A stretch of DNA of 64,000 bases from Octopus sinensis. Lineage: Eukaryota. The position numbers and the translations under genes are program-made. The stretch covers positions 104,222,001-104,286,000 of the forward strand of contig NC_042997.1 in NCBI RefSeq assembly GCF_006345805.1, read 5' to 3'. Of this stretch, positions 1 to 64,000 are shown piece by piece. The notes under the pieces are model-generated. The model was not told the DNA's origin. It made no database searches and saw only the letters and a program-made list of their open reading frames with translations. Positions within the stretch are counted from its first letter, which is position 1, and every line of letters begins with the position of its first letter.

Positions 1-759
1 ATGATAAGGGAACATGAATTGCGTAAGCGACTACATTAGCTTACAGCTGTTTCGGCTAAAGGATGCAGTACACTCAGCTCTAAGTATAGCAGAAGCGCTC
101 GTTAGTTAATGTAGTTGATTACGTAATTTATCTTCCCTTGCCTTCCACTTTATAAACACGTATAAAACAAAAGTCAACTGAAAAATTAGTAATTTCACAC
201 ACCCTTTAATTCCCATTTGTGTGGATAAGGAGTAATTCAGTATAGCGGGAATCTTGAGACAAAAGGTTCCTTATTACTGATTCTTCAATAAAGATATTAC
301 ACAGCTGCTGGTGTATAAGAAATCAGGGTCTATCATAATCACAAACTAGTTCGGCCGTTCAAGATTTTGGACCTGGAGATCTCATTTCCAGCAACTTCGA
401 GGGCCACCTAGCAGTGGTGTCGGGCGTCAACGAAGAGCCCTCCACTACAACAAGACGACCAAAATTTTTTTTCCAAGGTCTGGGGTCCTAGACCATCACC
501 TAACCACCCTTACCTGTGTTGTTGCTTAACAACAATAACAACAAACTACTTCAGGAATTCTGCATGTGTAAATATGTCTAAACCCATAATCTCCGAGTGG
601 TATTAGTAATAACATGACCTCTACCATTTGTGGTTAACGTCGAACAAAGGTATTTACGGGCAGCGTGGAAGTGCTTTCCGCTTTACCAAGAATACGTTCT
701 AAAATGATTATATGCATCATATATGCTTCATAAGTCATATTGTAAAATTTAAAAAAAAC

Positions 760-1152
760 AGGAGTGGCTGTGTGGTAAGTAGCTTGCTAACCAACCACAT
801 GGTTCCGGGTTCAGTCCCAATGCGTGGCATCTTGGGCAAGTGTCTTCTGCTATAGCCCCGGGCCGACCAATGCCTTGTGAGTGGATTTGGTAGATGGAAA
901 CTGAAAGAAGCCTGTCGTATATATGTATATATATATATGTGTGTGTGTGTTTGTGTTTGTCCCCCTAGCATTGCTTGACAACTGATGCTGGTGTGTTTAC
1001 GTCCCCGTCACTTAGCGGTTCGGCAAAAAAGAGACCGATAGAATAAGTACTGGGCTTACAAAGAATAAGTCCCGGGGTCGATTTGTTCGACTAAAGGCGG
1101 TGCTCCAGCATGGCTGCAGTCAAATGACTGAAACAAGTAAAAGAGAGAGAGA
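760..1152 (+). mobile_element. SINE family A, full length (tRNA-derived head, TA/TG microsatellite linker, 3-prime body)
   Basis: A-box-like TGGCTGTGTGGT, B-box-like GGTTCAGTCC, tail CAGCATGGCTGCAGTCAAATGACTGAAACAAGTAAAAGAG. More than 15 related copies occur in the window. It resembles abundant octopus SINEs, but I cannot assign a family name (OK/OR1/OR2/Twitch). Confidence 0.9.
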
Positions 1153-1666
1153 CTTCTCGAAAAAACTAACCGACATTAATTATCAATTGGTCAATAGTTG
1201 AAGCAACTACATTGTATATAACTGACTCCTATAGATATATAGTTTCTTAGAAATGTCTAATATCTTAAACGTAAATTGCAAGAATTTAGCTGTTCATTTA
1301 AGCTCATTTCCTAATGTTCCCATGTTTCCATGAAAAATTGAATTATATTAGATAGTTCAAATGTTTTACCGGAGGACAGTTTATCATGTAGTTTGGCCGT
1401 GCGGTTGTACATACATACATAGATACACTTATATATGTATGTATGTATGTATGTATATACATATACATATATGTATGCGCGTGTGTGTGTATATATATTT
1501 ACGTACATAAACACATGCGTACATGGACACACATAAGTTCTTACATACATACATTACACGTGCATATATATACATATGTGAGCGTGTTTCGCGGGTGCTC
1601 TGTGTGTGTGTGTCTCTCTCTCTCACTCTGTGTGTGTGTATATATATATATATATAATATATAAGA

Positions 1667-1713
<47 letters not shown>

Positions 1714-1836
1714 TGTGTGTGGGTGTGTTGTGTGTGTGTGTGTGTGTGTGGTGTTTATTTATATATATTGTATATATTTACATATAAATGTATATATAGT
1801 ATATGATATATATATATATATATGTGTGTGTGTCTC

Positions 1837-1868
<32 letters not shown>

Positions 1869-2072
1869 TTTATGTGTGTGCATATTTATCGTGTTTCAAA
1901 CACGGAAATATTATATAATAACACTTGTGTTCTCGCTCCTGCTATATAGACTTTTTTTTCATGAATCGACTACTTTCTGTGTATTGAATAAACAGTTTAC
2001 TTGCAAACTAAGGCAGGTGATTCCATACAATCTAATCTCGAATTTCAAGTCAAGTTATTTTGTCATTTCTAG

Positions 2073-2263
2073 TTAATACAAGCTATTTCCTACAAAAGTA
2101 GTGTACAAAAATCTGCGTTTGTATTTTGCCTTATTTTTTATGTTTCTGTATCTTGACAAAACAACTGGTACCAGCTCTATGTATTCTTGTGTAATATATA
2201 TTGCTTCTCTTTGATTGCCATAATATGCTGACTCAGAAACCAACAATGCTTTTGTGAATAAAT
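2073..2263 (-). CDS. Candidate coding exon, unknown protein (DLFTKALLVSESAYYGNQREAIYITQEYIELVPVVLSRYRNIKNK...LY*)
   Basis: Non-repetitive open frame preceded by acceptor-like TTTTATTGTTCATAG. No family recognised. Confidence 0.2.
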
Positions 2264-2983
2264 CTATGAACAATAAAATATTTCACTTTTTGCTATTATT
2301 GTTATGGAGGGTGTTATCTATTCAGCAACTTTACACAACTTAGAGATTAGCTGAAGCCTTGTTACTTTAATATCAATATCAATAGTGAAACACAATATAC
2401 TGGTTTGGCAAATAACATTCAAAATACAAGTTAACGTATTTATCGGAAATATAAGATTTTATCTATGAATTAATAATGACATTTTAGATGAAGAGGAATT
2501 GATTATATAGCGGTTGAATTTTCGAAAATATCTATTAGTAGTTTGTCTATTCACTAATATAACTGATATTGATTCATATTGATATGATTGGTGAGTTGTT
2601 TTGCACCCAAAGTACATAAATTCGGAGAGATACTTCTGTAAAGTTTTAATTTACAGCCGATAATATAGAGATTGATATCTTTCCTGAAACTTGCTTGTTC
2701 CTGTCTGAATATTTGAGTAACAATGACTGAACAACATTCATACTTTATCTTACTGTTTCTTATTAGTTTCATTATGTATTTATTTATTTTCTCTAAACAT
2801 ATTCGGATTTGTCAGTATATCAGATTGCGTTGTTGCTGTTGTTGTCGCTGTCGTTGCCGTGGTGGTAGTTGTTAGTGATAACAGTGGTGGTATTATTGAT
2901 TGTAACGACAAGCCAAAATAGCCATAACTACTGCAACAAGCAACCATTTTATATTTCATTTTTATATTCGTGCACATATATAA

Positions 2984-3063
<80 letters not shown>

Positions 3064-3720
3064 TGGTGTATATTATTATTTATATATATATATTATATAT
3101 ATATATATATATATATTATACATATCCATATACATATACGTAATACATACATACGTACATATATATATATATATATACATGCATATTCATTCAGACATAT
3201 ACACAAATGCTCATGACAGAATCATAGCAGACTGTTAGTGGTCTGTGTCGACAAACACTGTATGTACTTCTAAAAATGTCAAAGAATTCAATACATGTGC
3301 TGTGAAGAGGTGTAGTTTCCGACATTTCGGTCTAAATACTTCTTCAGCTTTGAGATGAAGGCTATAAAAATATACGGAAGGGCTGCATGTCCTCACGAAG
3401 TGGAGAAAGAATATTCGGTTGAGAGTTAATTCACATGACGTATAAAATTGGAATTACTGAGATGTAGAAGGAGAGGAAGGAAGACTGTTCATTTAAACCA
3501 ATTGGTGCCACGTTTCAGCGTTCCTGACAAAATCTTCAATGTGCTGATCCATGGTAACAGGAGAATGGAGTTGTTTATAGAGCTGAAGTTATGTCGACAT
3601 GTAGAATAAAAGAAAAATACGCAGTTGAAAGTGATCAGCGAGTATCGCAACATTTGCAAGTGATTCATAAATCATATTAGTAGAAGAGTAGCATAAATTG
3701 TGTAATGGCCATTGTGTGCC

Positions 3721-3873
3721 CAGGAGTGGCCGTGTGGTAAGTAGGTTCCGGGTTCAGTCCCACTGTGTAGCACCTTGAGCAAGTGTCTTCTGCTATAGCC
3801 TCCGGCCGACCAAAGAATTGTGAGTGGATTTGGTATACGAAACTGAAAGAAGCCCGTTGTATATGTATTATAC

Positions 3874-3905
<32 letters not shown>

Positions 3906-3907
3906 GC

Positions 3908-3939
<32 letters not shown>

Positions 3940-4374
3940 TATATATATAATATATAATATATATTATAATATATATATATTATTTTATTATTTTTATTTT
4001 TTTATCAGTTTCAGCCATGAGCTGTGGCCATGCTGGGCCGCCATCTGGTGTTGCTACATGGTTTTACTTCACGAATGCTTTTTAGCAACTGCCATTTGTG
4101 CATGAGAGAGAGAGTTCGATGAGCTGCCCTCATCTGCACCTCCTGCCGTATGTATGCATATGTATGTGTGTATTTACGTGTCTGTGTTGGTCCCCACAAC
4201 ATCGCTTGACAACCGATGGTGGTGTGTTTACGTCCACGTAACTTAGCGGTTCGGCAAAAGACACCGACAGATTAAGTACTAGGCTTACAAAGAATAAGTC
4301 CTGGGATCGACTTGCTCGACTAAAGGCGGTGCTCCAGCATGGCCACAGTCAAATGACTGAAACAAGTAAGAGAG
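3721..4374 (+). mobile_element. SINE family A with a small head deletion, interrupted in its linker by another repeat
   Basis: 5-prime half at 3721-3870 and 3-prime half at about 4150-4374 match 760-1152. Confidence 0.85.
4005..4147 (-). mobile_element. Fragment of a different SINE-like repeat nested in the family A linker
   Basis: Reverse complement ends CCCAGCATGGCCACAGCTCATGGCTGAAACTGA, an A-like tail, but its body differs from family A. Confidence 0.55.
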
Positions 4375-4883
4375 TAGTACTGTAGCTTAGAGCTTGTGAT
4401 TGTTCAATTATTAATGAAGAGATAAGTGCTCCATCTACGGATGTAAAAGTGCCTGTAAGTGGTGGTGGTGGTGATGTGTGTATGGTGGAGCATCATGGTG
4501 ATTCTTAGAGGTAATACAGATTTTTTGGAATACTATTTCGATGTAGCACTTATATCAGCGACAATATGGAGTGAATACATATATACATACACACACACAG
4601 AAATACATGTATACATAGAGACACTTATATATACACACACGCGCACATACATACACCTACATACATACATACATACATACATACATACATACATACATAC
4701 ATACATACATACATACATAAATACAAAAAAAAATACCCTGTTGATGCTGAAATTCCAATTCTATTGGCAAGAAATCTTGAAATAATGACATACATACAAA
4801 CACACTCACAAGCACATACATACACACACAAACACATACATACATACATACATACATACATACATACATACAGATAGACAGAC

Positions 4884-5023
4884 AGGCGTTGCTGTGCGGT
4901 AAGAAGCTACCAACCACATGGCTCCAGGTTCAGGCCCACCGCGTGGAACCTTCGACAAGTGTCTTCTACTATAGCCTCAGTTAGACCAAATCCTTGTGAG
5001 AGGATTTGATAGATTGAAACCCT

Positions 5024-5055
<32 letters not shown>

Positions 5056-5162
5056 GCGCGCGCGCACACGCACATACACACATATATGCATGCGTGTGTT
5101 TTTGTCCTCCCCCTCTGCTTGACAACCGCTACTGGTGTGTTTATAATCTTGTAACTTAGACT
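4884..5162 (+). mobile_element. SINE family A, diverged and 3-prime truncated
   Basis: GGCGTTGCTGTGCGGTAAG...AAGTGTCTTCTACTATAGCC...GCTTGACAACC. Confidence 0.8.
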
Positions 5163-5280
5163 TCATGTATACACAAAAATATATACATACACACACGCGC
5201 GCGCACATACACACACATATATATATGTAAATGTATCTATATATCTATCTTTCTATCTATCTATCTATCTATCTATCTCT

Positions 5281-5360
<80 letters not shown>

Positions 5361-5400
5361 ATATATATATATGTGTGTGTATGTATGTATGTGTGTGTGT

Positions 5401-5441
<41 letters not shown>

Positions 5442-5939
5442 TGTCTACGTTGAGCCGACAGACGCATTTGGCTGTAGGTAATCCTCGTTTTCTAAATGTT
5501 AAGCATCTGAGCATCTGAGAATGAAACCGCTCTACCAGAATTGGATGGCATCCAGTCCTCACAAGTTCAAACTACACCTTTTGTTATCGCTCATTTCAGG
5601 CGAAGAGACATGAGAAACGGGAATGAGTCTTGCTTGAGGAAGCAATACACTGAACCGTCCTTGATTCAAACACACCACATTACTAGCCTTAGTTCAACAT
5701 TCGAACCGCCATTCTACACCTCTTCATATATACGCACAGACACACATTCATATATATATATACACACCTGTACACAAGTATATCGTGAGGTATTTTATAA
5801 CTGCATTTACATGATCTAATATTTACATTGAGACATAACTTGCACGTTTCCAGGACACGTTATGTCTCCTGTTTTTATCTATTATTTCCATTTGTAATAT
5901 ATTTTTTCTATCGGTCTCATTTTAATTTACAGGTTTCAT

Positions 5940-6310
5940 TTGAGTATGGCTTTACGGTTAAGATGCTCGCTTTGAAATCACATGTTTTCGGGTTCGGTCC
6001 CACTGGGTGGCACGTCGGCTAAGTGTCTTCTATAACTCCTGGCCGACCAATGGCTTTGAGTGAATTTGATGGACACCGTATAAATTGTATTTGCGTGTTT
6101 CTATCTTCCGTTTGTGTTTATCTCTCACCGCTCGGTTGACAATTGGCGTTGGTCTGTTTCAGTTCTCGTAACTTAGCGATTCAGCGATATAGACCGATAG
6201 ATTGAGTAACAGTCTTGGAAAAAGTTACGTTTACTAGGTCAATTTGATCGACTAAATCGTTTCAAGGCATTGTTGCAACATGGCCGTAGCGCATTGACTG
6301 AAACAAACAA
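5940..6310 (+). mobile_element. Old SINE related to family A
   Basis: GGGTTCGGTCCCACTG...AAGTGTCTTCTATAAC...CATGGCCGTAGCGCATTGACTGAAACAA. Confidence 0.7.
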
Positions 6311-6749
6311 TTGATAAATGAAAAGATAGACACACACACACACACACACATACACACACACACTAACACAAACACACACACACACACATATATTTGTGAG
6401 TGTGTGCGTGTGGTTTTATATCGTTTTACTGCTTTCCTTCCCCCTGTCCTTCTGTCGCTTCTCTTTTTCTGCTTTATTGCCTTCTTCTTTACTTATCGCT
6501 TTGTGTTTTACTATCCTCTTCACCTTTCCTTTATTCTTCCTTTCATTCATATTTTATTCTGTTTCTACTTTCACTCTTTCTATTTACTTTTCTTCTCTAC
6601 CCTCATTTTTTTTCATTTTTTTGCCTTATTCTTTTTTTTCTTTTTCGCCTTCTTTTTCCTCATTTAACTTTATTTATGTGTTTTTCTTTCCGCTTTCGCT
6701 TCCCTTTTACTGCTACTCTATCCCCTATCCTGTATGTATTATAATATAC

Positions 6750-6811
<62 letters not shown>

Positions 6812-6859
6812 ATATATACACATATATAATATATTGACATATATATATACATATATATG

Positions 6860-6898
<39 letters not shown>

Positions 6899-6944
6899 AA
6901 TCTATCTTTCTATATATATATTTACATATATATATATAATATAT

Positions 6945-6986
<42 letters not shown>

Positions 6987-7195
6987 ATATCTATACATAC
7001 ATAATATATATATATAGATGTATATATATATATATATACGTATATGTAAATATATACTGAGTACATGAGTGTTGTATGTATGTATGGTATGTATGTATGT
7101 ATGTGTGTATGTATGTATGTATCTATCTGTGTCTGCATATATATGCCTGTGTTATATATATACATACATAATATATACATATATATATATATATA

Positions 7196-7233
<38 letters not shown>

Positions 7234-7900
7234 TATATGTATATATGTATACCTATCTGTCTATCTATCTATCTATCTATCTATCTGTGTGTATGCATAT
7301 ATATATATGCCTGTGTTATATATACATACATACGCACACATACATATATACATATATTGTGTGTGTGTGTGAGAGAGAGAGGAGAGAGAGAGAAGGGAAG
7401 GAAAGAAAAAGAGAAAGAAAGAAAGAGAGAGAGAGAAAGTGTAGTTGTGCGTATGCATATATGCACAAACGTATGCAGCTAGTACGTAGGCATGTAAGCG
7501 CGTATATATTTCTCTAATCTATTTATCTACATATCTATTGAACTCGCTAGCCTATCTATAAAGCGATTCCGCCCTCCCATACACACCTCTTACCCAACTC
7601 CCCCAGCTTCCCACGTCACTACTTCATTCTACACGGAGTAACACCCCATTGACATAGTTGTGAGATTATACTATCACAAAATGCATTGATGTTGTGCACT
7701 TTATGTACAAGTCAGGCGATTCTGATTGTACAACCTTCTTTCTCTAACACAAAGGTGTCAATACAATTATAGCCAAAGCAGATGTTGCCTGGTTAAAGTA
7801 GTCGACCACATGAAATTGGCCGGAAGCCACCAAACTAAGGCTTGCTCTATTTAGGAGACAGGTCAGCTGCTGTCAGTCTGCTTGCATAGCTAAAAAAAGA

Positions 7901-7975
<75 letters not shown>

Positions 7976-8049
7976 CTATCGTCTGTCTGTCTGTCTGTCT
8001 GTCTGTTATCTATCTATCTATCTATACTATCTATCTATATCTATCTATC

Positions 8050-8085
<36 letters not shown>

Positions 8086-8244
8086 TATTATCTGTCCGTC
8101 TATCTAATCATACATATTATATGTGTGTGTGTATATATATATATATATACTTATTACGAATTTATTATTATTGTTAGTATTATCATTAGCTTCTTTATTC
8201 GCTACTGCAAATGATATTATTGTAATTACTATTTTTATTACGGG

Positions 8245-8278
<34 letters not shown>

Positions 8279-8462
8279 CTTGTGCATTTGTGTGTCTATG
8301 TGTGTGCGTGTGTGTGTATGCGTGTATATGTATATATATATATATATTTATGGAAGTATATATGAACGCACATACACACACATACACACACATAGATGTA
8401 TAATATATATATATATATATATATAAACATTTATATATGTATATATAATATATATGCATATA

Positions 8463-8839
8463 CACTACCGTCAGAAATTAATTAGCACCCTTGATTTGCT
8501 CTTCACTCAAGGTATGTGCTGTCACCTAGTGGCCATATCTCGAACTATTGCTTTGTTGCGAGTTCACTGTTGCGCAGAACGATGACGTAACTTTGTTTGC
8601 AGAGCAGTTTGAGAGTCTACAGCCTTATGATGTTGACATAGCAGTGCAACAAATTGGGGTGCGGATGCAGACAAATCTTCCTTTGTTTAATAGATATAGG
8701 TAGCGCCTCGCAAGGACCGAAATCACAGCATACTAAGTTTTCTCATCGCGTAAGACGTTTTGAACAGCTCATAGGTTAATTGATTTAACCTATTTAATGT
8801 AGAAATTTGAGAAGTGCTAATTAATTTCTGACGCAAGTG
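8463..8839. mobile_element. Tc1-like MITE (377 bp)
   Basis: 26-bp TIRs with 2 mismatches (CACTACCGTCAGAAATTAATTAGCAC versus CACTTGCGTCAGAAATTAATTAGCAC) and TA on both flanks (8461-8462, 8840-8841). Confidence 0.85.
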
Positions 8840-8892
8840 TACATATATTATATATATATAAATACATACATACACACAGACACACCACACAC

Positions 8893-8951
<59 letters not shown>

Positions 8952-10354
8952 CGCATGTATATATATATATGTGTGTGTGTGTGTGGGTGTGTGTGTTTTG
9001 TGTATGTCTATGCCTGTGAGTGTGTGTATTTATATGTTTGTGTCCGTGTATGGAATATGTCATATAAATAGCTTTGATGTAATACGATTATTTACATTTC
9101 AGAGGACACTTATGTAGTGTGTATGAAATTTATGTAATGCAGCATACACTGATGTGGTTAATGCGTAGTTTTGTGTTGAACTACAGTTTCAATGAGAAAT
9201 AGAAAACATAATTTTTCTTGCTGCAGCTGATTAAACCCAGATGAGCGTTGAGTGAGTAAAATAATGCTCAAACTTACTCCAGCCGTGATCATCCAGTCCT
9301 ATATATATATACACGATATATTTATGAATGTGTTTTTGCGTTTGTGTTTGTCATCCTCTCATCGCTTGACAACTGGTGTTGGTTTCTTTAACACCATAAG
9401 GTCGCTCATGTCTGTGGTTTGGGTCCTGTATTTCCGATATTTATTAAAGTAATATTACTCATTGACTAATGATACTATTTTCTTTTTCTTTTTTTTTTTG
9501 ACATCACATGGATGTTTAACTACCTTTTCATGTTCCGTACATCAAATATCTTAATAGTAACTTAACTGTTGGTTCACATGCGAATGACATACCCGAGTAA
9601 TTTAATAGCTACCGTCTTTACTTGTAGGGTCTGGAGGAAAGTGTAGTACCCATAGCCTCACAGGTACGCCGAAACCGGTGAGATTTTTACTCTTAATATC
9701 CCGTTTAAACTATTACAGGGTGATCTCTGCTGGATTGACATAAACAAGGATATTCCAGAGGGCAACATTCTAGGAAGGAAGGATGGATTGGTCTTATTGA
9801 TTAGCGGCTGTTGAGTGGTTTTTCTCGAGATGCAACCCAGGAAATCCTTGTCTGTAGCAGCAGCTCCACCATTCTAAGTATAGGGGCCTCTTATAGGTAA
9901 ACATGGATTGATGTTTTAGCACATTATTTTACGATGCGTCACAAATGTTGAGAGGGATTTTGTTAAACAGAATGGTTTATATAAATGGTCTTCAGTAAAG
10001 AATTGCTCACTTGTCTACCAAGTTCCTTAAATTGTCACATTAAACCGGAGTAATGTCTCTGTCAGTTATTAGCCATAACTTATATTAATAATTAAGTTAT
10101 GGAAGCGAGATGCTTTACTACTCCGATTCGCAATGATTATGATTACTGAATTTAGTTTCATCAATGTACCTTATGAGTTCATATACTATTTCCGAACCTC
10201 ATACTGAAAGTAAATGATGGTGTATTCAGGATCATACCGAGTTAGTACTATTTCATTACTATTTCCATGAGTTTTTGAGAACAGAATAGGTGATACAGAT
10301 TCAAATTGCTCTTCTATATCTCATTATTTCAAATTCCAAGTTTTATAAAAAATA

Positions 10355-10450
10355 TTCTTTTCTACTCTAGGTACAAGGCCCGAAATTTTGGGGGAGGGTC
10401 TAGTCGACCACAGTATACAACTGATACTTAATTTATCGACCCCGAAGGGT
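10355..10450 (-). mobile_element. SINE family B, 3-prime fragment
   Basis: TTTTCTACTCTAGGTACAAGGCCCGAAATTTTGGGG...TTTATCGACCCCGAA is the reverse complement of the 3-prime end of 35318-35530. Confidence 0.7.
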
Positions 10451-10738
10451 TTTATAAAAATATTAAAATCCTTAATGTATACCCCGTTCTACTTATTTCC
10501 CGCCTCTTGCTCTTTTTGTGTTTCTACATTATTCCCGGTCTCCTGCTTGCTCATATCAAATTTTATCACCATCATAGCCTTCGTTCTTATTATTGTTGCT
10601 TTGTCATCATCACCGTTGTCATTGTCAGCCAATAACTGTCATTCAATTTGTCACCCGTTCTAATGACGCTTCAGATGTTACCAACATATCTGCTTCCAAA
10701 CGTCAAAACGTCAATCAAAAGCAATGAGGGTTTGTCGA

Positions 10739-10807
<69 letters not shown>

Positions 10808-11674
10808 CTATCTATCTATCTATCTATCTCTTTTTCTCTCAATCTCTCTTCCCCTCTGCTTTCTGATGTCATAATTCCATTGGGACTGACTTTACCATAC
10901 GTCACCGGGCGTTTATAAGGTGAATACCAGTAATAAACTGCCACTTCATTGATGGTAAGATTGGCATGTGTCCACTGAAAATAGATTAAATATAACAAAA
11001 AAAAAAACGTTTTGATGACATGTTTGTGACTAATTTGAGGGCGCTGAACCCCAAAATTACATTTGTTTTTCCATATCACGTCAATTTTTTTGTCCTGTGA
11101 TATATTTGTATTTTTTTAATAATCACCATAAAAAAAAAGATAAAAGAAAAAGTAAACAATTCACACCTCCGTCCAATATCATGAAACAATTCTGAACTTG
11201 AAAAATGTGTTGATTAACTAAGGCATAAGCTAAATAACTGCTTAAGAAATATAGACTTAGTCACGTTTGTTGGTATATCAGTAAGTGATACATCGACCAT
11301 GGAAGAAATTTTCTACTCAGAGTTTTTGACGGGTGCTTACAACTCTTATAACCGGTGGAACCTTCCACTATAGTTCTTACATATTACTTTACGAATTTTC
11401 AACAAATTCATAAAGATAGCTGTTGAAAATGAAATGTTAAGCTCATATTACAACCTAGACAACGAAGATTCTAGTGCAGTGTTTTGAGTACTTCTTGAAA
11501 TCTTTTAATATCAATTTTCTAGAAATCTCTTTAAAAAAAAAGCACAAAAGAATTCCATCCTCTCTTCTCTCAAGTTTTCATAGATCAGTCATTAATTTTC
11601 TGCTTTCTATGTTGCTATTAATATCAGATTTTATTTTTCATAACTGAATTGTTGAAATATGTACGTGTACTTAC

Positions 11675-11849
11675 AACAGTTCCTTCACTTCTTTGTGCTT
11701 TAAAAAACTACTTCATTAGGCTCTGTTTGATGTGAAAAAAAACGATGTCTCCAATCTAGTAGTGACTTCCTTTACCAGCATGCAAGCATCTTCCCGTTGC
11801 CCGAATCTTCTGAGTTCAATGTTTCCCAGACGATAAAAGCCGAGTTTAG
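11675..11849 (-). other. Candidate exon (175 nt), coding status unclear
   Basis: Acceptor TTTTCATTCCTTCTTGCAG and donor GTAAGT. The frame KLGFYRLGNIELRRFGQREDACMLVKEVTTRLETSFFFTSNRA ends at an internal TAA TGA. Confidence 0.3.
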
Positions 11850-12256
11850 CTGCAAGAAGGAATGAAAAGTTTCAGGTACCTTAACAAAACAAAAACCAAC
11901 CAAGGCAGGGTTTAATATCCTTTTACCACGAAACATAAATATATAAGACAATGTATCTGGTTTTAGCGATTATTCGTTATATCAACTATCGTTCTATTTC
12001 ACATCATTGTATTTCAGCAAACTTCAATGAAGGAATAATGAAAGTAAGTCGTTTAATAAAAAATGCAGAAACATCTTAATAGGTGATAAAAGGAGCTAAA
12101 ACCCGAATAAAAAGACATAGAGTTAATAACAATATCATTACCGATATCAATAACTGTAAACAAGGAAACTTACAAAAAATATCATATCTTACCAACAACA
12201 GTAAAACTAAAATTTACAGTTGTAATAACTATGGTAACCATACTGCAAAATTAATA

Positions 12257-12421
12257 GGCGCAGGAGTGGCTGTGTGGTAAGTAGCTTGTTTATCAACCAC
12301 ATGGTTCCGGATTCAGTCCCACTGCGTGGCACCTTGGGCAAGTGTCTTCTACTATAGCCTCGGACCGACCAAAGCCTTGTGAGTGGATTTGGTAGACGGA
12401 AACTGAAAGAAGCCCGTCGTA

Positions 12422-12454
<33 letters not shown>

Positions 12455-12548
12455 GTGCGTGCGTGTATGTTTGTGTATCTGTGTTTGTCCCCCTAGCATG
12501 GCCGTAGTCAAATGACTGAAACAAGTAAAAGAGTAAAAGAGAGAGAGT
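12257..12548 (+). mobile_element. SINE family A with a 140-bp internal deletion
   Basis: Compared with 760-1152, the segment between two AGCAT motifs is missing. Confidence 0.9.
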
Positions 12549-12627
12549 AAACCTATGGTATATATATATATATATATAATTATCGTACCACCACCATAAC
12601 CTCCACCATCAGAAATATTTTGGCAGG

Positions 12628-12905
12628 GTACTGGCACTCCGTCGGTTACGACGACGGAAGTCCAGTTGATCCGATTAACGAAACAGCTTGCTCGTGATAT
12701 TAACGTGCAAGTAGCTGAGTACTCTACAATCGCGTGTACACTTAGTAGCAGTCAGGGAGAATCAGCGCGACACAGAATATGACAAGGCTGGCCAATTGAA
12801 ATACAGGTACTATTCATTCTTGTCAGGTGAGTGGACTGAAGCAATGTGAAGCAAAGTGTCTTGCTGAAGGACATAACGCATCGCCGGTAATTGAGCTCAC
12901 AACCA
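12628..12905 (-). mobile_element. SINE family C, head truncated
   Basis: The minus strand has B-box-like GAGCTCAATTACC followed by TGTCCTTCAGCAAGACACTTTGCTTCACATTGCTTCAGTCCACTCA. Recognised from memory as an octopus repeat. Confidence 0.65.
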
Positions 12906-13342
12906 TAGAAATTAAAATTATCTATAGATATTGACTTATGACTACCCTACGTAGTTCTTATTGCATTAAATGTTTTATAATCGTGTTAGTGTAATAAAGA
13001 ATTCTTCGCTATTCGACAACTGGAATATGAATGTCTATAGAATTGATATATATTTTGTTAAATTTAAGGTCATACTCAACCTTTGGTGAAATTTTATTTT
13101 TGTTAAAACCGGACCCTAATTTAATCCTAGTGGAATACACACAAAAATTTGTCGGGAGTAGACATGTTTTAGATAACTTGCTAGTATCCGACAAGTTTAG
13201 TCATTCCTCAAAATAGTCCATTGATATGACCATAAGGATGTAATGTGAGCCAAAACGATTAGCTACACATAATTCAAGTTTCTTTTATATGATATGTATT
13301 CCAGCAAAAAAAAACCTCTCAAGTTAATGATAGAATATGTAC

Positions 13343-14099
13343 AGACTGAGGACCTTTACCTTCTGACCGACAGATTTGAAAAATAATTTTTTGTAACAAA
13401 ACACTTTCAAACTTCGGACACTGGTAGAACGTGTCGTATAAAACATCTTTTACTCTTAGCGTTTTGAGAAAAGCTTATATTTAGGAAGTTATTTCACGTT
13501 AAAGTTGTAGTATTTCGGTAATTTTAACCAACCAATGACGTGTATTCAGGTGTATAAAATTACTGCCGTTGTTTGTCAACAACAACTATCGGCGGTGGAT
13601 TTTTCGCTTGTCACTTTTATTTATGACATCGTGCATGCGTTTGTACTAGTTTTAGCTTTAAGGTTTTAGGGTTAGGGTTAGGGTTTTAGGGTTAAGGTGT
13701 GAGGGTTATGATTTTAGTGTTAGAGCTAGGGTTAAGTCTTTAGGGTTAGGGTTTTAAGGTTAGGGTTAGGGTTTTAGGGTTAAGGTTAAGGTTTTAGGGT
13801 TAGGGTTAGGGTTGTCATAAATAACAGCGACAAACGAAATATACACCGCCGGAAGTTCTTGCTGACAAGCAACAACAGTAATTTTATTTAGCTGAATACA
13901 CGTCATTGATTAATTGAAACTACCGAAATAGGACAACTTTAACGTGAAATTACTTCGTAAATGGAAACTTTTCGCAAAAGCGCTATGGGTAAAAGATGTT
14001 TTATATGACACATTCTACCAGTGTCCGAAGTTTGAAAGTGTTTAGTTACTAAAAAGTATTTTATTAAATCTGTCGATCAAAAGGTAAAGATCCCAGACT
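13343..14099. mobile_element. Fold-back/MITE-like element with about 286-bp inverted arms around a telomere-like core
   Basis: 13343-13628 aligns end to end with the reverse complement of 13813-14099. The core is degenerate (TTAGGG)n. Confidence 0.9.
13650..13812 (+). repeat. Interstitial telomeric-like repeat (TTAGGG with TTTTAGGG and TTAAGG variants)
   Basis: Read directly from the sequence. Confidence 0.9.
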
Positions 14100-14119
14100 T
14101 AACTTGTTTAGTTTGCCAC

Positions 14120-14270
14120 TTTGCAAGGTTGAATTCAAATGCCACTGAGGTCAACATGTAATTCAGTCCTTTTGAGATTGATAAAATAAAGTACTTGTCA
14201 AGCACTAAGAAATATTCAGTTGACTATCCTTGTCCCCAAAATGTGTAACTTTGTCAGTATGGTACAAATT
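14120..14270 (+). mobile_element. SINE family B, diverged
   Basis: GAATTCAAATGCCACTGAGGTCAAC...GATTGATAAAATAAAGTAC. Confidence 0.55.
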
Positions 14271-15289
14271 TTTGTGAGACTTCTAACATATATACGCATT
14301 ATTCCTGTTTTTGTTTTAAGTTTCTCTTTGTTTACTCTTGTGGCTGTAATTTCCACCAAGTATCTGATTTCCTTAGATTTATTCATACTAATTCTTTGTT
14401 ATATATATATTTTAACACATATCTATAGCTGGCATTTTAACGCAATATAACAATTACCATTGTCAAAATATGAATTCTGAACGCTAAAATAAATAAATAC
14501 ATAAATAAAACACTCTAGTATGTCATATATTCTGTCACGAGATAACACCATCGAGGTTTTCAAAAACCATCGCTGTTCCAAGCAACACCTCTTAAGAAAG
14601 GTTACTAGCAGTTTACTAATTGTCAGCAGAGAAGCAAAGATGTAGCGTTAAACAGATTAAACAAATAACTATTATCAGGTAGGTGTGAATGAGCAAGCGT
14701 TAACTGGTCAAAACAAATGTTACTCAGTAAACAACGTTTCATATATCTGCCAAATCTTAACTAGTTCTCTACTGCGTAGTGCAATCGGCTTATTTTTTTT
14801 ATAAGTTACAGTTAAATAGAAGGGGTCGGCGTTTGTTCTTCTCAAGACCAGACTTTACTTTTTGGCTTTGATTAATTCTAATATTTCTATTAATCATTAG
14901 CGAGTAGAAAGTCTGTGAGCACATTATGTCAAAAAGAATTCCAGCAGTTTTTCTAGGAATAGATTACAATGTAGATCACTACCAAGAGGCTAGCAGTGGA
15001 ACTGGCTCTTGGTGATTCTAAATACTAAATCGATTCTGTTTTGCATGTCTTGTAAAACAAATACCACTACTAAAGACCTTCAGAGACGGAAGTGAGTCAT
15101 GCAGTGTTTGACGAAGGAAAGAATGCATAATATGGCAGTTCAACAAGTACTAATTTGTTGAACTGCTGAAACGATTACGCTTAGTAGAAAGATAGATGTG
15201 TTACTATATAACTATTGGAGAATGGCTGCCCTTATACAAATCTCAGTGACTAGCTGATATGTTCTGCCTATTATATCCTTTCTACAATA

Positions 15290-15470
15290 GTCACAAGTCT
15301 GAAAATTTTGGTGCCCGGGGCAAGTTGATAACCTCAATCTCAATGCTCAGTTGAGGTTTTTTTCATCGATCTCCAATGAATGAAGGGCAAATTTGACCGC
15401 GCGGAGTTTGAACTCAGAATGTTAAGCGCCGGAAGAAATGCCGCTTAGCATTTTATCTGCTATTGTCTGA
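15290..15470 (-). mobile_element. SINE family B, diverged
   Basis: ATGAATGAAGGGCAAATTTGACC...GAGTTTGAACTCAGAATG...AAATGCCGCTTAGCATTT. Confidence 0.6.
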
Positions 15471-16324
15471 GCATGATCGCTGCCTTTGTCCTGCATATAA
15501 TATCCTTTATTTTATAGGCACAAAGGCTTGAGATTTTGTTGGAAAGGGCTACACACTAAAAGAATTATACTCTTGTTATACTGTAGTTAAATATTAATAT
15601 GGTTTCGATGGACATTTGATCAATTTGGGTTAAGCCAAACTGTTCGGCAGGATTGACCAAACTATCTATCAGCTGTCCTAAAAACAAATGTTAGGGTCAC
15701 CTTTTCAAAATTAGAATAGTTTCATTTGGTTGAGATTCGAAGTAAACATTTTGTAATTCGTATTGTAAAGAGTATCCCTTAAAATATTTCGTATGTTCTT
15801 GTTCTCGACTTTTTACTCCTCAAATTAATTATGTTGAAGGACCATTGATGCATTAGAAAGTTGTACTGAAAGTTCAAGCGAAGGCGATGAAGCTAGCGAT
15901 TTCTCGATTACTTCTCCGGTGTAATATCGCCTATATGATACTTCCGTGTAACTATGCAGTAATTACCTCAAAAAATATCTCAGAAACAAGTAATGACGTC
16001 TTGTTTGGTTCTTGGAGAAAAGAACGAGCTCATGTTGTGGGAAAGTCTACATATTACATTAGAAACCTCTACTTCGAACGTTATCCCAAAATATTACAGC
16101 TGATGTTTATTGTAGAGTCATGATCGCATAAGGGCTAAGGGCAAAAATGTGTTTTTGTGTTGAAGAATATTGCGTATTGTATAAAGGATATTTAGATTTT
16201 AATTCTACAGTTCTGATGGCCATATCAAGTTTCTTTAATTGTTATTTATTTGATTACTTTATGGTTTGTGATAGATATGTTCTGATATTGTAGATATTTA
16301 AGAAGTCTTTCAGGTTGTGAGTTA

Positions 16325-16550
16325 TCTTTTATCTTTTACTTGTTACAGTCATTATACAAACACAGGTGCAGCAGACACACACATATATATGTACAGCAGG
16401 CTTCTTTCAATTTCCGTCTTCCAAATACACTCTAAAAGCTTTGGTCGGCTCTGGATTATAGTAGAAGACACTTGCCAAAAGTGCACGTAATAAAACTGAA
16501 TCCAGAGCTATGTGGTTGGAAAACAATCATCTTACCATACAGCCACCTCT
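16325..16550 (-). mobile_element. SINE family A, most of the 3-prime body deleted
   Basis: Tail CTTTTACTTGTTACAGTCATT and head CTTACCATACAGCCAC, both as reverse complement. Confidence 0.75.
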
Positions 16551-17114
16551 GAAGAATTTTGCTGAATCTTAAGATGACATTTTTTCTTTAACGTTTTCAT
16601 TCGAACAAATTTTATAGGTAGAATGTTGCGTTGGAACGGACGTGATTGATAGGCTGAAAGTCACTTCATAAACACACAAGTGCAATCAGTTTGTGATTAA
16701 GGACCAGCTAAAAAGAAAGTGTGAAGATCGCTGTCATTCCTGCAGGGAATCGGTATAAGCAGAAGAAGGGATTCCAATATGAGCTACAATTTGTGTTAAC
16801 GGCATCGGAGAAATGGTATAAAACATTGAAACATGCGGATCTGAACTTAAAATTTAAATTCAGGAACTTAAGTGGTCCATTATGATGTTGTTCCTGTCCC
16901 GTTATTGATTTTCAACTAATCACAATAACAACAATAAACATGAACTGAGATTAAGAAATATGAAATATATTACGTAACGAAACAAAAGGTGGACTCAATA
17001 AGCAAGGGACAGAAAGAGAAGAGAGAGAAGAAAGAAACAAAAAAAAAGAGAAAGAAAAATAATAAAATAACAGGCAGAAAGGGAGAAATAAAGAAAGAAG
17101 GAGGAATGGAATGA

Positions 17115-17146
<32 letters not shown>

Positions 17147-17889
17147 AAATCAGCAAGAAAAGCAGAAAGGCAGACAGACAGAAAGAAAGAATCAAATAAA
17201 CGAAGATAGAAAGGGAAAGAAAAAAGAAAGAGAAAGAGAAAGAAAGGAAAAGGAAGAAAAAGCTTATAAAAGAAAGAAATATTTAAAGTGAGAAAGGGTG
17301 AAAAAAAGCATGGGGAAGAACTAAATTAGAATAAGGTTGTACACTCAGATCAGTCATTTTGTTCCCATTTCCTCATGTTCCAGTTGTCTTCCTCCTTAAT
17401 TCCCAACGGGAAGTTTATTACTATTATTAGTGGGGAGAGGGGTGACCAAAATGTTCTGTTCCCCTGAAGACATCTTAGATGGTGTGTTATTGTCCAGCGA
17501 TCTTCTAAATACTCTCTCGAACAGCAGTCAGTTAACACGTCTTGTCTCCAGCCACAGAACTGAAAACCAGTTGTTGGAGATCACAATGACAAAGTCCTCT
17601 TCCTTCTACGCTATACTAGGGCGTTATCAAAAGCTTTGTAACAGAATAGCTGTTTCTTTACTGCAGTTCTCACTTCATTCTTGTGTCTGTCAGTTTGTTT
17701 AAGAGATTAGCTGTCAATTAGATTCAGTCTTTGACGAACCATATCCATATTTCTCAACTATACACGATTACTGTCCAAATTATTCATTGGACTATCGAAA
17801 TACTTGCTACATAATTAATTAATGCTTCTACTAATTAGACATGTCTTAGATGTCAGTTTAACAGCTGTCGACACAAACAACCACACATA

Positions 17890-18113
<224 letters not shown>

Positions 18114-18139
18114 TTAAAATAGCATAGATTATTTTTTTC

Positions 18140-18311
18140 GTTTTACTTGTTTCGAGCATGTGACTGCAGACATGCTGGAGCACACCCTTTAGTCGAAGAA
18201 GTCGACCCCATAATTTATTCTATGTAAGCCTAGTACTTATTCTATCGGAGTGTTTTGCCAAACGGCTAAGTTACGGGGACGTAAACACAGCAAAATCAGT
18301 TGTCAAGCGAA
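18140..18311 (-). mobile_element. SINE family A, 3-prime half
   Basis: TAAGCCTAGTACTTATTCTATCGG...GCTAAGTTACGGGGACGTAAACAC. Confidence 0.8.
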
Positions 18312-18358
18312 GTGTACATTTAAACACAAAAGAGGTATCCATCATAGAACTACCAAGA

Positions 18359-18403
<45 letters not shown>

Positions 18404-18739
18404 AATGTAAAATATACACTAATAAGTATCTTTAAGTGCGATGATAGCATCATTAGAGCATTTTAGCTCTTATTTCTAGCAATATAGGTGTTTCTAACCC
18501 CTTAGTCACATGTAGTGACAATTTTAATTCTCCTCATACACACACACGCACACACACACGCACATACACACACACACACACACATATATATATGTGTGTG
18601 TGTGTGTATGTATGTATATATATGTATGTATGTATGTATTAAACTACAAGTCAGGATAAACCTCAGAGGGATAGAAATATCGCTTGAATATTTTATAATA
18701 TAGGAACACCACACGCATATATTACTATTATGAAAACCA

Positions 18740-19161
18740 CAAGAGAAGATGGAAATAAGATTAATACAAATTTATTTATTAATACGTTGACAAGACCTAA
18801 AATTCTTTCAGTTCATCGCTTATAGTATAAAATCAATCAAATTAAATTAAATCAATTTGGTTATTTATTATAAGCCAGAATATCATCAGAAAGAACGTAC
18901 AAAGAAATTTATACATATCATATTGAAAACATAATGAAAACATTAAATAATCAAATAGGAAAAATGCAGTGTACCATTAAGATTAATATGTAATGTAAAA
19001 ATATATACAGTTATAAAAATAGTTATTGTCATAAATTAAGATAAAAAACAATAATGTTACTGCAGACATACCCATGCGAAAATACGATAACTTAATTAAT
19101 TTAGTAAATTAACTATACTTAGTTTTATATCCCTGTGTATGTATGTATGTATGTATGTATG

Positions 19162-19242
<81 letters not shown>

Positions 19243-19559
19243 TTAATCATTTTATAACTACGTATTTTTATATTATGTATTAATTTTAATGGTGCACTAT
19301 ATTTTTCTGCTTTGATTATTTAATGTTTTCCAGTTTGTTTATCTAATGTTTCCATTGTGTTTTCATTATGATATATATATAAATTTCCTTCCTCGTTCTT
19401 CCCTGATGATATTCTAGCTTATAATAATTAGCCAAACGGATTTAAAGAAATTAAATTTGATTGACTTCATACTATAAGCAATGAACTGAAACAATCGTAG
19501 GTCTTGCAAATGTATTGCTAAATAAATTTTTATTCATATTATCTCTATCTTCTATCTTG
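18740..19559. repeat. Inverted pair of an about 300-bp AT-rich repeat, each copy with a hammerhead-like core, around a TATG/TA microsatellite
   Basis: 18740-19025 aligns with the reverse complement of 19241-19559, with substitutions and indels. Confidence 0.8.
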
Positions 19560-19561
19560 TT

Positions 19562-19600
<39 letters not shown>

Positions 19601-20094
19601 GTATGTGTGTATGTTGTGTGTGCGTGTGTGTGTATTTATATATGTATATATATTTATATAAAGATATATATATATGAATATATATAATATATATATATAT
19701 ATGTATATGTTTTTTATATATATATATATATATTGTATGTATCTTTATATTTATATGGGGAAGATAGTTCTAGATAGAAGTCATGCTAAGATGCATATGC
19801 ATCAAGGTATTCTTCAACCCTCTACGTTCTACCAGCCTACATACTGAAACCGACAGGGAAGCGAATGAATGTATGCGTGAATATGCCCTTACTTGGGACT
19901 TTAACATTTCAAACATATCTGGTGTGAGAGCTTTCCTATAATTGCGGGGATAATCTCAAATGAACAATTTTCGCTTAACTATTCTATATATGACACCCTA
20001 TCTTATTTTTTATCTCGTACTCCGAACGCTATCTGCAGATATTTTCCGTTGCCCATGTGTTTTATATTCCTTATTACCTCACTACATTCTCATG

Positions 20095-20145
<51 letters not shown>

Positions 20146-20339
20146 TGAGAGGGATAGTGCACAGGGCATATGAATTTAACATTAATTCACTGAGTATTCA
20201 TTGAAACAGCTGTAAAGGATGAATTTTCGATTTGTTGTTACTAATAAACAATTAACTTCCCAATTTCCCTTCTCTTCTTTTATATGAATATATAATATAT
20301 GGTTATATAAATATAACGGACTATCCCGTCGCTAGACGG

Positions 20340-20604
20340 CATATGAGGGATCGACAATATCTTACCACACAGAGGATTTGCTTACAGTGATCAAATGTTC
20401 ATGTAGACATAAGCTCAGTCCCTCCATCCAATCACCATTTCCTGTACAGGTACAACTGCGTGCCACATGACAGATGTCGAAATGATCGCAGAGCAACTTG
20501 AAATGAAGTGCTTTGCTCAAGTACACAACGCCCGGTCTGGGAATCGAACCCACGATCTCGCAATTGTGAGTGCAACATCCAAACTACTAAGCCATGCACC
20601 TTCA
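20340..20604 (-). mobile_element. SINE family E (tRNA head)
   Basis: Minus strand TGGCTTAGTAGTT (A box) and GGTTCGATTCC (B box), then GTGTACTTGAGCAAAGCACTT. Confidence 0.8.
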
Positions 20605-20617
20605 CACACACACACAC

Positions 20618-20648
<31 letters not shown>

Positions 20649-21049
20649 AGTGTATTTATATATACATATATATATATAAATAGATAGATAGGTAAACAGT
20701 CAGATAGATAGATAGGGGTTGGTAGGTAGGTAGGTAGGTAGGTAGGTAAGTAGGTAGGTAGAATGAACAATGAAAAGGAGAGTACAGCAGTGGAGCGCAG
20801 TTTAACAAGTACAGTAATAGCTTAACGCTTTGAAGGATAGACAGTGTCATAACGTTTCACTAAAAGATAAAGAAAAGCGTAGGAGTAGTGAGAAAAAAGG
20901 ACTGTTCCATAAGAAGGGGAGAAAAAGCAGATTAAAAGAGATGGAAAGGTGGAAACCAGCTGAGATATTTCGATTAAGAAAAGGAGTTATCCCTAGAAAG
21001 TATGAAAGATGACTATCATTTCCTTCAAACTTTGCTTTTGTTACATTTA

Positions 21050-21230
21050 TTCAAACCCCAAAGAATTCCTCTCAACAGATGGCTATGATGCTCCCCCACA
21101 AGTTCTGCTCAGGATCAGCCACTAAGGGACATGCCCATGTGGTTATGGTCAAGTAATTGACACGTACATTTATGCTATTGAGCAGAATATTTGCCATAAC
21201 GATATTTCTACTTCAGCAATAGAGTGTTAA
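21050..21230. repeat. Fragment of repeat family D, inverted relative to 57200-57770
   Basis: TTATTCAAACCCCAAAGAATTCCTCTCAACAGATGGCTATGATGCTCCCC is the reverse complement of about 57430-57480. Confidence 0.75.
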
Positions 21231-24200
21231 ATCTGTCTGGAGTGTAATGGAAAGTAGGCCAGATCTTAAAAGCAACGTTTGAAGGGAATAGCTGACATTT
21301 GCTTTGATTTCTAGGTGGAATCCAATAGAAGATAGCAATTACTGAACAAAGACAAAAAATAAATATACGAAAAAGAAAAAAAACAGAACAATTTGTTAGA
21401 TAGCGTATTTAGAAGAGCACTTAGTTATGTTAGTAAATGTTTAAGTAACAATCTGAAAAGTCTCTGAAAAGCTAACACATGCAAGTCGTTTCAAATGTTC
21501 AAATTGAAAACTTAAATTCTTGTTGCTTCAACGACAGACATTTTGTTTCTTTCTTAGAAACTGGTTCCTTTTTTTTTTTTAGAAGAGCTCAAATAATTCA
21601 AAACGATAATACTATGTATTTATACAAACATACATGTTGAACATATATTTAAATGCGTAAATCCTTTTGGAAACCATACAAAATTTGTCTTTACTAACTT
21701 ACAAAAAGCATGTACTAATTTTCGGCAGAATGTTGCGACCACGCCACTAAAATATATCTATTGTGTAAGCTTTGTTGACATGCCTTAATTAAATTCTGCT
21801 TGTTTATTTAACGATATATTGGTTTGCTTTATTCCTAGCCTTTAACATGTGGACAAATGAATTTATTGTTGTTTAGTTTTTCGTCATCTCTCCTCTAACA
21901 GACATTTGATCAAAAGCATTCTAACTATGACCGTCGCTGTTTTAGTGGTAGCAAGGATTACATTATCCAATATATTGCACCCTGTTGAAGATGGTGGTTT
22001 TGTTTTGTTGTTTCCAGTTGGTCGAGTATCCACGAAGTAGCTTTGTTTCTAGCTATACAGTATACAAGGTATAAATTACAGAAGTCAATCCGTCTAAATA
22101 TTCTGTGGAAAACATTAGATTGCATCTGTTAGTGAAGCTCCAGTTTGGAAGTTCAGTAGTCCATGGATTATGGCATTATTATTTAGTCACTTTTACTCCC
22201 TGGCCCACTCTGGTTCATAGTGGCCGTGCATGTCAGGACCTCCTGGCGAGTAGCAGAAGAGAAACATGTAAATAAGGGATACGGGACTCGATGGCGGATT
22301 GATCCCGAGAAATGCATCATATATGACCACCGGTGTATTGACATGCTCTGATGATATGGAACGTGCCCTGACTCTTAAGGGTAGTCAGCTTGAGAGTCTA
22401 GCAGAGTATATCCTAAATAAACTGGTTGAAGGAGCAGGGAACCACTGCTGTATCTTTCTCATGAAAAATCATAAATCTTCAGATTTTGGCATGAAAATCC
22501 ATGATTACCGAGACCTGTAGTCATAGCACATGTAGAGAGTCAATGGGTGAGTGAGTGAATGAGTAAGTGAGTGAGGGAGTGAGAAAGTAAGTGAATGAGG
22601 GAGTGAGTGAGGGAGTGAGCGAGCGAGAGAGAGAGAAACAGATAGACAGAGAGGGAGACCTCAATATTTTTCTTAGCTGTCTGCATATCATCCACTAGCA
22701 AATCTATTGGTTATCTAAACAGCAAGTATTTGCTCCTTCAACATCCATGCCATTGAATCAGCTCTAATTCAGCAAACTATTTCATTCGCCACCTTATTAG
22801 TTGCTCTTTCAATCCACCCATCAGTTATATATCTATTTACTTGTTAGAAACCAAGCTAACGAAGGAATCCAGGCACAAATGCAATCAGCCACCAAACCAT
22901 ACATCTGCCATCCAGCAAATTATCTTGCTGGCAGCTAACCACAATGCCAAACAGCTATCTCCCTGAACATCCCATGACCTTCCCTCCCTCCATCTATCCG
23001 TCCATCCAACCATTCATTCATCCATTCATCCATTCATCTCTCCTTCCATGCTTCTTTCTATCCATCCATTCACCTGTCCTTCAGTCCGTTGCTCCAAATG
23101 AGAAACCAGTGAGAGAACAAGACAGACAACCAGCCAGCCAGTCAGTCAGCCCGCCAGCCAGCCAGCCGGACAACCAACCAGCCAGCCGGGCAACTAACCA
23201 GCCAGTCTTCAACCAACCAATTTTCTTGCTAGCAGTCAGCCTTAACTACCTTGATATTAATTAACTTTTTTGACCTCTTTCGATGATATTGACTGTCATA
23301 CATTTACGTCACGCACGCACACACACACACATACACCTACAAATATACAGACATACAAATATTCACGCACACAGAAGCAGACATAAACGCGCACACACAC
23401 ACACACGCTCTCTCTCTCTGTCTCTTCTCTCGTCCTCACTCTCTCTTTTATACGGAGGACTGCTACTAAGAGTTGTTGAGTTGTTTCCAGTTGAACGAGT
23501 CCCACTCGCACCTAAGGAGCACATTAGATATTTAGGATTCAAACTCACCAGATTAGTAAGTCCAGAGTAAGAATGTTCTAAACGTCTTATATTCATTCTA
23601 TCACTACAGATATCGTCTTTCCTTCTGTCCTTTTTCATTTTAATTACAGATTCTATCATCTTAGGTCAATGGTTTCCAAAGACAGCGCCTGGACACGGAC
23701 AGTTTTAGAAGAGCTTTATTTCTAATGTGACAGCGAAATAACATCAAGTTAAATGTTTGGAGCCTTCCAGTAAAAAAAAAAGAAAAAGAAATATAACGTA
23801 AATAAAAATAACAAAATATCAAGAACACACACACAAACACACACACACACACACACATATATATTGAAAGGCTAAATAGTGGTTGACGAAATGATGTGAT
23901 GCTCGAGGGAACTGGCTGCTATATATCAATGAGACAGAGACTTACTGACAATGCGAGAATATTTTATGTCTTCGTAGATTGGGGATTTTGCGAAAATTGG
24001 ATTATTGTTGTGATAACTTGGAAGAAAATGAAGAAAAAAGGTAGCGTTTGTTTACATTGCAGTTAACGACATTACTTGATATCTAAAGCAATAAACAAGA
24101 AATTGTAATGGAAATAGACAGAGGGTGGGTGGTTGATATATGGAAATATGAAGTGGGAAATGTGAAAATATTATAGAAAAATGGAAAGAACTGACGCGAG

Positions 24201-24932
24201 AATAAAAACCAATAAGGAAAATATTATGAAGAGAGAAAATGGTGAAATAGGTGGGGGAAAGAAATTCAATGATAGAATAACAAAGAAATTGCGGGAGAAA
24301 AATAAAAATTAAATAAGTAAAAAGTAATGAGAATAAGACGAAGAGAAAACAGGAGAGAGAAAAAAAACGTACCTATAAAGAAATATCTATTAGAATTAAA
24401 TGTAGAGTAGGTGAATATATGAAATTTACGAAAGTTATAATCAAAAAAGATATGTAGTCGAATTGAAGAAGAGCCTGAACTTTAAGTCACAAGTGTGAGA
24501 AATGGAAAAAAAAAAAAAAAAGAGCACGAGAGAGAGAGTGGGATACTTAAAAGAGATGAAGAATTAATATTTTTGAACAATAGAGAGCGAGTGAGTGAGT
24601 TTAAGCGAGAGAAATTTAAGAGGTAGAAAAGACATATAAAAACCGAAGAGGGAAAAATAATCGAAAAGAAATTGAAAGTAGTCTATTAATGGTGTTATCA
24701 CTACAAAAAAAAAAAATTAATATATAACTTCACTCTTATATACTATCTTTCATTCCTATCTGTCCGTCTATCACTATGTATGTATATATGTTTGTATGTA
24801 TGTATGTATGTTTGTATGTATGTATGTATGTATGTATGTATGCATGTATGTATGTATGTATGTATGTATGTATGTATGTATGCATGTATTTATGTATACG
24901 TACTGTATATACAATACATACATATTTGTATG

Positions 24933-24968
<36 letters not shown>

Positions 24969-25128
24969 ATGGGTGAAGAGACACCAACAAAAGCTAAGAA
25001 TAGATAAGCAACGCATTAGCGCTCGAAGCGGCCTTAACTCTTAAATTCCAACGTCCTAATCACGAGAAAGATATGCCAGCGGAAGAAGAGTTGGCTATAA
25101 GGAACGCATAGATCGATTGATTAATAAT

Positions 25129-25349
25129 GGTTTCAAATTTTAGCAAATGGCCAGCAATTTTAGCGGTGGGGTAAGTCAATAATACCGCCCCTTGTGTTAA
25201 ACTGGTGCTATTTTTTTTATCGACCCCAGTGCTAAATTGGGACTGTTTTTATCTAGCGACCACGAAATGATGAAAGCCAAAGTCGACCAGAACATAGACG
25301 GACGAAATGCTGCTAAGCATTCTGCCTGCTCGTCGTGTTTAGTCGATCG
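25129..25349 (-). mobile_element. SINE family B with a 16-bp TSD
   Basis: Flanked by TCGATTGATTAATAAT at 25113-25128 and 25350-25365. Confidence 0.75.
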
Positions 25350-25365
25350 TCGATTGATTAATAAT

Positions 25366-26480
25366 ACTGAGATAAATGCCGCAGTGGTGATGAACATGCC
25401 TAACTACTCTGAAAAATTGGCAAGTCTTATAAGTGATGGTAGCTACAGCAAAGAAAAGAAAGATCCAACTCTGAAAATAGAGAGGAAGTTGTCACAGATC
25501 TTGATCAAAAACCAGGATCACTTTACACCAATGAAGTACAGACAACTGACTCAACACTACAGTAAACTACCACACAACTACGGTCTCCTTAAGATTCACA
25601 AGGATGGTAATCCATTAAGATTCACAAGGATGGTATTCCATTAAGACCTATAGTAAGCTGTTGAGGTTCAGCATGTCATCCACTAAGCCGCTTCCTTGTG
25701 GATATAATCAGTCCATGAGCAGGAAAGTCAACATCGTACGTGAAGAATTCCACCCACTTCACAGAATTGATCAAGGATACTCCCATTGAATCCAACCAGA
25801 TGGTGAATCTAGATGTGATAGGTTTGTTCACCAAAGTCCCAACTGGTGAAGCACTATCGGTGATTCAAGAAAAACTAGTGACAGGCACCCATCTAAAAGA
25901 ACGCACTAGTATATCAACAAGAAACTTGATGGAAATGTTGACCTGTGTAAAAACTACCTACTTCAGTCTGGACACTGATATATGTCGACAAAAAGAGGGT
26001 TTAGCTATGGGTTCGCCATTATCACCGATAATAGCCAATATATACATAGAATACTTTGAGAATTTGGCTTTACGATCAACACCACTAAAACCAACCCTAT
26101 GGCTGCGATGTGTTGATGACACCTTTATACTCTGGCCCCACCAGGAAGATTTCAAGTGCTGTTTGATCATGTGAACTCAATAAAGCCATCCAAACAGTTC
26201 ACAATGGAAAAGGAAAAAGACAATCAGCTAGCATTCTTGAACGTATTAATAAAACGCACCAAGTATGGATCCAGGACATCCGTATACCGCAAGCCGACCT
26301 TCACTGGACGATACCTCAATTTCAATTCCTACCATCCATACAGTGTAAAGAGAGGGACTGTTCAGTACCTAAAATATCGTGCAAAGAATATAAGTAGCGA
26401 TCGGATACACACCACGAAGAAATGATCAAGCTCAGTAACAATCTATTAAGCAACAACTACCCCAAAAATATTCCAATTAT
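25366..26480 (+). pseudogene. Penelope-like element reverse transcriptase remnant (GIY-YIG domain not seen)
   Basis: YGLLKIHKDGIPLRPIVS, LDVIGLFTKVP, GLAMGSPLSPIIANIYIE, WLRCVDDTF and VYRKPTFTGRYLNFNSYHP are typical PLE RT motifs. The frame carries stops and frameshifts. Confidence 0.92.
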
Positions 26481-27068
26481 GAAGAAAAGAGAGATTAAAA
26501 CCAATAATAATAATAATAATAACAACAACATCGAATAATACCTTAGGAACAAGATGAGGACAAATATCCTTCATATGTAAATAATGTACATAATTCCTCA
26601 TATATATGACGTTTCATGGTCGATAAAATAATAAATTACCAGCCAAGTACAGTCGTCGCTGTAATTGGCTTATCGTCTTCCCTCAAAACGGCTGAAAAAA
26701 TTCTAATGTTAGTTAACAAATCAGTACCGAATGTATGATTCAAATTTATCATGAAATTTAATTTAATTAGCTGAGATTTTTACTAGAGTGTTCTGACGAG
26801 TGTTTCGTGTTAATCGACTTGTCAAACTACACACTTTCTCACTTTATCAACCTCCTGTCATCCACTCTCTCTTTCTTCTCCTCCCTAACGAAGATTCGAT
26901 TTAAATCGATATAATAAACATTCCGTATGAGAATTTTCGACGAAATTTATCCAATCGGGCTTTTCTTGTTACTGCAATTTTATATACAGAAACTATGTGT
27001 GCTGGAAAATGGATTTACGTTAATTAAACACCTGTGTGACTATCTATTTATCTATCAATCAATGTCTT

Positions 27069-27100
<32 letters not shown>

Positions 27101-27229
27101 TATGTCTACTCACAAACAAACACATCCACAAGTTTGAGTTAGAAAGAAATACAATTTTTATTTGCATTACCATCCGACGCACCTTCGCGCATGTGCGTGT
27201 GTTAATATATGCGTGTGTAATATAATATA

Positions 27230-27267
<38 letters not shown>

Positions 27268-27294
27268 TGTGTTTGTGTGTGTATATACACGTTA

Positions 27295-27352
<58 letters not shown>

Positions 27353-27463
27353 ATATATCATTTGAATATACACAGAAAAATATATATCTATATATAAGAA
27401 TTTTTTGCGTAATGAGATAATAAACCAAGGCTGTGTAGATATTAGAACATTTATAGATAGAAG

Positions 27464-27515
27464 GTCTTACAGCTGTTTCCAGGATATTTATTAATCATAT
27501 CCCTTCATCGGAGAC
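27464..27515 (-). ncRNA. Type I hammerhead-ribozyme-like motif inside an about 400-bp repeat
   Basis: GTCT-CCGATGA-A-GGGATAT-(9 nt)-ATATCCT-G-GAAA-CAGCTG-TA-AGAC: stems I and II plus a palindromic stem III, ACAGCTGT. U4 is C in this copy. Confidence 0.6.
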
Positions 27516-27849
27516 GGTGTGAGTTTAGCAATAGTTAGTTTGTATATGTATATATAAGATTATGCGTAGATATGCATAAGCACAATATAAGTACAAATAC
27601 AAACATTTATTTGTAAGATATGTGTGTGTGTGAGTGTGTGAATAAAAGTATTCCAGTAATATAAAAGCAAATTAGTAAATTAAGGCAAAAAAACATATGT
27701 ATGTTAGTGATGTAAAATTACATATAGAAATTAAAATATATACCGAATAACATACACAAATACACAAATTATTGAATTTTTTCTTTTATTTGAGAATGTA
27801 AACCATCAATTAATTTTAGTGTCTAGTGTCTGAGAGAGACAGTTCTGCA

Positions 27850-28090
27850 GTCTCTTACTGAACAGCCTACACAGATGATTTGTATATAGTGATCAATTTT
27901 TGTGCTGTGCATTAATTAGCTCACTACCACAAACACACCAATGCTGTCTGTACAGATGCATAGTGTACCACACGTCAGATGTCAAAATGATCGTAGAGCA
28001 ACGTGAGATGGGATGTTTTGCTCAAAAACACAAAGTATACAGCCTGGTCCGGTCAATCGAGAGTGCAACACTACAGCTACTACGCCAAGC
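27850..28090 (-). mobile_element. SINE family E, diverged
   Basis: CAGATGTCAAAATGATCGTAGAGCAACGTGAGATG resembles 20470-20510. Confidence 0.6.
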
Positions 28091-28157
28091 GACTTGTCAA
28101 TGTAAATATCGATGAATGGCGTTAACTGTAGCTAGCACTCTGAAAATTATATATATG

Positions 28158-28196
28158 AGGCGTAGGAGTGGCTGTGTGGTAAGTAGCTTGCTAACC
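28158..28196 (+). mobile_element. 5-prime stub of a family A SINE (target of the LINE)
   Basis: AGGCGTAGGAGTGGCTGTGTGGTAAGTAGCTTGCTAACC. Confidence 0.9.
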
Positions 28197-28617
28197 TCAC
28201 TGACTGAAGAGTGACTTTGCTTACCTTACTACGGTTTGGACGCGTTTTCTTCCCGGTAAGAGTTTTGCTGTGTTGTTAATATTACTTCGTACCATCTGGA
28301 ACTTGTTGAATTTTACTACTGAAAATTTGTTGTTGAACTGTCTTGTTCCCCGGTTTTACCGGGGAATAATTGGATAATTTGTTACTGTTGAACTGTTAGC
28401 CATTGTGGCTTTTTTATCTACGTGACTGTATATAGTCTTTCCAGACTATCTTCGTGCCCCTCCCCCGAATGGGGGTGGGAATTAAACCTAATTTTTGAAC
28501 TGCTTTTTACCACTCATTGAACTGCTTTGGAAGAAAAACTTTTTATAGGTTTCCCAATTTTGTGGGAAACCAATATTTGTATTTTTTGTGTTGTCTATTA
28601 CTAATTTCAACAGAATA

Positions 28618-30031
28618 ATGTCTTTTGAGATTATCCACGAAAATAGTGCTCTAGAGGAAAGCAATGTTGATAACTGCAGTAAAAAATTTTCGGCGGTAGC
28701 CGCAGTGGCAACCGAGAACATTGACATTAATGTCAATCAGCTCGTCGAGCTATTTAAAAGAATGAAAGAGGAGGGTGGTGATGCTAAAATATCACCCTCC
28801 GCCAGTATCGTGGAGACCGAGAAGCGGACCGTAGTGTTTAAAACCTTCTGTCCACAAAGCAGAAGGTTCAAACACTTTGAAAAGAATACTATCGAGAAAT
28901 GCCTGTCCCCGATTTGGAAGGACATTGTGCACGTCGCCAGGGGACGGGCATATGGCACTGTGGAGGTCCGCTTCTCGGGGGAAGAGGTGGCCCGCGGGCA
29001 TTCTGTGAATCCCCTAAAAACCAGGAGGTGGTACTTCTGCCAACCTATAAGGGACGCAGGGCGTCCCGGGTCCGGATTGCAGAAGCACCGTCGGAAGTAG
29101 ATCCTGTAGAGGTAGTGGCCGCCCAGTTATATAAAAGGACAGACAAAATTAATATATTACAGGTAACATGCTCTGTCCCTCAATATTGGCTTGGGCGAGA
29201 CATTAATGTAATAATTCAAGGAACACAGGAGACCTGCAGGTCCTTCCTGAGAGGGTGCTCGTGGGCGAGAATGTTGCCCTCAGGGTACAGATCGAAGGCC
29301 GAAAACCCACCTGTTACGCCTGCAGCAAAAAGGGCCACATTCGTATAGACTGTCCAGACAAGCAAAATAAACCGCAGACTCCAGGCCCCTCAGATAATAA
29401 AAAAATCCCTACCCTTGCAAACTCACCTACCCCTACAAAAAACAAAAAGTCCCACTTCTGCTGTTACGGTGCCAACCCCAAAACAAACTGACAAAAAAAC
29501 CCAGCCCTTGCACTCACCAACCCCTACATTATTAAAACTTCCCATCCCCTTAAAAACTGCGGCGCCTACTGAACAAAATATTGCTACCCCAGACTATACC
29601 ATGGAGGTATCAGAGTGGGGATTTACAACAGTTCGTAAAAGAACTCGTGCATCATCCCCGTTAACATCCCCTACAAAAAATAATAAAAACAAAGACACAC
29701 CACAGACACCAAAAAAAAAAAATCCCGCCCAACTGGCCCAGAAAAACAAGACAAAAAAAATGAACTCATATTAATTGAATATGATACACAAAAATATATA
29801 AACGATATTGTGGTTCCGCATCACACAGCAAGACTGTACAACAAACACAAAGATCGAAACGAAAGATGTGCGTGGATTGCGGAAATAACGTTCAAACAAT
29901 TAAAAGACAAACACCCAAACGCCATCCGGCGTATCGCGAACTTGCCGGACTATCTGAAGAAGGAGGAGAAAGAAGGGGCCCACAAATGTGTGGTGAGGTC
30001 GGCCCCAACCTCTCCAACGAAATGTAAGTAG
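28618..30031 (+). pseudogene. LINE ORF1 (gag-like), frameshifted
   Basis: Begins MSFEIIHENSALEES, contains the zinc knuckle CYACSKKGHIRIDC, then a P/T/K-rich linker. Split across several ORFs in the track. Confidence 0.85.
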
Positions 30032-30048
30032 AACTTTTACATTTTGTA

Positions 30049-33000
30049 ATGGGTTCTCTTAACCTTGGTTGTTTAAATATGCGTGGTCTGAGTTCGAAGT
30101 GGAAGCAGGCTTGTTTCCTCGACGACCTCAGATCACATGATATACATGTGATGGTTGCTACAGAGACCAAGCTGGACAGCCTACAAACTTTCTCGCCTCT
30201 CCTGAATGGCTACGAGAAAATCATGCCTCCTGGCCAGACCGGAGGGCGAGGGGTTGTAGTGGTACTGATCCGTAAAGACTTGGCTCTGCAGACAAGTACA
30301 GTCTATGTGGACCCAGAAGGTGGGCTGGTCGTCCTTGATGTGACATACAGCAGTAAGGCCTTCAGGTTGATCGGACTCTAGGCACCTTGTGCTAGAGGTT
30401 TCCAAACTGATTTTTATCGGCGCTTAGAGGGCTTTCTCGTGACGTCGAAGACTTTAGTGGTATTAGGGGACTTTAATGCTATCGTTGCCGTACACATCGA
30501 TAGCGTTGACTCGATCCATAGGAAAGTGAATTCACGTCTCGTGGATCTGCTTAAGCGGTTTCAGCTGGCAGATCGTTACAGACTTGACCATCCGAACGTC
30601 CCAGAGTGGACCTGGATGAGTGGCGACGGAAGGTTCAAGTCTTATCTAGACAGGATAGTGATAAGAACTAGAGATAAGTCTAGTTTTAGTTGTCCACAGC
30701 TCGTCCAGGTGCCCTATACTGACCATAGAATGGTCAAGTGTAGACTGGACATAGATAGCACACTTAAGATAGGAACCGGCTACTGGAAGCTGAACAAGTC
30801 TATTTTGACTCGCGAGGCATACCGTAGCCGGTTTAAGGAGTTAGTGCAGAGGGCGTTAACCGGAGCCGTGGTTAATAAACGGTGGTGGTTCGCCCTCAAA
30901 AGAGCCATTCGATTCGAGTCCATTAGATTTAGTAAACCACTAAGAATAGATAGGGCTAGAATAGAAGGGCAACTAGTTAAGAACTTAGAGGAGGCGTTGA
31001 GGTTGGGCTCTGCATCTCATATTTTAGCGGCGAGAACGGCAATAGACCGTCACCTCAAAACCAAACATGAGGGATGTAGAGTTCGGGCTAAAGTACGAGC
31101 ATTGGGCCGTGAGGGAATTAATGTTGCCGGATGGGCCCGTACGATAGAAACACAGCGTGGCAACGATGCTACAATTGAGTCTCTTGTTGATGAAAACGGA
31201 TGCACGGTCAAGAAGCGGGACGAGATGTGTGAGGCACTTCACAAGCACTTCGCCGAGTTGTTCGGGAGGAGCGGGACGCTGGATTATGGTGAAGCCCTTA
31301 GGGACTTCCTGTCTTGTGGCCCGCGTCTCTAGACACGAGAGGCTGAGTGCTGTGAAGGGCCAATCACAGCCGAGGAAGTAATCGAGGTGTTGGGCAAGTG
31401 CCCTGGGGAGAAGTCGCCGGGTCTCGATGGTCTGCCCTATGAATTTTATAAAAGTATGCCAGACTTGTTCGGGCACCTGCTGGCTAGCGTCTACGCCAAC
31501 TGGCAGCAGAATGGGAGAATTCCCAAGTCTGCGAGCCGGGGTGGGGGGGTGACGTTGATCAGGAAGGACCCGAGCAAGGGGGACGAGATAGGGAAATTCA
31601 GGCCCATAACTCTGCTGAACACAGAGTTAAAGATTCTGGCCAAGGTGCTAGCAAAAAGGTTGGGGCGGGTCGTGGACAAACTTGTCGGGGAAGCGCAAAC
31701 GTGCGCTATCCCTGGCAGAACGATCCACGATAATCTCCGCCTTATACGCTACTCCTTAGAGAGGGTGGGGAAGCTTTCTGGCGCAGGGGGAGCACTGGTA
31801 CATTTAGACCAGTCCAAAGCATTTGAAAGGGTCGACCATCGGTACTTGGCGGCGGTCCTCGGAGAGGCTGGCCTAGGCCCGACCTTTCGAGGTTGAATCG
31901 CTGCTTTGTATAGCGACATCGAGTCTGTAGTCAAGGTGAACGGTTTCTTTTCGAAGCCGTTCAGGATCAAGCGTTCAGTTCGTCAGGGGTGTCCCCTGTC
32001 CTCGCTCCTATACGTATTGGCTCTTGAGCCTTTGCTGCGGAAGTTGGAGGCACTAGGGAGGGCGCCGCATGATCTATGGTGTGGAATAGGAGCTACGGCG
32101 TATGCGATGACACCTCCATCATCGTGGCAGATGAAGGCCTGCTTCCAGTGGTGGAAGAGGCCATCAAAAGCTACGAGGCGGTGGCAGGAGCAAAGGTTAA
32201 CAAGGACAAGTCGGTCGGTTTGCAACTCGGCACCTGGAGGGATTAGTCGATGCCGTCCAATAACGTCGTGGGGCGTTGGACAGAAGGTCCTGTTAAGCTG
32301 CTCGGGGTCTGGATTGGCCCAGACCTCCAGATAGAGAAAAATTGGAGTGACGTTGCCAGCAAGGTGACCGCTTTAACCCAGACCTGGTCTGGGCGGGCGT
32401 TATCTCTGCCAGGGAAAGCGGAGGTGGTGCAGATGTTTATAGCATCCAGTAATCACCTACCGTCTGACCGTGGTGCCTTGCCCCGATTTGTGTCTGAACA
32501 AGTTGGAGAGAATCCTTTTCCGCTTTTTGTGGAAAGGAAGAAAGCCACTTGTAAAGCGCTCTGTCTGTTGCCAGAAACCGCTAAAGGGTGGGCTAGGGAT
32601 GACTTGGCTGAGGATGCGAAAACTCGCGTTAAGGTTGAGGCACCTCTGGCTTTACCTGGATGGAGAGCAGGTGTGGTCACCGCATGTCCAGTTCTACCTT
32701 CCCCAGTTAACATCCCTAACGGACATCGGTGCAAGGATCAAGCGGAAACCTAAACTGGGTGAATGGCATTTGGAGTGCCGTCAGGCGCTCCAGCTACTCT
32801 CTCGGGCGGGCAACGCCGGCAACAGGAGTTCCACCACGGATTTCTATAGTGGGTTAGTGGAACTTATGTCAGAAGATGCCTTAGGGAAAGCCCTGGGCTA
32901 CGATGAAGATCAGTTGGTCAACCTGTTCCGGAGGACGTTCGGGCCGGGGTATCTGGATAATTACCAGAAATCCCTGGCCTGGTAGTGTTTCCGTGCGGCT

Positions 33001-33453
33001 TTACCTGTTCGCAACAAGCTGTCAAGGCACAGAAGTGCCGTCTCACCGACATGCCCGTGATGCGAGCAGGATAGGGAAACCGTCTTGCACGCATACGTGG
33101 AGTGTCCGGAGTTATCGGAACTGATAGCTTTTGCCGAACAACTGTTGTCAATGATGGGAAGAGTACAGCAATCAGCTGAGTCTATCATCGAGATTGTGCC
33201 GCCTCCTTTCCTTAACAGGAAAAGAAAGGCTTGTTTTTTCTGTGTAGTAGCCATATTGAAAGAAACAGTATGAAAGACGCGCACGAAAGGTATAGTGACA
33301 GGTACCTTTGTCTCCGGCCAGGGGTTGATTAACCTTTTTAGTTACCACCTCAGTAGCAAAATCAGGCTGGAGAAGAGGTGTCTGTCACGAGATATGTTTG
33401 TGAAAATATGGAAGCCTGTGGCATGCAAGCTGAGTATGTTTGGCACCAGGTAA
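30049..33453 (+). pseudogene. LINE ORF2 (AP endonuclease + reverse transcriptase), disrupted
   Basis: LNMRGL, VATET, LGDFNA, SYLDRI, TDHRMV, SPGLDGLPYEFY, FRPITLLNTELKILAKVLA, DQSKAFERVDH, RQGCPLSSLLY, frameshifted AYADD, and ETVLHAYVEC. Confidence 0.93.
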
Positions 33454-33688
33454 GTGTGACCGGGTCAAAAAGTAAAGGTTCTACCCGGATGGCTGGGTGT
33501 CTGTCCTTCGACATGATCACTAAGTAATACTTTTAAACATTGTCTTCGAAAAATCCATTGCTTATAATCTTATCCGTAATTTCATTCGAAAATTTTAACT
33601 GTGTTAAGCAACTTCACCCTTTATATCTGTCTGTCCTTGTTTGTCCTCTCTTTGTAAATGCCTAAATGGCAAATTATATGAAATAAAA

Positions 33689-34060
33689 TAGCTTGCTTAT
33701 GAACCACATGGTTCCGGGTTCAATCCCACTGCGTGGCACGTTCGGCAAGTGTCTTCTACTATAGCCTCGGACTAACGAAAGCCTTGTGAGTGGATTTGGT
33801 AGACGGAAACTGAAAGAAGCCTGTCGTATATATGTATACATGCATCTGTGTGAATATGTTTGTGTGTCTGTGTTTGTCCCCTCAACATCGCTTGACAAAT
33901 GATGCTGGTGTGTTTACGTCCCTGTAACTTAGCGGTTCGGCAAAAGAGACTGATAGAATAAGTACTAGGCTTACAAAGAATAAGTCCTGGGGTCGATTTG
34001 CTCGACTAAAGGTGGTGCTCCAGCATGGCCACAGTCATATAACTGAAACACGTAAAATAA
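33689..34060 (+). mobile_element. Remainder of the family A SINE split by the LINE
   Basis: TAGCTTGCTTATGAACCACATGGTTCCGGGTTCAATCCC...CAGCATGGCCACAGTC. Confidence 0.9.
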
Positions 34061-34075
34061 TATAAGAGTATATAT

Positions 34076-34114
<39 letters not shown>

Positions 34115-34123
34115 TCTTTATTG

Positions 34124-34335
34124 TTTTACTTTTTTCGGTTATTTGACTGCAGCCATGCTGGAGCAACGCATCGAAGTGTTCTTGTCGAGCACTTCGACAC
34201 CAGGACATAATTTTTAACTTAGTACTTATTCTATCGGTCTCTTTGCCGAACTGCTACACTTCGGGGACGTAAACACACTGATGCCGCTTGTCAAGCGATG
34301 ATGTAGATGGGGGGACAAACACAGACAGAAAGACA
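34124..34335 (-). mobile_element. SINE family A, 3-prime half, tail-to-tail with 33689-34060
   Basis: GACTGCAGCCATGCTGGAGC...AGTACTTATTCTATCGGTCTC...GGGGACAAACAC. Confidence 0.8.
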
Positions 34336-34351
34336 CAGTTACAAACATATA

Positions 34352-34391
<40 letters not shown>

Positions 34392-34439
34392 TATATTATA
34401 TGTATATATGTTTGTAACTGTGTCTTTCTGCCTCCTCCT

Positions 34440-34880
34440 CTCCTCTCTTCATTTCACACCTACTTCCTCCCCTACCCATCACTCCTCTCCTCTCTTCCCT
34501 TGACACCTACTTTCTCTCTTTACTCCTACACACCTCTCCCTCAATGTTACCACCTCCACCCACACCCCACACCCACATCCCACCCCAACACACACATCCC
34601 ACTCGCACATACCCCAACCCTGCCCCCACATCCTCACAACAAACCCACACCCCACCCTCACATTCCCGTACCCTACCCTCGTATCCCCACACGCCAACAC
34701 CACCACATCACACTAAACCACACCACCACACCACATCACAACACTCCGCATACACTAGTACTGACCAGTTCCCATCACCTACACCATCATCCACACACCC
34801 ACACATTACAGACGCACACACTTACACACACAAACATCCACACGCCAGAGTCACCAACCCCTGTCCACACACACGCACAC
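34440..34880. repeat. C/A-rich low-complexity tract
   Basis: Direct reading. Source of the His/Pro/Thr-rich pseudo-ORFs. Confidence 0.8.
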
Positions 34881-35175
34881 ACATTCTTACATACATACGT
34901 AAGCGCTCCTTCGTTTTGGGATCACCAATACTTTATTATCTCCCCCTTCTTACCTCTTCTGCCTAACTACCTCTACCCAGTCAACCGTCATGAATGACCG
35001 CTGGCTTCAGATTTTTTAATTCTTTCTCTGTTTATACCTTCGTGTTCCTCTCTGTTGAAGAGCCTAGACTCGAAACGTAAAAGATTTTCTCACCTTCCCG
35101 AGCGTTAAACTAATACGCCTGCTTCTTGTTTTTACACCTGTCTTCGTTTTTTTTGGGGGGTTTTCTGTAAGTTTG

Positions 35176-35219
<44 letters not shown>

Positions 35220-35240
35220 ATATATATATATATATATAGA

Positions 35241-35273
<33 letters not shown>

Positions 35274-35317
35274 ATACAGTAAAGATGATTTACTTTACAT
35301 ATCTAACTGAAACAAAT

Positions 35318-35530
35318 TCGGTGAGCTTGCAGAATCGTTCCCACGCCGGGTAAATGCTTAGTGGCATTTCGTCCATCCTTACCTTCTGATTTGAAATTCC
35401 GCCAGAGTTGACTTTGCCTTTCATCCCTTTCTGGGGCGATGAAATAAGTACCAGTTACGCTCTGGGGTCGATGTGATCGACCAGTCCTCTTCCCAAATTG
35501 TTTAGGCCTTGTGCCTACAGCAGAATAGAC
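35318..35530 (+). mobile_element. SINE family B
   Basis: GAGCTTGCAGAATCGTT...TTTGAAATTCCGCCAGAGTTGACTTTGCCTTTCATCCC...GGCCTTGTGCCTAC. Confidence 0.85.
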
Positions 35531-35751
35531 ATTTAACTGAAACATTTTGAAATAAAACTCATTTTAATTCGTGTAAAGTGATATCCACATCCGTTTTTGA
35601 AATCATTAAATCTCACCAATGAAGAGTCTTTATCATATATGACTGCTTTCATCAATCCTAGAAACGTTTTGAAGCAGCAAACAGCCCGAAAGAATTTTAG
35701 CCTGTTGCAATTTGCATCATAAAATATATCTCTAGTTTACTGTCAAAGATA

Positions 35752-35972
35752 TTGGTTACAAATTTTGAAGCAAGGCCATCAGATTTTGAGGGTAATCGAT
35801 TAAATGACTGGTATTATCTTATCGATCCTGAAAAGGTGAAAGACAAAGGTGACGTTGGCAGAGTCTGAATTCGGAACGTGAAGACGGAACATAAAGACAT
35901 AGCGTGAAGACAGACTAAGAGTCTTTAAGCTTTCCACCTGGCGTGCTAACGATTTTGTCAGTTCACTGCCTT
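35752..35972 (-). mobile_element. SINE family B, inverted relative to 35318-35530
   Basis: TATCGATCCTGAAAAGGTGAAAGACAAAGGTGAC...GGCGTGCTAACGATTTTGTCAG. Confidence 0.75.
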
Positions 35973-36589
35973 TGTACTTTCGAAGATATTAACATTTATC
36001 ATAACAATTTTGTTTCCTTCCCCAACTAAATGATAAGTTTGAATTAAAATACTACTCACAGACGACTTTAAATCTATTTCCCTTAGATTACGCACAAAAA
36101 TATGCCATTCTATCATCCAGCGACAGAAATAACATTACATACATTGGCATTTACGAAACGATTTGAGAAATATTTACATACTTTAATTATCTTATTTGCT
36201 TACTTGTTTCAGTCATTGGACTACACTCATGCCTTGAAGGGTGTAGTACCTCACACTGATCCCAGTACATACTTTTCAGAGTGCATACAGTTGTGATTGC
36301 GTAGTGAAAATTTTAAGCACACACCTATGCTACGATTGCTAGCAATGCAAAGACCATCAGAACTAGACACACACACACACAATACATACAAACATTTTTT
36401 GCCAAATAAACATACTCACTATACTATCGTTCTACACTTTAGACTTATTATTGATCATATATTGTGACCTTTGTCTGGGAAACTTTTGCGGTACATCCTG
36501 TGACATCTTCAACGACGCTCCATCCCACGTTTCTCCTCCTGTTCTGTTAAGTCCATTCTGTTTTTATACATGTGTGTGTGTGTGTGAAA

Positions 36590-37110
36590 CTTTTACCTTT
36601 GATTTGTTTCAGTCATTAGACTCCGATTATGCTGGGGCACGGCCTTCAACTTTTAGTCGAATTAATCTACCCCGGTTCTTACTGTTTGTTTGATTTTTTA
36701 AAACCTGGTACTTATTTTATCTCTGTCTTTTGCTGAAAGGCTACTTTATGAGTCGTAAACACACCAACACCAGTTGACATGCGATGGTGGGGGACAAACA
36801 CAGAGACAAAGATACACACACGTAGATACGTGTATGTATGTGTGTATATATAAATATATATACACACACGCACACATACATACATACATGCATACATACA
36901 TACTTACATACATACATGACTACATACATACATACATACATACATACATACATACATACATACATAATACATACATATACGATAGGAATCTTCTCGATTC
37001 CGTCAGCCAAATTCACCTATAAGTCCAGAAGGTGCCCAAATGCCCACAATAGGTCTGAACCCGGAACCCTGTGGTGGGATGCAAACACCCCTTACCACAA
37101 AGCCAATATG
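36590..37110 (-). mobile_element. SINE family A, diverged, with an expanded ATAC linker
   Basis: Tail TTGTTTCAGTCATT, middle GGGGACAAACAC, head CTGAACCCGGAACC...CTTACCACAAAGCC. Confidence 0.7.
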
Positions 37111-37189
37111 TATATATACATACATACATACATACATACACATATATACATATTTATATATGTATATATATATATACATATTTATATAA

Positions 37190-37227
<38 letters not shown>

Positions 37228-37316
37228 TGTGTATATATATATAGTGTGTGTGCATATACTTATGTGTATGTATGTACGTATACATATGTATATATATATA
37301 TATATATATACCTATA

Positions 37317-37374
<58 letters not shown>

Positions 37375-37679
37375 TATATATAAATGTAGAAACACACGCA
37401 CATATTAGTAAAATGTGTGATGCGCAAAGAATTTTGCGAATGAAGAGACTCTCAAATACAACAATATTCAGAGACATATTGTCACGTATTATCACATTCG
37501 AAATCGTAAAAACCAAATGTAGTCAAAACAAACATCATTCGGCTGTTTGAAAAGTGTAAGTGGGTATTTATATATGCATGTAAGCACAGACGTACAAATA
37601 CATCATATGTGCCCCTGTATATACATATATAAGTATATACATACATATATACATATATCCATATATTTACACACACACA

Positions 37680-37715
<36 letters not shown>

Positions 37716-38212
37716 TATTTATATAGGCATAAGTATATGTCTGTGCTTATATGTGTATGTGCTTACTTATATCTGTATGTAGATTCTTATTCTTCTTAAA
37801 GTCTCTAGGGAAATCACGGTAGTAGTTGGTCGTTCTGATCAAATTAAATTTAGGAGTTTTTAGGCGAGAATTCATGTAGATTGCATCATTGTTTAGAGCA
37901 ATGTGTGTATACATACATAAACACATATAACTATTTAAAACTATTTTTGTATGCATATACATACATGTAACATACATGTATATTCGTATCTATACGTACA
38001 TACATCTACGTTTTTATGCATACTGTATATATATGCATGTGTATGTCTACATACTTATATTTACGCACGTATGTATATATATTTATCTGTGTATATGTGT
38101 GCATAAATATAATATACATATATATATGTTTATATAGTTATACATATATGTATACGTGTGTGTGTGTGTGTATTATATGTATTTATGTTTATATTATGTG
38201 TATATATATATC

Positions 38213-38272
<60 letters not shown>

Positions 38273-38273
38273 C

Positions 38274-38316
<43 letters not shown>

Positions 38317-38636
38317 AATATATATATACTTAAATATATATATGCATAAATATATCTTGTCTTGTTTGTGTGTGTGTGTGCATGTTTGTGAGTGTACGTG
38401 TGTGTGTGTGGTTGAGAAATTGGCACCTGTTTTTTTTTTGTCTATTTGTGTTTTTTTTTTGTTTTTGTATTTAATCTTGTTTGCCAAAGTTTGTTGATTG
38501 TTTATCGTTTGTTTTTTTTTTTCGAATTTGTTTATTTATGTATACATTAATTGTTATTGTGGCTTCTATTGTGTGTGTTTTTTTTTCCTTATTCTCGTTG
38601 ATTTTGCTATAGTTTTTTTGTTGTTGTGTCAAACAG

Positions 38637-38696
38637 ATCGAAGCTGTTAACTGTAGCAGCTGTCTGGATGTGATAGATAGAACACTAAGATGCTAA
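38637..38696 (+). CDS. Candidate terminal exon IEAVNCSSCLDVIDRTLRC*
   Basis: T-rich tract + CAG acceptor, 19 codons to TAA, AATAAA at 38781 and 38793. No homology recognised. Confidence 0.2.
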   Translation: MEAVNCSSCLDVIDRTLRC

Positions 38697-38799
38697 AGAA
38701 GACGAAAAAAGACGTAGAAACATGAATGTGATTTTTTTTGTTGCAATAGTAATAACGGTTTATACATTTTGGTTGTTTAAAATAAAAAGAATAATAAAC

Positions 38800-38802
38800 G
38801 AA

Positions 38803-38839
<37 letters not shown>

Positions 38840-38906
38840 TATTATTATTATATTATTATTATTATGCTGTTTGTTGTTTGTTGGTGGTCTTCTTCTTCTT
38901 ATAGTA

Positions 38907-38937
<31 letters not shown>

Positions 38938-38943
38938 GTATTA

Positions 38944-38980
<37 letters not shown>

Positions 38981-39161
38981 GTTATTATTATGTTTACTAA
39001 TACTCATCAATCATTATGCTGTTATTATTTTATGTTATATTATTATTATATTATTATATTATTATTATTATTATTATTATTATATTATTATTATTATTAT
39101 TGTTGTTCTTGTTATTGTTATTTTTAATATTTTTATTATTTTTTATTGTTGTTGCTGTATA

Positions 39162-39199
<38 letters not shown>

Positions 39200-39210
39200 T
39201 ATTATTATGG
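38800..39210. repeat. (ATT)n compound microsatellite
   Basis: Direct reading. Confidence 0.95.
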
Positions 39211-40339
39211 TCGTCATCATAATCATCATCAGCATCATCATAATTTGTAAGCTGTAGTAGTGGAATGTGTTAATGCCGTTGATGATGATGATGGAGATGA
39301 AGAAAATGATGATGATGATAACAAAGACGATGGCGACTGGTAACGGCGACGGCGACGGCAACGATGATGTTGATAAGGTGGAGAGATCAGGAGGTTTGTG
39401 GTAGTGGTGAGCATACAGAATAATCAATGTGTTGATGATGAGTTAGTTAAAGTGTAGATTCTATTAGGAAAACGAAAACACACTACAAGCTGTAATTCTC
39501 GATAACTAGCGGATGATAAACACCGCAAAACGATAGATATTGAATATTAAATAGAAAGAAAGAGAAGAACGTGAAGGAGAAGACAGAGAGAGAGAGAGAG
39601 AGAAAGAAGAGAGAGAGGGAAATTTTGCCAAAATGACAGAAGGTGTGTCAAAACGCAATAGAAAGAAAACGTGAGGTACAGAGCGAGAGACATATATGAA
39701 GTGGGATGAGGTGAAAGGAAAAGATAACAGAAAAATGTATGAAGCGAAGTGGAAACTGGGAAATAGAAAGATAGATTTAGAAAGAGAGAGAGAGAGAGAG
39801 AAAGATAAAGATTGAGAGAAGGATAGAGAGTGAGAGAAAGATAGAGAGTGAGACTAGGTAGAGAGAGGAGAAGTGAAAAAAGAAAAGGATAAAAGCAAAG
39901 GAGCATGAAAGCGAGAGTGAATATGAAAAAAAGGATAAAAAGGGAAGGTAGAAAAAGTGTTTGAGAGAGGGTGAATGATAAAAAAAGAAATAGGAAGCGA
40001 CATCAGATTCTTTCGTTTCCGGTTTTTACATATCACATGTTTCTCTCTGTATCGATTCCCTCATTCCCTATCTCTCTCTCTCTCTCTCCTTTACTCTCAT
40101 TCAGTGTTATACTACGTGTGTTATATTGTGTACGTGTGTTATATTGTGTACGTGTGTTATATTACACACATACACATCTATCTATTTATTATATTATTTA
40201 ATATTCATTTTGTAGAACACTCGCTCCATGAGCGGCCGACTGAGAGTCTCAATGACTTCGATACTTCCCTACCGTATCGCTCCTTTAGTAGTGCAAAAGC
40301 ATCAGCAATGCTATGGGCAGTCGGTATTATTAACAGGAA

Positions 40340-40550
40340 GGTGAGCCGGCAACATCTTTAGCATGCCGTACAAACTGCTTAGCTGCATTTCTTCCGGTTT
40401 TACGTTGTGGGTTGAAATACCATCGAAGTGAACTTCTTTTATCCTTTCGGTATAGTAAAATAAGAGCCACTTGAGCACTGATGTTGGTGTGATCGACTAA
40501 CCTCTTCCCAACAAAATTGCTGTTCTTGAACCAAATTTAGAAAGAATTTC
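40340..40550 (+). mobile_element. SINE family B, diverged
   Basis: GGTGAGCCGGCAAC...GAAGTGAACTTCTTTTATCCTTTCGGTATAGTAAAATAAG. Confidence 0.65.
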
Positions 40551-41681
40551 GCTTTACAATGTAGCACATTTCTGCAAAGACTTCCAAGTTGCTATCTCAC
40601 TAATCTGAATGCATCCATACCCACTCTAACCATGCAGCAACTGTTTTGTTTACTTACTCTCTAGGGATTTTTTCTTTACTCTCAGCTTGCTATTTCTCTC
40701 ACAAATATCTGCCATGTCTATGATGAACCACTTTTTCCCTTTCATGCTCATGCAGTTATTGATTAAATTTGGAGGTGTTATTGTTCAGAGATATGTTACA
40801 CGTATGAACCCTAGAAAAGCATTTCCAAGAATACCTAAATAGATACACTTGATTTCAAAGTTTTACACGCATGAGTGAAGTTTAAACTAGAAAACAACTC
40901 CAAATTTACTCAAAAATCTTCCGTAATATCTTACCATCTGAACTTAACGTTCAACATAATTATCATTCAAAAGCTACACTCCCACTTCCCGCCAGAAAGA
41001 AACTGACAGCAGACTACATAAACTTAAGTGAAATCAAATATATTACAATCCGTTATAAGGCGAAATAGACCGGAACTTCAGAGTCACTTCCCAAACGGTT
41101 ATTGTAATGCAACGTGTATTCATTCATGTGTGTGTATATATATATATATATTCTTTTAAAAGAATATATCTGAGTGTGACTTTGAAGTTTTGGAGCAGCT
41201 AATATTCAAATAAAACCAACAACTGAACCGAATAGCACGTCTGCTGACCAGCCTAAACCTTCAACATAACTACTTTCCTTTGTGTGTGTCTGTAAGTGGT
41301 TCTATGACCTGAAGATGTCACACCTAAATATACACACCTGATAACAAAGTTCTACGCGCATGAATAAATTCTAAACAATACCACAACTCCGATTTTGATC
41401 AATGAAAGTTCCTATATAATATAACACCTTTTCATCACAAACTAACGTACGACTTAATTATCATTGGGCAGTATTTAGCTTACTCTAGAAAAGTTTAACT
41501 TAACAGAGACTCTATAAGGCTAAGGTGAACTCAAAATGAACTCCATTCCGTTGATGAGTAGGCCCGGTGAAACTCGAAGTTACACTCAATATTACACTCA
41601 AATTTGTACTCTAACAAAGTTATTGAGCAAGCGTCCAATTTAATGTAAATTTGTTTTTATTATAACAAGAAAGCAAAATTA

Positions 41682-41752
<71 letters not shown>

Positions 41753-42399
41753 CGTAGTTAAAAGTGAGTCACAAATACTAAATATTAATAGCGTAGTTTC
41801 TTTCACTGTAGTTATCATAATTATTATTCCTTTCATTTACTGGAACATTTTCTTATATTTTCTTATTATCTTCGGACAGTAAATATATGTCCTTAGCTAC
41901 CTTAAAAATATAATATCACAGTTCCCTGAAATCCTTAGCATAAAGTAGCCTCATGTGATATATGACTTCGCTTCGATAACACCTATCGGGATATTACAAG
42001 ATTTGCTCTTGCAATTCCGCTTTCCTTTATGAAATTTAACGTTGACAATATTTCATGAACTTGAAAGCAAGTTTGAGGTAAATTAAAAAATGAATCACAT
42101 GAATTTTTATTCATTTTCTTTTTTCTTTATTTTTATTTTCGTTGATGCATTTTAACTTACAATAACCAAACATATTGGAAACAACGAAGGATTATATTTT
42201 TTTATAAACTTAATGTACACAAATTTTATAAATATCAGTTTCAGTTTTCGGCGAAACACTAAGAATTTTCAGGCTGAGTATTAATCGAAACTTTCGATTC
42301 TCGTACTTTATTGGTATTTTATTACTAAAGGGCGTTCCCCACGCATGCATAATTGTCTTACTACGCCTAGCTAATACTCCAACTGCTATAAGAGGTGAC

Positions 42400-43120
42400 A
42401 GTCTACAGAAGTATGGATAATAAGTGAACCTATACTATAATTGTTATGAGAATTAACCCACCAGGAGGAAATTTTAGAGTAACAGCTTATATGCAATGCT
42501 TTTGGTAGAGGCAGTGAATCTCTAGTCAAATGCTGCGTGATAGATGAAAGAAAAATTGTCATCCACACTTTTATGGTTGATTAAATTAGACCGTAAGCAA
42601 ATAACATTCATGACACCAACGGTATCACGGGACATGTATATGGACTCTGTTCATGATAGGTGTTCATATTGGGAAGGCAAATTGGCAAAGCATATACCAA
42701 TGGCATGTTTGAGTCTCATACCACTAGAGACGATTGATACAAATACCTCGAAGTCGACGAGAATATTGCATTAAGGATTCTGTGAGAAGAGCTTGAGTGA
42801 TAAAAAGAATAATTCACCAAACTTTAAAATATTTTGAAAACCAGTGCTTGTAGTCAATAAAAAAACGTATCGTTTGCAGTTATAGTGCTAGTACGAATAT
42901 TTGGTTTCTAGCATGGCATTTATGAAACTGGGTGACAAGCGAGAAACTCCTGGTCCTAAAATCAGATTACTGTAACTGCTTAATTTGGAATAGCACATTA
43001 GATGGTATAACTGGCATGCGAGGAATGAAAACGGTCTTACCTTTACCACAACCAGTAAGGAATACTTACATATGCCTATGGAAAAGTCAGGTGCAAAGTC
43101 ATGAGAACACTAAAGTACCC

Positions 43121-43130
<10 letters not shown>
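42400..43130 (+). pseudogene. Possible very old non-LTR RT fragment
   Basis: YKYLEVDENI at 42738-42767 resembles the late YKYLG motif of LINE RTs. The rest is too decayed to align by eye. Confidence 0.35.
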
Positions 43131-43166
<36 letters not shown>

Positions 43167-43951
43167 AGGAAAATCATTAAATAGTGCAATACAGAAGAAT
43201 TACTTCCCAATTAAACGACGCTACAGTAATGCTAGATTATTCACATCTGGGTTGTACATTTGTTTAATGTAGATGCTAGTTAGAATTTAAGCTCTTGGCA
43301 GGGTTACCCAAACCAGACTGAGTGATGGTTAGAATCCAAACGAAGCGCAATCTACTTTCACCTCAATCAGAAAACCAAATTGCTATGGTAACTGCAAAAA
43401 AAGGTTGGACGAGCTAAGATCTGAAAATGATGCGTGAAGGAAGAAACGGAATCAATCGGTCTCTTTTGGTCTGAAATCAAGGAGGTAGTCTAAGAAGGTA
43501 TTTTTTGGAGTTCATCTCTCTTAGATATGTCTTTCCGGTAAATTTCTTAATTTTTTGCTAGATCGTTTACCAAAATGGAGGCGAACACCTTTCTCCATGT
43601 GATCAGCTTGAAAAATTAAGATACTTGGATATTTTCCCACTCTTAACATGAGACCAATGGTAGCCTTAATTCATAAATAAAGAAGACCCCTTTGAATGAA
43701 CAGCACATGTAATCTACGTCTCCATACTTTCCATTTGTAATGACAAAATATGAAGTCCTAACGGAATTTACATACCATTGGCAAGAAGCATTTCTACCAC
43801 TTCTATACACCACTTTCCTTGGATGATGAAACTACAACACCCTATATATATTTTTACTTTTATTCCCTATTTCCCCTTATGCTTCTTATTTCCATCCTTT
43901 TCCAAAATAACTCCATATATTGAACTCTACTATTTCCCCTTTATTTAATTA

Positions 43952-44070
43952 TCTCATATCATCTCTAATTAAGGAAGACCCCTAATATCCGAGAAACATC
44001 TCTAAGACTAACTTTCTCTGTATAAATGTCCTGAAAATTCCACAAAGCCTTGGCTTTGTTGTCTCCTTTT
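43952..44070 (+). repeat. Decayed second copy of the hammerhead-bearing repeat at 27390-27520
   Basis: ATCTCTAATTAAGG...AATATCCGAGAAACATCTCTAAGACT...TATAAATGTCCT...CACAAAGCCTTGG parallels the minus strand of 27420-27520. Confidence 0.6.
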
Positions 44071-44168
44071 ATTTAACACACAGGCAGACACATATACGTT
44101 TATATATATATACACACATATATATATATATGTATATATACATGTATGTATGTATGTATGTATGTATG

Positions 44169-44202
<34 letters not shown>

Positions 44203-44614
44203 TGTATGTATGTATGTATGTATGTATGTATGTATGTATGTATGTATGTGTGTATTATTGTACCTTGTATGTATGTGAATCGGTGAAAACCGGTGTGTGA
44301 GGTCTGAGTGCATTTACAAAAGATATATACTTGTATCCTTACAAAAGGTAAATGCATAAATGAAAACGATATTTTAACAAGAACGCGTGCTGAACAAAGT
44401 AAAAGATAAAGCGTAAAAGCTCATCTATTCAAAATAACACACACATACACGCACATTATACATATGTGTGTGTATATATATGTATGTATATATATATATT
44501 ATATATATAATATATATATATTATATATATATATATATATGTTTCTATGTATGTATGTATGTATGTATGTATGTATGTATGCATGTATGTATGTAGTATG
44601 TATGTATATATATA

Positions 44615-44665
<51 letters not shown>

Positions 44666-45607
44666 AAAAAAACATGAAAGAAAAGAAAGAAAACGCATTA
44701 AATTTTGATTAGAAAAACAAGAAGCCTTATAAGATTTGGAGCTTCAGTGTAGACGCTATGATTTTAAATGAAGATAGCAAAATACACCAACTACTTTGGA
44801 AGCTAACTATTGTGATTTAAACACCTACAGTGCAGTGTGAGAAGGAGAGGGTAGAGTTAGAGAAAAGAAAAGCAAAAGAAACCGAATTGACAGATTTTAG
44901 ATGGGGATTGTTTGGCTCCTTTGGAATTATAGATGAAATGAATAAATAAGGTTAAAAGAGAAACAGTTATAAAAATAAGTAGATAAACAACAGATTTATC
45001 TTGATGTTGGAATGTACTAACAAATGACAATAGTCGAGGAAGTTGTTTCAACAACATTAAAAGCATACAGACTTGCACACGTACATACATACATAGATAC
45101 ATACATACATACATACATACATACATACATACATACATACATACATACATACATACATACATACATACATACATACATACATACATACATACATACATAC
45201 ATGCGTATATATATATATATACATACATATATATATACACGCATGAATTTTTAAAGCAAGAGGGGAAAAATATTTAATGAAAGAGTATACTGAAGGACAC
45301 GGGAATAATGATGACTAAAAAGAATTAAAAGGAAAAATTACTGTAACTGCTTTAAAAATTGCTAAGTATTTTGTTTTGTTTTTAATTAGAGAAAAAAAAT
45401 ACAGCAAATGACTGTCAATCGATAAGGAAAAACAAAAAGCAGTGGAGGAAAGGAACGAAAAGAAATTAACACACGCACACAAACACACATACGTACACAC
45501 ACATTCTCTCTGTCTGTCTGTCTATCGCTCTCTCACGCACACATACATACATCTACGCACATCCGCAAACACACACCACATACATCTACATATACGCAAA
45601 TGCGTAA

Positions 45608-45644
<37 letters not shown>

Positions 45645-45651
<7 letters not shown>

Positions 45652-46036
45652 CTGTGTGGTAAGTAGCTTGCTTACGAACCCCATGGTTCTGGGTTCATTT
45701 CCTCTGCGTGGCACCTTGTGCAAGTGTCTTCTACTATAGCCTCGAGCCGACCAAAGCCTTGTGAGTGGATTTGGTAGACGGAAACTGAAAGAAGTCTGTC
45801 GCATATCTGTATATATATATATTTGCGTGTATATGTTTGTGTGTCTGTGTTTGTCCCTCCAATCGCTCTACAACAGATGCTGGTGTGTTTACGTCCCCGT
45901 AACTTAGTGGTTCGGCAAAAGAGACTGATAGAATAAGTACTAGGCTTACAAAGAATAAGTCATGGGGTCGATTTGCTCGACTAAAGGCGGTGCTCCAGCA
46001 TGGCCACAGTGAAATGACTGAAACAAGTAAAAGAGA

Positions 46037-46040
<4 letters not shown>
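45645..46040 (+). mobile_element. SINE family A, full length
   Basis: Colinear with 760-1152. Confidence 0.9.
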
Positions 46041-46098
<58 letters not shown>

Positions 46099-46149
46099 GA
46101 AATACCAGCGATGATAATTAATTTATTTTATCGCAATTTGACATGTTAT

Positions 46150-46180
<31 letters not shown>

Positions 46181-46789
46181 GGGTATAAAATAATTAAGAT
46201 GGCCAGACGCAATTTAAAACGAAAAAGGAATTACTTCACCCTCACTAAAGTGGCCCAGAGTGCAGTGATCATCAGCATTGCTAGAAATAAGAGTCATAGA
46301 CTCTTTGGCCACAGAGAGGACATATTCTATTGTGTCATATTGTAACTTTTGCCGATGAAAATTTATGAAGATATATATATATATATGTGATATATTTCTA
46401 ACACTGAATACTGAATGTCAGTTAATAGTATTCGCATGTACAGCCAACCAGGAAGAACATGACAGCGATAAGCCGGTACGAAAACAGCCCTCCACTACCA
46501 CTCGTATCAGTACAGCAAACACACTGTGCCAGCAAGCAACATGAATCTACCAACTCCTACAAAACTGAAACGAAGGCGAACGGATGGGATGGCCTTAAAG
46601 TCGAATGTTTTAAACTAACGGAGACAGTACTTGAATATCAGCTAAGGAAACACAACTAGTTCTCATTATGCCAACAAGCAGTTGCATAATACCTGTACTT
46701 TTGGATAACCACGTTGGGTGTAAACAATTCTGGTGATTAAAAAGAACTGTCCAGCCGTACTCCTTGTTGCTGACTCAAATTTCTTGAAT

Positions 46790-46827
<38 letters not shown>

Positions 46828-46921
46828 TGTGTGTGTGTGAAAAATATATATAAAGAATTGCTTGTTACCACTTGAACACTTGAACATGTTTATTCCGTAC
46901 GGCACTCTACCTGTGCTTGTG

Positions 46922-46958
<37 letters not shown>

Positions 46959-46959
<1 letters not shown>

Positions 46960-48129
46960 TAGCATTAAAGACCCGTCGTTGCCGGGTCATAGTGCTTGTG
47001 CATGTGTATATGTGTACATATTACATGTACATCTATATATATACATCTACACATAAAATACTAAATACAAAGTTATATCTTGATATCGCTAGTGATAACA
47101 ATACTCAAAATATATAACAGACTGGAATTGTTAGCCCGTCTCTTGTAATTTCGATCAATTGTATCTTGTCCTCCCTCTTGTATAGAAGTGTGTCTACAAT
47201 CCAGCCTAACTCTACTTCTGGGAGGGGGGGGGGGCATTTAAAATTTTTTTCCGGGACGTCCTACGTCCCAGATGTGGAGGTAAAGATAAAATATTTCCAC
47301 TTTGCAAGCTCGAGTCGAGTACTCCCTTGCACGCTCCGTTAACTCGAACCTTGCTTCTATTGTGGCGAATTTACCGCCTCTGATTAGATATCTTTCATGG
47401 TCGCACCAAGACATTTTCGAAGGTGCTTTCCTCCATGTGTTCAAATCTTCTTTTTTCTCTACATTGTATACTTTATAGACAATAGTCTTTTCTTTAATTT
47501 AAATTTTTATTATCCATCTCGACTATTCCATTTCTGCACGCTAATTTTATTTTTAATTTATTCCCATTCATGTGGAACCACTTATTCAAGTTCAAGTCAT
47601 TGATGCAATTTTATACCAATTGCTATTTTTACTTTTGTTATGTTACGATTATATTATAGTTTGATTTTAATTATTACATACTACATATAATTCAATTGTT
47701 ATTATTATTTTTATTGTTAAAGTGAAAGTATCTGACATAAAATAGAGAAATGTTTTTGTTTCACTTTTAACACGTAATACTGAAATAGTGGAGAAGATAT
47801 GATATTGCTATGGGCTCGTTCTAGGCAAGAAGTTGAACATTTTTTCCCATGGAACTACATGGACCCTAAGTAAGGCATGTGTAAAATTTGAATGAAATTG
47901 GTTGTGTAGTTTTCAAGTTTTAGGGAATCGTAGTGGAGAAGATATGATATTGCTGTGGGCTCGCCTTGGCAAAAAGTTAAAAAAAATTTTTGCCGATGAC
48001 ACTCTCCGGACCGTAAGTAAGGCATGTGTAAAATTTGAATGAAATTGGTTGCGTAGTTCTCAAGTTTTAGGGAAACACACAGACAGACAGACAGACAGAC
48101 ACATATTCTCAGTTTTATATATATAAAGA
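46959..48129 (-). mobile_element. Non-autonomous Helitron (1171 bp)
   Basis: The minus strand starts A|TCTTTATATATATAAAACTGAG and ends with a GACCCG-GCAACGA-CGGGTC hairpin + TTTAATG + CTAG|T. Internal 145-bp tandem duplication (units start 47786 and 47931). Confidence 0.85.
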
Positions 48130-48575
48130 TATACACACACACGCATATATATATACACACAGAAAGAGACATAGATTGGTAAATTGGTAGATATGTAATA
48201 TATATAATATATATATTTCTACATACATGCAGACGTATATTGTATATTTATATATACGTATATATGCATAAGTATATGTATATATATGTGCATATGTGTG
48301 TGAGTGTTTGTGTGTGCGTGTATGTATATACGAGCACACACCCGTCTGTTTGTGAGTGTACTTGTGGTGATAGTGGAATAGCAAATAAATAAATAAATAA
48401 AAACGGAAGCAAACATAAATGGAAAAAGTTTTGAGGAGCTATTTAAAAAATTTATTCTGTTCTGGATTAATTGCTTTCACTCCAGCAACTGTAAGCCAAT
48501 TTAAAACAATCACTAAGGGATATAAGAAAGATTGGTAGTACAAAAGAATGAGAGAATAAATGAAAAAAATATATG

Positions 48576-49451
48576 CGTGGTCTGATCAATAAATATCCGG
48601 ACTGTTGCCATAACAACGAACTTAAAACACGCAGAGTAAAGCCGCTTGGCACAAATTGACCATGAACTTAGTTGTAGCGCACTAAGATTTAACGTTATAG
48701 GTTTCTTCTGCTGTTCACAGTAGTGTCTGCAAGGAAGGTGTGTAGCCTGTGATTGTCGTATTGACGATGACGGAGAAGGTTGAGCAGAGAATCTGCATCA
48801 AATTTTATCAAAATCTTGGCGATACCTGCTCAGCGGCCTACACAAAGTTACCAAAAATTTTTCGTCATCCTTGACAAAAAGAGGATCGTGTGCAACTGAA
48901 ACCCGAGTGTCTCTTTGAACAGCTGAAAGCGGTTTTGGGAGATGTGCGTCTCATACCAAAATCTTCAGTGATAATGAACTGAACTGAACCGTAACTAATC
49001 TGCACCTCTTCTAATAACTCATGGATGGTGATTCGACGATTTCTCCTCACAGGTGCACGCACAACTGCGATGTTTTTCTTAGTTCTGCTGGTTGCGGATC
49101 TCCTAGAACTTTCGTCAATATCCACATTTTTGGCCATCTTGGAAACGTCTGAACCACTCATACACTTGTGAGCTGCTCATACACTACTCTTCATACACTT
49201 TCTGCAACTTTGCATAGGCCTCTGAGCAGGTTTCACTATGACAACTTTCTCTGTCATGGTGAATGCGACGATCACATGCTACGCACCTTCCTGCCAAACA
49301 CTGCTGTTAACAGCATAGGTAAGCTAGAACGTTAACGCTTTGTGCACAAGCACAGCAAAGTGCGAAGTCAATCTTTCCCAAGCAGCTTCACTCTGCATAC
49401 TTTAGCTTCGTTAAATTCGCAACAGTCCAGATATTTATTGATCAGACCTCG
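48576..49451. mobile_element. Rearranged mariner: two 5-prime ends joined in inverted orientation
   Basis: TIR CG(T/A)GGTCTGATCAATAAATATC(C/T)GGACTGTTGC at both ends. The plus arm encodes MTEKVEQRICIKFYQNLGDTCS. The minus arm encodes MTEKV...VYEWFRRFQDG...RRNRRITIHELLEEVQISYGSVQ. Confidence 0.88.
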
Positions 49452-50003
49452 TATATACTGTAATCATTTCCAAGCTAGTGACAATTTTGTGGTAGTGGAA
49501 TATATAGAAAATATAGAAAAATTAAAATGAAGGATATTTTGGGATCATCTTTTTGACAGGAAAGCCAAAGGAAGAAGACGCCAAAAATGAAGGCAAACAC
49601 AAAAATTTGTGAAAGTCTACAGAACAATAGAGGTATTTTTGTCTTCAATCCTACTGCTCACTTAATCTTTGTGCATGCAAGTGTCTTCTCGTGTAATCCT
49701 TGGTCGACCAATCCCTTGTGAGTGCATAACATGGACGGAAAGTTGTGAAAGGCCATCATACATACATACATACATACATACATACATAAAACATACATAC
49801 ATACATACATACAAGTATTTTGGTGGGGGCAGCCAAATTTGAACAGTCTCGAGTGTAACTGACCGAAATTATAAGGATAATTTGGTAACTTGACTGATGA
49901 GAGGAACTTTTTTTTTGTCTGCCTTCGCATCGTCTATCTGTCCGGATGCTTTATTGTCATCTGTTGCGTTCTTGTTCTTATATATATATACACCACACAC
50001 ACA

Positions 50004-50160
50004 CGAAGAGTTGCTGGAAAATTCCTGGCTTTAATGGTATCGCGAATGGCCTGGTTGGAGGCCAAACCTTCTGATTTCTTTTATAGGGATTATAAAAACT
50101 GGAGGACAGCTGCAAGTAGTGTGTGAGTCTGTGAGGGGGAATATTTTGAATATAGTCATA
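50004..50160 (+). mobile_element. Internally deleted mariner remnant of another family
   Basis: TIR-like CGAAGAGTTGCTGGAAAATTCCTGGCT joined to a decayed transposase C-terminus, WLEAKPSDFFYRG..KLED..K.CVSL.GEYFE. Confidence 0.65.
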
Positions 50161-51734
50161 ATTAACTGATCCTGCAGTGCCCCAGCATAGCCGCAGTCAA
50201 ATGATTGAAACAAGTAGAAGACAAAAAAAAAAGAAAGGCAAAACAAAATTAAAACGCTAATGGATAAATTATTTGTTTGAATGACGAAAACAAAATGAGA
50301 AATAATGGAAAACTGGACATCTGTTTCAAAAAGTGAAGAAACAAGTAACGGAATTTCACGGAATTAATATAAAGCTAATGAATCTATTGAGAAACGGCTC
50401 AAAGATAATGGTTAAGTGGAATGATAAAGTAGAAAATAAAACGAAGAAAGAAAGATAGGAAAGGGTAAGAAATTTAGGAAGAACGGTAAAGAATAAAAAG
50501 CGAAAATGGAAGGAATGAAAAGCAGAAGACTAAGAAAGAAGAAAGAAAAGAAAGTGGAAAGGAATGGAAAGGAAGATGAGAGGGAATGAGAAGAGACGAA
50601 AAAGAAAAAAAACATGGAAGGCGTAAATAAATAAAATGAATGAATTAGTGAAGACAAAAAGGAGTGGAAATTTAAGAGAAGATAATAAACGGATAAGTAA
50701 TCGTGAAAACCATAAGAAGAATAAAGAGAAAAGTGTAAAGCAAAAAGCGTTGGTAGGAACGATAAAACGAATGAAATGGAAAGAATGAAGAAACAAAACA
50801 AGGAAGGTACAATTAAAATAGAATGAATTGGGAAGACAAAATAGTACTATGTATTAAAGAGAAGAATGAATGAAAAGGGAAGGAATGAAAGCATAAATAA
50901 ATAAATAAAGGGAGAAAGAAAGAAAAAATAAAAAAACTATGGTATGAAAGATGGGAACTAATGAGAAGAAACAAATGAAAAAAAGGCAGAAGGAAGTCAC
51001 AAATTAAATAGAATGAATGAATTAGCGAAGCAAAAATTGAACAGAAATTTTACACAAAAAATATATATAAATTTTAAAGGTTTCTTATTTGTTTATAATA
51101 GTAAGAAAAAAATATATATATACATAGTGAAAATCAAAAGCACAAACAATAAAAGCTGAGAAGATTGATAATATTCGCTTTTACTTAAATGACCGAGCAT
51201 CAATTTGCAGGGCTCGTTTATGTAATTAAATATAAAATTAATTTTTAACAGGGAAGAGTTTAATTTCATTAAACTTTGGTAAATAATTGAAAGCAACACA
51301 GCGCCTAAAAGAAGAACTGTAATAGTTAATCACATGAGCAAGAACATTAGATGTGATGGTGGTGGTGGCGGTGAGGGAAAATGGAGATGTAGAGGGGGAG
51401 GAGGGAGAGCGAAAAAGAGATAAAGAATGAGATGAAGTGAGACAGAGAGAGATGAATAGAGAGAGAGAGAGAGAGGGGTAGATGAAAAGATAAATAGAAG
51501 GGAAGAGAAGGAGGAGCTGATCAATAGGGTGTTTAATAAGTAGTTATGGTAAGTACGAATGACGTGCGTGAAGGAGAAGCAAGACTTGGACAGGGAGTAG
51601 CTGATGAAGGTGAATTTTTTTTGTGGTGGTGGCGATTATCGAATACTTGGAGGAAAATAAATTGATATGTTGTTAGTGAAAGGAAGGTGGGGATAATAAA
51701 GATTGTTTAAAATTGAAATAAACAATAATTTATA

Positions 51735-52344
51735 CAGTAATCCCTCGATTATCGCAGGTATTACGCTCCCCAACCCCCGTAATAAGTAAAAATCTGAAAA
51801 GTAGAAACAGTACTGTACTGTATACCTTATTTATTATGTTTATAATCTATATATATATAACTGATGTTGTCTGTGTCTGGCAGGTTTGATAGCCTTCAAC
51901 TAACATTATCTCCTACGAGACCATGCGGCGCAAGTTGACCAAAATTGAGAGTATGATCGAAGAAGGCTTGCTCTTCATTTCATAGGAGATAAAATTCAAA
52001 TCGGACAATGTTAACACTAAAAATTATTTACATCAAAAAGGTACTTTTTTTCTATGAAAATCTGTATTTTTTACGATATTTTGACTGCTGTGTCGCCATT
52101 TTTCATTGTATTTCAACCAGAAAAATGTTCTCTTAAAGAGAATAACAAGCTACATAATGCAAAATTTTTACTTTTCAAAAATTCCAATTCTAAAGGGTCG
52201 AAACAAACCCAAGCAACGCCGGGCGATACTGCTAGTTTATCATAAATGCAAAACAACACCACGGAGGAATCGACGTAAGCTTAAATAATAAACCGCGATA
52301 GGTGAACCGTGGTAAGTGAACCGCGATATGGCAAGTGATTACTG
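51735..52344. mobile_element. Tigger/pogo-type MITE interrupted by a Helitron
   Basis: TA|CAGTAATCCCTCGATTATCGC on the left and GCGATATGGCAAGTGATTACTG|TA on the right. Confidence 0.8.
51846..52235 (+). mobile_element. Non-autonomous Helitron (390 bp)
   Basis: A|TCTATATATATATAACTGA...CCCAAGCAACGCCGGGCGATACTGCTAG|T, with no TSD. Confidence 0.85.
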
Positions 52345-52829
52345 TATTATAAATAGAGGAGAGAAAGTGTGGCTGGGAGAAATAGAAGTTAAAGTGGAAG
52401 TTGCTTTGAGTGTTACATACGAGAGGTGTTAAGAGAAGGAAGTGAATCAGAGCAGTCAGAAAGAAGAGAGTTAATAGAAAATTGAACTGTTAGAATAAGT
52501 GATTGAAATTAAGATAAAGTATATAGGTGAAAGTAGTGGGGGTGGGGGGAAGAGAAACATACAGGTGGAGTAAAAGAGGGAACGAGTGAGAGAAAGTAAA
52601 AAATAAGAGGAAGCTATGTAAAGGGAAATAGTTTCAAAGCAAGTATTAGAAGGAGAGAAGTAATAGGACATGACATTTAGAGAGGGAAAGAAGGTGAGAG
52701 AGGCGGACAAAGATAAGGAGAGAAGTCTGAGAAGTGAATGAAACGAACTGGTAGATGAAATGGAAATATCAAACAGCATAGTATGGGAGATTTTAAGAGA
52801 AAACTATAGTTGATAATACGATGAAACAT

Positions 52830-53115
<286 letters not shown>

Positions 53116-53754
53116 GACAGACAGACCAACAACATTTCACTGATTAGTTTCGATCCTCAAGGCTTCTTTTTCAAATTCCGATAAACGTTGAATCTCTGCT
53201 AGATCAATAAACAAAGAACCAATAACGTCATTGCAATTATTTTGTTCGGTTCTATCTTTAAAGTAATTAGATTTGTATATAAGTAAAAATAGAAAAGCAG
53301 GAACTGTAAAATGGAGCTGAGAAAGAACAAAAATAAAAGAAGTAATTATTAGAACATCTTGCCGGCAAAGTAGGGTTTGATAATAGGGTCAAAGATGTTG
53401 ACAAAGTCCCAGATGTTCAAGAAAGTTTATTTTATATACATTTATTTGTAAGAAACCCCGGAGTTAAGTAAAACAAAATGAATCTTAAATCAAACAATGA
53501 ACTAAGAGCAGTTGAAAACAAAACAATACCAAACGAGGATTTAGTGCAGATCTTGCGACCGTGTTTTTTGGTTTACCAGTGGTAGAAAAAAAAAAGGGTA
53601 ATAGGTTAAGCTATAAATGAGGCCAGAGAAATGTGAAAGGTTGACGGCTGATTCTGGTTCGAAGAACTGAAGAAAACATTAAGATTCTAAATTCACGTCA
53701 CTAGTAAATCGTAGAATTTGATCTATAGGCCCCGGTTTTACTGTATGGTTTAAA

Positions 53755-54125
53755 AAATCTCACTTTGGAAGCAGGGGCTTAGTTCCACTGCGTAGCATAT
53801 CGGTCAGATGTCATCTACTATAGCCGTGGACCAATCAATGTGATGTGAGTGAATTTGGTAACTGTGCAGAAGACCGTCGTATATGTGTGTGTCTGTGTGT
53901 CTGTGTGTCTGTGCGCCTGTGTGTCTGTGCGTCTGTGCGTCTCTGTGCGTTTGTGTATGTGTTTGTCAGACCACAGCTTGACAAACGGTATTGCTTTGTT
54001 TACTTCCTCGAAACTTAGCGGCTCGGCAAAAGAGACGTTATAATGAGTACCAAATTTTAAACAAAAACATAAGTATTTGAGTTCATTTGTTTGATTAAAA
54101 GGCGATGCTGCATAATGGTTGAGTA
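53755..54125 (+). mobile_element. SINE family A, diverged
   Basis: TTCCACTGCGTAGCA...TCTACTATAGCC...AACTTAGCGGCTCGGCAAAAGAGAC. Confidence 0.7.
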
Positions 54126-54337
54126 AATTCATTATACAGTAATCCTGAAATGAAAGTGAACTGGCTGGCTTATGCAGCTTTTCGATGAGTTAAAGTTACT
54201 TTTGCTATATATCATACATTCCTGTATTGTAAATTGTGATGGGAGTTTGACTTAAATGAAATAGTTTATTATGGGACGAATGTTATTGCCAGATATTGTA
54301 TACAAAATAACATACTGTTAGAAAGTAACAGACATAC

Positions 54338-54466
54338 TCTTTTACTCTTTTACTTGTTTCAGTCATTTGACTATGGCCGAACCGCTAAGTTACGGGGGCG
54401 TAAACACACCAGCATCGAATGTAAAGCGATTAGGGGGACAAACACAGTCACGCAAACATACACTCT

Positions 54467-54542
<76 letters not shown>

Positions 54543-54714
54543 CATATATACGACGGGCTTCTTTCAGTTTCCCTCTACCTAATCCACTCACAAGGCTTTG
54601 GTCGGCCCGAGGCTATAGTAAAAGACACTTGCCCAAGGTGCCACGCAGTGGGACTGAACCCAGAATCATGTGGTTGGTAAGCAAGCTACATACCACACAG
54701 CCACTCCTACGCCT
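54338..54714 (-). mobile_element. SINE family A with an internal deletion at a GCC microhomology
   Basis: Intact head (CCACACAGCCACTCCTACGCC as reverse complement) and junction GACTATGGCC-GAACCGCTAAG. Confidence 0.88.
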
Positions 54715-55386
54715 ACATGCTCATTTTCTTGACTGTTTTATATTAATTTTTATTAGGCGACATATACAAATGTTTAAATTGCAATGAAATATCTAACGAA
54801 AAATAAAGTTCAGTTCTATAGTTTTCAACATGTAAACCTAAATTACATTTTGTTTTGTAGTATGTATTTATGAAGAATATGAACGATCGAGTGGTTAGAG
54901 ATGCATATTACTTGAAAACGAATAGACAGATCGGATGTTCGGATGTTCGAATCGCAAAATTGATCTCCATATGTGGCCCTAAACATTTAATTTCCAAACG
55001 TTTCTGTTCATGTAACAAATAATGTTACCATAGAATTGTGGTAAGCTGATTTTCAAGTCAGATTCAGTTCTGTTACTATTAGTTTAAGCCCTCTAACCGA
55101 GCGATCTCTTTTATCAACGCGATTTCATTCATGACCATCCCGTCTCATTTATGGTTTTCAGAAATACACTATCGAATGAAACATTTTATTATACAAGATG
55201 GCCACGGTATTTCAGTATTTGTGCGTGTATGTGCGCATATGCGTCTGCGTGAGTGCGCGCGCGCGTGTAATGCATACCTACGGTGGCTAATGTACAATTG
55301 ACTAAAATATTTTTTAATTGGCATATCATGCAAATTAGACATGTTACAATTCTAATAACACTTATTCCTGCTTTTCTTCATTGCAG

Positions 55387-55507
55387 GCAAAGAACGAGTT
55401 CTCTTGCAAAAGAAGCATATCATTATAGAGTTGTGGACAAAGGCGGGTTGCTAGAGTCATGTCCACCAACGTATGAATATATTCAAAGAACAGGAACACA
55501 AAAATAA
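55387..55507 (+). CDS. Candidate coding exon RQRTSSLAKEAYHYRVVDKGGLLESCPPT(YEYIQRTGTQK*), unknown protein
   Basis: Strong acceptor CCTGCTTTTCTTCATTGCAG and only one open frame. A possible donor AC|GTATGA at 55470 gives an 84-nt phase 2/2 exon. Confidence 0.45.
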
Positions 55508-56029
55508 GGCTAAACCACTCAACGGAAGACCGTCCACTACAAACACTCAAACAAACCACGCGAATGGTCGGGCGAATTGATGTGTTGATAGATTCAAAAT
55601 TTGGGTTCAGCGATGACACAAATGAAGACTATAGTGAATAACACTTCATGTTACACATCCACCCAGTGAAATATGAAATACATATGTCTGTTGGTGAAAA
55701 TGATATGCCTATTTTTGGATTACTTTCTGCTCAAACCTTTATAATGTATGTCTAAATGTATGCATATATACATTCTTGACTTCTCAAGATACAGAATTTG
55801 TGAAATTTGAAAGATTGCTTTCGTTAAATAATAGAACTGTCATGTTTGCAGAAAATGTGGGGTTCGAGTCTCAATAGCTGCCTTTTTCTATCTAAAGGAC
55901 AGTATTATTTATAACTTTATCTGCTGCGAGTTTCAATGTTCTAAAAAGAATTATACGCTCATACATACATAAAAGCATATGTATATGTATATATATATAT
56001 ATATATGTCTGTATGTTGTTTGTGTGTGC

Positions 56030-56068
<39 letters not shown>

Positions 56069-56114
56069 TATATAAACACACACATACATACATACATATA
56101 CACACACACACACA

Positions 56115-56593
56115 CAAATATTAAATGAAATACAGAAAATACAATTGACAAACTAAAAATTTTTTTTACATTAGAATATAATATAATGTAATATAAAAAG
56201 ATATAATATAAATCTAACAACAAATTTTTAAAAACCTTATATAAAGCCAACAGTTTGTTTCCACTCATTTACGTTGATGGATTTATAAAAAGTTCCCATC
56301 TATGTATAAAAGCCTCTTCAGGGCCTCGGTTAAAAAAAAAAAACAGACAAAATTTCATGTAAGGAATATATATTTTTTTTTTAGCCAAGACTCTGAAGAG
56401 GCTAATATGTATTGATGGGAATGTTCTTATAAATTCACTAATGTATATGAGACTTAACAAATTGGTGGCTTTATATGTGGTTTTTAAAAATGTTTATGTT
56501 ATATTATAAAATATATTTTTATAGTATATTATATTATAATGTAAATAAACTTTTAGTTTGTCAATTGTATTTCTCTATTTCATTTAATATTTG
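56115..56593. mobile_element. AT-rich fold-back MITE-like element (about 228-bp arms, 29-bp spacer)
   Basis: 56115-56343 aligns with the reverse complement of 56373-56593. Termini CAAATATTAAATG and CATTTAATATTTG|TA. Confidence 0.85.
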
Positions 56594-56709
56594 TATACTG
56601 TAATTATACCCTTTTATCTGTGGTAACCAACGGTTGTACCAGTGAGAATTGGATGTTTACACCCCTTTAAAGGAATTGTTTTTCCTTCGTTTGATTTACA
56701 TATATATAT

Positions 56710-56775
<66 letters not shown>

Positions 56776-57199
56776 AATATATGTATAAAGCTGTGCTGTT
56801 TCTGTTTTTGCAGTTGTTGATGTTGCTGTTTTTGTTATTTTTGCTTTCGCTGGTTCGTTGGTGTTGTTGCTGCCATTGTTGTTATTGTTTCTGTTATCGG
56901 TGCTGCCGATGTGTGAATTGAGATAAGACAAACTACTATTATTCACTTTCATAGTCATTTCCCCACTAAAATTTCATACACTGCGATGGCTGTCATCTTG
57001 ATTTTAAACATTAAAATAAATGAGATGGTAACACTTTTGTTGTAAGACAGGCGCTCTTTAGAGCTGTTGCTTATTGTGTAGTTCTTTACATATTGAAGTA
57101 GGGGTCCTCATTTAACCAAAAAACAAATAATAACAAAAACAACAACAACAACAACAATGATAATAATAATAATAATAATAATAATAATATAATAATAAT

Positions 57200-57770
57200 A
57201 ATAAAGGCCTTGATGCAGTAATGGGCGGTGGCTCTCCTGGCTTCTGATCGTAACTGATTGGAAAGTGTTATGATATGCATTGTTTTGTCTTGGTATAAAA
57301 GATGGGCTACAACAAATATTCTACCCAGTACCACAAATTTGCTTCTAAGTTGTTTGACCGTAACCAGTTGAACATGTCCCTCAGTGACTGATATGTGCAT
57401 GTCTGATAACAAGCAGAAGTAGTAGGGGGGGAGGCATCATAGCCATGTGTTACGAGGAATTCTTTTGGGTTTGAATAATTCACCTCTGGAAACATAGGTA
57501 TTTTATTCATCATCCTTAAACAAACCATTATCCAGGGACCTTTTGAGCGGGATGGGCTAGTCGATCTGAAAAAATTGTAACTGGGCCTCCACCTGCAAGG
57601 TTATCCGCGTTTATCTTGATATGAGATCACCATGTCGTGCACATATGGATGTGATGCATATGCCTGGTGTACCCTTATCAGACGGATAGTCATGATGGGC
57701 ATACTGGGCTTCGTATATTTGTACCCCAGTATTACTTTAATGGCATGCGCTGCTCTCTCACTCAATATTG
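57200..57770. repeat. Interspersed repeat family D (about 570 bp, flanked by AAT-type repeats)
   Basis: Second partial copy at 21050-21230. No obvious tRNA head or TIR. Confidence 0.7.
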
Positions 57771-57774
57771 ATAA

Positions 57775-57975
57775 TGATCCTTTGTGCTACAGACACACTC
57801 ACTGAAAACGGGAATAGTCGATTATAACGACCTGCTCCCAGTGCTGAAATGGTACTGAATCCATCGAATCCGAAAGGATGAAAGGCAAAGTCAACTTCCG
57901 CAGAATTTGAACTCTGAATGCATTGATTGACGAAATGATACTCAGTTCTGTGTGCTAACGATTCTTGACAGCCAC
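57775..57975 (-). mobile_element. SINE family B
   Basis: CGAAAGGATGAAAGGCAAAGTCAACTTCCGCAGAATTTGAACTC. Confidence 0.8.
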
Positions 57976-58076
57976 AAAATGTAAAGCAGCATTAATATTT
58001 TTTAAAAAATGTAATCGCAATATTCACAGTGAAAGGAAGACCGAAAGAGATGACGCTGATGAAGAGACAACGACAA

Positions 58077-58107
58077 TAATGATGATGATGATGATGATTA
58101 TGATGCA

Positions 58108-58143
<36 letters not shown>

Positions 58144-58159
58144 AATGATGATGATGAAA

Positions 58160-58226
<67 letters not shown>

Positions 58227-58272
58227 GGATAATGATGATGACGACAATGATCTGGTCATGATGATGATGATA
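58077..58272. repeat. (GAT)n microsatellite
   Basis: Direct reading. Confidence 0.95.
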
Positions 58273-58461
58273 TTGAAGCGTAACAAGAATGAGAAAGTGT
58301 AATAATAGTAATAATACATCTTTCCTTGCTAGTTGTTCTATCATTTTTCCCTATTCTCTGTGTGTCTAATTGACAGACTAATTTGGAAGAAGAAAGCATA
58401 GGAGGGGGAAGGGAAGCAGGAGAAGCATAAGATAATTGTTGTAAAGTCTTCCTTACATTAT

Positions 58462-58496
<35 letters not shown>

Positions 58497-59128
58497 AATG
58501 TATGCATGTATGTATGTATGTATATATGTATGTATTTGCTCGTTGCAGACCACCCAGTTAATTGGTGGCATTGAAGTAAAATAGTAACGTCGCCTTCACT
58601 TATTAACCTGCATCATTGACATTATGCTTTTCCTTCTTTGACAGGATAACTTCATCCGGATATTCTTCCGTCTTTTTAAAAAGCTACCATTTCAGTTTTC
58701 ATGATGTGTCTACCACGTCTACCTTCCCATTACCGTCAAACATCAGTTAGAAAACAGAGGCATCAGTTAAAACAACAGAGGCACGGTAACGTATCACACC
58801 ACGCCGACATTTTTTTCAAAATAATCACACTAATCGATTATTCAGTTTTTGTTATATTTCCCTCTCTCTTTTATATATCTATTTTTCATTCAGATATTCG
58901 TTTTCTTACTTTATTTTCTTCCTTTTTTTATTTTATCTTTCTTTTCCTATCTCCATCATCATACAAGCATCTCATATTAGACTTGACATAAATACGCAAG
59001 CTAATTCCATAGGCCAAACTCTAAACGGCTCCAAGAATCTTTCTCAGAAGTAGCTTCCATACAAGTTTGCTTGATTGTTTTGTCATGTTTTTCGTGGTTC
59101 AAATTGATGGTAGTGTTGTTGCTGATGT

Positions 59129-59175
<47 letters not shown>

Positions 59176-59460
59176 TTGCTGCTGTTTCTGTTTTTGTTGT
59201 TTGTGTTTATGTTGGTGTTGCTTTTTGTTGTCTAAAGATTTTAAGTTCTTAGAATTTATTTATACACGTGCATGTACCCATGTATGTGAATGCGTATATA
59301 CACATATGGATTCGTATAAAGATATACAAATACACACACGTAAACACGCATGAATACACACACACATATCCATTCATTGAATGAACAGAATGAACAGACA
59401 TTTATATACGCATGTATGTATAAGTGTATATATATATGTGTGTGTATACACGCACACACA

Positions 59461-59539
<79 letters not shown>

Positions 59540-59541
59540 AT

Positions 59542-59604
<63 letters not shown>

Positions 59605-59645
59605 GAGAGAAGAGAGAGAGAGCTAGATAGATAGATAGGTAGTAG

Positions 59646-59723
<78 letters not shown>

Positions 59724-59757
59724 TGCATGTGTGTGTGTGTATCTATATATATACACA

Positions 59758-61162
59758 TTTAGGGCTGGTTCGACAGTTTCAAGAAGAGGACTGGTGTTCA
59801 TAGCGTCGTCAGTTATGGAGAAACAAAAAGTTCTGACACAAAGTCAGCTGAGGATTTAGTGCGTGGATTCCGTCAGCTCATAGCAGCTGAGGGGTATGTC
59901 ACACAACAGGCATTCAACTATGATGAAATTGGCCTTTTGCGGGGAAAAATTGCCCAGAAGAACCTACATGACTGCAGAGGAGAAGAAATTGCCAGACCAC
60001 AAGCCTATGAAAGATAATTCTCGCTCTTTGTGCTAATACGAGTGGGGTCTTGAAGATTAAGCTACTCCCTGTCTATCATTCCGAAAACCCACGAGCGTTC
60101 AAGTCACACAAAATTTTGAAGGAGAAGCTGCAGTTAATGTGGAAAGCAAACGATAAAGCTTGGGCCACAGGCAGCTCTTCACCGAGTGGGTCAACCTTAT
60201 CTTCTGACCAGTAGTGAAAAAGTAAATTCTGGAGAAGGATCTTCCTCTCAAGGTCCCTCTCATCCTCGGCGATGCTCCTACTCACGCCCCTAACTTGGAT
60301 GAATTTTAATTTATAAAAGTTCTATACCTTTCACGCAGCATTACCTCTGTCTTGCAGCCCTTGGACCAACAAGTGATTTCTAATTTTAAGAAATTGTACA
60401 TCAAACACCTGTTTTGTCGGTGCTTTTAAGTCACCGAAAATACAAATCGTGAATTTTGGAAGGAGCACTAAAACAGTTTTTTGTTTCGCCCTTATCAAGC
60501 CTAGCCAGGCTCTTGGGCCCGGTTTCCCGGTGTCTGTGGCGCATGTGTTCCCCCCAGCTTGACGCAGCGTTACTCAAGAAACAGAAAGAGAGAGTGAGAG
60601 AAAGCTGTGGCGAAAGAGTACAACGGGTGTCGGTACCACCCCCTGCCAGAGCATCGTGGAGATTTTAGGTGTTTTCGTTCAATAAACACACACAACGCTC
60701 GGTCTGGGAATCGAAACCGCGATCCTCCGACTACGAGTCCGTGCCCTAACCACTGGGCCATTGTGCCTTCACACTAAAAGTGTTAACTGTATGAAAATCA
60801 TCAATATGGCCTGGCAGGATATAACGAGGAGAAAACTGAATTCTGCGTGGTGAAAACTGTGGTCTTACTGCGTATCCGACAACAGATGAACTCCTGCAGC
60901 TTCAAGAGCAGCAGCATTCGGATGTGGTGGAAGAGATTGGTTCTTCGGAGGAGGACATTGTAGTAAAAAAGGCTATCTCTAGGAGGACAGTGTAGCAGAA
61001 AAGGCTATCTCTACAAGATGACGGAAAGAGTTATATATATAAGGATTAATTATATTTTGATTAATTTCAATTGCAATGGCAAAAATTGATTTGTTGAACG
61101 AGTAAATTGTAAAACGAGCACGGTCATGGAATGAATTAAACTCGTACTGCGTGGTATCACTG
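59758..61162 (+). pseudogene. Tigger/pogo (TIGD1-like) DDE transposase remnant with right TIR, 5-prime truncated
   Basis: GWFDSFKKRTG, FNYDEIGL, PRRTYMTAEEKKLPDHKPMKD, VYHSENPRAFK, LGDAPTH, LQPLDQQVISNFKKLY. Right end CTCGTACTGCGTGGTATCACTG|TA. Confidence 0.92.
60474..60771 (-). mobile_element. SINE family F inserted in the Tigger element
   Basis: Minus strand TGGCCCAGTGGTT (A box) and GTTTCGATTCC (B box). TSD CACTAAAA at 60466-60473 and 60772-60779. Confidence 0.85.
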
Positions 61163-61169
61163 TATATAT

Positions 61170-61246
<77 letters not shown>

Positions 61247-63067
61247 GTACAATTCGTGTCGTAATAACATGCTTTTGTTTCTTAATTGCAATGCAGATCC
61301 TCATATACGGTCACAATCAATCGCAACATCCAGTACATATCATGATTAGCCAAAGATTACCAAAGCACTGGGGTTCGGTTTCTCATCGTTTATGGTTATT
61401 CGCTGTTCTCTCCCGCTTTACCTATGAAATACTTGCTAGTATTGATTTTACTGATGTGAGAACGTGATTCACCTTATAATATTTTCATCCTAATATCTCT
61501 CTATCATAATAAAAGGAGAAGTTTTAGTTTTTGTATATGTCTCAGAAAAGAACAAAAGGGGAAAATTGTGCAAAACCACACAAAATTTCTTTGGAGAATG
61601 ATTTAATCAAAGATGGAGTAAACAAAAATATCATAGCTGCGTTTTTAAAAGGAATTAGTAGTGCTCTTTCTAGCAACCTTTGAAACGGCCATTGGAAGCG
61701 GCTCTGCATGAAAGTGTGCGCGATTTTTCCCAATTGAAATGGTTAATTGCTATGATACCGTCTATTGCACTTTCAAGAATAGAGATGAGCTAAAATGTAG
61801 GCGCAAATAGTTGGACATGCCTCTGTTAATATAATTGTGTCCCAGTATATGATGCGGGGAAATACAAAGATAGGAATAAAGGGCATTTAAAACGATATGG
61901 ATTCATGGTTGGTCCTTATTTCTCCACTATACCATGACTAGTAATGCTGACAAGACATCAAATGTGGATAAATATCAGGATTATGTTGGATCTGTGCTCA
62001 TTTTAGGGTGCCGATACAATGTGTATAAGACTGATGCTGCAAGACAAAAGGCCCATTTCCAGCACCTGCTATAGTAGCAAACACTTCGCCAGAACCGCCA
62101 GGAAGAAGGCCTCGAAGAAACGATAAGAAACGGAAACGAAGCGGAAACTAAGTAACAACGAAAATATCTGTTAACAGCAGGTGCCAGTAACACCACTTCA
62201 ATATTTTTGACAAGGGTTAATGTTTGAAGAAGAAAACAAAGTATCAGGGAATAATTAAGGTAAAACATGAAGGAGTAACAAGGAGAAAAGTCACCAGCTT
62301 CAGGAAACAAAAGCAAATGAGGAGCGACACTCTCCTCAAATCATAATTCGGGCCTCTTCTCTGAGTAACGCTCTGAGTAACGATAAAGACGATGACAAGG
62401 AAGACTATGAAATGAAACCCATCATCCTTCAAAGATCAAACCAACCGATAATTAATAAATTCTCTTATCTGTAGTGCCAATGAAACACCGGTGATTTAAT
62501 AATGAACTCACGCTGGGATATAGGAGACCAATTTGGGTTGAAACGTTACAAGGATTTTACAACCAACTAAAACCGAATTACCCTAGAAACCTGGGTAGCT
62601 ACCTACTCTAAATAACTGAAAAACGCTAACGGGAATTTTTGCAACAGCAACTAAATGAGCAATGGGAGAGTGCATACAATCGACCTAATCAATAGTTTCG
62701 CATCTTATTTCGTTGGAAATTCAAAATGTTTTGCATGTTTTATTTCCGCTTTAGCTTTCTGTGCCTAAATTAATGAGTGTTTTCTGTATATTTTTCATTA
62801 ACTTTTATAAGATTGTTAGTTATATAAAATTTTACTTGTTTCCCATTTTGATTATGTAACGTTTTATAGCTCTGGATATTTCAGACCAACCCAATACAAG
62901 TTTGCAAGACTTCCGTTCTAGTAATACAGTCAAGCTTATTATTATTACTATTGTTACTATTACTGTTATTGCCATTAGTAATATATATTGACTTCACTTA
63001 CATCTATTGTTGCAATACTTTGACAAATAAATGCTTTATACGTAATACACACTAAAATACATACACT

Positions 63068-63205
63068 CCCTCTGTTCGGCAACGGAATGCGTTGGAATAT
63101 GTAACTGACTTTGAAAGTAAGTACTGGGTCTGATTCGTTCGTCTCAAAGCCTTCAAAGTGGTACCCTATCATTGTTCTAGCCCATGTCTGAAATAGATAA
63201 AAAAT
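63068..63205 (+). mobile_element. SINE family A-like 3-prime fragment, diverged
   Basis: GTTCGGCAAC...AAGTACTGGGTCTGATTCGTTCG...CTGAAATAGATAAAA. Confidence 0.5.
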
Positions 63206-63354
63206 GAAAAATATGTGTGTATGTATGTTTCTATCCATCTACATCACACACACACACACATCATACATACATACATACATACATACATACATACATAATA
63301 CATATATATATATATATATAGATATATATATATTATATATATATATATAAATAC

Positions 63355-63386
<32 letters not shown>

Positions 63387-63809
63387 CATATACATATATA
63401 ACATATATATATATATATATATAGATATATATATATATATATATATAATATATATATATATATCCGTTTAACAGGCTAAATTTTGTATGTTTAGTTTACA
63501 TTCAACGCAGTTGCCGTATCTGTTTCTTTTCTTCCCATATATCTTCTTAAGTCCCTTATTATTATTCAAGTCTTTGCCACTTATTTTTTAAATCACTCAT
63601 TCAGCGCTGTCTTCCATATTTTAATCTGTTTATTTTATAATTACTTCTCTCAGTCTTATTCTTTCTTTCAATCTTTGTTTTTCTCGTTGATTATTTGTCA
63701 CTCTTTGTCTTTTGTTCGTTCTTATATCTTACATCGTATTTCTCATTTCTTTTCTGTTTGCCTTTCCTCTTATCCTCTAACGTAATACACACTCGTATAC
63801 ATATATATG

Positions 63810-63855
<46 letters not shown>

Positions 63856-63886
63856 ATTATATATATAAAATATATATATATATATA

Positions 63887-63940
<54 letters not shown>

Positions 63941-63960
63941 TATAATATATATATTATATG

Positions 63961-64000
63961 TAGACACTTACCCAAGGTGCTACGCAGTGGGACTGAACCC
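63961..64000 (-). mobile_element. SINE family A fragment running off the window edge
   Basis: AGACACTTACCCAAGGTGCTACGCAGTGGGACTGAACCC. Confidence 0.8.

What the first reader, a model, noticed from the sequence alone, without database searches (positions are those of the whole stretch)
13343..14099. Fold-back element that encloses telomeric TTAGGG repeats
Two about 286-bp inverted arms enclose about 165 bp of one-directional degenerate TTAGGG, the telomere motif of many metazoans including molluscs. Each arm also has a CAATGACGTG (CRE-like) site. It looks like a non-autonomous transposon that disperses interstitial telomeric sequence, which can form cruciform or G4 structures and might recruit telomere proteins. 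I cannot resolve a TSD or assign a superfamily.
Basis: partly seen in the sequence, partly recalled or inferred. Interest (0 to 1): 0.72.

Follow-up and report, generated by a model that had tools for sequence, protein, structure and literature searches.

The report
Decayed octopus fold-back transposon, telomere-like core
This is one old, non-coding copy of a long-inverted-repeat DNA transposon in an octopus-like genome, with a short telomere-like repeat array at its centre; it is a curiosity of an ordinary kind unless other copies prove to carry the same core.

Summary
Two inverted arms of about 280 bp (13350-13628 and 13814-14093) are 85.8% identical. They enclose 185 bp: 18 nt of unique sequence and about 167 bp of G-strand-only telomere-like repeats.

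I add two points. First, the arms are flanked directly by an 8-bp direct repeat, CAGACTGA / CAGACTTA (chance about 0.002). Second, the core is a 20-bp minisatellite (TTTTAGGG-TTAGGG-TTAGGG, 95-96% in its outer parts), not a simple degenerate hexamer array.

The host is an octopod; the best named match is Octopus bimaculoides. The element has no coding capacity, no Rfam match and no sub-repeats within the arms. The CRE-like site occurs at chance frequency.

Best reading: a decayed non-autonomous cut-and-paste transposon of the 8-bp-duplication class, most like Mutator/fold-back elements. The telomeric core at the hairpin tip is probably a break-repair filler that later expanded.

Copy number, core retention in other copies, an autonomous partner and Repbase/Dfam status could not be tested. 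No tool here holds octopus genomes as searchable DNA. Interest is modest.

The parts
13342..13349 (.). Left copy of the putative 8-bp target-site duplication, CAGACTGA
   Evidence: It abuts the first base of the inverted repeat and matches 14094-14101 at 7 of 8 positions. The chance of 7/8 or better at a fixed pair of positions in this window is 0.002.
13350..13628 (+). Left inverted arm (long terminal inverted repeat); terminus GGACCTTTACCTTCTGACCGACAG
   Evidence: blastn E 8e-88 against the right arm. There are no internal sub-repeats beyond chance.
13629..13646 (+). 18-nt unique spacer (TCGTGCATGCGTTTGTAC), probably a remnant of the original hairpin loop
   Evidence: It has no partner in the right arm and is not telomere-like.
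13647..13813 (+). Telomere-derived minisatellite, G-rich strand on +, true unit 20 bp (TTTTAGGG TTAGGG TTAGGG). The outer blocks 13658-13697 and 13739-13813 are well kept; the middle 13698-13738 is degenerate.
   Evidence: TRF gives period 20 with the best score, 147. The outer blocks are 95.0% and 95.9% identical to the 20-bp unit without gaps, against 85-88% with gaps to the hexamer. Composition is T64 G60 A31 C2.
13669..13691 (+). The only canonical G-quadruplex motif (four G3 tracts, loops of 7 or fewer) in the element
   Evidence: Regex scan. There are two such starts on the + strand of the whole window.
13814..14093 (-). Right inverted arm; terminus (reverse complement) GGATCTTTACCTTTTGATCGACAG
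   Evidence: The terminal 28-mer pattern matches only these two sites in the window.
14094..14101 (.). Right copy of the putative 8-bp target-site duplication, CAGACTTA
13533..13542 (+).
   Evidence: TGACGTG occurs 7 times against 4.5 expected, and 20 of 100 shuffles reach 7. TGACGTCA is absent.

Best explanation
The feature is one old, inert copy of a non-autonomous cut-and-paste DNA transposon with very long terminal inverted repeats (fold-back-like), in an octopod genome.

Inferred mechanism. A transposase supplied in trans bound the GGAYCTTTACC... termini, excised the 744-bp unit and inserted it at a staggered 8-bp cut. Repair of that cut produced the CAGACTKA duplication. An 8-bp duplication with TIRs over 100 bp and a heterogeneous middle fits Mutator-like/fold-back elements best. 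hAT, P and Merlin are not excluded.

The telomere-like array sits exactly at the centre of symmetry. I take it to be filler from double-strand-break repair at the hairpin tip or at an internal-deletion junction, made either by telomerase extension or by capture of telomeric DNA. It was later reshaped and expanded by slippage in 20-bp units.

Whether that happened in this copy or in the family's founder cannot be told from one copy. The copy is now decayed: the arms are 14% diverged and the duplication has 1 mismatch in 8.
For: Shown:
- The inverted repeat is sharp-edged, E 8e-88.
- An 8-bp direct repeat, 7/8 identical, lies exactly at both edges of the inverted repeat, p about 0.002. The flanks do not continue the inverted repeat in register.
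- The longest stop-free stretch is 52 codons, with no Pfam family and no Rfam match.
- The predicted single-stranded DNA hairpin is -205.7 kcal/mol against -66.7 +/- 5.0 for shuffles, with the whole core as the loop.
- The array is one-directional and has 20-bp periodicity.
- The outer parts of the array are about 4-5% from their unit consensus, similar to the roughly 7-8% per-arm divergence.

From the literature:
- MULEs typically have TIRs over 100 bp, 8-10 bp duplications and variable internal sequence. Aedes MULE families make 8-9 bp duplications (PMC5225508).
- Most fold-back elements are assigned to Mutator, with duplications of 8-10 bp (PMC4079207, PMC3169594).
- TIRs within one Tm1 copy average 93% identity (PMC3169594).
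- Short telomeric arrays are inserted at double-strand breaks, including inside repetitive elements (PMC2246262).
Against: Only one copy has been seen, so mobility rests on a single 7/8 duplication. No autonomous partner or transposase was found. The arms lack the subterminal tandem repeats common in fold-back elements and MULEs. The terminus GGAYC is not a signature I can assign to any superfamily. Telomerase makes plain hexamers, so the 6-6-8 unit needs extra steps (mutation, then 20-bp amplification). CAGACTG is a near-palindrome, so a TA duplication with imperfect CAG... termini (Tc1/mariner style) is an alternative parse.
Confidence: 0.6

Rival explanations
1. The TTAGGG-like core is a fixed part of a multi-copy transposon family, which therefore seeds interstitial telomeric arrays across the octopus genome, with possible structural or protein-binding effects.
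For: The element has transposon hallmarks. The outer parts of the array are about as diverged as the arms, which is compatible with the array being present at insertion. Non-autonomous MULE or fold-back derivatives carry varied internal sequences that are then copied (PMC5225508, PMC4079207). Tandem-repeat-carrying MITEs are known in molluscs (PMC3879986).
Against: No second copy was found in the window, in the 63 kb of fetched loci, or in any collection scanned. None of those collections holds octopus genomes as DNA, so this is absence of a test rather than a negative result. No other TTAGGG dimer occurs in the window or the loci. Nothing bears on protein recruitment.
Confidence: 0.25
2. The feature is not a transposon. 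It is a local inverted duplication formed around a pre-existing interstitial telomeric array, for example by replication template switching or fold-back repair at a hard-to-replicate G-rich tract.
For: It is single-copy in everything searched. The array lies exactly at the centre of symmetry. The flanks are unique sequence. Telomeric tracts are regarded as break-prone (PMC7215372).
Against: Such events do not predict an 8-bp direct repeat at the outer edges of both arms, nor a sharply bounded 280-bp arm that returns at once to unique sequence.
Confidence: 0.12
3. The element is a Tc1/mariner-type non-autonomous element with a TA duplication and long inverted repeats, with termini TA|CAGACTGAGG... 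and ...CCCAGACT|TA.
For: TA is present on both sides if the termini are read as CAGACTGAGGACC and AGTCTGGGATC. A pogo/Tigger-type DDE_1 fragment lies in the same window at 60011-60211.
Against: This parse needs two indels and two mismatches in the first 13 terminal bases, whereas the 8-bp parse needs one mismatch. TA pairs are common by chance at 35% GC. There are no conserved direct repeats inside the arms, as IR-DR elements would have.
Confidence: 0.08
4. The feature is either two independent insertions of one ~280-bp repeat in opposite orientation on either side of an older telomeric array, or an assembly artefact (chimeric palindromic read).
For: Neither can be formally excluded with one locus.
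Against: Neither arm has its own flanking duplication, while the outer flanks match each other. No solo arm exists in the window or the loci. A read artefact would give near-identical arms, not 14% divergence with 4 gap columns.
Confidence: 0.04

Closest known systems
Mutator-like (MULE) non-autonomous elements and fold-back transposons (Drosophila FB, Tetris; Meloidogyne Tm1; Aedes Muta families)
   Same: The inverted repeats are long: 280 bp each, 75% of the element. It has an 8-bp duplication, no coding capacity and a variable middle domain that can hold tandem repeats. The TIRs within the copy are imperfect. (PMC5225508, PMC4079207, PMC3169594.)
   Different: The arms are unique sequence without the subterminal or internal tandem repeats usual in those elements. 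No MULE transposase partner or family is known here. The tandem repeats are telomere-like and lie only in the middle.
Short interstitial telomeric sequences inserted at double-strand breaks (Nergadze et al., PMC2246262; PMC7215372)
   Same: It is a short (<200 bp), one-directional TTAGGG-type array at an internal site inside a repetitive element. The array abuts host sequence directly, and a TAG lies in register at the 5' junction (13647-13649).
   Different: The array is built from a 20-bp 6-6-8 unit rather than exact hexamers. No empty orthologous locus is available. The host is a mollusc, where this mechanism has not, to my knowledge, been documented.
Tandem-repeat-containing MITEs of bivalves (pearl, DTC84; PMC3879986) and Helentron-borne satellite arrays in oyster (PMC7492417)
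   Same: It is a molluscan non-autonomous element whose centre is a short tandem array.
   Different: Those elements have short inverted repeats, an AA duplication, and core monomers with an adjoining microsatellite, or they are rolling-circle elements. Here the arms are 280 bp, the duplication is 8 bp, and the core is telomere-like with a 20-bp unit.
Telomere-bearing transposons of ciliates (Tetrahymena Tel-1, Cherry and Blackburn 1985, cited in PMC2831315; Oxytricha TBE, from my own knowledge)
   Same: These are transposon-like elements physically joined to telomeric repeats at internal chromosomal sites.
   Different: There the telomeric repeats lie at the element ends, and they are tied to ciliate genome rearrangement. 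Here they are at the centre.

Membership tests
Non-autonomous TIR DNA transposon (MITE-like) | Terminal inverted repeats with sharp ends | tested here: met
   13350-13628 pairs with 13814-14093 at 85.8%, E 8e-88. Identity falls to background outside these ends.
Non-autonomous TIR DNA transposon (MITE-like) | Target-site duplication directly flanking the TIRs | tested here: met
   CAGACTGA / CAGACTTA match at 7 of 8 positions, chance 0.002. This rests on a single copy only.
Non-autonomous TIR DNA transposon (MITE-like) | No transposase coding capacity; small size | tested here: met
   The element is 744 bp. The longest stop-free stretch is 52 codons, and there is no Pfam family at E below 0.01.
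Non-autonomous TIR DNA transposon (MITE-like) | Multiple dispersed copies with different flanks | not testable with these tools
   There is one copy in the window and none in L001-L003. Metagenome, viral and prokaryote collections and the protein database gave nothing, but none of them holds octopus genomes as DNA.
Non-autonomous TIR DNA transposon (MITE-like) | Termini shared with an autonomous, transposase-encoding element | not testable with these tools
   The terminal 28-mer occurs only at the two ends of the element in the window and in none of the fetched loci.
Mutator-like / fold-back elements | TIRs over 100 bp and a duplication of 8-10 bp (PMC5225508, PMC4079207, PMC3169594) | tested here: met
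   The TIRs are 280 bp and the duplication is 8 bp.
Mutator-like / fold-back elements | Subterminal or internal tandem sub-repeats in the TIRs (usual, not universal) | tested here: not met
   TRF finds nothing in the arms. No 7-9-mer is repeated in both arms, and repeated k-mers are at shuffle level.
Mutator-like / fold-back elements | MULE (or other) transposase encoded by a related autonomous copy | not testable with these tools
   No octopus genome DNA is searchable by nucleotide sequence here.
hAT superfamily | 8-bp duplication with short TIRs ending in a YARNG-type motif (from my own knowledge of the superfamily) | tested here: inconclusive
   The duplication length fits. The termini read GGACC / GGATC, which does not fit the motif, and the TIRs are far longer than usual.
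Tc1/mariner superfamily | TA duplication and CAG... termini | tested here: inconclusive
   This is possible only with two indels in the terminal 13 bases, and the 8-bp parse is simpler.
Short ITS inserted at a double-strand break (PMC2246262) | One-directional array of exact hexamers at insertion, plus an empty ancestral or orthologous site | tested here: inconclusive
   The array is one-directional: 12 TTAGGG and 0 CCCTAA. Its best-fitting unit is 20 bp, not 6. No orthologous locus was obtainable.
Relic of head-to-head telomere fusion | (TTAGGG)n followed by (CCCTAA)n | tested here: not met
   There is no CCCTAA in the core.
Penelope-like element / retrozyme terminal structure | Hammerhead ribozyme motif in the repeat | tested here: not met
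   There is no Rfam match in 13343-14099 at E of 1 or below. There is no similarity to the RT-bearing fragment at 25.2-26.4 kb.
cAMP response element | Palindromic TGACGTCA, or enrichment of the half-site | tested here: not met
   TGACGTCA is absent. TGACGTG occurs 7 times against 4.5 expected.

The most novel reading that the evidence does not exclude
The element may belong to a multi-copy octopod family of long-TIR transposons whose master copy acquired a telomerase-made array at its hairpin tip. Transposition, rather than chromosome fusion or local break repair, would then be a main source of interstitial telomeric arrays in cephalopod genomes.
Probability: 0.25. Interest if true: 0.6.

Novelty: new member of a known kind. 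Interest (0 to 1): 0.3.

Why it matters
Interstitial telomeric arrays are often read as scars of chromosome fusions or break repair. If they can also be carried by a transposon, interstitial telomere signals in cephalopod karyotypes would need a different reading. Such a family would also be a natural system for studying hairpin-tip breakage and telomerase healing. As it stands, this is one decayed copy of an ordinary class of element, so it mainly matters as an annotation: a fold-back-like MITE with an 8-bp duplication and a 20-bp telomere-derived minisatellite.

Tried and rejected
1. I translated every stop-free stretch of the arms, joined the pieces and searched the 5.8-billion-protein collection, hoping to catch spurious ORF calls on other copies. 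There were no hits at E of 1 or below.

2. I scanned for exact patterns from the best-conserved arm block and from the terminus. JGI metagenomes, IMG/VR and GTDB genomes gave nothing. This was expected, because none of them holds cephalopod genomes.

3. I fetched cephalopod DNA through TE proteins encoded in the window. L001 (Octopus bimaculoides, 20.7 kb) shares SINE-like repeats and the LINE with the window but has no arm copy. L002 and L003 (ENA ERZ21867824) share only the RT element at about 70-74%, so they come from another species. I stopped sampling because each look-up yields about 20 kb of a roughly Gb-scale genome.

4. Neither flank, nor the joined empty site, matches any other repeat, so there is no paralogous empty site.

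5. Rfam gave no ribozyme or other RNA family in the element.

6. There are no sub-repeats or transposase-binding-like direct repeats in the arms.

7. The CRE idea was rejected on frequency.

8. The bacterial promoter/terminator scan is not meaningful for a eukaryote and gave chance-level results.

9. A full-text search for strings from the arms or the 20-bp unit found nothing. No paper was found that describes an octopus element of this kind.

10. A TERC-retrotranscript origin for the 18-nt spacer was rejected. The spacer lies 5' of the G-strand array, whereas the structures described in PMC2246262 place the TERC-derived piece differently.

Full report
**What is there.** Two inverted arms pair at 85.4% over 281 alignment columns (blastn E 8e-88). 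A global alignment gives 241 identical, 22 transitions, 18 transversions and 4 gap columns, with a K2P distance of 0.16. The secure arm limits are 13350-13628 and 13814-14093.

Between the arms lie 185 bp. The first 18 nt are unique (TCGTGCATGCGTTTGTAC, 13629-13646). A telomere-like tract then runs to 13813 and abuts the right arm directly. The tract has 12 exact TTAGGG on the + strand and no CCCTAA, with composition T64 G60 A31 C2. All nine near-exact TTAGGG dimers of the 64-kb window lie in it, against 0.12 expected.

**Two refinements.**

First, the edges. The inverted repeat stops exactly at 13350 and 14093. The eight bases outside each edge form a direct repeat, CAGACTGA (13342-13349) and CAGACTTA (14094-14101), matching at 7 of 8 positions. 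Across this window the chance of 7/8 or better for a fixed pair of octamers is 0.002, whether the pairs are taken at the same spacing or at random.
- CAGACTG is nearly palindromic, so a second parse exists: a TA duplication with termini CAGACTGAGG... / AGTCTGGGAT.... It needs two indels in 13 bases, so I rank it lower.

Second, the core is not simply a degenerate hexamer array.
- TRF scores period 20 highest (147, against 93 for period 6).
- The two outer blocks (13658-13697 and 13739-13813) match (TTTTAGGG TTAGGG TTAGGG)n at 95.0% and 95.9% without gaps. They match (TTAGGG)n only at 85-88%, and with gaps.
- All five mismatches in those blocks are the same G-to-A change (TTAAGG).
- The middle 41 bp are much more degenerate (83%).

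The array therefore grew, at least in its last phase, by copying 20-bp units and not by direct telomerase synthesis.

**Host and surroundings.** The window is eukaryotic, 35% G+C and packed with microsatellites. It carries a frameshifted LINE with endonuclease and RT domains at about 28.5-33.3 kb, an RT fragment at 25.2-26.4 kb and a pogo-type DDE_1 fragment at 60.0-60.2 kb.

The LINE endonuclease ORF has as its best named relative an Octopus bimaculoides protein, at 81% identity. The locus of that protein (L001, CM046626.1) shares the LINE at 81.7% nucleotide identity and several SINE-like repeats at 79-87% with the window. The window therefore comes from an octopod, but I cannot name the species.

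The element is the only long non-microsatellite inverted repeat in the window. Its flanks are unique sequence.

**What it is not.**
- It has no coding capacity. The longest stop-free stretch is 52 codons, the mirrored ATG-led ORFs of the two arms differ at many residues, and Pfam gives nothing credible.
- No Rfam family matches, including hammerhead ribozymes, which argues against a Penelope-like or retrozyme terminal structure.
- It is not a head-to-head telomere fusion, because the repeats run one way only.
- It is not a read artefact, because the arms differ by 14% and by indels.
- It is not two independent insertions. Neither arm has its own flanking duplication, while the outer flanks match each other.
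- The CRE-like site is a half-site at chance frequency. It appears twice only because the arms are copies of each other.

**How it most likely works.** The anatomy is that of a non-autonomous cut-and-paste transposon: sharp long inverted repeats, a flanking 8-bp duplication, no genes and a heterogeneous middle.

The literature supports a Mutator-like or fold-back assignment:
- MULEs typically have TIRs over 100 bp, duplications of 8-10 bp and variable internal sequence. The Aedes MULE families make 8-9 bp duplications (PMC5225508).
- Fold-back elements are mostly assigned to Mutator, with duplications of 8-10 bp (PMC4079207; Tm1, PMC3169594).
- TIRs within one Tm1 copy average only 93% identity (PMC3169594), so the arms need not have been identical at insertion.

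I therefore infer that a transposase making 8-bp staggered cuts, most likely Mutator-like, mobilised this 744-bp unit in trans. hAT, P and Merlin also make 8-bp duplications (classification knowledge, not tested). The fit is imperfect, because the arms have none of the subterminal tandem repeats common in MULE and fold-back TIRs. I also cannot tie the GGAYC terminus to a superfamily. The insertion step is supported by the duplication. The identity of the enzyme is inference.

**The core.** As single-stranded DNA the element folds into a stem of about 280 bp, with the entire telomere-like tract as a 184-nt loop. The energy is -205.7 kcal/mol against -66.7 +/- 5.0 for shuffles, z = -28.

An array inserted at random into a roughly 580-bp palindromic element would rarely land in the loop of 25 nt or so. 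There are two non-exclusive reasons for the central position:
- Hairpin or cruciform tips are where breaks occur.
- Internal-deletion junctions of non-autonomous derivatives are where filler DNA is added.

In mammals, short telomeric arrays are known to be inserted during double-strand-break repair, including inside repetitive elements. The break end often carries microhomology in register with the array (PMC2246262, PMC7215372). Here a TAG in register precedes the first degenerate units (13647-13649).

My preferred account is that a broken 3' end at the centre was extended by telomerase, or captured telomeric DNA, and was rejoined to the right arm. The tract then acquired the TTTTAGGG variant and expanded by slippage in 20-bp units. 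All of this is inference.

The outer array blocks are 4-5% from their unit consensus, and the arms are 7-8% each from their common ancestor. The array is therefore not much younger than the arm divergence. This is compatible either with an event in the family's founder or with an early event in this copy.

**What could not be done.** All of them need nucleotide searches of octopus genomes or TE libraries, which are not available here.

I tried indirect routes:
- arm translations against the protein collection;
- exact patterns against metagenome, viral and prokaryote collections;
- sampling cephalopod loci through TE proteins;
- full-text searches for strings from the arms.

All were negative, and none is a fair test. 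'Single copy' is therefore untested, not shown.

**Comparison and novelty.** In behaviour the element resembles a long-TIR MULE/fold-back-type MITE. Its core resembles a break-repair interstitial telomeric sequence.
- It differs from bivalve tandem-repeat MITEs (pearl, DTC84), which have short inverted repeats and an AA duplication (PMC3879986).
- It differs from ciliate telomere-bearing elements, where the repeats lie at the ends (Cherry and Blackburn 1985, cited in PMC2831315).

I found no paper describing a telomere-cored fold-back element in cephalopods. The library is incomplete, and Repbase and Dfam were not searchable.

I rate it a new member of a known kind. A specialist would find one decayed MITE with an internal telomeric tract mildly interesting. 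It would become notable only if the family is numerous and keeps the core, to which I give about one chance in four.

**Verdict.** The transposon nature is strengthened by the 8-bp duplication. Dispersal of telomeric sequence, the CRE site and protein recruitment are unsupported. Interest 0.3.

Noticed in passing
window 25201-26422 (+); L002 8409-9758 (-) and 10001-11350 (+): This is an RT-bearing retroelement fragment (RVT_1). Its relatives in ENA assembly ERZ21867824 carry RVT_1 + HTH_animal + DUF8422. In L002 two identical 449-aa copies sit head-to-head about 240 bp apart. The motifs look Penelope-like to me (inference, not tested).
   Followed up: partly
window about 28500-33300 (+): This is a frameshifted LINE with Exo_endo_phos and RVT_1 domains. 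It is 81.7% identical over 2.4 kb to a copy on Octopus bimaculoides CM046626.1 (L001). That match is the basis for calling the host an octopod.
   Followed up: partly
window 60011-60211 (+), with 59763-60014 upstream: This is a fragment of a pogo/Tigger-type transposase (DDE_1, E 1e-9). A possible mariner-like helix-turn-helix fragment at 48868-49176 (-) was not confirmed by Pfam.
   Followed up: partly
window 918-1111, 4149-4340, 12254-12452, 33854-34026, 45810-46001, 54518-54715, 60577-60772 and others: A SINE-like repeat of about 190 bp is present in many copies, 79-87% identical to copies in the O. bimaculoides locus L001. The copies usually lie next to microsatellites.
   Followed up: no
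window 44092-44276 and 45058-45239: (TATG)n and (CATA)n arrays form an inverted microsatellite pair about 800 bp apart. This pair gives the longest inverted-repeat hits in the window.
   Followed up: no
window 47786-48074: This is a tandem duplication of a 147-bp unit (2.0 copies, 85% matches).
   Followed up: no
window 34559-34678: This is a C-rich 53-bp repeat (2.2 copies) with eight overlapping four-C-tract motifs, which would be G-quadruplex-capable on the minus strand. It is the only other such cluster in the window.
   Followed up: no
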